Shown piece by piece: positions 1 through 64,000 of a DNA stretch of 64,000 nucleotides. The notes below the pieces were generated by a model. It had not been told where the DNA came from and searched no databases. It was given only the letters and a program-made list of their open reading frames with translations. Position numbers and translations under genes: made by a program. This DNA is from Podarcis pityusensis (Eukaryota). Numbering within the stretch: position 1 is the stretch's first letter; every line of letters begins with the position of its first letter. Where the stretch lies: the NCBI GenBank assembly GCA_964106645.2, contig OZ067043.1; one strand, given 5' to 3'.

Positions 1-496
1 GGAGGGTATAGAGTTACCTTCTGCTGTTCCTGGAGCACCACTTCTGCTGTCCAAGATGGGAAAGTTGTGTTGAAAGGAATAGGCGGGTTGTGAGAGAAGG
101 AGATTGGGTGAACGTGAAGGTTATTTGCAAATGTTGAATTGGCTTGTGAACTGGAGATGGGTTATTTATGATGTGGGGGGGGGGGTTCTGCTCGTTTCTG
201 AGCCAACCCAAGGAGAACAGGGTGAGACCACTCATGTGCGAGCTGTTTTTCCATGCCCACACATTGGCATTCACAATTTGCTCATATTCAGGAGGCAATT
301 TTATGGTGTGTAAATGTTGGGCAAGGACGTGACTTGATTCAAACTGAGATTTGTGACATGACTTGATTCGAACTGAGACAATGGAGCCATAAACATGAGA
401 ACGGCTAAGCTAACATGGCTGTTCCATTCAAACTGACTTGCATTTCATATCTAATTAAAAATTAAGCCAATAAGAAACTGGACTAATGATACTTAC

Positions 497-736
497 CTGA
501 GGTGTAAGTTTCCCAACTCTTTGTGTTACAGGCTCATTTAAAACCACCTCTACCTTGCAAGAATCTCTCTCGTTAGAAATATTGAACTGTAGTTCATTTT
601 CAGTTATGTACGCAGCACGTCCTCTTTCAACGTGGATTTCTTTATTCACCAGGACCAGCTTGGCTCCTCTTAGAGGTTCAAGATTCTCAAGGACAATAAA
701 AATAGTCAATGCTACGAAAGCATTCATAATTTCCAT
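497..736 (-). CDS. FREM1: First coding exon of FRAS1-related extracellular matrix protein 1 (FREM1 or a FREM1-like paralog); 80 codons, phase-0 intron follows; rest of gene lies left of the window
   Basis: Translation MEIMNAFVALTIFIVLE...[23 protein letters not shown] matches the recalled FREM1 N-terminus ([29 protein letters not shown]). Hydrophobic signal-peptide-like start. Similarity ends exactly at a CAG|GTAAGT donor (+ strand acttac at 491-496). Confidence 0.93.
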
Positions 737-1002
737 CTTCTCGGTGCTGCTGCTTCCTTTAAGTCATTCAAAGCAAGAATTGCTACAATAGTATTTTGGG
801 ACTACTGTTCTCTTTTGCTCAAGAAATAGAACTTTCGCTATCCCTTGGATTAAATGTGCTTTGGCTCATTTTATCTTCAAGAAATAAAACGAAGTTACTT
901 AGCAGTAATGCTTTTCTCTAAGGCAGTTCAGGAGCTAGGATGTTACAATGGAGTGATTCACATGTGCCAATTGACAGTGTTCAGCGGACAGCAAACGCTC
1001 CC
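737..1002 (-). other. FREM1: Probable 5' UTR part of the same FREM1 exon
   Basis: Minus-strand acceptor-like tctgatttctttgaataacAG|GGGAGCG at 1003/1002. Inferred from the motif only, no transcript data. Confidence 0.5.
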
Positions 1003-4000
1003 CTGTTATTCAAAGAAATCAGAGTTACTCTACTTGAACAAGAAGAGGTAACGCAAATGCAGAACAGTAGCTTAGAAGACACGCGACGAGAAAGTTTACT
1101 ATGAGTTGGGTCCAATTTCCATGCAACGTTTCTCTGCTTCCACTCTGCCAACATCATTCCTTTTTTAAGACTTCTGCCCGTGCTGTTGTTCCCTATCGAC
1201 TTGGGGAATGAGGATTTTATTTCTCATAGACTTTGGACAGAGGAGGCACAGAAGAAAGCTTCAAGTCTCTGGGGCACAGCAGCTCTACCCGCCTGCCTCT
1301 GCTGGGTTGTGGGTTGAGATTGTGCCCTAAAACTCACAGAATGCAGCAGACACACAATGTCATTTGCGGTGGGGTGAACAGCAAGGTAATCTTATTAAGG
1401 ATGTTTAAATAATAATAATGAAATGAATACTCAGTTACAATGAGGATGCAATCACACTCAAGAAGGCAGAGAAAGTTGGTTTCCATTATACTTGCAATGT
1501 TTTCCCTCACTCTACCTAGTGGGAAATGTCATTGCCTCTTTTCATGAAAGAACATACTGAGGGAAATAGGTTTGGAAGGCAGATGCAACATGCATATTCC
1601 TAGGCCACTGTAAAAGGCCCTCCAACAAAGAAGGCAAAAGCAAAACCAAAAACAAATAGCAGAGGAAACTCTTCCCCTTTCAAAGTGGCCAATCTGCATA
1701 GGAAAGCTTTATTAAAATACAATGGAAGATGGAAGAACTCATATAATCCAGACTAAACTAACTACTTTCAGTTCCCATTAAAATTAATGGGACTTAAGTC
1801 ATGATCAACTTGAAATCAATGCGACCCAAGGTCAACCGACTTAATTTAGAGCTAGTCCAGTGTCTGCAATTCAAAACATGTTTAAAGCTATTTGACAACA
1901 TGAATTCCATTATGTCCTTCAGCTTTATTATTGCATCTGTTTTAACACTTGCTTATCGGTAAAAAACAAACAGCTAAATGCCTTTCAAATATTATTCCAC
2001 ATTCAGCAAGGCTGGCAACCATCCCAATCTGCTGGTGTCCATTGCTTGGGAGTCAACTAGAACCACAGTTTGTCTCTGACACAGTTCCTCGCTATATTCC
2101 ACCCAGGATATAGCTTGTGCTTATCTGGTCCTAACAAAGGGTGAGAAAAATGAGAGGCTGAACTAAACTGACCCATCAATTGACTATTTTTATTTGATTG
2201 TGCTTAAATATTGTCAACTATTTCTGGAAGCCCAGGATGTGCCTGTATAGGTGGTGACTTTATTTCTTCCTCTTTCCATTATCACGCCATTTGATAACAA
2301 GAGCAGGAATGAAGACAAGCCCAGCAGGCCCTTCTCCTTCTGAGGTGTTTTCACTGTAGTGTGCTCCTCAAGCCATTCTTCCCCGACTATCATAAATAAA
2401 TGACAAGACACATTGGTGTAATATTTAAAAAATACTTCCTCCTTTTACCATTTATGAGACAATATAAGAGATTATTTTGTTCAACATTTATTTTACTGCC
2501 ACAATAAATAATATGCAGACAGGTTGTTACAATTCCATAAGATTTAATGGTAAAAGAGAGTATTAAATTGTAACTACTTTATAGTATAATTAATTTGTAG
2601 AATCCTCCCATTTCCTCCCACTCTGAGAACTAATTTACATGCTACCAAGACCCCAAAAAATGAAAACCATTTAATTGCTCTCCTATTCTTTATGGACTAG
2701 GAGTGTTGAGAAAATTAATTCTGTGTAGGAGCTGACCATGCTAGGTGTGATCCAATAGACATGTCCAGTGCTCTTTTTCTGGGGAGACGCAGAGGTATGC
2801 ATACCCCTAAACATTTTGTGAATCTTTGTACTTTTGTCCATTTACTGTATTTATTTTTCCCAATTTGAACTATAAAAGGGTGACTTTCCTGAGTCAAAAT
2901 GAGAATACCCCTAAACATTTTTTTTAGAAAAAAAGCACTGCACATGTCTATATTATGATCCAAGAATGGCCTGTCAGATGTATATCAGCGGAGTTCACTC
3001 CAAATTATGGAGCAAATTGAAATCCTCCCCAATCCCAATCTTTTCTTAAAAGAAATAAGTGTGGGGAGTTCCTACTATCTTGCACTTATCCCTTGTCAAT
3101 TATTTCCCCCATTGTTCGGCTTTCAGGGAGAGTTTGAGAATACATTTTGAGAAAACAGTTTTGGTGTATATATGTATCTGTTTCCTTCAGGCCTTTAGGC
3201 CATCCCCCTAGTTTTCAGAAGATAAGTCTCCGAGTTTGGCATGAATGCATCTTGATTCCAAAACACAACTATGTACATACAAATGCATAAACTCCAAGTA
3301 TCACAATTTTTTAAAGTGACCAAATATAAAACACATAAGTTCATTTAAAAGGCAAAGAACACACAGGTTGTCATCTATGACAATCATAGATTGCCTAAGT
3401 CAGCAGTGAGGAGCCAAATTAGGCCCAAGAGGGCTTGGAGATTTGCCTGCCCAGGCCATTTCTGGCAAACCAAGTCTACCTTTTCCCAAGCCTGATGTCA
3501 GGAATGGGTAGGTCCCTGCTGTGTTTGAGTTGAAGTAAAACTGTAGTTGTTCCAACATCCCCACATACAGCCAACTGTTCAGATCTCCACACACCCAAAG
3601 GGAGTTTCCACATGTGTTCAGCAGAACACATGCAGAAACCTCCCCACATTTGGAAACTCTGATAAGGCAAAGTTCTCAATTGCAGGGATGCTTCTGAACT
3701 GAACATATTTTTAAACCCGCTGCAGATCTTAATGCTGAACACGTGAAGGTGTGAAAAGCAGTCCACCAGACAAGGGAAGGTTGTGGGTAATAGTTGCATG
3801 TGTATTCCCACCACCTCTTTAAGCCTTTGTGCCTTCAGGAAATCAACTGAGTGTGGCTGGTGATTGCACACATTCCATTAAGTGCTAAAAACAGGAAGCA
3901 TACCACTGCTTCTGTAAAGTTCAAAAACAGAGTCAATGAGTCTCCTCCATTAAGACATTACACGTATCTTCATATGGGGGAACAAGATGGCAACTTTCCA

Positions 4001-7000
4001 TTTTTGAATGTTACAGATGAAGCACCAAAACAGGAAGTACAACACACTGATGATTCCTGTTACAGTACAAAAGGGGTCAGAGAAGCCTTGCTCGTTTATG
4101 AGGTGCAGTGCAGCTCCCTGCTGATATGGACATCTCTAATTGCTATATATTGTTGCTGCTGTAAAACAACATAACATCTTATCCACCTTTATCATACAGT
4201 TATTTTACTTCATTACCACATCTAGGAAACTGGTTATGCTTTCTAATGTTCACTTTTCACCTTCCAACTTAAAACAACAACAACTCAAACAGCAGTTACG
4301 TGTCTTTCACAAATCTGGATTTTTAAAAATCCTCTTATGCAAAATATCTGTTTCCTCAAGACACTGAGGCTGCTAGTAACCCACCTTTTGTTGTTAGCTG
4401 CAGGGCTCACTCTTTTTTTGCCATGGGAAAACAGAGTAGTATGAACATAATCAGTCCTTTCACTGTACACAGTTCTCAGTTCCAGTAGCAGTTAGACAAT
4501 TTGCTGACAGACTTTACACACACACACCAGTTATTCTCAATTGCAAGGGGCAATACAGGAGTTCTAAAGCTTCCCTCTCCTACAGAGCAAGGCTGAAAAT
4601 GCACCTGCATCTTTTAAGTTTAAAATTAATAAGCCAAGTTACAGGATCCCCAATGCTAATTAGCAGAGTCCCGTTAGAGTCCCCTTTCCCCTCATGCTAA
4701 TTAGTTTAGGGGGGTGGGTAGAATTCCCACACAAGAATGGATAAAAAGACAAAAGTATCCACAGGACTCCTTTGATAAGCAACTGACTGGAGGGGAGGGG
4801 GAGAGAGACAGAGCAGAACAGCCCATCTGTGATTTTAAACACCTGATTGCCTGAAGCATGCAGGTGTGTAAAAAAAAAAAAAGTCTATTTAAATGGTGGG
4901 AGTCTGCAGGAGAAGAAGAAAAAAATGCCACTGCAATTCACATGAAAATCCAGATTCCTAGCTAGTTGCATGAATAATTTATTAACAGCCATCTAGAAAG
5001 GGAGAGTGACACCTTTGTTGTCTGCTGAACCAGCAACAAGAAGATCACTTGCCACGACAAAGAAGTCTTCAAAACAGAAAAGCTGCAGTTTGGATAGCAG
5101 CAAACACACCCTTCTTTAGTCTGCCAAGGCACAATCATTTAATTTCGGGGGGGGGGCAGTACGTTGCTAGAGGATATTCCTATGGCAGAGAGAGGAGACA
5201 TCTCAACATATTTTGAATTTAATAAAATAATGCTCTTCTGTCTTTTGTAAACACCAGATACAGTATATATTTTAAAAATACACAATCATGCTATTGGTAC
5301 TGAAAAGCATATTTTCTAACGGGCATTTTAAGTCAAAGTGCCTACTTAATTCTGAGCGTGAAATTGCAGCGCCTTTTCTGTCTGCTCTTGTCTAATATAA
5401 CAGTTTTTCTTTCTTCCTTTTTTAAATGCCTGTCCTCTAGTCACCCAATAATGTTTCTGAAAGGGAATGGAAAGCTAGCAAGCCTGCCAAGAAAAGGAAA
5501 AATCAAAGCCATACCTGCAAGCTGCAATACAGCTTTAGGAATCCCCCTCAAACTTTTTCTTTTCAAGTGCTTTGAAAGTGGAACTTTTTTTCAAAATGGT
5601 GGTAATGTTCCTCAAAGTCACTTTCAAATCCTTCAAGTCAAGCTAACCCAGAGCAAGGGAAAGAAATAAGAGGCATTAAATGTAATTGTCCCAGAGCAAT
5701 CTCCTCAGAGGGGGAAGAAAAAAAACAAAACCTTAAAATGCAGGAAATCTGTCTAAGTCAAGCTGGCCCACTACTCACAGATGTTACTGATTCAAGTGAG
5801 ATTGCAATTCCAAGCTCCAAAACAGATTCCAAGTGAGAAAATAGGAAAAGTCATTGGTTGCTATTAGATACGCATTCTGAAGGGGGGAAAAGAGAGAGAG
5901 ACAGACAGACTCAGAGAGAATGGGCAGTGAGGAATTTGTGGCCTGGATTAGAGGCTCCATGATAATTAAGGAATCGTGACAAATAGGGATTCAGCTGACC
6001 TCTTTTGCAGAAAAGATACAAGAAGTGAAGGCTGAAATCCAAAACCTGCCTACTAGTCATGAAGCCACCTTAACCTCAGGGGGGCCAACTTCTGAGTAAA
6101 TATGCTTAAGAGCCACACAGCACAAATTCTAACTTCAGTCCTAGAATGTGTTAGAAGTATTTCAGAATGCTTTTGAGGGCTTAATGGGGCTTGAACCATT
6201 AAGAAAACAAGGCCAACATGAAGGGAAACAGTGTGATATTATTAAATTGCCTTCATGTTCTCTTTTCCCTGCCTCCATTGTAATTTTGTAGCAGATCTTA
6301 AACTTACCAGGATAGTTTATTGAGACCCAATTTAAGGAATCTTTATGTATCCAAAGTCCACTCCCTGTTTGAGAATACTAATGGTATTTTTATTTTTATT
6401 TTTACCCTTTTGGCAGCAAGTTTAGCTGTGTTAGAAGCCAATTCTGAAGTTCCTTTTGGAAGCAGAATGTCAAGCCATGAGAGGAGAGCCTACTTCTGAA
6501 AGCACTGCTGGGTCCACTGAAGTCACTCTGGATCTGAGCCTAATTCTGCAAGGTTGCTTCCATGTGGGAGCTTGTTGTGGAATCAGTGCTGCTCTCACAC
6601 ACAGGTTTTTCACAGCATCTACTCGACAAGGATGTTTTCAGAATTCCATTCTGTACTTTTAAAAGCATTTAATCACCTCACTCTGGAAAATCCATTCAAA
6701 AACACCTAACCATCACTACAAGTCATAAGTGCTTGTTTGCTTGCGTGCAGACATTTTGGTAGGTGGTTTCTATCGCTGCACTCCTACCTCTCTTTGTTCC
6801 CTGCCTAGCACAACTTAGCCATTTTGCTTCTGGTGGCCCAAACAATTGAGCAGGCTGATTGCCCCATCACAGCTGTCAGAATTCATTCAGGTTCCACATT
6901 TCCTCAAGGGCTGAACGTTGTAATTGATCCCCCACTGTTGCAAGGAGGACTAGTCACTATCAGTCCAAATAGCACCAGGCTATTATAGATGAGAGGGAGG

Positions 7001-9816
7001 GAGGGAGATCTGCAACAAAATGTGAGGAGCTCTGGTTCAGGTCTCCAACCAACCACCCAAAGCCTTTTTTAGAATATTCCATTCTACTGTCTCCCACGTT
7101 TTATGTTCTCCCCTTCACCATGGTCAGTTGACATTCTTTACACTCTTGAGTATGATCACTCTTCCTTGGGATGTTTGGAGAGATGACTTTCCCCCCCTCT
7201 GGTGGTGGTAGTGGTGGTGGTTTTCTCTCCCTAAAAACTTTTCCTACTTTATCAAACTTGAGATTTTCCCAAGCCTGTTGATCCCTCCCTCTTGTGTGTA
7301 GATATAGCCATTTTGGTCACATAGGATTTCACATTTGGAGAAAAAAGTTCACTAGGAACACAATGGATATGTGTTTAATACAGTAATTAGTTCATAACAA
7401 GTGCAGAAAGTTACATTGCAGTGCAATAAAGAGCTCAGAACAAGTTATACAAAGCATCCAATAATATTCTTGTCTGCTGACTTATGAAATGCCTGTTCAC
7501 ACATAGCGGCTTTGCACACTCAACCAGTATTTTCACAGGCAGTAGTACAATGCAGTGTCTCTCTAAACACACATTTAGATTTTCGCTAGGATTGTTTATT
7601 TTTAGAACTTTATACCTGTTTTTAAAAATGCACCCAGCTTGGACGAGGTGCAATTCTGCTAATTTCTTGGTCCATTTTTTAAAAAAACCAGTTTGTCAAA
7701 AAGAGCTACCTCTAGGTCATAGACATAGAGGGACCAATGGGATGAGTCCTTATCAGAAACCTTATCAGAAGCAAAGTGGTGGAACTTGATAAAACAGAAC
7801 AACCCATGTGACTGAATGACGCTCCAAAAACATGTACAATAGTTATCAACCAATGTGTAAATAGGTGGCATGATACACATAATACACCAGCGAGCTAATC
7901 ATGATAATGTCCTAATCATAGAGAGAGTTAATATTAAAGGATGAAGTGAACAGTCTTCAAAGAATTGTGTACCAGAAGCTACTCTCCAGAAGGCAACAGC
8001 TAATTTATACACTTCTCTGACTGTTGTGTACTGAACTGGAGTGTCAGCATGTCATGACTCATCATAAAAAACTTCAGTAAGGCTGACACTCCCCCTACCA
8101 CAGACAATTCCCATGGCAGATAAAGAATTAACTTTGCCTGAGGGAGCACGCAAGGCAGCTGAGGTGGGGGACCAGCTGTATCACGGAGAATGATCCAAGC
8201 TAAACTACCTAGTTTCAGGCTAACTACCTGAAGAAGTGCAGCGGCAACTTAGTAACTGAGCTTAACGTGCATTTTTAAAACCATTAAACATGGAAATAAA
8301 CAACAAAGCACTCTTAGTCAATTTTTTTAATACTCCATGCTTCAAATGTTCCATGTAGTAGATGAGTAAGACATTTTGCCCTAGCCTTCCAGTTCTGAAT
8401 TTTAGCCTATACATATTTAAATATGAATTTATGCATTTGAAATTATCAGGGCATGCTTAAAAAAAAAACACTCTTTCACAAGCCTGGGCAATTTTTAATG
8501 TGTACGGGCAGGTGGCAGCTTTTCTATCAATGCACCCACATTGCACAGAAATGTCACTTGCAGAATGTCTTTTGTCGTTCTGCTATTGAAAACGCAAGTG
8601 CTCTCCCAGAAAAAGAATTGCATGCAAGATAGAAAGCAGCCGGGGGTTTTGTACCACTTGCTTTAAGGGCCTGAGCCAGCTGATCTTCACTGACCTGCTT
8701 GTCCCAAGTTTACCATTTGAACTAGGAGCGGTGGGCATCTCAAAGGCAGATTTGAGGCAGTGGGTGCCACAAGAAAAACCTCCATCAGGGAGTACCTTAA
8801 CATGCCATGCAGTCTTTAGAACAGCAGTGAAAGCAGGAGAATCTTTCATCATCATACCAAATTTTCAGCAGCAAGAAAGCAAATCCTAAAACAGACAGAA
8901 TGCGCATCACAGTTAAAGTGAAACTTTTTTGAAGTCAAAGTTAAGCATGCTCTTAACCTTTCCACTGAAAACAAAGGGGACATAAAGTACTCAACTTTGA
9001 ATGAATCATGCACAAAATCCATAGGTCATTCTCCCCCACCCTTTTTTTATTCTAAATTATGAAGCAGAGCACATATATAATTTCTACATAACTAAATTTT
9101 AGTTTAGAGTAACTGAGGAAGAAATATACACTTGGGGAAAATATAAACGCTATCCTGAGAGAAAAAAGTCATTTCCTTAAAATCTCTCTTAGAACAAAGA
9201 GCTATGCCATTATTTTTTCAGGTGGCTTCCTGTCATTGCTCTCAAACAAAGACCGCCAGTCACCTTTGGTCCCTTGAACTCCAAGGCAGTGGCATTCTTG
9301 TGAAAGCTGAATCGCTACTTTCATCTGTTGATGCAGTGGAGTGGATCCATGTCTGGAGGATTAAAAACAGCCTCTCTCCAAAAGAACTACACAAAGGAGG
9401 GACTCTGCTTTCTGAGTAAGCAACAGCTGCCAAAATAATTGGTGTGAATCCTATTAGTTAAGAACAATTCAGGAGTCAGACTGAGGCAAGCCAAGCTGGA
9501 CGACCCACAGCCACTATCATATACACGCAAGACCATTACAAAACAAGTATTTCTTTTTGTATTGGTGGGAGCTTAGGGTGCATTGTGAAATGTGCTTTGC
9601 TGAGTGATCTCTCCATACCTCTCGGCTTTAGCTCCAAACAGTCCTCGAATGTATCATGTTTGTCTCCCACTATACTGCTTATGCAAAAGTGGGGAACCTG
9701 TGGCCTTCAAGACTTATTGGACTCCAACTCCTATCAGCTCCAGCCAGCATGACCTAAACAGACCATGATAGGGGGTTACGTGAACATTGTGGGAGCCTTG
9801 TAGCCATCAACAGGAC

Positions 9817-10097
9817 CAGTGGCGCCGACCTGGGCCCCAGATTGTGGGTGCCCAATGGCGCGCGCACATGATGTGATGTCATGACATCACTCACGCCATC
9901 ATGTGCATGCATGTTCTGCCTCCCACCCGCTACCTTGTCTCCGGTGGCTCTCCGGTGGCAGCAACTGGGCCAGGGCCTCCCCCTCCCCGGTGGGGCCTCT
10001 GTTGGGGCCCACTGCAGCTGTGGACGTGCTTAGGCACCCACAGTGGAAATTTTGTGGGTGGCAAAGAACCCAGGGCCCCTCAGAGTTGGCACCTATG
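9817..10097. mobile_element. GC-rich non-autonomous DNA transposon (hAT-like MITE), degraded
   Basis: Imperfect termini CAGTGGCGCCGAC ... GTTGGCACCTATG; GC/CpG-rich island in AT-rich DNA; flanking 8-mers AACAGGAC/AACACAAT match only partly. Confidence 0.45.
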
Positions 10098-11612
10098 AAC
10101 ACAATACCTGAGGCACTTGGCCCCCAAAACAGGACGGGGGGGGAGTAAGTCGTACTCAGTGGGGCTTATTTCTGAGTATACATGAACAGGATTTCAATAT
10201 AAATCAGTAGGATCAACTGCGAGGAGCTCATGTACTGAAGATATGAAGGGTTTGCAGAAAAGTTATATTGATCAACTTATTTTGTCCATACATACCTATT
10301 TATCACAATGCTCAGCTAATTTCACAATGGTGACACTGCCATCTCACGGGTTGTTAAATATTTTATGATTAATAGCCTCTTAGAACAACCAAATACTTGC
10401 TTGTATTCCTCAAAAATTCTCTCCTGTCTGCAGATTCTGTTGGCTGGTCTAAAGTTTACTGCTGAGCTTCAGGTTTCACATACCATATACTACTGTGGGG
10501 AGATGGCATGTTCTCCATGGCAGCCTCATTTTTAATGCAACAAGAAAGGCGGGTGTTGCTCTTACTAATATTATAGCTGAAGGTTGATCACATTTGAAGC
10601 CTGACCGAAAAAAGGGTGGGGGGAAACGTCCTGTGGCTCGCTTGGTGATTTATGACTATCCCTTCTGAACAATAACTATTTATGCATTCATTTATTGTGT
10701 CGCTCGGTGTCACATTTTTGGCAAAGTCACCCAATGCTGTGTAGTGTGCCCCATTACTCCTTCCATCAGAAGATGTTTAGCAGAACTGCCATTTAATAAT
10801 GATTCTGCCTTTTAATTTGCTTGAATGAGACTACCGCTTGTACCGCTTTACTCAGCTTTTCTTTTGATTAATGGGAATGCATTTCTGTACATGGCGAGAA
10901 AGCCGTAAGCGTTAGGGATTGTGCGAATTCCAATATCAAGTTTCAAAGGTAAGAACCCAAAGGGCTTAAAGAATGTATTGTTTGGAGGCTGATCCTTAAT
11001 GAATTGAAGGAATATATATATATATACGCTGGAAAATACTTTTGTAAAAGTTTCTTTAAGCGGTGCAAACGGAACTTCTTGGAAAGGAAAGACAGATCAA
11101 TACTTCCCGGGCTGGGTTAAACTCCAACAGTTGTGCTAGCAGAAGCCAGCACAACAAGTCCTGCTAGTGCAACAGGGCCTTCCCTTTTCTCCTCCCCCCA
11201 TGCCCCCCCCAAGTCAGCTTGGGGTGAGGTTTGGGGGGGAAACAGAACAACACAGCAGGGAGGGGAGATTATTCTGTCTGGCAGAAATGCTTGCACTGAC
11301 AGAAGGATCATAACAGTGCAATGCTGAATTTCTCTCATAAATCATAGCAATAACCATGGAATAAGGACAATATTCAAGTAGGTAGGCATCGTTTAATAAA
11401 ACTAGTGTTTCCAAAGCAGGTCAAATTGCATAGATGTAACACATTTTGTGCAACTATGAAGAGAAGGGTAGACATTTAATCCACTAGGGGTGGTTTTTTT
11501 TATTAAAGTAAATCAAACAAATCAGAACAATAAACATAACAGAAGTACAAATATGCAAAAAAGCAAAAAGAAAATGCACTCTTTGATATTAGAACTTGTT
11601 TAGAGGTAGAAA

Positions 11613-11680
11613 CATAGAATTGTAGAAGCTGGAAGTGACCCCAAGGGTCATCTAGTCCAGCCCCCTGCCATGCAGGAATA
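11613..11680 (-). mobile_element. CR1 LINE extreme 3' end fragment
   Basis: catagaattgtagaagctggaagtgacc...ggtcatctagtccagccccctg is the reverse complement of the typical CR1 3' terminus. Confidence 0.55.
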
Positions 11681-11949
11681 ATGCAGCTAGAGACTCTATT
11701 AAATAGCCAGGAGAGGACTAGAAAGCTAGCTTCCAGTATTAAAATATTGAATTGAATTCAATACCACAATGATTCAGGCAGCAGCACTGTTGGTGTTAGC
11801 AAAGTGCGGATGTCAAAGCAGAATGGAAGACATGATGAACAATAAATGTTGGCTCTCCTACTTGATTAAAAACATTAAATAAATAAATTCCCAGATACTT
11901 ATGGTTCTAGGACTATGACTTGTTGCTCTGATACTGGTTAGTATCACTT

Positions 11950-12250
11950 AGCACAGTTAAGCTATGGAACTCCCTCCCACTGGAGACGGTGATGGCCACC
12001 AACTTTGGAAGAGGATTGGACAAATTCATGGAGGATAAGGCTATCCGTGGTCCTAGCTTCGCACTGTCTCCATGATCAGAGGCTACAGTGCTCCTGAATA
12101 TCAACTGCTGTAAACTGCAGGAGAGGTTGACAAGTGCTCTTGTGCTTGGCTCCCGCTTGTGGGTGTCTCACTGGTATCTGGTTGGTCTCCGTGAGAACAG
12201 GATGCTGATTTGGGAGGGTCATTGGCCTGATCCAGACTCTCTTTATGTTG
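11950..12250 (+). mobile_element. CR1 LINE 3' fragment (ORF2 end plus 3' UTR)
   Basis: ctatggaactccctccc...ggattggacaaattcatggaggataaggctatc...gtgagaacaggatgctg...ggcctgatccag, characteristic of squamate CR1 3' ends. Confidence 0.6.
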
Positions 12251-25900: not shown

Positions 25901-27832
25901 AAGCCAGAGGGTTTAAATATGGTTATTGACTTGGGGGGGGGGTATATAAAACTCTTTGCAGGCACAGTAAAGGAAGACTTTGCAAGGTAAGCATAATTTT
26001 CTTTTAAATTCTGGAAAGCGATTCAAAAAAAGAAAAAAAATGTTCCTTCTGTAAGGCGCTTTCACCTTCCTCCAGCACATGGTAAGCAGAAAAGCACAGT
26101 TCTGAAAAAGAATTTGTTCCAACTGAACTGCAATATGGATTGATGGTAATTCAACTCTTCCATTCAAACTTACAGTTTCTTTCCTGAAGCCACATGTGCA
26201 ATATATGTTTAGTTTATTTGCATAACCCACCCCAACCATCTTTAAAGTAAAACAAAACAAAACAAAAAACTCCGGACTGAATTCACATGACAGGCAACTA
26301 ATCAACATAAAGAACTATTTATTTCTTGTGCTTATTGAGCAGAATGTTTCAAAGCAACCAAAAAAACAACCTAAATAACTCTGAATTCATAAATCCTTCA
26401 GCTAGTGATATATTGGATGGAAAAATAATATTTCGCGTTGGAGGAAGTGGCTTTGAGTCGGAAAACACACTTGAGTTCCAGTAATCTGTAGGATGCTGTT
26501 AAATTTGAAGCAGTTTCCAAACCTTTTTTTTTTTTTTAATGGCTGTTACTGAAACCCCACTCTTCAAAATGAATGAATGGAGCTGGTCCAGTACATTGGC
26601 TGTAGACCAGTCTTTAAAATACAGCAGAACAATGAGCACCCGAATTCGCAGCCAGCTGGTATCATGCTTGGGCAGTGAAGGTGTCAAAATATTAGTGACT
26701 TTTTTCATTTGTCAAACTCATTGCCAATATGGGGAAAGCATGGGCAGCTTGCAAATGTGAATCTTGCACCGATGCCATTTGGAAATCTTGCCTTAAGAAT
26801 ATGCATTCAATATCTTTATTTTATACAGTGCCCTAAGTCTGGGGAGAGGGGAGGCAAAAATAAAATATATTTTACTTGGAAGATAAAAGTGGTTATTGAT
26901 TTATTGTCAAACATCAACAACTAATTTATTATAGTGGTTCTGTTTGCCCTGCAGTAAAAATGGATCCATCAGCATTCTTGTCCTTAATTTTCTGGGGTCT
27001 AGTAAGTCAACCATTCAATTCACCTTAGAACTTAGTATGCGAGGTCACAGGGTGTGAGTAAATATATCTATACAAAATGTAGATTGTGGGGAGCAGGGAG
27101 AGAGCAGAGCGTGTAGAGAAATGTTTGCCTATATTTCAGTTACAAGAGGGAAAATAAACATATGTTAGTGGTGTCTGACACTCTTTCTGCTCCAATAATT
27201 TCTAAAAATGTATGTTTTTCATTTAAACAAAAAAATATGTTATTTTCATTTGGAACATCTTGTAAAGTCCACGCACACCCTGACTTTCAAACTAAAATGG
27301 CTACTGTGGCAGTTATTTCACCATGATAAAAATTCGGATTTGAAAGTATTGATAATTAAATAGATCATATATTGTGTTCTTTAATTTCCTTAATATATTC
27401 ACACCTGATTAAAATCCATTGTTTTGAGTTGCATTTTGATTGGATTCATCCCCACCAAATGGAGCATTTTTGGGTACAGAAGTGTTCAATGTGTAACTAC
27501 TGTGCTTCAAGCAATCAGATCAATTCCAAAACAATCAATGATTTGCTTCTGCTTTCCCCCTTCCACCACTTCAGTCTTGGAGCAATGGATTCCATGGATT
27601 CCAGGTGCTTACCCAGAGTTCAGTTTCCTCAGAATAAGGGGCAGCAGCAGAGACTGCGGTGTCTTCATGATATATGGTTTGTTTGCATATAAATACAGCC
27701 TGAGCCTATGATAGAGGGGCTCACAGCATTAACACCCCAAGAAGGTCTTTCTTCTTCCATAGCCACAGCCTTGGATCCCAGCAGAAATCAGGCATGGTTC
27801 TGTCTCCCAGCTCCCCAGCCTTGCTTCTAGCT

Positions 27833-28441
27833 CAGGGGTAGGCAACCTAAGGTCCGTGGGCTGGATGCGGCCCAATCGCCTTCTGAATCTGGCCCGTGGA
27901 TGGTCTGGGAATCACCATGTTTTTACATGAGTAGAATGTGTCCTTTTATTTCAAATGCATCTCTGGGTTATTTGTGGGGCCTGCCTGGTGTTTTTACATG
28001 AGTAGAATGTGTCCTTTTATTTCAAACGCATCTCTGGGTTATTTGTGGGGCCTGCCTGGTGTTTTTACATGAGTAGAATGTGTCCTTTTATTTCAAACGC
28101 ATCTCTGGGTTATTTGTGGGGCCTGCCTGGTGTTTTTACATGAGTAGAATGTGTCCTTTTATTTCAAATGCATCTCTGGGTTATTTGTGGGGCCTGCCTG
28201 GTGTTTTTACATGAGTAGAATGTGTCCTTTTATTTCAAATGCATCTCTGGGTTATTTGTGGGGCCTGCCTGGTGTTTTTACATGAGTAGAATGTGTTCTT
28301 TTATTTAAAATGCATCTCTGGGTTATTGGTGGGGCATAGCAATTCATTCTTCTTCTCTTTTCCCCAAAATATAGTCCGGCCCACCATATGGTCTGAGGGA
28401 CGGTGGACCGGCCCACGGCTGTAAAAGGTTGCTGACCCCTG
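27833..28441. mobile_element. hAT (Charlie-like) non-autonomous DNA transposon
   Basis: TIRs CAGGGGTAGGCAACCT / AGGTTGCTGACCCCTG; perfect 8-bp TSD TTCTAGCT at 27825-27832 and 28442-28449. Confidence 0.9.
27918..28335 (+). repeat. 71-bp minisatellite, ~5.9 copies, inside the hAT MITE
   Basis: Unit TGTTTTTACATGAGTAGAATGTGTCC...GGGGCCTGCCTGG starts at 27918, 27989, 28060, 28131, 28202 and 28273. Confidence 0.95.
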
Positions 28442-29149
28442 TTCTAGCTTCTACTTTGCACACACCTCAACTCTGACTTTTGTATTTCTAACTACCAGCA
28501 AGTTGAGGGAGAGGACCCATGCTTTGACTGCCTGGCCCAGAGCCACATCCTTTGTTATGTTAATGGACCATACTTGCAGGGCCATTACCAAGAAACTTGT
28601 CTGGCTATTTCAATAATTTGAATCCTGGCTTAGATTTTAACCTTGCTGGATCCAGGAATTAGAAGAGGTCTTAGGCATACAGCATACCCCCACCCACCCA
28701 AACTAATAAATATATTTATATAAGTTTTGTTCCACCGCCCAGTACACCCACTCTAGTTTCAGGACGAAAAAGATTGACACAACTTTGGAACAGAATGACA
28801 ATCTAGCAAGACATAAACTAAAATAAACCTAAGCCACTGGTCATGTGACATATTCTTTTTTTTTTAATCTCTATTGGAGACATTTGAAGTTAGTTACTCT
28901 CTTAAATATCTAAAGCATTTCTTAGAAAATTTAGATTTGACCATGTTGCAGTTCTTGAATTATCCCATGCATGGGGATAGGACAAGCCAGGGGTCATGAG
29001 TATGACCCATGGGTACCATGAGCACATGGAGACCTCTTGGCGGCGTTGGTCAGAGAGAGGGAGAGAGAGGGGATGAGAGTGTTGAACTTGACATTAGGAA
29101 AGGGTTGAGTAATCTGACAGAAGACAGCCCTGCCCCAACAGTGCTGGAC

Positions 29150-29490
29150 ATCCCAGCAGCAGAGGGACAGCTGCTTGAACTCTGTCCCGCGGTAGTATGC
29201 AGAGAAAACAGGATGTCCTAGGAGGTTTGTTGTCTTCCAGGTGCAAAGATTCAAGATGTGACAGAGAAGTTGCCAAAACCCACTGACCACAACCCCTTCC
29301 TTCTTATCCAGGTGGGTACAAATAATACTGCCACACACAGCTTTCAACATATAGCAAGGGACTATGGTACTCTGGATAGGAAGCTGAAGGGCCTTGGGGC
29401 ACAGGTGGTTTTTTCTTCACTCCTTTCTGTGAAGGTCATGGCTCAGGAAGAGAGAGGAAAACACTGGAAGTAAACCACTGGTGTCATCAG
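29150..29490 (+). mobile_element. CR1 LINE ORF1 fragment (SGNH esterase domain), decayed
   Basis: EVCCLPGAKIQDVTEKL...PFLLIQVGTNNTA...DYGTLDRKLKGLGAQVVFSSLL matches the CR1 ORF1p esterase motifs. Confidence 0.8.
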
Positions 29491-32400
29491 AAAAGAGTTG
29501 GCTTGCACACTAGCTGAATCCTACCTGAGTGGAGCCCAGAGTTTGCAACCAGTGTCAACAGCAGATGAAACTGACCAGTGATCTTACTTAGTAGAAGGCA
29601 GCTTCCTGTCTTCCTTTGCATGAAGAGCTCTGCATGTCTTTGCTTGTGTGTGCATTGTGTGAGAGGGTGTAGAATGGGTAGGGCAATGAAGTCCGCATGG
29701 TGCGGCATGCTGATTAGTCCCTTCTCTTTGTGGCCAAGATGGAAACATCACCTTGCTATCAAGACTGGTATGTGTGGCAGTTTTTAAAGATGATGTTGGT
29801 GTGTTTGTTCTATTTTGTTTCTATAGTTATTGTTGCGATGCTGACGTTCGTCAGATTGTGACTAGATTCCGTCACCATTTGCTCTAGCGTAACGGGACCC
29901 AAGGATTGCTCTGCTTGCATTCACTTGGAATTTCTCTCTTTATGTGTGTGAACATTTTCAAAGCCCAGTGGACAATGTACCTTTTCCTTCTTTATGACTA
30001 AGTGCTGTAAACCATGTCTGAGCCTTCCTCTGCTACGTACCATATTTTCATCCTCTTGCAACAAAATGTTCTCCTCCTAAGCAAAACAATTTCATTCCTC
30101 ACATTTCCTTCAAAATGCCTTTCATTTTCTATCTTGCCTGATGGAAAAGAAAGAGTATGCCAAGTGTCACTGACCTTAACTCTCCTGAATCAAACATATC
30201 TGATGTGATATATAGGAATCTTTGATGTGTGGATATGCTAATCAGTTAAGAAATGTCAAATTTGCATATATTTCAAGTGACCCAACAATATTTACCTTAG
30301 AGCAAAGTTTCATATTTTTCTGACAATTGCAGCGTTGAACAAGTGACTCATTTAGCATATTTAAGTAGCATGATGTCGCAAGAATTTACCAAAGAGTTGT
30401 TTGAAAGCATCAAAAAGATGAACATCACTGTCTGAAATTAACAAGAAGACTAATTTGATTTGACAATGATGTTGATTTCATTAGGGTCACTAGCTATTGA
30501 AGAGGCTGAGGACAAATAGTGCCTTGAAGCCCTGATAAAACTGAATATTTAAACAGTTCATTATGCAAATTTGCCCTCTACCTGTCAGTAGTAACTAAAG
30601 TGTAGGGTTAGAATGCTGGAGATGTATAGAGTTAGAATGCTAGAATATATCAGTACCTGGCTGTTGTCGTTTGTAAAAGTTACACTTATATTGTCATTAT
30701 ATAAGTGTTTCAATGACCAAATAAGTATAGAGTTTGGTTCTATTTTCTATAACCAAAGTATAGAAAATATAACATCACCAACCCAAACAGTTAGTACCTG
30801 GTAGGTTGTAAAGCAACTTCTTCAACCTGTTTTAAACTGAATTAATCTTTGCATTATCTGAGAGTTATGCTTAGTTGACTTCCATTGAATTATATCCATG
30901 GCTATACATGAAAACAAACTGATAAACTAATTTTCATGTAGTCAGCAGTGCAGCAGTACATTTTGAAGCGCAGGCACTCATTGTGATGCCCCGCCACTAC
31001 CCAATAGTAGAAGTTTGTTGCATAATAACCCATTCATTAGGATCAATTGGCAGTCACATAATAGATCAGGCATGGGGAACCTCTGATTCAAGGGCCACAT
31101 TAGGCCATCCAGGGGTCCTAATTGGGTCAGGGATCTTTTACTTCAGCCATGTTCACCTGCCCCACAACTGATTTCAGCTGTGGGACAGGTATAGTAATGG
31201 CTGCAAAAGAGCGATCAAAAATATTGTTCCTCTGCAAGCAGGGCTTGCATTAAGCACCTTTTAAATTTAGCTTGGCTCAGCTCCACTCGGGAGCTCTCAG
31301 CCATAACTCCCAATCCCTGCTGCATCTGGGCCTTGCATTTAGCATGGGATTTAAATTCAGAATTGATTGCAAGCCAAACGGGGTTGACTCCATTTGGGAG
31401 CTCACGATTGGAGCTGCTAAGTGGAGCTGATCCCTTCCACAAGTGGGTCTTGTACTCTTCCTTTGAGGACACAGCTCATTCCAATCTACAACTGCAAAGG
31501 AAGAAAGGGAAGAACCAGGAGCACACTCCCAATTCCGTCCTTTGAAGTGGATGCATTTGAAGTAGATGCCTTTTGATACTTTTTTTTTTTTACCAAGTTC
31601 TGCACTGGAAGATGCAGGAAATGTGAGAGCTAGTGGCTAATGAAGTTCCCATTAACCCTGTAGTCCAGAAAATGTGGATCAGTTTATTTTGCACTAGAAT
31701 TTGTAGATAATTGATTATTTGAATAGTTATAGGCCATAGTCATGAAGGGGAAATTAAAAGGATCTATTCATGCTTGTGTAACATGGTGTGAAATGTACAC
31801 TTTTAATCCTCCAGAGATAACACAGGCATTCAGTTCCACATTTTATGAAGTTCCTGAATTAGGAAGGAAGTGTATATATAGAGAAATATGGCTGTATTCA
31901 ATGTAACACTATGTTAAAGTAACTTCAGGGTATGCTTGGTCTGCTGGTAACTTTGTTAAACAATAGAGTCTAGACTCTAGACTGTGCAATCTGTTGCATA
32001 TTATAAGTTTCTGCTATTACAACTGTTACATTGGAACCCTTTTGCTGTGCAACATTAAAACTCACCAATCTACTAGCTCAAAGGCTCTTGAGTTGATGGG
32101 TTGGATGCAGCCCATTATGTCTAAATTGAAATGGCTGGAATCATTCTAATGTACCAACCCAGCTAAAGCAAGTTATTTACCACCTCTCAATGGGACTTTA
32201 GTATGACTAACTTTCATTAACTGAGGCCAGTGTCTCCATTTTTATCATGAAGAGGAACAGTGGGAACTGTGGAGTAATATGAGAACCAACAGTACTGATG
32301 ATTTTTTTTTTAAAAAAAAATTAACGAATATCATTCTATGGACTGGGTAAGTGCCATTTTCATTCCTGAATTTTGAAAAATGTGTAGACTGTGAGAATGC

Positions 32401-32731
32401 TCCCCCACCTGCCCCCAGAATATGTTGGAACAAAAACTAGAAGTGATTAGTGTTTGACATGGTCATTTATCATGTCCCAAACTGAATTGGCTATTAATTC
32501 TGAAAGCATAACAAAAACAGAATGAACTGAGTGTTTAACAAAATTGCAAGTATTATTCAATTATGACAAAATATTAGATTGGCAGCCTCAAAAACCTGAT
32601 ATATCACTGTGCCACGTGCAACCCTGAAACAGAAGGGAATGCTTGAATGATGTAGATCAAGAATGGAAGCCTGACTGAGGGCCAAACCACATAAGATCCA
32701 AGAGAACTATTATTAAATCTCTTGGTAGGCA

Positions 32732-32734
<3 letters not shown>

Positions 32735-32776
<42 letters not shown>
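32735..32776. repeat. (GT)n microsatellite
   Basis: Perfect dinucleotide run. Confidence 0.95.
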
Positions 32777-32779
<3 letters not shown>

Positions 32780-35700
32780 AAGTGCTAAGCAAGTACAGGG
32801 GACTCTGAATTTAACTGGAGCAATAGTGGTAGCAGAGGGACTGTTCCATTTTACCTATCAAAATCCATCCACATAGCTCTGAAATGGTTGAACACCCCTC
32901 CCCTAATATCACCAGTCTGATCAAATTTGGAGCCCCTTTCTCCTGCTATAAAGATTGATTAAAAAGAATTTCAATAATGGATAGTCGATATCACATGGGT
33001 TGTAGCCCTATAGAAGTCTTTGGAAACATCTACAGAGCATAATGCAGATTTCATGGATATTCATTTCAATGGTCTATGTATGCCCAGTCTTGATAGGAGC
33101 TAGCGACAAAAATTAAGCTACTTCTACCCAAAGTATCAACTTATATAGAACTGGATCCAGAATTTGCTCCTGCCTGTGGTAGAATGCTCTGAATGGAGCT
33201 CAGCTCAGCATGCTACCAGAAGTAGAAAGGGAAGGATGTGATTTTGGCCAATTTCTCCTTTCCCCTGCAGCCCCCAGTACCACCTCCCATACCATTCCAG
33301 AGTCTGGGCGCAACCCTCCAGGTCAGATCTGAACCTTATTCTTACACTGGGCTCTGCAATAAATTTTGATACTCTTTTTTAATGTACGGCACCATGTTTT
33401 GAAGTATGCCCTTGAAATATAAAACATAATGGTGAGTTGGCCAAAGCTGACCCCATTAGCCTTGCTGAAGCCCAATTTTTAAAAAAGCACTTCTTTCTTA
33501 CTCTTTGTACTCGTTGCTTTTTGGCATGCAATCTGAAAAAATAGATGCAACTGGGTGCAGTATCTGTTACGCAGCCATGAATTCACAAGGCTGTGGGATT
33601 AGGTGTGTTGAATTTGCCTTAAGAATGCTTCATATTCGCTCTTTGTATCCACGGGCATTTTTTCCAGTGGATTTTAGGCCATTTGAAGCTAGCGCAAAAC
33701 TGGTCAACATGCCAAAACCATAGAGGGGGACGTGCATGTTGACTTCATAATTTTAAAATGTAACACAGCTACATATTTTTTCCAAAGGTGCACTTGAACA
33801 GAGAGTTCTGTATACAAAGAGGATGATGTTGAGCCAGCTTTGTCTGAGTCAGTGGGGAAAGGAAGAAGGTTTCAGCTGCACACTTTCACTTACACACTCT
33901 TAAGGTTGTTGTTTTTTTCTGTTTAGGGGTTCTTCTATGCTCTTTTTCTTGTGGAGTTTCAACAATCCATACAAAATAAACTCTTCCGCCAGTAAACCAT
34001 TTCTGAATGACTGTATCCACCTCTGTGCCTTAGCAGTAAGGTAGGTTAACATTGAAAACCGGGAACACACACGGCAGTGCTTTTTGCCTACATCTAATTT
34101 CTCAGATCCACGCAGCAAAACAACATCAGAAATTCTTCCAGCGGTTTTGAAGCTGGTCAAGCATGACCTAAATCTACAGGCAAAGCTCCACTGAGTGTTT
34201 ACTGCAGCAGAAGCGATGCCAATTGCTTTTCCTCTTTGTCTGACATTGGAAAGCAGATCAGCCAAGACAACATTGGCCTGCCAGTGAGTTTAACAAGTCG
34301 CTGGTGTCGCTGGTGTTTGGCCTCCCTCACATAAACACAGACCTTAGGTGACTTTCCCAAGAATTGCCGTGGTCATCCACACTTTGGGAGTCCGTTACAA
34401 CATTTTCACTTTCCTGCCTAATAATATCTTTCTTCTTTTAAAAAATAATTCTGATCCAATGGAATGGTCCCAAAGTATTTGCTACATAGTCCCATCTAAA
34501 GGACACCATTTTTATGCCAGATATACGGCTTGGTCCTATCTATTGGCAAAAAATTGCACATTATCACATGTAAGGTTTTCAAAGGGCTGATCTCTTGCAC
34601 AGCTTGCAAGTCAGTGACCTGCTTGCGAGGTTCCTGTTTGGGAATTTCAAAGCGACAGATTACCATGTGAAAAGCTGCACATGAACTTAGATTACATGAA
34701 AAATCAGCTCCTGCAATGCATTTTTGACATGCTTTTTATTTTTGGTTTTGGTTTTCCCTCAGCTATACAATCAATGAATCAGAATAATAAAGGGGAAAGG
34801 GGAAATTAGCAGTTTCATGCAGTTCAATGAAAGAACAAAACTAAAGTGGGGAAGGCATTTGGTGAGGGAGGGAGAGAGGAAAGGAGAAGAATAGGCTCCA
34901 GCAGAGCCTACTGTGAGTAGGTACTGAGGAGTATGTTCCTTCCATATCGAGAACACCAGCATTTTGGCCACCAATAGGATGCACAAAGTCCAATTATGGT
35001 GCCCCTCCATCAAGCCCACCACAGTGGATTATGTTGGAATACCACATGAGTTTATGAGACTCTTGGGGATTTTCCAAGGATCAAGTTAACATAGCCAATG
35101 CTATGGGGTTAACTAAATAGTGTGGCTCAGTTGCTGAAAAGATGGATTGATGTCACCCCTCTGTAGCAGCCTCACTGTGTAAGCTTGGGGTGGTCATTAT
35201 TTCTTGGCTTTTATGCTTACCTGTAAAATAAAAATCTTACTAACCCACATCACAGAATTCCTGTGAAGTTAAGCAAGAATATAGAGCTCACAAAAATTCT
35301 GTAAAAAAATTAAATGGTGGAATTGTTAATTTAAAATATTTTGGAGCTTAAAGATGACAATTGTTGGGTGCTAATCTTTGTTTAAATCGCTTCCTCTTTG
35401 TTTGCATACCATTGGCGAGAATCATGATAATTTTAGACACAGATCTTACTGACAGGCTATACTGGCAGACATGAGTGTTGTCTCCAAAGAAGATGCACAT
35501 CAATAGGCAAAATCTACAAGTTGTCACTGTGCCCAGACTTTTTACTTGTCATTGTAAGGAAATTATTTTGACTGGGCTGTATTCCTGAAGGTCAATGCCA
35601 AGGTTACTTATTTGTTTTTACGCCATCAGTCGTGGGTGGACAATTGCTGGAAGACTTGTCTTCTTTGCCAAATATCTTCTGCATGGTGCCATCCTGCACA

Positions 35701-36019
35701 TTCCTATTCTTCAATGGGTGGCCTCTGAGCCACACAGAGTCTGTCCATTCTTTCGAAGAACCTTGCTAAGTTCTAACTCTTTTTCTTATCAGTTCCACCA
35801 TGCCCCTCTCTGTGTCTTGCCAATTTGAATCAGTGTCTCAGTCCTGGACACTGTGGTTCTTTAGACTAAAATGCAAGCCTGGGGTACAGATAGCTTCCAA
35901 AGAAAAGCAAACTTTCCAAATTGTACCTGACTGCAGAGGAGGTGGTAATTCTAGGACATCTATTCCTGGGGTTGAGACCATGTCTGACCACAGCTCTACT
36001 TACCCATAATACCTGAGTC

Positions 36020-36105
36020 AGGGAAGACTGTGCATGAGCTGGACTGCTGTCTGGGTGCAGTGGTAGACTGAATGAGATCTAATAAACTGAGCTTGAACCC
36101 AAATG
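36020..36105 (+). mobile_element. L2 LINE RT fragment, decayed
   Basis: LDCCLGAVVD*MRSNKLSLNP resembles the L2 motif CL..V..WM..NKL.LNP.K. Confidence 0.5.
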
Positions 36106-36450
36106 TATTATATTCCTGCCTGATCACTGAGGTCTTTGGGGGAGTCACTGTTAGTAATAGTTTTCTCCAGTGGCTTGCATTCACCAGGAGCCATGTGTTT
36201 AGTATTCTAGGCCCAATTTTATGGAACTTGAGTCTGATAGGCCCTCCTTCCTACTGAACTTCCAGTACCTCCTGAAGTACTTAACTTCTAGCAGGCATTT
36301 TAACTGATGTTTGTTTTTTTAAGGCTTAACTGATTTTTATTTTTGTGTTCTATCCTTGCAAGAGACTAATATAGTTAAGTGGTATATAAATGGTTAAATA
36401 GTGTGTACATTGTTTAAAACAAGCAATCAAAGTAACCCTTATATGTGTTT

Positions 36451-36875
36451 TGTTGGGTTTGGAACTTAACTGGTTAAGTTGTTCCCATGATGCCTCAGCA
36501 TTCTGACGTCAGCTTTCGAAGCTGGGAGGAGCTGGGAGGAGCTGGGAGGAGTTACGTTTCTGTTCCTCTCTGGTCTCTGAGAGAGAAGGTCGCAGTTTGG
36601 CATGGCTGCGGTGAGCCCAGGAGATTCCTGGGGAATGTCGGAATAAAGAACTGATATTAGACAAACCTGGACTCTGTGTGTGTTTGTCTGAAGCTAAGTG
36701 AAGCTACGTGACAGTTTTCACCGCTGTGTTCAACTCTGCTGAGGCGTGACTGGAGAGCTACTGGAGACGGAGCTGAGTGGCGCAGCTCGGAGGAAGCGCG
36801 CCGGGCATAAAGAGCTAATTGTGGATCGTAAATCAATTAGCGGGGGTCACGCCAAACCAATCAATCAATTCCACA
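36451..36875 (+). repeat. 5' LTR
   Basis: TGTTGGG...TTCCACA; CRE palindrome CTGACGTCAG 36503-36512; 3x GCTGGGAGGA 36521-36550; AATAAA 36642-36647. Confidence 0.95.
36771..36841 (+). ncRNA. Initiator tRNA-Met-like cassette in the LTR U5 region (not a canonical tRNA gene); second copy at 39267-39337
   Basis: AGCTGAGTGGCGCAGC(TCGGA)GGAAGCGCGCCGGG--CATAA---AGAG...TGGATCGTAAA aligns colinearly to recalled vertebrate tRNAiMet AGCAGAGTGGCGCAGCGGAAGCGTGCTGGGCCCATAACCCAGAGGTCGATGGATCGAAACC. Confidence 0.65.
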
Positions 36876-36889
36876 GGTTATGGACCCTT
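36876..36889 (+). promoter_or_regulatory. Primer-binding site, copia half-tRNAiMet type
   Basis: GGTTATGGACCCTT directly after the LTR, versus canonical copia PBS GGTTATGGGCCCAG (complementary to the tRNAiMet anticodon region). Confidence 0.8.
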
Positions 36890-38548
36890 AATCACCGATC
36901 GTAAAACTGTCACAGGAACGCTTTGAAGTGCCGGAATGCGTTTGAAGTTGCGGCAGGAGGTGGTGAGGTTTTTGCCTGTTGCTAAGAGGCAAAAGGAGTA
37001 GCTGCGGAGCTCAGAGCAGCTGGCTGAAAGACACAAAGTGGTTGCCTGTGTTGCTGCAGAGCTGCGGAGCTGAGAGCAGCAAGGAATCGTTTCCCCACGG
37101 ATGGGTGCCGGAGGAGCTTGTAATCTGTAAGTAAGCTTGGGCCCCTTGGGAGAACGGAAGACAATGGCAGGCAGCCAGGTCTTGGAGGACATTGCGTTTG
37201 AAATGCTCACTCTAAGAAGTTGAGCAAGGGCTGTCTGGGAATGTGCTGCTGCGTTTGCTGTGAAGCTTCAGCAGGAGGCCAGAGCCCTGGAGAAAGTATT
37301 GAGAAAAGCCTAGAGATGGCTGGTGCCCCTGTTCCTGATGCTTTAGCCTCAAGGAGTGCTAGTGAGCAGATCGGGGGGGCGAAGGATTCCAAAGGCAAGT
37401 GTAAAGGCTTGTCCACTGTGCGTGCTGGAGTGGAATGTCAACAAAGCAGGTTCCCAGAAAGCCGCAGTGGGAGCCAGGCCAGAGGGGGCGGAGCTGGCAA
37501 GGAGTGCTTTTCCGGAAGAAGGAGAAGGAGGCCGGCTGGGAGGAGCCCCGGGCAGTGTTTTTCCACTGGAGTTCGTCGTTGCTGCCCATGGAGAGCGGAG
37601 ACAGCTGGGCAGGAAGGAGGTCCCAAGGTCAACCAGCTGAGTTCCCATGGGAGTCAGTCTCGGAGAGGAGGCCAGCGTGGGAACGCAAGGGAAAGACGTG
37701 GCTCAGACGCTGGGGAGGGTTGTTTTCTTATCACTGCTTCTATGGCAACTGTGAAGAACAACTCCAGCCAGGACACGGTGACACGCTGGGTTTTGAATAC
37801 TGCTGTTGGTCAGCACCTGCTAAGCGAGCCTGCTGGCGAAATGCGGAACTGCAGGGCTGTTTCAACAGGAACAACTGTGATGTTAGCAGACGGAATGAGA
37901 AAGTCGGTTTCTGCTGTGGCTAACATGTCTTTTTCTCCTTTACAGGAGGAGCTAGAGGTCTACGTTGTGCCGGGACTGAATTGTTGTTTGTTATCTGTAT
38001 CAGCTCTAATGAAGCAGGGATACAAAATTTGCTTTGAAAATGACACCTGTTCCATTTTCAGAGGGGGGAAACAAGTGGCCAACGTGAAAAGGGGGCAGAA
38101 CAATCTCTTTGTTCTGGAGTCACCTCTGGAGGGTGGTGGGAATGCTGGAAAAGCACAGGCGCAGTGTGCTAAGGTTCCCAGTCATGTGCAAAAGTTGCAC
38201 AGGTGCACAAAAGGGTACAAACTCCGGAAATGTGGGAGGTCCCTAGGGTGCAGGGCATGCAAGGGTGCACAGGTACATGGTTTTCCCGGGTTTGGGAGGG
38301 TAGCCAAAGAGCCCTTTGAGCTCTTTGAGGCAGGTGGTCCAAAGGTTCAGGAAATGATCTTCTGTGGATATGATCCTGCAACCAATGGGTGGAAGTTTGC
38401 ATACCCAGAGGGTGATCAAACCAAGCTGCTGGTCAGTAAGCAGGCTGAGTTCTGTGAACAGGATGGGTGTTCAAGGCTCAGGGATGGTCCTGATTTTCTC
38501 TCAGAATGTCTGTCTGATTCTGAGGAGGAAAGGGAGCCAGAGGCTGAT

Positions 38549-38624
38549 CCCGGTGATGGGGACCAGGTCCAAGATCAGGGTTCAGAACCCGGTGATGGGG
38601 ACCAGGTCCAAGATCAGGGTTCAG
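38549..38624 (+). repeat. In-frame 39-bp tandem duplication in the copia ORF (PGDGDQVQDQGS x2)
   Basis: Direct repeat visible at 38549 and 38588. Confidence 0.9.
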
Positions 38625-38937
38625 GGCAGGTTTGGGCATCTCCAAAGGTTGTGAAAGGAGTGTCCAGGTGTGAGGCTTCATCTCCGGTTAGCGTAATGGA
38701 GAAAGCTCACAAACAGGGTGTCAAGTCAGAGGGGGAAGGATCTGACGGAGAAGACACAACTGCTGGCCCAAATGGGTCAGTAGGGTATCAGGTCACAAGT
38801 GCGTGGAAAAGTGTCGCACAGTGTGATTCTGGGAGTGTTGAAGGGGTTCAACAGGTGCCTGGGAAAGATGCCGGGAAGTGGCATAAGGCAAAAGGGAAGG
38901 TGTTGAACTCAAAAAGGTCTTGTCAGAATGGTTCGGC

Positions 38938-38946
38938 AAGAGGGGG
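38938..38946 (+). promoter_or_regulatory. Polypurine tract
   Basis: AAGAGGGGG immediately 5' of the 3' LTR. Confidence 0.8.
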
Positions 38947-39371
38947 TGTTGGGTTTGGAACTTAACTGGTTAAGTTGTTCCCATGATGCCTCAGCATTCT
39001 GACGTCAGCTTTCGAAGCTGGGAGGAGCTGGGAGGAGCTGGGAGGAGTTACGTTTCTGTTCCTCTCTGGTCTCTGAGAGAGAAGGTCGCAGTTTGGCATG
39101 GCTGCGGTGAGCCCAGGAGATTCCTGGGGAATGTCGGAATAAAGAACTGATATTAGACAAACCTGGACTCTGTGTGTGTTTGTCTGAAGCTAAGTGAAGC
39201 TACGTGACAGTTTTCACCGCTGTGTTCAACTCTGCTGAGGCGTGACTGGAGAGCTACTGGAGACGGAGCTGAGTGGCGCAGCTCGGAGGAAGCGCGCCGG
39301 GCATAAAGAGCTAATTGTGGATCGTAAATCAATTAGCGGGGGTCACGCCAAACCAATCAATCAATTCCACA
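38947..39371 (+). repeat. 3' LTR
   Basis: Same length and, by eye, same sequence as 36451-36875. Confidence 0.95.
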
Positions 39372-39978
39372 TGTTTGCTATCCTAGATTGCTGTTATTCA
39401 AATTCTGCATTTACATAGACATTATATCTCCACAGGGCACTAAAGGTATTGAACAGGATACAAACTGATTGAATAAGGTTATCACAATGATCCATCTCGC
39501 TTTGATAGGTTTTGGTATTGCTGCTATAAATTTGACTGTATTGATTACTGTGAACATGCAAATCAGTGGACAACTAATTGATGGTCATGGATTGAGTAAA
39601 ATAATATTAATGCTCATTGATGGATGGCAAACTCTCTCCCCTTATTTGGAGAGGACACCCTTCAGCTAGCAGGAGAGACAAAGAAGCAGCTAAAGCAAGT
39701 TGGATTTGGACACAAATTGAGACAGAACTGAAAGTTTTTAGCTGGGGTTGTCTAAAACCTGAAGCATTCTTGGGTGTAGTTCCTTGTTTGGAATGTGAAG
39801 TGGGATTAGCAGATCTGCTACTTGTTTTTAGGAGTTTCCTTGCTTCCAATATGTTTTGCTTCTAACATAAAGCCTCTTGGTTTCTCCTTCTACCATACGA
39901 ACCCTAAAGCTGTTTCCGTGGACTTCTCACAGTTCAGGAAAGTGTGGTTGACATAACAATATATCTTCTATAATAATA

Positions 39979-40358
39979 GGGACGCTGGTGGCTCTGTGGT
40001 CTAAACCACTGAGCCTCTTGGGCTTGCCGATCGGAAGGTCGACAGTTCAAATCCCCATGGCGGAGTGAACTCCTGTTGCTCTGCCCCAGCTCCTGCCAGC
40101 CTAGCAGTTCGAAAACACACCAGTGCAAGTAGATAAATAGGTACCACTGTGGCAGGAAGGCAAATGGCATTTCCGTGCGCTCTGGCTTCTGTCATGGCGT
40201 TCTGTTGCACCAGAAGCAGTTTAGTCATGCTGGTCACATGACCTGGAAAACTGTCTGTCAACAAACGCCAGCTCCTTCAGCTTAAAAGTGAGATGCGCAC
40301 CGCAACCCCATAGTCACCTTTGACTGGACTTAACTGTCCAGGGGTCCTTTAGCTTACC
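39979..40358 (+). mobile_element. Sauria SINE, full length
   Basis: tRNA-like head, gtgcaagtagataaataggtacc core, BovB-related tail; 19-bp TSD TATATCTTCTATAATAATA at 39960-39978 and 40374-40392. Confidence 0.9.
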
Positions 40359-40582
40359 ATCTATATCTATATCTATATCTTCTATAATAATACAATCTAT
40401 GGTCTTTTAAACTGTGGGGGGTGTTGTTTTTGTTTCTAACTATGTTATGTATTTTTGTGTTGTTATTATTATTATTTATTAAATTTCTATACACCACACA
40501 CTGGATTGCTGGAAAAAATGCACACACCACAAGCTAATCCATTTTTGTCATGCAGGGCAGAGAACCAGTGTCAACCTCTTAG

Positions 40583-40703
40583 CGGGGATGGGGAGTGTGT
40601 GGCCATGCTGATATAGCTGGCCTACAATGTCCACAATCCCTCACCATTGGCTGATGAGACTTGGAGTCTAACAACATCTGGAAGCCATACGTTCCTCATC
40701 CCT
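40583..40703. mobile_element. Short hAT-like MITE remnant
   Basis: ggggatggggagtgtgtggcc...acaacatctggaagccatacgttcctcatccctg imperfect palindrome, a common squamate repeat. Confidence 0.45.
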
Positions 40704-42144
40704 GGTGTGGGAAAGGCAGCCTTCCAGAGAGTTGATGCACTGAATGAGCACACTGAGTCCAAGTCTCCAACTACACACAGTAATCTGCAATTACTTAATA
40801 ACTGTGCTAATCAAATGCTGCTCAAAGATTTAGCCGGCAGAGTGTACAGCTTTTGTAGCATATAGGAGTGTTTCAACTAGGGGAGCTCCAGATTTCTAGC
40901 ACTGGATTACATCATGCTCATAGTTAATATTAAATCAATTTCGCATATAACTGGAGAACTCAACATTAAGTAAAAGGAATGAGCTGTCTGACAAAGAAGT
41001 CCTATAGGAAGGGTTGTTATTACAACATAATCGTATAACCTTGCATAGCATACAGCAGCACAAGGACATGCATTTCACATGCTTCATTATAATTGCATCC
41101 CCATTATAATTTTGCAGTTAGTTGCTATGAGCTCTGGTCATGAAAACATGCCAATTTTTATATGGGATTGAAGCCTGCCTAATTTTAGCAAATTGAGAGC
41201 TGCACAAAAGAAAGGAGATAACTACTATGTTGTTATTTTTCATTAGAGAATTGCTATATTAAGAGGATGTGATCCAGCTGTGTTTGTTTAAATAAAAGTG
41301 TGATTTGAATACCTCCTACAGCTATGCTCCTGCCAATGAATAAAAGATAAAATGCAGCTCTCCTTGGATGCTGGGCTCCCAACTTCTAGCTGACTCAGAG
41401 ATTTATTGTTTAACATAAGGAAGTGAAAAGCATGTTGAGCAGACCACACACAGGGCTCTTTTGTGTATTGTTTCAAGCCATACCGCTAATAGATTTGTTC
41501 CACCAAGGCTCACAGCAATTCAGCTGTGCTAAAATGCTCCACTTAACTGTGAAAAAAAATAAAAATAAAAATAAGTAATTATCTCTAAATAGTAAATGCA
41601 GCTTAGATCAAGGCCATGAGTAAGATAAACAGGAAACAGTGCAGTTCAAAGCTGCATATAATCATCCTTATGATAATGAAATTAAGCTTTTATTTCCTCA
41701 AAGTGAACCCTTTAACTTGGTACTGAGATCCTGGGACTTCCACAGCTACCATGATACAATCTGTGGCATTGTTTGAAATGCATCCTGTTTATGAGCCTTG
41801 TATTCCATTAGGCATTTCAAGAAATATGGTGTCTACAGGGCTGATGCAGATAAAACATTCTTGATTGTTTAATCATGGGCAAGCAACTGTGAGTGGGTGC
41901 TGCCCCCCCATCACTTCTCCAATTCCCATGTCATTGGGTCTAATTGTGGTTATTCATTTTGGGTTGGACCCCGACAGAATTAGTTCAACTTCAATCCCAT
42001 TGGCCAAGATTCAATTAACTTTGTCGGGATCCAAGCTAACAACATTAACCACAACACCTCCTAATGGACTTGTGGGGTGGGGGATGAAGACTAGTGCAGT
42101 TTTGTGGCCTGCTCTCAATTGTATAACTAATTTGGAACATTATA

Positions 42145-42886
42145 CAGTGGTACCTCGGGTTAAGAACTTAATTCCTTCTGTATAAAATTGATGAATGTTA
42201 GAAAAATGTTGGAACGAAATTATTTGGCTTTAGCAAAAATGTTAAAAGAATTATGTAAGAATATGTTATGGTTATGAGAAATTGGTATAAATAAGATGTA
42301 AGTTTTAAGTTTTAGGGTTTTTTATAGTAAGATAAGGTTAAAATAGACTAAGGTAATGTTATGACAGAATATTATGAAAAATGGAAAGGTTTTGCTGTGA
42401 TAATTAACAACTAGGATACAAAAAAAGGGAGGAGTGAGGAGGTCAATGAAAGAAGGCAATGACAGTTAAGGATTTGAGAATATTGGATCTGTTTTTAAAT
42501 TTTTGTGGCTTATTTTTGTTTTTTGATTGTGTTCTGTTACGTGTTTTGTTGTTATTTTTTGATTTTGATTTTTATCAATTTGTATTGTTTGATTGTGGTT
42601 TGTTTTTCTTTTGTTTTTTCTCTTTCTTTTTCTTTTTTGTTTTTTCTGTAATTTTAAAATTCTTAATAAATATCATTTAAAAAAAAAAAAAAACTTAATT
42701 CCTTCTGGAGGTCCGTTCTTAACCTGAAACTGTTCTTAACCTGAGGTACCACTCTAGCTAATGGGGCCTCCCGCTGCCGCTGCACGATTTCTGTTCTCAT
42801 CCTGAAGCAAAGTTCTTAACCCAAGGTACTATTTCTGGGTTAGCGGAGTCTGTAACCTGAAGTGTCTGTAACCCGAGGTACCACTG
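42145..42886. mobile_element. Tc1/mariner (Tigger-like) MITE interrupted by an L1-derived insertion
   Basis: Perfect 18-bp TIRs CAGTGGTACCTCGGGTTA / TAACCCGAGGTACCACTG, TA TSD; uninterrupted sister copy at 44499-44724. Confidence 0.9.
42181..42691 (+). mobile_element. 5'-truncated copy of the L1-derived element at 53533-55736
   Basis: Near-identical to 55230-55736; AATAAA and poly(A); 16-bp TSD AACTTAATTCCTTCTG at 42165-42180 and 42692-42707. Confidence 0.92.
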
Positions 42887-44498
42887 TACCTGTGCCTCCA
42901 TCCGATTACTATTTTCAATTCTTGAATGCTGCAGACTCATTTGTCATATGACAAAGTCTTACACTGTATTTATTTGAGATTTATGCTCATTTGGACAGCC
43001 TCTCTTCCAGTTTATTAGGGACTGGGTGGGAGATGGTTTGCAACTCAAGAAAATGAGTAGAAAGAGCAACTGGATTGTTGGGCTAGAGACAATGCTATAT
43101 AAAACTTTGGGACTTGGCTGTGCAATTAGATATCAGCTAAGATGACCACTGGCTTCTAAAGCTTTATGTGTAAATGCCATCAGGTCAAGGTTCTGTCATG
43201 TTTTATAGAGTCCCTGTTATCATACTTTTATATCAAGAAAGAAGATGGAGCGTGTGGCTCTTTTTATACATGAAAGTTACATTGGTTTTGCAGTTTCTGT
43301 ATCTCTAAGCAAAATGAAGAGCCTGCATTGGCTAGCTTGTCCATTCAGTTTGAAAATAGCTCTTTTCTTCTTTCCATCCAATGCTATCATCCACATTGAA
43401 GGGTGTTCTCTACAAAAAAAAACAATTGCATGTGCAGAAAGTTTCCACAAGTTTTCAGGCTTTACTTGGCAATCACAAAGACTAGAAGCTTCACTTCATG
43501 TTCTAAATGAATCTGACTCATGATTCTTTGCAGAATGCCCAATTTTGCATTAGAAATTCATGTTAGCTGCTGTGCGATTTCAGCCAGTCAGATTCCTAGA
43601 CCTTCTGCCTAAGAGATGACAACTTGCTGAATGTTATAGTCTTTCAGATCTTTTCCAGAAATAAATCCTTGGTGTTTAATGAAGGATCATCATAACCAGA
43701 GTGTGTTGCAATTGCCATTATAGTTGCATTACACCCAGGCATGCAATCATGATGAGGAGCTGAATGGACTTAGTTATTGGGCCAAATGCAAAAATGAATG
43801 GCCACAAGCCAGCAAACATTTACGGTCAAAGGGCATGGAATGTAGATGGACTGACTTGGATGCATTGAGTTCATCTAAATAACACAAATTCTCCAGTGTA
43901 TTTTTTCTCATCTATTTAAACAGTAACCTTTCTGTTGTAATTAAAACAATATGGATTCCTAATTTGTTGTTGTGGAGATCAGTTCAATAGAGTGTCCTAG
44001 GAGAACTGTGACCATGACTTCCCAGGCATTAAGCTGCAGGCAAGGATCTTCCTTGGATATCTATCACCCATTGTCTGTGTCTGAATGCTAGAAGAATTCT
44101 AATAGGCTTTCCTCTTCCTTTAAGCAGGCAGGGGAAAGATACCTCTGCTAGGCTGTATACCAATTGCCATTTACTCTGGCTCCAGTGCGCTCCCATCACT
44201 GGCTTTTGAACGATGTTGCCCACAGTGCACAGCTGTCCTGTGGTTTCTTGAGAAATGCTGCTGTTAGATGCATTTTCACTCTAACCAGTTGCCACCTGAA
44301 AGGACAGTTGACAGCGCAAGCACAGATGACAGTGTCTTGAATGGGAGTTGAGGAGGTTGCAGAGACCGGCAAATAAAACAGGGAATGTGCATCAGGTCAA
44401 AACATCCCTGCCCCCTCTTGGGTGGTTTCAGGAGTGTGCAAATGTGTCTTGAAATGTAGCAGCAGTAAACAACTTCACTGCATTTTAAGCCACTAGTA

Positions 44499-44724
44499 CA
44501 GTGGTACTTCGGGTTAAGTACTTAATTTGTTCCGGAGGTCCGTTCTTAACCTGAAACTGTTCTTAACCTGAAGCACCACTTTAGCTAATGGGGCCTCCTG
44601 CTGCTGCCGCGCCGCCGGAGCATGATTTCTGTTCTCATCCTGAAGCAAAGTTCTTCACCCGAGGTACTATTTCTGGGTTAACGGAGTCTGTAACCGGAAG
44701 CGTATGTAACCTGAGGTACCACTC
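44499..44724. mobile_element. Tc1/mariner (Tigger-like) MITE
   Basis: TIRs CAGTGGTACTTCGGGTTA / TAACCTGAGGTACCACTC, TA TSD; same family as 42145-42886. Confidence 0.88.
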
Positions 44725-45456
44725 TATATACATAGCCTTAGTACAGCCTAAGTCAACTTCACCTTATTGTGGAATTTTACAAGACCTAGGCATTCACAGC
44801 AATTTTCTTAGCAGCTAATGTCTCCTGATGCTACCAGTTTCAGCTTTTTAGAGACCCATGTACACTGGATTTAAATAATAGAAGGGCCGGAAGAGGCTCA
44901 AATCCCTACTTTCAACTTTTTCCTTCTTCTCTTTCACAGCATGGGAGCAAGAACTCAAAATGCCCACCTTCAAGTAGTGAAACATGGACTTCCCCTTTCC
45001 CATGTAATTTGTGTGAGATCTTCTATCTTGAGGTCAAAGAGACTCAGATGTTCCATCAAAAACAGACATGGCTTCTTAGGAGGGAACTTAACTCTGTCTC
45101 ATTTTAGGATAAGAAAACACAATTGAGGGGTCACTGCTTTTAACTGTACTCTTAAGAGCAACATTTGGGCTGCTTCCTCCCATACTGCCCTTGGCAGGCA
45201 GATTAGCTCTAAAGATCATCTTTCCAGTCACCATAGCACCATTTGCATACCAATGACCATACTTGTAGCTGGCTACATAGTTCTCTGCTTCTTTTGAGAT
45301 GCTTCCTTGGGACCTCAAAGTGTACCACAGCATGTCTTCTAGTGTTCAGGTTCATGTCTTCTAGTTCCCCTGCCATTGTGGCACATGGTTTCTTTCTTTT
45401 CCATTGCACTTGGGCAGGGTAATATTTCCTCTATATTGCACTTTGACTAATCCCTA

Positions 45457-45815
45457 AAGGTAGAAAAAAAGGTAAGTCCAGTCAAAGGTGACGATGGTGT
45501 GCGACGCTCATCTCACTTCAGACCAAGGGAGCCGGCGTTTGTCCACAGACAGCTTTCTGGGTCATGTGGCCAGCATGACTAAACCGCTTCTGGCACAATA
45601 GATTACCATGACGGAAGCCAGAGCACACGGAAACACCATGTACCTTCCCAACACCTATTTATCTATTTGCACTGCTATGCTTTCGAACTGCTAGGTTGGC
45701 AGAAGCTGGGACAGAGCAATGGGAGCTCACCCTATTGCACAGATTTGAACCGCTGACCTTCCAATCAGCAAGCCCAAAAAGCTCAGTGGTTTAGACCACA
45801 GCGCCACCCGCTCCC
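45457..45815 (-). mobile_element. Sauria SINE
   Basis: Reverse-complement homology along its length to 39979-40358. Confidence 0.85.
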
Positions 45816-47596
45816 TAACTAATTCCTACCTCTCCACACCCCCACCCCGAACATCTGCCTATGTCAGGTTTCAGGAATAAATTGCCATTTCCAAGCATCT
45901 GATTTGCCCAACAGGCGGCAGAATTTCAGTGGCAGCTCCTCTGCATACTAGAAATTGAATAAATGTGTACCATGTAAATGAATGAGTTTATGGGTGCTTT
46001 AGAGCATTTATCGTGGTAGCTTTCATCAAGGTCATGTGCCTAAATGGTTCTGCTTTCCCAGATAAGCCAGGCTCTCTCAGATTCCAAAGCAACAAAAACA
46101 GGTTCAAGAAGGAGCCTGGCTGGGTGTATGGATACTGGATGGGACTTTATTATGCCCGACTTCAGCAGAATATCCAAGGCAACGAGGGCGGGGGCAGGGG
46201 GAGGAAATGTGAGACCATTGAAGGTACTGGCTGAGTTATAGTGCCAGAGAGAGGGAGGGAGGGAGGGAGGGAGAAAGGGGGGGAAGCAGACTACAGAGGG
46301 AGAGAAAAATGCCTGAAATGTCTGCAAAATGTAACTCAATTATCGGAGATCAGCCATAACAAGGGGGGGGGGGATCACATAAGACTGCAAGAGCTATAAG
46401 TATCAAATAGTTACATTTACTGCATTTATAAACAGATATCTTTTGGCAGGAGTATCAAAGAGGCCTCCACAAGGCATGAGATTCTGGGCTCGAATCCATT
46501 CACTCTGTGAATTAATTGACTTGGTTTGAACTCTGCTGTTTTCAGTCGGAGAATTCACTGTGAACATGTTGTACGTATCTCAGATATCAAATAGCAAATG
46601 TTCCAAAGCCAGACACTGAAAGGAAGCCAGAAAATTTTTCATTAATCGGGACTGTATGCTTTCTGAGAAAAAGGAAATGGGACAACACCGAAGGAATGAA
46701 GGAAAACATCCCTCCTATTTCTGTTTGCACCAATTTCCCAATGACTGTTATTAGTCCATGTTTGTATTGCAGTAGCAGTTAAACAGCAACAACAACAATC
46801 CAACTGTGACTGGGGTTGCTTTGTGGAAAGCAATGCATTTGAACATGATAATGTGCAATTCACATCTAGGTTTAAAATCACAGTGGGATTGGAAATAATG
46901 AAGGGGGGGGGAGAGGAGGAACATTGTACAACCGAACCAGGAGAAGGGATTGGAATAAATCCAGCTCTTGTAATCCTCAGGGCCCCAGTCTATGCATCTT
47001 TCACTTGAGGAAGATTTATATTCCATTTCAACATGTACAACAAGATCAGAACACAGACATGCTTCCTCCACAATGTGAAAATGGAGGTCTGTATCCATGG
47101 TGAAAATCCAGGTGTGTGTATCCTAGCACCTGTGAATACAAAGAGCCACTGGATCAGGGCAATTGTATTGTTAGTGCTTTTGAGAGCCTGTAAATTTTGT
47201 AGAGTCATGTTTTCACTTTTGCTGCCTTAATCAAATACTGCTACGGACAACACCATCCTAACTATGTTTTGCTCAGAAGTAAGTGCTTCTGAATGCATTG
47301 CAGCCAACAGCTATGTATGGGTAAAATCAGCAGTTGTTCCTTGGTACAGAAGCCAACAGGTAAAATAAAGAGCTGGCTTATATGCCTGAGGACATTATAG
47401 CGGATCAGATAGTTATTCAGCTAGCTCCAGAAAAGGCAAATACTGGAACTCAGAGCATTTACTGCATGCTTTTACACGGACCCTTCAAGCACCATCAAAT
47501 TTTTATAAAGTTGTTGTTGTTTTGAAAAAGTGTTCACAGCTTCATAAGAAGAAAAGGAAATTGTACCCCAGAACTGTGAGAGGCAGGGGTGTTCTG

Positions 47597-47826
47597 TCTC
47601 ACCTCATCTCAAAAAGGACATTGTAGAGTTGGAAAAGGTTCAGAAAATGATCAAAGGAAAAGAGCGAATCCATTGTGAAGAACAGTTACAGCATTGGGGG
47701 CATTTTAGTTTAGAGACAAGGCAAGTAAGAGGTAACATGATAGATGCTTATAAGATTACTCATGGCATTGAGAAAATGGATACAGAAAAGTTTTGCTCCA
47801 TGTTTCATAACAGTAGAACTCATGGG
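47597..47826 (+). mobile_element. CR1 LINE ORF2 C-terminal fragment
   Basis: PHLKKDIVELEKVQ..MIKG...FSLETRQVRGNMIDAYKITHG...NSRTHG. Confidence 0.8.
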
Positions 47827-49168
47827 CTTGGAATTAAATATATCCACATCAGTGAAAAAATATCTCAAAAGAATTCATGAAGATTAAGAGCACTTCAGTG
47901 TGTATAATCAGCCATTATAACATCCCCTGGGGTGGCTCTCAAATTCAGAAAGCCATATTGCCTCACAAAAATGAAGATTTTAGTAAGGAACACTGTATTC
48001 CTTTTCTCATGGACACTCATGAAGCATTCTTCAAATTAAGGATAGCTGGTCCTGAGTACCATCCTTTCACTGATTCCCACTAATTAGCACCATCTTGAAA
48101 AAGCCTCCTTTTGTATAAACCTACACAAATTACTGTTGGATAGTCAACTAATAGCTGAATCACCTGCACTTCCCTTATGTCATCACAATATAAAACAAAA
48201 CAAAACATGAGAGGATAAGCATAAGAAAAGCCACAAGTCATCAAAGTATGAAACCATAAAATGGGCAGAAGGGAGAACTGAGTGATATATAATGAATTCT
48301 GATGTAGACGTTTGTTGGACCATTCACCAAATGTTACTTACATTTAATGTTAATGCTTTCGTGTGAAATGTAATGATTGTATAGATCAGCCTGAAAGCAA
48401 TAAAGTGGCAAAGCAGTTATCATCCTAACAAGAGCCCACTCATTGCACGAAAGTGCCTGTGGAGTGGAGACATGTGCAGCTTGCAGGCTGTAAATTAACC
48501 GCCCTTGCTCTGCGTAAAGCAACAACAACAAAATTAATGTTGTAATCTGTTGAGATCCTGTATTTGGCATGAAGGGAATGCCAGCTGTTGAATCTAAGGT
48601 TGCTTCATTTATAGCAAAAAACTACTGCTGGGTTAAAATGATGTCTGGATATATTTAATTACTCAATCTGCAAAAAAAAAACAAACAAACCCAAAAAACT
48701 ATGAAAAAGTTGCAGCAACTTTAAAAGAGAAAATGTTGGCAGCAATGAAGTTTCTGGACTAAATACATAGCCGACAGTATTTTGTTCACAGATTTACAAC
48801 CGGAAACCCCATGCTGGGTAGTGCTTGGATTTCATGGATATGTCTGTCTACCCATCTCTGCCAGTGGTGGGCTTCATCACTGTGGAGGTCTCTGTTGTAC
48901 CTGTTGAAAGCACAGTCTTGTGGAAGATAATGTTGACAGTATCCCTGCCAGTGGTAGCCAGTGGAACCCCTGAAATCAAGTGTTTCTGGGGCTGGGGGGG
49001 GGACTGGATTAGCTAAAGATATGCTGGATCCTAAACTGGTCCAACTACCAGTGCCAGGTCTTATCCATGCTTCTCTTGCACCAGCCTGGAGGCAAAAAAA
49101 AAGGAACAGCCACAAAAGCACACCTTTTTTGTAACATGAAAAGCAGCCCTGATATTAATTTATACTGT

Positions 49169-49533
49169 ACGCGGGTGGCGCTGTGGGTAAAACCTCAGTG
49201 CCTAGGACTTGCCGATCGCATGGTCAGTGGTTCGAACCCCCGCGGCGGGGTGAGCTCCCGTCTTTCGGTCCCAGCTCCTGCCCACCTAGCAGTTTGAAAG
49301 CACTCCTAAGTGCAAGTAGATAAATAGGTACCGCTTTATATAGCGGGAAAGTAAACGGCGTTTCCGTGTGCTGCGCTGGTGCTGGCTCACCAGAGCAGCT
49401 TCATCACGCTGGCCACATGACCTGGAAGTGTCTCCGGACAGCGCTGGCTCCCTGCCTCTTAAGTGAGATGGGCGCACAACCCTAGAGTCAGACACGACTG
49501 GCCCGTACAGGCAGGGGTACCTTTACCTTTACC
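49169..49533 (+). mobile_element. Sauria SINE, CpG-rich younger subfamily
   Basis: A box GGTGGCGCTGTGGG, B box GGTTCGAACCCC, Sauria core, (ACCTTT)n tail. Confidence 0.9.
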
Positions 49534-50336
49534 TATGGACATACATTCAAGGCATGTGTTACTAAGCATGAATGAGTGAGTTTATATGCATAAATCAGAT
49601 TGCTTTATTTCAAGAATACTTCCACATCCTGAACTGCAGGAGCTGGGACTAGATGACCCTTTGGATCTTTTCCAACTCTATGATTTTATCTCTTCTTTCA
49701 AGTTCATGGTTGCCATATCTGAAGATCAGACACTGGATTTAAAGATCTGCTCATCTGGGTTTCCGGTTCCACATTCCTTAATGGAGGCAGCCCCCACAAC
49801 AGCAGAGGATTGTCAGCGAATGAAAAGCAAGGATGACAGAGGGTAAAACACCCTTGCAAATTCCCCCCAGGGGAGTGGCTCTCACTCCAGCATGGATTAT
49901 GGGAGGCAGGGAGGCGCTGAGTGCAAAAGCACTTCGTCTAGTGAAAATCCTCCTACACTACCATTAAGAAGCAGAGGTTTTCCATTTAACTGGATCTTTA
50001 ATTGGCTTTAAAGTACCGATGTGTGAAGGGAAAGGGTTGCAACAACATGCTGCACAAATGTGCTGACCCCCAGGGAAATCACAGTCACTTGGCTCCTCTC
50101 CATATCAAGGTAACATAGCAGTTATATGCCAAGGCTTGGATTAGTGGGTCTGAACTCAGGATCATAGTTAAGCTCTGTCCTTCATAAAACCACAATCTGT
50201 AGTCAAGGTTTGTTGCCATGGTCCCAGTACACCACACTTTGACTTACTGTGATGTGTGAACCAAGCCATTTTAAGTGAGGGATGGAGGGAATTCAATTTA
50301 GTTTAAAACCAAATCTATCAAATTTGCACTTTGTCC

Positions 50337-50839
50337 TGTCTCAGGGACTCATGACCCAAACATGGATCAGGTGCAAAAGTTAATGGTTAAACCAAAGCTG
50401 TGAGGTCCATGGCTAGGAACAAGCTAAGATGTTGTCCCAACACTTGATCCACTTCCTCACCTCTCCTTTTGAAGAGCAAGGTGGGTACAGTCAGTCACAA
50501 CACTCCCATACTGGGGACTAGGCAAGCAACCACACACTTCTATGGTTAGGCTGGGTCTGGTCATGCCGGGTCAGCTGAAATTGCATCCTTGGCGATGAAG
50601 GAGGGGTTGACACTGTCTGACCTAGTCTCAGGCACCTCCCCAGAGGTGGGAAGTCCCTCACCATCAGGAGCTCAGACCGGGGCCATATCAGACACTCCCT
50701 CCTCTGCACTTGGGATATCTGCCGTCAGTGAGGTGGAAATATTCCCCAGCAACCCATTTGGTCCATTCCCCAGCTCCAGATCAGGACCTCCCCTACCACT
50801 GGGTCTCACCCCAAGATTAGGTTGCCCACTCTTGTCACA
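50337..50839 (-). mobile_element. Degraded solo LTR (Gypsy-like), tentative
   Basis: TG...CA ends, near-match 4-bp flanks GTCC/TTCC, GC-rich, minus-strand PPSSPR...RS..LL peptide similar in style to the 62325-62759 LTR. Confidence 0.45.
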
Positions 50840-52135
50840 TTCCTCCTCCCCCACTAGCCAAAAGGTTTCTGTGTGGCTTATGACAGACTTCCCTGGAATT
50901 TTGCAATGCACTTCTCCACCCAATATTTACAAAAATGCATATAAAGGGAAATGCCACATAAAATAAATATATAAGTGAACATAAATTCGATTAGGAGAAG
51001 TTTCTTGTGAAAAGGTTTACATTAGTCAAAACTGCATACAAATTGTGTTTATTCAATAAAATTTGCACTTTAGCATTGAAGAATTTTAATGAGGATTTTT
51101 AAAAAGAAAAATAACCAATTGGTCCTCCACTCCTAATATACAATATATTTTCACTAATGAAAGGCATTTACTTCTGTTATTTCAATTCATGGTCAATATA
51201 GTTCTCTCCCAATTTTGCATCCTGTTAGACAATGATGTGTAAGGCAGACAAATGGATTTTGTTTGTTTTGAAACGATAACAATTGCATCAAAGGAGCAGC
51301 ATTTTTTCGCCTATTTAACAAAATAATATAATAATGGAAAACTACATCACTAGCTTATTTTTTCTAATTAGTTATACTCCTTTGCATCTCTTTTTTAAAT
51401 GAATTACAGTAAGTGACTAAAATAGCGGGGGGGGGGGGGGGCATCTTTGCCAAAAGAACTTTCCTCATCATCACAAGCTAATGAGTGTTTAATGTCAACC
51501 GCTTCTTATTTTGAGAAAGGCATTCATTAAAAAAAAATATATCACATCACAGAACAAGAATTAGTAGTTTTATCTAAACACACTGTCTACACAGTAAACA
51601 AGTAAGCTCCATAATTGATTTTATTAGCCTGTTAATCCTTGACAGCATGATGTAACAACAGACTGCTACATGACAAAACAAAAACCAGGACGTATAATTG
51701 CCATTTTAGGTAAATCTGACTGTAGCATTTTAACCATAGATCACTGGGAATTTGTCATTTCACCAACAATGAAGCAAAATAAAGATAAATATTTTCATTT
51801 CTCTTGCATCCTCATTAGCTACTGGTCTCTTGTGCTTCATCCGAAGTGCTCTTGCTTATTTTTCAGATATCTGACAATAAATAAACATGCCGTCTGCAAT
51901 TAAGAACGGCAAATGACTGTAGCAAAGTATCTCTCGCACAGAGTAACCTAAGAATGATGGAGGAGAAGGCTATCAGTGACTGCTCCAGTGGCTGGTAATC
52001 ATAAGTGATGGAGTGTGCTTACAGGCTACCCAGGGGCACCTAGCTGTGAGAACAGGATGCTCAAGTAGATGGGTCTGATGCAGCAGGGCTTTTCTGAATT
52101 CTTATGCAATGGTCAATTGGGCGATCATCATCATT

Positions 52136-52335
52136 CAGTCTCCTTTATTGGTATACAGAAGGTACAAAAGTATATAAATCAAAACATAAAGTTGGTATCT
52201 GTTCATAAAAGAAGATGCTTTCAGATAAAACAGAAACAATAAGGTTAAAACGTCTCTCTCAAATCTTATAGTGATGTAGTTTCATGGCATATCTTAGAAA
52301 TTTTGCTACATTCTCCGTAATGTCATGGTCTTTAT
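52136..52335 (-). mobile_element. Non-LTR retrotransposon 3' end (RTE-X-like), tentative
   Basis: Minus-strand ITENVAKFLRYAMK followed by a T-rich UTR and AATAAAGG. Confidence 0.4.
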
Positions 52336-53532
52336 ATTTATTTTTCCCCAAGAAAAGTAGCTTGTGCACCTGTGTATAAGATGCAGGGAGAAAAATTACT
52401 GAAATCAAAACTCTAGTCTAGTGTGTTGTTGTTGTTTCGCCATTCATTTGTTACGTTCCATAAAACACGCACACACAACACACACATATGCCTACTGTTA
52501 TAATGCTGTTTGCCTGCTTTCATGCTCTCTTCCTCAAGCATCACTTAGGTCTGTTTCAACCAGGATTTTCTGAAACAGAGTGTTACCAAATCTATAAACA
52601 GAATTGTGTCATTACAATAGGAAAGGAGGCAAGAAGGTGACTTCCTGTGTTTTTCACAATGCATATGCCATTGGATCTGAGTCCTTCGTATTCATGGCTG
52701 TGGACCTCATAGACTTCCGGTTTCTTCAGTTCCACTTATTGTTTCTTGCAGCCTGGTTGTGTCCTCTGATTATATAGTAGGACTGTGCACTGCTCTGCCT
52801 TCAACCCAGACTTGGGCAGTGATTCTCCATGAGGCCCAACCCAAACTCAAGGGACCCTACAACTTCTTCATTTACTCAGATGTCTGTATTGGGTTTTATA
52901 TCCACTCAAGCTATGAATTTTTCATAATGAAGTCTATAAGGATTACAAATGTTTGGTAGCTGAAAAGGACTTTATGTTGACATGCGTCTGGCCTATTCAT
53001 CGAAGGAGCACTCATTTTTAATTGCTATTTATCCTATCAGCAGAACATAAGGATGCATTCTGTAGTGTATACTTACAGAATATTAAAAGTAATTTTCAGA
53101 TATGTAAGGCACAACTGAGTATATCGCCTTAATTCTGTCTTCTGTATTGTGAGAATGGAACTTTCCCCTGCTACTTACCTCTACTTGGCCAAAGCCCAGA
53201 TTGTCACAAATTTTCCCAGTGTTGTTCGGCATTCAGGGTTAACCCAAATCCAGTGCCCAGCCCTGTTTTATAAAAAGCTTCTTGAGGAATCCTAGCAGGC
53301 TAAGCTTCAGTAATATGAAATTAGCTTAAGTCGTCCTGCATCTATTGTTCACTCTAGCCCTGTATACCAGTCTGCCCAGAGTTCTGATTTTCCTGTGTTC
53401 ATGAGGGCTTTCATCGTAATACTGAGAAGACTTTTTGGCTTTTAAACTCTAAAGAAATAAGGTCATATAGCTGGAGTTGCTATAGAAATGGGCATTGAAA
53501 ATACAAACAAAAGAGGGGGTAATCCAAATGTT

Positions 53533-55736
53533 GACTTCCGGGGTGGCGCCATCGGTAATGGCAGACTCCCTCTGATCCGGAGGGACTAGCGCTGCGGAAA
53601 ACGGGTCTTCCCGCTACGGCGAAGCGGGGACCCTTTGAAAAATCACAGGCGGATGAAGCCTGTGACCATGGGACTCGGCGGGCACCTTTCGCGCCCCCCC
53701 AACTCGTAAAGGAACCTAGTTACGGGCTCCGGAGCGAAGAGGGGCAAGTGGCGCGGTGCTGAGAGTCAACTGCTTCTTCCGTGGAGCGAAGCCGCTCAGC
53801 CGTTGCCGGAGAGCGCTGCCTTTTTCCTGGGACAATTTGGCTTTTAAAACAATTACCCGTGAGTAGTTTAATTTCGGACAATTGGACTTTAAATAATGAT
53901 CTGTGAGTAGAAAGGAAAATTGGACTAAGAAATTATTCTCAATTTGGCACTGAAACAGGAAGGTCTAAACAGGAAGTCAGCCTTCCGTTTCTTGTAGATA
54001 GATTAAAGCAAAGACATGGCAAACTAGAGTTCAGAAAATCGTTTGTAAAGGATTAACTTTCATCATTTAAAATTGTTGAACCCCCTTCGGAAGCAGGAGA
54101 AGAGGGGGGATTTTTTCCGGACTGTTTAAACCTGCAGAAGAGAGTGTAAAGAAAAGTAATTTTCCACCATCTTGAACCTGGGAGTCAGGTGTCAGGATTG
54201 ACGTTCTTTGGGAAGCTCAATGACCATAGACAAACGTCTTTGACAGATAGTTAAAAGAAGAGAAACATAGTGATTCCATTGTTCTCCTTCTCATTTTAAA
54301 GGAACAAATATTGACAAAATATCTGAAAAGGAAACTTTGTTCTTTTCTTTTAAAGGCAGATTTAACAACAAATAGAAGTTCTTCCCCTAGAGGGAGCCTG
54401 TGAAACTGTTACTAAATCTGAATCGGGGAGCTCTGCAGCTGCAACAGATTACGATCGTGGGAACAGACTTCTGACCTTGCAGAACAATGTATCCAGAAGC
54501 TCTGGTGCGTGCTTTCTGCAAAACAAGTGCCCTATTGGAACAGCTACATGAGAAGACGGACTTGATGACTGTTGCGATCAGAAATTTTGGACAGGTAGTG
54601 GGTAACTATATAGAGCCCACCCAGGAATCAAATCAGGAGTGTGCTCTGACAGATCAGATGAGGGAAGAGGATGTTGCTGAACCTCGGGTGCCAGAGATGG
54701 AGGGAGTTGTGGCCCAGCAGGAACATGAGTTGTTGGATCTGATAAATGAACTTGGAAAAAGCCAGATTTGGAGAGATAGAGTTTTGCTTGGTTTGGAAAT
54801 GGGGGGTTGGATAGACCCCCCTATGCAGGGATGTTTTGACTTTCCAAGTCTGGCAATGGGCCGCAAGATGTTTGGGATTGTGAGGGCTCTTAATTCTGGA
54901 GGGACTTTGAAACATGTTTTTAAATACCACATGGAGTTTAGTGTGGACTATGGAAAAGGGGCTGATTTGTCGAGAAGGGTCAAAAACACTGTCAAGTTGG
55001 AGTTCCCACGAGTGAAAGGAGCAGGAGACAAAGTAAAGTACAGGTATAAATATGAAGAAGAGCCGCGGAAGGGACATGGAAGAGACTTAAGGGCCTCGGA
55101 CATAAGATTACCAGGTTAATGCGCCAGATTGATGGGATAGAAAGGACTGACAAAACCCAGGACCAGGAGGAAGAGACGCTGGATGAAGATTGGAAGAAAA
55201 TTTGAAGAAAAAAAAAATTAGGATTGCTTTATAAAATTGATGAATGTTAGATAAATGTTGGAACGAAATTATTTGGCTTTAGCAAAAATGTTAAAAGAAT
55301 TATGTAAGAATATGTTATGGTTATGAGAAATTGGTATAAATAAGATGTAAGTTTTAAATTTTAGGGTTTTTTATAGTAAGATAAGGTTAAAATAGACTAA
55401 GGTAATGTTATGACAGAATATTATGAAAAATGGAAAGGATTTGCTGTGATAATTAACAACTAGGATACAAAAAAAGGGAGGAGTGAGGAGGTCAATGAAA
55501 GAAGGCAATGACAGTTAAGGATTTGAGAATATTGGATCTGTTTTTAATTTTTTGTGGCTTATTTTTCTTTTTTGATTGTGTTCTGTTACGTGTTTCGTTG
55601 TTATTTTTTGATTTTGATTTTTATCAATTTGTATTGTTTGATTGTGGTTTGTTTTTCTTTTGTTTTTTCTCTTTCTTTTTCTTTTTTGTTTTTTCTGTAA
55701 TTTTAAAATTCTTAATAGATATCATTAAAAAAAAAA
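53533..55736 (+). mobile_element. Full-length non-autonomous L1-derived retroposon (HAL1-like), ~2.2 kb
   Basis: CpG-rich 5' end GACTTCCGG..., ~950-bp leader, one 210-aa ORF, L1 ORF2 C-terminal remnant, T-rich 3' UTR, poly(A); TSD CAAATGTT(G) at 53525-53532 and 55739-55746. Confidence 0.8.
54487..55119 (+). CDS. 210-aa ORF of the L1-derived element; possible diverged ORF1p
   Basis: Intact ATG-to-TAA ORF at the ORF1 position; N-terminal heptad-like and acidic segments. No domain confidently recognised. Confidence 0.5.
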   Translation: MYPEALVRAFCKTSALLEQLHEKTDLMTVAIRNFGQVVGNYIEPTQESNQECALTDQMREEDVAEPRVPEMEGVVAQQEHELLDLINELGKSQIWRDRVLLGLEMGGWIDPPMQGCFDFPSLAMGRKMFGIVRALNSGGTLKHVFKYHMEFSVDYGKGADLSRRVKNTVKLEFPRVKGAGDKVKYRYKYEEEPRKGHGRDLRASDIRLPG

Positions 55737-55804
55737 CACAAATGTTGGAGCAGAATGTTTACCTGGAATCATCCCTGGTTTTGCATGAGATCCAGCGCTG
55801 AGGG

Positions 55805-55979
55805 CCTTCCTTCAGATGTGAAGGAAATAAGCAGCTATCCTATCTTTAAAAGACATCTGAAGACAGCCCTGTTCAGGGAAGTTTTTAATATTTAACGCTG
55901 TATTGTTTTAAACACTTGATTGGGAGCCGCCCAGAGTGGCTGGGGAAACTCAGCCAGATGGGCGGGGTATAAATAATAA

Positions 55980-56026
<47 letters not shown>
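55805..56026 (+). mobile_element. L2 LINE 3' end with (TTA)n tail
   Basis: LPSDVKEISSYPIFKRHLKTALF, then gccgcccagagtggctggggaaactcagccagatgggcggggtataaat and (TTA)n at 55981-56026. Confidence 0.8.
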
Positions 56027-56028
<2 letters not shown>

Positions 56029-56814
56029 TGCTCTTAAGGTGTAGTGTGCAGGATGCTTTATAATATGTTAAACTGAGCCCCAGTTCCACTAAACCACTGG
56101 ATCTATGTTTAAACTCCTCAGCAACATATAGATTAAGCTCTTTACAGTAGATATATGCATTATTATGTACTTTATCACAAGCAAATGACATAGCCATTTA
56201 CTTTGGCTTGACTTTATCCTTTTAAACATGATTTATGGCTACAATCATGTCCTTATTCAATAACAATTAATGCAAGGAAATCTCTCAGTAAAGCAAATTT
56301 ATGCATATAAGTACTGTATGTCTTTTCAGTAAACTGGTCCTGAATTACTAAAGGGTTTGGGGATCTAAAAACTTTAAAACAACAAGCAGAGCACCTATCC
56401 TGGATTGTGAAATGGTAATCAGTTGCAGAAAGTCATTACCATATAGCATTAAGGAAATAACTTTATTAACTTGAAGACAACTGTGGCATTTCTTATTGTG
56501 ATGCTATCTATTTTGAAATACAAAAAAAAATCAATTATGTATTCCTATCATTTTTAACATTTTAAAGTTCCCATTTAAACCACTCGTTTTGCTAAGGCCA
56601 AGTGGTGAAACTCAGATCTGTTCAGCGGGTTCTCATTAATTTATTCTTTAAAAACGTGTTGGTTGCTTTTCAGGCAAAAAGTTGCATAAAGGCATTTACA
56701 ACAATATTGTTGGCATTCATCTGTCTTGAGAGACAATTAAGTGCACCTCTGGGGGTGAAGACAAGCCACTGGAGAATCACAGCACCTGCTGTGGGTGCAG
56801 AAACTGGTAACTCA

Positions 56815-57175
56815 TAACTGCTGTCTCCCGCATTGTTTTTGCTGTGTTAGCAGCACCGAAATGAACTCTTCAGCCTCACTGATGTAGTCCACAAGAATAC
56901 ATCTGGCACTAGCTTGGTTGCAGGAGTTGCCAGAAGGAGGCATACAAGATGTCTTAGGTACTCCACGCCAGATTTGGATAGGGTTTACTCCGTAGTCTTC
57001 TCCCGAAGAAAAAGTCTGTACTCCCACAAGGTAACGAGTACAGATTTTTTCCTCAGGGTTTACTCCCAAAGCCTTTCTCACAAATGAGTATAGACTCAAG
57101 GCAGTGGAGGTTTAGGATCAGGGTTTTCCATCTCCTAGATGGGCTACCTTCCCAGGCTGACAAGCCCCATCTGCT
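56815..57175 (-). mobile_element. RTE-clade LINE 5'-region remnant, tentative
   Basis: gggtttactcc repeated twice, plus ttttccatctcctagatgggctaccttcccaggctgacaagccccatctgc recalled as an RTE-family leader motif. Confidence 0.4.
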
Positions 57176-60100
57176 CCTCATTTCCTTCTACAGTTACAGC
57201 CTTCTTGATCCACTATTTGTCTGTTCCCTCAATCATCTTCACATGCACCTAAACCAGAATACAATTTTAAAAGCAGATAGCTGCTTCACTGTTGAGACCT
57301 GCTTCCCAAAAGGAAAATGGCTGCCGCTGAAATGAGCAGGCTGCAGTGGTCTGCATTTGTGTGGACCATCTGTATGCTTGCATATTGGTAGATGGGGGGA
57401 CATCTGTTCGTGTATTTGCATGTGGTTCGTGTGCTACTGTGAGGTTTTACAGATAATGCGTGTCACTGCATGTACCTGTGTGTATTTAGATATACACTGA
57501 TGTTCTTCATCTATTTAAATATTTCTGTCAGGTTCACTTCATGTGCCATCGGTGACAAAAACAATGGACTAAGTTCCTGAGCATTTTAGGCCACACTGTC
57601 TTGGTTTAGTTCCCCCACCTCTTGCATCTAAACAAAAATAGAATATACTATATGTCTAGTACAGTACAGTACTATATGTCTAGTACAGGCGGGGCTGACA
57701 AAGACTCCTGTCTTTAGAACCACTACCAGGTGATGTAGTCAGTGCAGAGAAAGATGGACCAATGGTCTGATTCAGCGTGTGGCAACTTCCTATGTTCCTA
57801 CTTAACCAAAGAAAATGATTGATGTTGGAATCCAGGCCTGGAGACATAGTTTGTTGCTTTAACACAACCCGTGACACATTGTTCCTGCTATAAATGGTAT
57901 ATTTTCCTACCTTCCCCATATAAAGCAGGACTTGAGTTCTTGCAAGTGAGACCCCTGTGAGCCTCACTGCCCTGATGTTAAAGGAACAAGGGGTACATCT
58001 GAGTGAGAAACTGGAACCATAGCTGACACTACTTGATAAATAAGTGTTCTTGTAGCTTAAGTGAGAAGGCATTAAAATACAACTTGAGAAAAACAGCTTT
58101 AACCTTTTCTTCAACACATCATTCTTATCTTGGCATTTGTAGAAGGGAAGGGTAGTTAAATTAAAGGGAGCTATGTACATAAGGCCAGTGCTTTAACTTT
58201 TATCATCAATGTGCAATTGCCAAACAGTTTACATCATTAAAAACAAACTGAAATCCACTTTTAAAAAAAACCTAATGGAATTAAAACTAGGGACAAGATC
58301 AAGTATCTATCAGCAAACAGGGCTTCAAGTCTTCTTTTGACCTGTCTCCAGAAAAGAAGACTACATCAGGCCCAAACCAATCTCCTAGTGGAGGAAATGC
58401 CACAGTATGAAGGCAGCCACTGAAAAGGTTCTGCACTTTGTGAAAACTACGCTCACTCTACTAAAGATGTCACCCTGAATAGGGCCTAACTAGCAGATTG
58501 TGAAGCAAAGGGAGAAGGGTTGATAAAAGAGTGAATATCACATCCTTCAGTCACAACTGCCTCCCCTTTATTTGCAAATATTGGACATTTAGGCACAAAG
58601 CTAGTATTTCATGTGATCTTTCACAGAATATTTTAAATGTTTAAACCAGTCTACAAACAAACAACAAAATCACTACATCTGATACTCCAAATGACAAATT
58701 AATTCCCTTCCTCAGATTTTATATGACTTCAAATTTGATTGTGGATAGAGGTTTTTAAACCATTAAAGTTGTTTTCCTCTGATATGAACATGGGGTCAGA
58801 TTAGGTATCACTGCAGTTTATCTACTTTAAAACAGTGGGAAGAGGTTTCTTTCACTAGAGCTTATTAGAATCATTGTCAGATTAGCCAGAGGCAATTTTA
58901 GCCTGTCAAATGTATAGGTGCCTTTTGGAAAATTGTAGCTTTTATTGATCTTAAAGAGGGGTTTTTTTTAAAGGAGAAAGAGCTTTGAAAAACATACAAC
59001 ATGGGCAATAAGCTAATACTAGCTTCTGTTGTTTATTTACATTTTCATCTCTTCACCTTCTTTGGGGGGTTCTTTTTCCACCCCTGTAGTCTTCCAGTTT
59101 TCAGTGCCAGAAACACAACCTCTGCAGTTTTCCACAGAGCAGCAAAATAAACACAGCCCATTGGTCTTGGCTTTGAGTCAAGGCAGCTTCCTTCATGCAG
59201 CAGGGAGCACTCTTGGGCAATCCATTCCAGGCTACCTTTGGCCTTTCACTCTGGCTATTGGAAGAATTTACAACCTCTCAGAGCTCAACTCCAGAACCTG
59301 TTTCATGGGATATTAATGCATTTGCTTTCAATATTGACCAAAAGTAGCCAATATTGCACCCTCTTTTCCAAACTGTTTTTCATGTTCTGTCAAGAGACGA
59401 TGGTATACATGTTGTCTCTCACTGAAGGTTGCTGTGAGGGCCAGGACCACTTAAGAACCCATTTCAGAATGTGGTTTCAGCTGAGGTTAGGTGGTACTGG
59501 GTAAAAAGTTGATTCCAAGGCATCCTAGATTTCTGATGTAAACATTCCTACAGGGCAGGAGCCCGTCACAGGGGAACACATTCTTGTGATATCCATTCAT
59601 CAGTCTTCAGATGAATCAGTAGTCAGATCTGCTGAATAAGCAAAACAAGAAGGTAAGGTATAGCAGGCATGGTTATTCCATAAGCTTCATACTTCTTGCT
59701 GATTGCTGGCACAAATGCTGAAGATTCCTTCTGTACCAGAAGTGGGTTCCACAGTCTGCAACACATATCACAGAGGAATGTTCATTCAGAGCTAAGCTGC
59801 ATTCCACCCTATCAGTGCAAGGATTTCTGCATGCTCAGCATTCTCCCGTCCCCTCTCCTTTCCACACCCCCAAATCTGTTACAGAGGTTCTCCCAACCCT
59901 CTAGAGCTATTTTAGGGAGGGTGCAGGACATGCATTGGGAGGGGGGAATCCCATAGTACATTTCCCATTATTTCATCACATGTCACTTGTTTTGATGAAC
60001 CATTATTGTTCTGTTCCATTTGGAAAAACTTTTGCATTTTAGAAATGATTTTATATGTCTTTATTATTGCATGTTTTATGGTTGTAATCTGGCCTGGGAT

Positions 60101-60228
60101 GTGGCAGTGAAGGAAGGGTAAGAAACCTTATAAATCTTAAAAATAAATAAATATCATTTGGTTCCTGGCTGAAGCCCATGAGCCCACTGAGTCTGTAATC
60201 CTAAACACATTGAACACTTACTTTTCAG

Positions 60229-60583
60229 CAGGGACGAAGGAAGGGGGGTACGGTGGAGGTGGTCTGTCCCGTGTGCCACCACTGAGGGGGTGTCAAAATG
60301 GCGGGCGGCACTCACGGCAAGGCCTGCAGCGTGCCTGGGAGTGCAGTCCTGGGAGTGAAGCAGTGGCTTGGGCACCTGCAGGCTCCGCGCTGCCCCAAAC
60401 GGTCCACCCGCCGCCTCCCCCTCAGCTGTAGGGCAGCTGAGTGGGAGGAGGCAGGCAGACTCCACAGAGGCCCCACGAAACATCCTGCCCCATCTGGCCC
60501 TGCCCCACGGGCAGCTGGCCCCACCCCTGGGCACAGGGCATGCACGCGCGCCCCAGGGGTCCGATCGGCTTGCTCTGCCGCTG
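60229..60583. mobile_element. GC-rich hAT-like MITE
   Basis: CAG...CTG termini; 8-bp TSD CTTTTCAG/CTTCTCAG (7/8) at 60221-60228 and 60584-60591. Confidence 0.7.
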
Positions 60584-62324
60584 CTTCTCAGTAAACCTGC
60601 ACAGGACTGTACTGTGAAAGGAGAAAATGAGTGGTGAGAAGAACATTGTCATTCTCCACTGGTGTCACTTGGTCCTGACTTAAGGAGAGGGATAGAACTG
60701 TTTGCTGAATTCTATCCAAGTGTAGCAGCTACAGTTATGATATGCAGAGAGTAGCTACCAATTTAACACGAATCATACCATGATATATGAAGTTCACATA
60801 ACCATTGGAATATCAGTGGGAAGACTCTATAATACATGAAAACATCCTTCAAGCATGTTGCCCCCAATTTATTTATTTTATTAAAACCCTGCAATAGTTT
60901 GTAATATGACAGTATTACGGTGTAGTGTGGATATTTTGACAAGGATCCCACAGACACCCTGCTTACGTTTTGAATAATATTTTTGTTTAATTCGTTTACT
61001 CATTCCCATTCCAGAGCTTCGAGATTTACAGCAAAGATTGTTTTTAAAGGGTAGTACTATGGCTGCTACATTAAACAGGCATTCTAGTGGCTTGCTACAG
61101 TAAATCACTCTGCCCTCAGCCTATCAATCCCCTCTGGGTATTTGCAGCTTTTGAAAGCTGTGTTTCTAAATGGAAAATGGCCTAGCATGAAGAAATTATC
61201 ATCCCCATTTAAAGCAAATGGGACTTTTTGCGGGAGGGAGTCTTCAGTTTCATACATGTAAAAGACCCTGGACCTTGAATGAAATAACATGTGAAACAGA
61301 AGGACACAGATATACATTTACAGGCAATTACTGTGATTGCTTGTGATTATGGTAGATCCAAAAAGTAGTTGAACACCACTTTCTGTATTCTTTGAACACA
61401 GAGGCAGTAAAGAAATTAGATGAATAAAATAGAAATGAATAAAAATGGGTTGTTACATGACAGCAATAAAAGCAATAATATGCAGGTTCTTCTACAGGAA
61501 TATGAGCAAGCGAGAACCACTTGGTGTCTGTATGTAGGAAATTCAGGAGCATGTCTGAATGTGTGAACTGGCTCAATGACCTATGCTAAATGCCTTGAGG
61601 TTTGTGTTTAATCTAGATTCTGGAGCAGGACAACCAGAAAATGATCACAGCAAACAGTTGGATTACATAGAAGTCTTCTTCAGATCTGCTGTTAGAAAGA
61701 AAGAAAGAAAAATATGTTATACATCCAGCCTGCCACTATCCCAGCAAAATGGCCTGCTTTCTAAAACAAATGTGGTTTTAAACAGATATTATGTCCATTA
61801 GATTAAAAACCATTTGGTTTTGCTGCGCAGATCAGACTACACACCCATCTTGGAGCAAAGTAACAAAGCCTTTCAACAAGATGTAAGGAATTTAAGCTAA
61901 GATACATAAAAGTGGGTTGCTGAAATACAAACTAGATTGCCAACTTGTCTGTGCAACTAAATTGAAAAGGTACAATCTAATTTATTTCCAATCTATTCTC
62001 CCCCCCACCCCAGGCTTAGTCGGTATTCAAAGCCGATATGCGAAAAGAGAGCTAGAGATATATCTACAGAAAGACAACTTAATGTGTTTTCAGAGTTGAA
62101 CTATAATGGCTGCTAGAGCAATCACTAGGCAGCACATGCAGAGCTTCCTCCAGCACACAATGTAGGTAACTTGAGTCACCATGCAGACCATCCACACAGG
62201 GCTGGATTTAGGTTTGAAGAGGCCCTAAGCTACTGAAGGTAATGGGGCCCTTTATATGTCCAGCTGTCCTTTGTCAACAACAAATTGTCACTGTTTTTTG
62301 TGTTGAATATATGCTATATGGTAA

Positions 62325-62759
62325 TGTCAGGGAACTGACATCGGAGCCAGAGGTGGAGGCAAGGCTCCCAAGCGATGCTGGAGAAGGGCCCAGCAGGGAG
62401 AGAGGCAGCTCATCAGCTGGGGAAGGAAATCAGTGTAACACCAGGGATAAAGGGGGGCAGCTGGGGGAATCAGCGAGGGGGCTCCAGGACTCCTCGCCGG
62501 AGACCAGCGGGGAGAGCACGGGTCCTCCGCTACCCACACCCTCCCTGCGCAGAAGACTTCCGCGCAGGGAGAGTAGGAGGAGACTTGGCGTCAAACAGCT
62601 TTTATGCTGGAAAAGGTTTAAGAAACGCCCACTGACGGATTCTGCTAGCGACTGAAACAGCCACGAAGTGAAGGGCTGTCCAGACAGAAAAGGTTTAACA
62701 AGGCAATCTAGCCAGGAGTGGCGGCAACTTATGCACGAGCAACCCCTATATTTATTACA
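62325..62759 (+). mobile_element. Solo LTR (435 bp, Gypsy-like); orientation inferred
   Basis: TGT...ACA termini; perfect 5-bp TSD GGTAA at 62320-62324 and 62760-62764. Confidence 0.85.
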
Positions 62760-62850
62760 GGTAATTTATGGACCTAATAGGTATCTAAAGCCATTTGCAC
62801 ATAACAAAATAGGAGCCTACGCAACACGAAACACTGTTGCCGTATGTAGG

Positions 62851-62882
<32 letters not shown>

Positions 62883-62973
62883 TCTTACATTTTGGAAATG
62901 TACATCCAGGGGTTTTTTTCTTTAATTTTTTGGGGGGCCCCAAGAGAGCGGGACCCTAAGCTATAGCTTGTTT

Positions 62974-63326
62974 GTTGTTGTTTAGTCGTTTAGTCGTGTC
63001 CGACTCTTCGTGACCCCATGGACCAGAGCACACCAGGCACTCCTGTCTTCCACTGCCTCCCGCAGTTTGGTCATACTCATGTTTGTAGCTTTGAGAACAC
63101 TGTCCAACCATCTCGTTCCTCTGTTGTCCCCTTCTTCTTGTGCCCTCAATCTTTCCCAACATCAGGGTCTTTTCCAGGGAGTCTTCTCATCTCATGAGGT
63201 GGCCAAAGTATTGGAGCCTCAGCTTCACGATCTGTCCTTCCAGTGAGCACTCAGGGCTGATTTCCTTAAGAATGGATACGTTTGATCTCCTTGCAGTCCA
63301 TGGGACTCTCAAGAGTCTCCTCAGGC
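62974..63326 (-). mobile_element. BovB (RTE) LINE, 5'-truncated
   Basis: RRLLRVPWTARRSN.SILKEISPECSLEGQI.KLRLQYFGHLMRREDSLEKTLMLGKIEG...VHGVTKSRTRL; (CAA)n tail; 11-bp TSD ATAGCTTGTTT at 62963-62973 and 63327-63337. Confidence 0.93.
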
Positions 63327-63419
63327 ATAGCTTGTTTAGCTTATAGGTAAATCTGGCACAGCATCCACAAGAAGCTCTTTAAACACATCAGTAGCAGAGC
63401 ACCACCTAGGAGTGAGGCT

Positions 63420-63575
63420 GGACCCTTAGATGGCAAGGGAGTCAAAGGTATGCTAGAGGAGGATAAGGAGCTTGCAGAGAAACTGAATTACTATTTTTTG
63501 CACCTGTCTTCACAGCAGAATATATAGAGCAGATCCCAGTGTCTGAATTAACTTTTGCAGGAAGTGAGTCTGAGA
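63420..63575 (+). mobile_element. CR1 LINE ORF2 internal fragment
   Basis: GPLDGKGVKGMLEEDKELAEKLNYYFAPVFTAE. Confidence 0.75.
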
Positions 63576-63702
63576 ATAGGGGATGAAGTTCTGGGCCTAA
63601 TACACTGAATAAAAACCGACAAATCACTGAGTTCGGGTGGCATGAATGTGAGAGATCTAAAACAAACTCAGTTGTGACAACAACCAGCATTTTGAATGGG
63701 AC

Positions 63703-63935
63703 CTAGAAGCACACTGGCAACAGGTTCAGAATCACTGTTATCTGCTCAGGTTGCTTGGTCTTCACAAGCAACCAAACAGGTGCAACTTCCACACTGCCTT
63801 CAAAGGCGGGCACCCATAGAGTGCATTGTAGTAGTCCAGTCTGGATGGAACATACGGTAACTGGAACATGAACGGCTATGGCAAGCTCTGCTTTCTCCAT
63901 AAAGGGAGATATCAGCTCAAGCTGCTTGAATGAAT
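63703..63935 (-). mobile_element. L2 LINE ORF2 C-terminal fragment, decayed
   Basis: SRLDYYNALYG..PLK and ITVIL..LPV resemble the L2 motifs LDYCNALY.GLP / HITP.L..LHWLPV. Confidence 0.6.
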
Positions 63936-64000
63936 AGGTGTTGGTCATATATAAAAAAGATTCTGTAGTTTAAAAAATCTTCGTGAATGCTATCTGCACC

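What the first reader, a model, noticed from the sequence alone, without database searches (positions are those of the whole stretch)
36743..36859. Copia-type LTR carries an initiator-tRNA-Met mimic folded into a cloverleaf-like module next to its tRNAiMet primer site
Seen: downstream of the LTR AATAAA (so probably U5), 36771-36833 aligns colinearly to vertebrate tRNAiMet (15/16 over AGCxGAGTGGCGCAGC, then GGAAGCGxGCxGGG, CATAA, AGAG and the initiator-specific GGATCG T-loop). This keeps Pol III A-box and B-box-like motifs. The cassette is closed by a perfect 8-bp stem GGCGTGAC (36743-36750)/GTCACGCC (36846-36853) followed by AAACCA. It also contains the hairpins GAGCTG-7nt-CAGCTC (36770-36788) and GCTAATTG...CAATTAGC (36814-36841), the latter presenting the T-loop-like sequence. 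These stems differ from the tRNA's own stems, suggesting re-evolved structure rather than simple decay. It ends ~20 nt before a PBS for the same tRNA species, and is duplicated at 39239-39355. Known: Cassandra TRIMs carry 5S sequence in their LTRs, and tRNA-like LTR cassettes have, as I recall, been reported for some tiny TRIMs. I do not know of a tRNAiMet mimic in a coding-derived vertebrate copia element. Inference: it could be an internal Pol III promoter, a self-encoded or self-processed primer, or a mimic that recruits tRNAiMet-handling factors or packaging by a helper element.
Basis: partly seen in the sequence, partly recalled or inferred. Interest (0 to 1): 0.85.

Follow-up and report, generated by a model that had tools for sequence, protein, structure and literature searches.

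The report
Primer-tRNA look-alike in copia LTR
A jumping gene in a lizard-type genome carries, just upstream of the site where initiator tRNA-Met primes its copying, both a copy of that tRNA's front half and a site that would bind that half; eight related elements share the arrangement, so it is probably part of the priming machinery and not a tRNA gene.

Summary
Window 36771-36810, in U5 of a young 2,921-bp non-autonomous copia-type element (identical 425-bp LTRs, TSD TGTTT), matches nt 1-37 of initiator tRNA-Met in sense (0 of 1000 shuffles reach the score; two control tRNAs give nothing). The PBS at 36876 pairs with the same tRNA's anticodon loop.

- ARAGORN and the Rfam tRNA model find no tRNA.
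- No U5 examined has a B box.
- A T5 run lies 198 nt downstream of the match.
- The look-alike does not complement the PBS.
So a Pol III gene and self-priming are both unlikely.

The new result is that the match is one part of a three-part module shared by eight elements of one copia clade (99/99 support; proteins 30-50% identical):
- an upstream U5 site antisense to tRNA nt 1-18/26 (window 36721-36740; -32 to -37 kcal/mol against about -21 for shuffles);
- the sense copy of the tRNA 5' half;
- a PBS with only 8-9 contiguous matches.

Relatives without the module have longer PBSs. My best reading is a two-part primer-binding site plus a primer look-alike that masks the site or hands the primer over. 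I found no earlier description. The mechanism is inferred, not shown.

The parts
36451..36875 (+). 5' LTR (425 bp, TG...CA); TSD TGTTT at 36446-36450 and 39372-39376
   Evidence: 100% identical to 38947-39371
36642..36647 (+). AATAAA poly(A) signal; everything from about 36665 to 36875 is taken as U5
   Evidence: position inferred from the usual 10-30 nt spacing, not measured
36721..36740 (+). U5 site antisense to tRNAiMet nt 1-18 (CCGCTGTGTTCAACTCTGCT); proposed second half of a two-part primer-binding site
   Evidence: duplex with tRNA nt 1-18 is -30 kcal/mol (nt 1-26 with 36702-36741: -32.4, against shuffles -22.2 +/- 2.8; 0 of 300 as low). 19/21 conserved in L012, where the whole LTR is 60% identical. 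ACTCTGC is the most shared 7-mer among 10 U5 regions
   Evidence: kept in L001 and L012 (one U-A to U.G change), absent in L002; competes with pairing of 36842-36848 to 36883-36889
36771..36810 (+). sense copy of tRNAiMet nt 1-37 (the primer look-alike): 32 identities, a 5-nt insertion in the D loop and a 2-nt deletion before CAT
36814..36841 (+). hairpin GCTAATTG-12 nt-CAATTAGC; its loop holds the T-loop-like GGATCG
   Evidence: both stem strands 8/8 kept in L012; loop motif not kept; stem absent in L002
36876..36887 (+). PBS GGTTATGGACCC, complementary to the tRNAiMet anticodon loop and stem (8 contiguous matches, 11 of 12)
36969..36973 (+). T5 run, the first Pol III-type stop after the look-alike
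37220..38965 (+). open 581-aa frame made of copia remnants (protease-region and integrase C-terminal SH3 traces); the element is non-autonomous
38938..38946 (+). polypurine tract AAGAGGGGG
38947..39371 (+). 3' LTR with the same module (antisense site 39217-39236, sense copy 39267-39306, cassette 39239-39355)

Best explanation
The cassette is part of a cis-acting module for starting reverse transcription. The module belongs to one clade of copia-type elements that prime from a 5' fragment of initiator tRNA-Met.

The module has three tRNAiMet-related pieces in a fixed order in U5:
1. an upstream site antisense to the first 18-26 nt of the tRNA (window 36721-36740);
3. a short PBS (36876 onward, 8-9 contiguous matches to the anticodon loop).

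Proposed working, all of it inferred:
- The primer fragment is held at two places. Its 3' end sits on the short PBS, and its free 5' part sits on the upstream site, which supplies most of the binding energy.
- The sense copy is the primer's look-alike in cis. On the RNA it can cover the upstream site until the better-fitting real tRNA displaces it.
- Once copied into minus-strand DNA, its complement can take the primer's 5' part off the template, so that reverse transcriptase can pass and RNase H can trim the primer.

What is shown here is the sequence relationships, their statistics, their order and their conservation across a clade. What is not shown is pairing in real RNA, any effect on priming, or which of the two roles of the sense copy applies.

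The closing stem and the 36814-36841 hairpin are extras of the window/L012 lineage. They are not parts of a tRNA fold.
For: **Sense similarity to tRNAiMet in relatives.** It is significant in the 250 nt upstream of the PBS in WIN, L002, L003, L005, L006, L008, L009 and L012 (p from below 0.001 to 0.02). L004, L007 and L010 show none. Control tRNAs show nothing consistent.

**Only the 5' half is copied.** The matches are colinear with tRNA nt 1-38 and never with the 3' half: WIN 1-37, L009 1-38, L006 1-33, L003 7-32 (with an exact 18-mer), L002 9-35, L008 10-31, L005 4-27, L012 2-32.

**Unbiased word census.** Of 1,706 distinct 7-mers in the U5 regions of 10 loci, the two most shared are ACTCTGC (antisense to nt 2-8, 6 loci) and GGAAGCG (sense nt 17-23, 5 loci).

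**The upstream site fits the real tRNA.**
- tRNA nt 1-26 pairs with U5 upstream of the sense copy at -32 to -37 kcal/mol, against about -20 to -22 for shuffles. This gives p <= 0.007 in 7 loci, 0.07 in L005, and no signal in the three loci without the sense copy.
- In 7 of 8 loci the site fits the real tRNA better than the element's own sense copy, which reaches only -14 to -23.

**One clade.** The carriers form a clade with 99/99 support, although their proteins are only 30-50% identical.

**Conservation against the nearest relative.** Between WIN and L012 the LTRs are 60% identical, but the antisense site is 19/21.

**Inheritance and not fresh copying.** Several sense copies share the same departures from the tRNA: T27 to C in WIN, L012, L006 and L002, and G30 to A in L012, L006 and L003. 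This argues for descent from one ancestor.

**PBS length.** Strong carriers have only 8-9 contiguous PBS matches. L005 has 16 and L007 has 14.

**Precedents.** Primer contacts outside the PBS are established for Ty1 (PMC3592414) and HIV-1 PAS (PMC1865047). A primer-tRNA mimic beside the PBS is established for HIV-1 (PMC5113203).
Against: - No experimental data of any kind. No RNA run could be laid on the stretch.
- The sample is 11 independent loci from a few, probably related, hosts. The PBS-length correlation rests on very few points, and L004 (9 nt, no module) does not fit it cleanly.
- The sense copy pairing with the upstream region is not better than shuffled controls (p 0.07-0.87), so the masking role is not statistically supported.
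- The sense copy is not especially conserved between WIN and L012 (53-70%).
- A sister subfamily seen in Logan contigs carries about 10 substitutions in the sense copy. In one species the 36764-36789 part is nearly missing from the contigs. Constraint on the sense copy is therefore weaker than on the antisense site.
- ACTCTGCT is ambiguous by nature. It is antisense to nt 1-8, but CTCTGCT is also the sense 3' acceptor strand. Some loci carry the sense-type flank (CTCTGCTA, CTGCTAC).
Confidence: 0.5

Rival explanations
1. By-product without function. Reverse transcriptase occasionally switches from U5 RNA to the packaged primer tRNA during minus-strand synthesis, leaving a sense tRNA piece in U5. 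Homology then lets the piece be re-copied from the tRNA from time to time, which keeps patches identical.
For: - Patches of perfect identity next to abrupt loss of similarity: an 18-mer in L003, an 11-mer in L005 and a 10-mer in L008.
- The sense copy evolves about as fast as the rest of the LTR between WIN and L012 and varies between subfamilies.
- Identity to the tRNA of about 85% in both WIN and L012 is what neutral decay from a perfect copy in their common ancestor would give.
Against: - It does not explain the antisense site, which is the best conserved block of U5 and fits the tRNA better than the sense copy does.
- Shared derived changes in the sense copies of distant lineages argue against repeated refreshment.
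- The fixed order and the restriction to one clade of deeply diverged elements fit inheritance under constraint.
Confidence: 0.17
2. A protein-recruiting tRNA mimic of the HIV-1 TLE kind. The sense copy is bound by a factor that handles tRNAiMet (methionyl-tRNA synthetase, the nuclease that cuts the tRNA at nt 39/40, or the element's own Gag or RT), which brings the primer or its processing to the PBS.
For: - The best kept sense part is the D-arm region (GGAAGCG(TGC), nt 17-26), which has no long complement other than the antisense site.
- Precedent in HIV-1 (PMC5113203, PMC5689005).
- The Ty3 review states that Ty5's primer end is made by RNase P cleavage in the anticodon loop (PMC5371799).
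Against: - No tRNA-like fold is detectable.
- The anticodon part, the main identity element for the synthetase, is the most degenerate part.
- Nothing here tests protein binding.
Confidence: 0.1
3. An internal Pol III promoter, that is a large relative of Helenus/TRIMp3 elements, giving a roughly 200-nt Pol III RNA or driving the element's own transcript.
For: - tRNA-derived sequences in LTRs are described as likely Pol III promoters in Helenus TRIMs, including copia-mobilised fungal ones with tRNAiMet anticodon-type PBSs (PMC10886601).
- An A-box-like word is present in WIN and L003.
Against: - No B-box-like word within 2 mismatches in any of the 11 U5 regions. The T-loop-like motif of WIN carries an inserted T and is lost in L012.
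- A T5 run 198 nt downstream would stop Pol III long before the 3' LTR. The element is 2.9 kb with an open frame.
- Autonomous 5-kb relatives carry the same module.
- Only the 5' half of the tRNA is conserved.
Confidence: 0.05
4. Self-priming as in Tf1. The element's own look-alike, cut at its nt-39 equivalent, anneals to the PBS and primes.
For: The look-alike has the primer's polarity and lies upstream of the PBS. Self-priming exists in Tf1-type elements.
Against: - The look-alike's 3' part does not complement the PBS (WIN GCATAAAG, L003 CCAGTACAC, L009 CGCCGAAC), whereas GGTTATGG is invariant and fits the real tRNA.
- It sits in mid-U5, so the cDNA made from it would lack R and could not make the first jump.
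Confidence: 0.02

Closest known systems
Half-tRNA priming of Drosophila copia and yeast Ty5 (PBS complementary to the anticodon stem-loop of tRNAiMet; primer is the 5' fragment)
   Same: Same superfamily. The PBS type GGTTATGG... lies directly after the 5' LTR. 5-bp TSD. The copied and bound tRNA part here is exactly that 5' fragment (background in PMC5371799 and PMC10886601).
   Different: As far as I could find, no U5 site for the primer's 5' end and no sense copy of the primer have been described for those elements. I could not read the original papers; Ke et al. 1999 is not held.
Ty1 extended tRNAiMet-RNA contacts (10-nt PBS plus boxes 0, 1, 2.1)
   Same: A copia-superfamily element with a short PBS, helped by further complementarity to the same tRNA (PMC3592414).
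   Different: The Ty1 boxes lie downstream of the PBS and pair with the T and D arms of a full-length tRNA bound by its 3' end. Here the extra site lies 60-150 nt upstream in U5 and fits nt 1-26 of a 5' fragment. Ty1 has no sense copy.
HIV-1 primer activation signal (PAS) in U5
   Same: A U5 motif upstream of the PBS that pairs with a second part of the primer and is masked in the unprimed RNA (PMC1865047).
   Different: The PAS is 8 nt and pairs with the T arm of tRNALys3. Here the site is 18-26 nt and pairs with the acceptor and D region. Masking by the sense copy is only a proposal.
HIV-1 tRNA-like element (TLE)
   Same: A mimic of the primer tRNA encoded next to the PBS (PMC5113203, PMC5689005).
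   Different: The TLE mimics shape and the anticodon loop and binds LysRS, with little sequence identity. Here there is plain sequence identity to the 5' half, the anticodon part is degenerate, and no tRNA-like fold is detected.
Helenus / TRIMp3 (Kojima 2024, PMC10886601)
   Same: A tRNA-derived sequence inside the LTRs of a non-autonomous LTR element. The fungal members are copia-dependent, have 5-bp TSDs and use tRNAiMet anticodon-type PBSs.
   Different: - Helenus is 311-1,263 bp and non-coding, keeps A and B boxes, and its tRNA-like part is reported to have no complementarity to the PBS.
- Animal Helenus is gypsy-dependent with 4-bp TSDs.
- Here the element is 2.9 kb with an open frame, there is no B box, the tRNA is the element's own primer, only its 5' half is kept, autonomous relatives carry it too, and it comes with an antisense partner site.
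Tf1 self-priming
   Same: An RNA segment with primer polarity upstream of the PBS in the same molecule.
   Different: The Tf1 segment is the 5' end of the transcript and complements the PBS perfectly. Neither holds here.

Membership tests
Ty1/copia LTR retrotransposon of the anticodon-primed (copia/Ty5) type | Two LTRs with TG...CA ends flanked by a 5-bp target duplication | tested here: met
   425-bp LTRs 100% identical; TGTTT on both sides
Ty1/copia LTR retrotransposon of the anticodon-primed (copia/Ty5) type | PBS directly after the 5' LTR, complementary to the anticodon loop and stem of tRNAiMet | tested here: met
   GGTTATGGACCC, 8 contiguous matches and 11 of 12 overall
Ty1/copia LTR retrotransposon of the anticodon-primed (copia/Ty5) type | Copia polyprotein (gag, protease, integrase before RT) | tested here: inconclusive
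   The window ORF has only weak Pfam traces (SH3_retrovirus E 0.0014, Pol_BBD 0.18). HMMER links it to full copia polyproteins carrying gag, rve and RVT_2. The element itself is a non-autonomous derivative.
Ty1/copia LTR retrotransposon of the anticodon-primed (copia/Ty5) type | The primer is a cleaved 5' fragment of tRNAiMet | not testable with these tools
   Inferred from the PBS type only
tRNA gene or tRNA-like structure | Cloverleaf recognised by tRNA finders or covariance models | tested here: not met
   ARAGORN finds 0 genes in the window. Rfam gives no tRNA hit at E <= 10 in 36400-39450 or at E <= 1 in seven relatives.
Helenus / TRIMp3 | Miniature non-coding element (311-1,263 bp) | tested here: not met
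   2,921 bp with a 581-aa open frame
Helenus / TRIMp3 | tRNA-derived sequence in the LTR | tested here: met
Helenus / TRIMp3 | Conserved Pol III A and B boxes | tested here: not met
   No B-box-like 11-mer (<= 2 mismatches) in any of 11 U5 regions; A-box-like word only in WIN and L003
Extended primer-template contact (Ty1 boxes, HIV-1 PAS) | Sequence outside the PBS complementary to another part of the primer, beyond chance | tested here: met
Extended primer-template contact (Ty1 boxes, HIV-1 PAS) | Conserved among diverged relatives | tested here: met
Extended primer-template contact (Ty1 boxes, HIV-1 PAS) | Pairing occurs and is needed for initiation | not testable with these tools
   Needs probing and priming assays
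Self-priming LTR element (Tf1 type) | Own RNA segment complements the PBS and lies at the 5' end of the transcript | tested here: not met
   the segment lies more than 100 nt downstream of AATAAA

The most novel reading that the evidence does not exclude
A so far undescribed way of handling a half-tRNA primer. The element's U5 encodes both a docking site for the primer's free 5' part and a copy of the primer. The minus-strand DNA made from that copy captures the primer's 5' part by strand exchange, which clears the docking site for reverse transcriptase and exposes the primer to RNase H. The trimming defines the plus-strand PBS copy, doing the job that the m1A58 stop does for 3'-end primers. 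On this reading the module is an old, selected innovation of one vertebrate copia clade.
Probability: 0.25. Interest if true: 0.78.

Novelty: new variant of a known kind. Interest (0 to 1): 0.62.

Why it matters
How copia-type elements that prime from an internal tRNA fragment hold, place and later remove that primer is poorly understood. Work on primer contacts outside the PBS has been done almost entirely in Ty1, Ty3 and retroviruses.

The module found here has an 8-nt PBS, an 18-26-nt docking site for the primer's 5' end, and a cis copy of the primer between them. It gives a concrete, testable model for this class.

It would also be a second, independent case of a retroelement encoding a look-alike of its own primer tRNA, after the HIV-1 TLE. 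The family is very abundant and recently active: the LTRs are identical, and contig depth is high in several species.

For annotation there are two lessons. tRNA-like stretches in LTRs are not all Pol III cassettes. And very short PBS matches may be real when a second site exists.

Tried and rejected
- **tRNA gene or cloverleaf.** ARAGORN and Rfam are negative in the window and in relatives.
- **Chance.** Rejected by shuffles and control tRNAs.
- **Whole-tRNA capture including the T arm.** The 3'-half match is marginal (p about 0.04) and is not conserved.
- **Pol III cassette and self-priming.** Rejected on sequence grounds.
- **Other copies in the window.** None besides the two LTRs.
- **The search for homologous proteins with the window ORF.** No hit.
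- **JGI metagenome scan.** A2 matched patterns, but no relative was confirmed.
- **Earlier notes of this scan.** Nothing by place or by words.
Only four alignable sequences. The stems are kept in WIN, L001 and L012 with one U-A to U.G change, and there is no decisive compensatory change.
- **Sense copy as a strong mask of the antisense site.** Not better than shuffles.
- **Expression.** All runs on offer were Logan contigs, no listed holder is on record as RNA, and the single read-laying run went to four DNA runs. Nothing can be said about transcripts, starts or ends.
- **Ke et al. 1999.** Could not be read.
- **By-products of normal reverse transcription.** I looked for one (plus-strand read-through into the primer, snap-back, PBS shift) that would give a sense copy upstream of the PBS. 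All of them give antisense copies or palindromes in the wrong order.
Full report
**The element**

Window 36451-39371 is a 2,921-bp LTR element.
- Its two 425-bp LTRs (36451-36875 and 38947-39371) are 100% identical and end in TG...CA. They are flanked by the 5-bp duplication TGTTT.
- A polypurine tract, AAGAGGGGG, precedes the 3' LTR.
- Directly after the 5' LTR comes GGTTATGGACCC (36876-36887). This is the complement of the anticodon loop and stem of initiator tRNA-Met, the PBS type of Drosophila copia and yeast Ty5 (background: PMC5371799, PMC10886601).
- The interior holds one open 581-aa frame (37220-38965) with only faint copia traces in Pfam. An exhaustive HMMER search links it to full copia polyproteins.

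Logan contigs of four species hold the family. In two of them the summed contig depth is very high.

**The observation**

I took the initiator tRNA-Met sequence from a paper that prints it (PMC8216282). Its first 30 nt are the same in zebrafish (PMC10341043).
- Local alignment to the LTR + strand scores 35, against 16.0 +/- 2.2 for 1,000 dinucleotide shuffles. None reaches it. Elongator tRNA-Met and tRNA-Lys give nothing on either strand.
- The match is tRNA nt 1-37 to window 36771-36810, with a 5-nt insertion in the D loop and a 2-nt deletion before CAT.
- The 3' half of the tRNA is represented only by TGGATCG-AAA-CA (p about 0.04).

**Is it tRNA-like in shape?**

ARAGORN finds no tRNA in the window. 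The Rfam tRNA model gives no hit even at E <= 10.

The 117-nt cassette alone folds into a four-way junction at -45.7 kcal/mol, z = -3.25. In 261 nt of context the z-score is -0.6. In the context folds the 3' strand of the closing stem pairs with the PBS instead.

**Relatives**

Through the HMMER hits I fetched the contigs that encode related proteins.
- L001 is a 98% identical copy with the same cassette.
- L012 is a non-autonomous relative in another vertebrate assembly, with identical LTRs of its own.
- L002-L009 are autonomous or degraded copia elements from ENA, Logan and NCBI records. L009 is from Podarcis lilfordi, according to the source's name for the protein it encodes.
- L010 and L011 are more distant.

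All of them have GGTTATG(G) directly after the LTR end.

**The sense copy is shared, and it is always the 5' half**

In the 250 nt upstream of the PBS, sense similarity to tRNAiMet is significant in these loci:

| Locus | p |
|---|---|
| WIN, L002, L003, L009 | < 0.001 |
| L012 | 0.001 |
| L005 | 0.004 |
| L008 | 0.016 |
| L006 | 0.021 |

It is absent in L004, L007 and L010. The control tRNAs give nothing consistent.

The matches are colinear with tRNA nt 1-38 only. L003 carries an exact 18-mer (nt 7-24), L005 an exact 11-mer and L008 an exact 10-mer. The copy lies 18-101 nt upstream of the PBS. None of the 11 U5 regions has a B-box-like word within two mismatches. None is seen as a tRNA by Rfam.

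**A partner site antisense to the tRNA's 5' end**

An unbiased census of the 1,706 distinct 7-mers in the 200 nt upstream of the PBS of ten loci puts two words on top. They are ACTCTGC (six loci; antisense to tRNA nt 2-8) and GGAAGCG (five loci; sense nt 17-23).

In the window the antisense word extends to CCGCTGTGTTCAACTCTGCT (36721-36740). This pairs with tRNA nt 1-18 at -30 kcal/mol.

Across loci, tRNA nt 1-26 pairs with the U5 stretch upstream of the sense copy at -32 to -37 kcal/mol, against about -20 to -22 for shuffles.
- p <= 0.007 in WIN, L002, L003, L006, L008, L009 and L012.
- p = 0.07 in L005.
- Not significant in the three loci without a sense copy.
- Only two of the 33 tests with the two control tRNAs reach p < 0.01.

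In seven of eight loci the site fits the real tRNA better than the element's own sense copy, which reaches -14 to -23. Between WIN and L012 the LTRs are 60% identical overall, but this site is 19/21. It is the longest invariant block in the four-way U5 alignment.

**One clade, old**

A maximum-likelihood tree places L002, L003, L005, L006 and L008 in one clade with 99/99 support. L004 is sister to it, and L007 and L010 fall outside with plant and algal copia. Proteins within the clade are 30-50% identical, and their U5 regions cannot be aligned apart from these pieces.

Several sense copies share the same departures from the tRNA. T27 to C is seen in WIN, L012, L006 and L002. G30 to A is seen in L012, L006 and L003. 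This speaks for descent from one ancestral copy and against repeated fresh copying.

**PBS length**

All strong carriers have only 8-9 contiguous PBS matches to the tRNA. L005, with a weak site, has 16. L007, with no module, has 14. L010 has 14 of 16 against the vertebrate tRNA sequence; I suspect its host's tRNAiMet differs at those two positions, but I did not test that. The sample is small and L004 (9 nt) is an exception. The trend is what a two-part binding site predicts.

**Interpretation**

The docking site has clear precedents in kind, namely the Ty1 boxes (PMC3592414) and the HIV-1 PAS (PMC1865047). A primer look-alike next to the PBS has one precedent, the HIV-1 TLE (PMC5113203).

What the sense copy does is the least certain part. 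There are two options.
- It may cover the docking site until the tRNA, which fits better, displaces it. This is not supported statistically.
- Its minus-strand DNA complement may strip the primer's 5' part from the template and hand it to RNase H.

Both are inference.

**Rejected readings**

- *Self-priming.* The look-alike's 3' part does not complement the PBS, and it lies in mid-U5.
- *A Pol III cassette of the Helenus/TRIMp3 kind (PMC10886601).* It is unlikely because there is no B box, a T5 run lies at 36969-36973, the element is long, and 5-kb autonomous relatives carry the same module.

The closing stem and the 36814-36841 hairpin are almost perfectly kept in L012: 31 of 32 stem bases, the one change giving U.G. 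They are therefore probably real features of that lineage. They are absent in L002 and beyond, and the T-loop-like loop motif is not kept.

**Variation within the family**

Variation within the family tempers the case for the sense copy.
- A sister subfamily, dominant in one species and minor in another, has about ten substitutions in 36762-36826. One of them, 36774 T to A, restores the tRNA's AGCAGAG. Others break the predicted D-arm-like hairpin without a listed compensation.
- In one species the contigs nearly lack 36764-36789.

**Limits**

- All relatives come from few, probably related, hosts.
- No RNA or cDNA data could be examined.
- No vertebrate repeat library was on hand, so prior description in Repbase or Dfam cannot be excluded. 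Kojima (PMC10886601) notes that 'not a few' Repbase LTRs contain tRNA-like parts.
- The 72-nt tRNA sequence used in scripts is the one printed in PMC8216282.

Noticed in passing
window 37127-37132; L003, L004, L005, L006, L008, L009 leaders: A splice-donor-like word (AGTGAGTA; GTAAGT in the window) is the most shared 7-mer in the 200 nt after the PBS of six relatives. This suggests a conserved intron or subgenomic RNA in the leader of this copia clade.
   Followed up: no
window 36504-36511 and 36520-36549: The U3 part of the LTR has a CRE-like palindrome TGACGTCA, also kept in L012, followed by three tandem AGCTGGGAGG units. These are likely promoter or enhancer parts.
   Followed up: no
It may be a loop-loop or dimer contact and not a T-loop relic.
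   Followed up: partly
window 37220-38965: The 581-aa frame stays open although it holds only remnants of copia protease and integrase regions. A 98% identical product occurs in another run (P0001) and a 54% relative in L012 (P0003). The non-autonomous family may still need a protein of its own.
   Followed up: no
window 36764-36789 (read laying, run X12): In one species the summed contig depth falls from above 5,000 to 141 over the 5' part of the sense copy, while the flanks stay high. That species' copies differ there or lack it.
   Followed up: no
L003 1300-1706: The contig runs from the end of a pol frame through a polypurine tract and a single LTR straight into PBS and gag. This is either a tandem pair of elements sharing an LTR or a collapsed assembly.
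   Followed up: no
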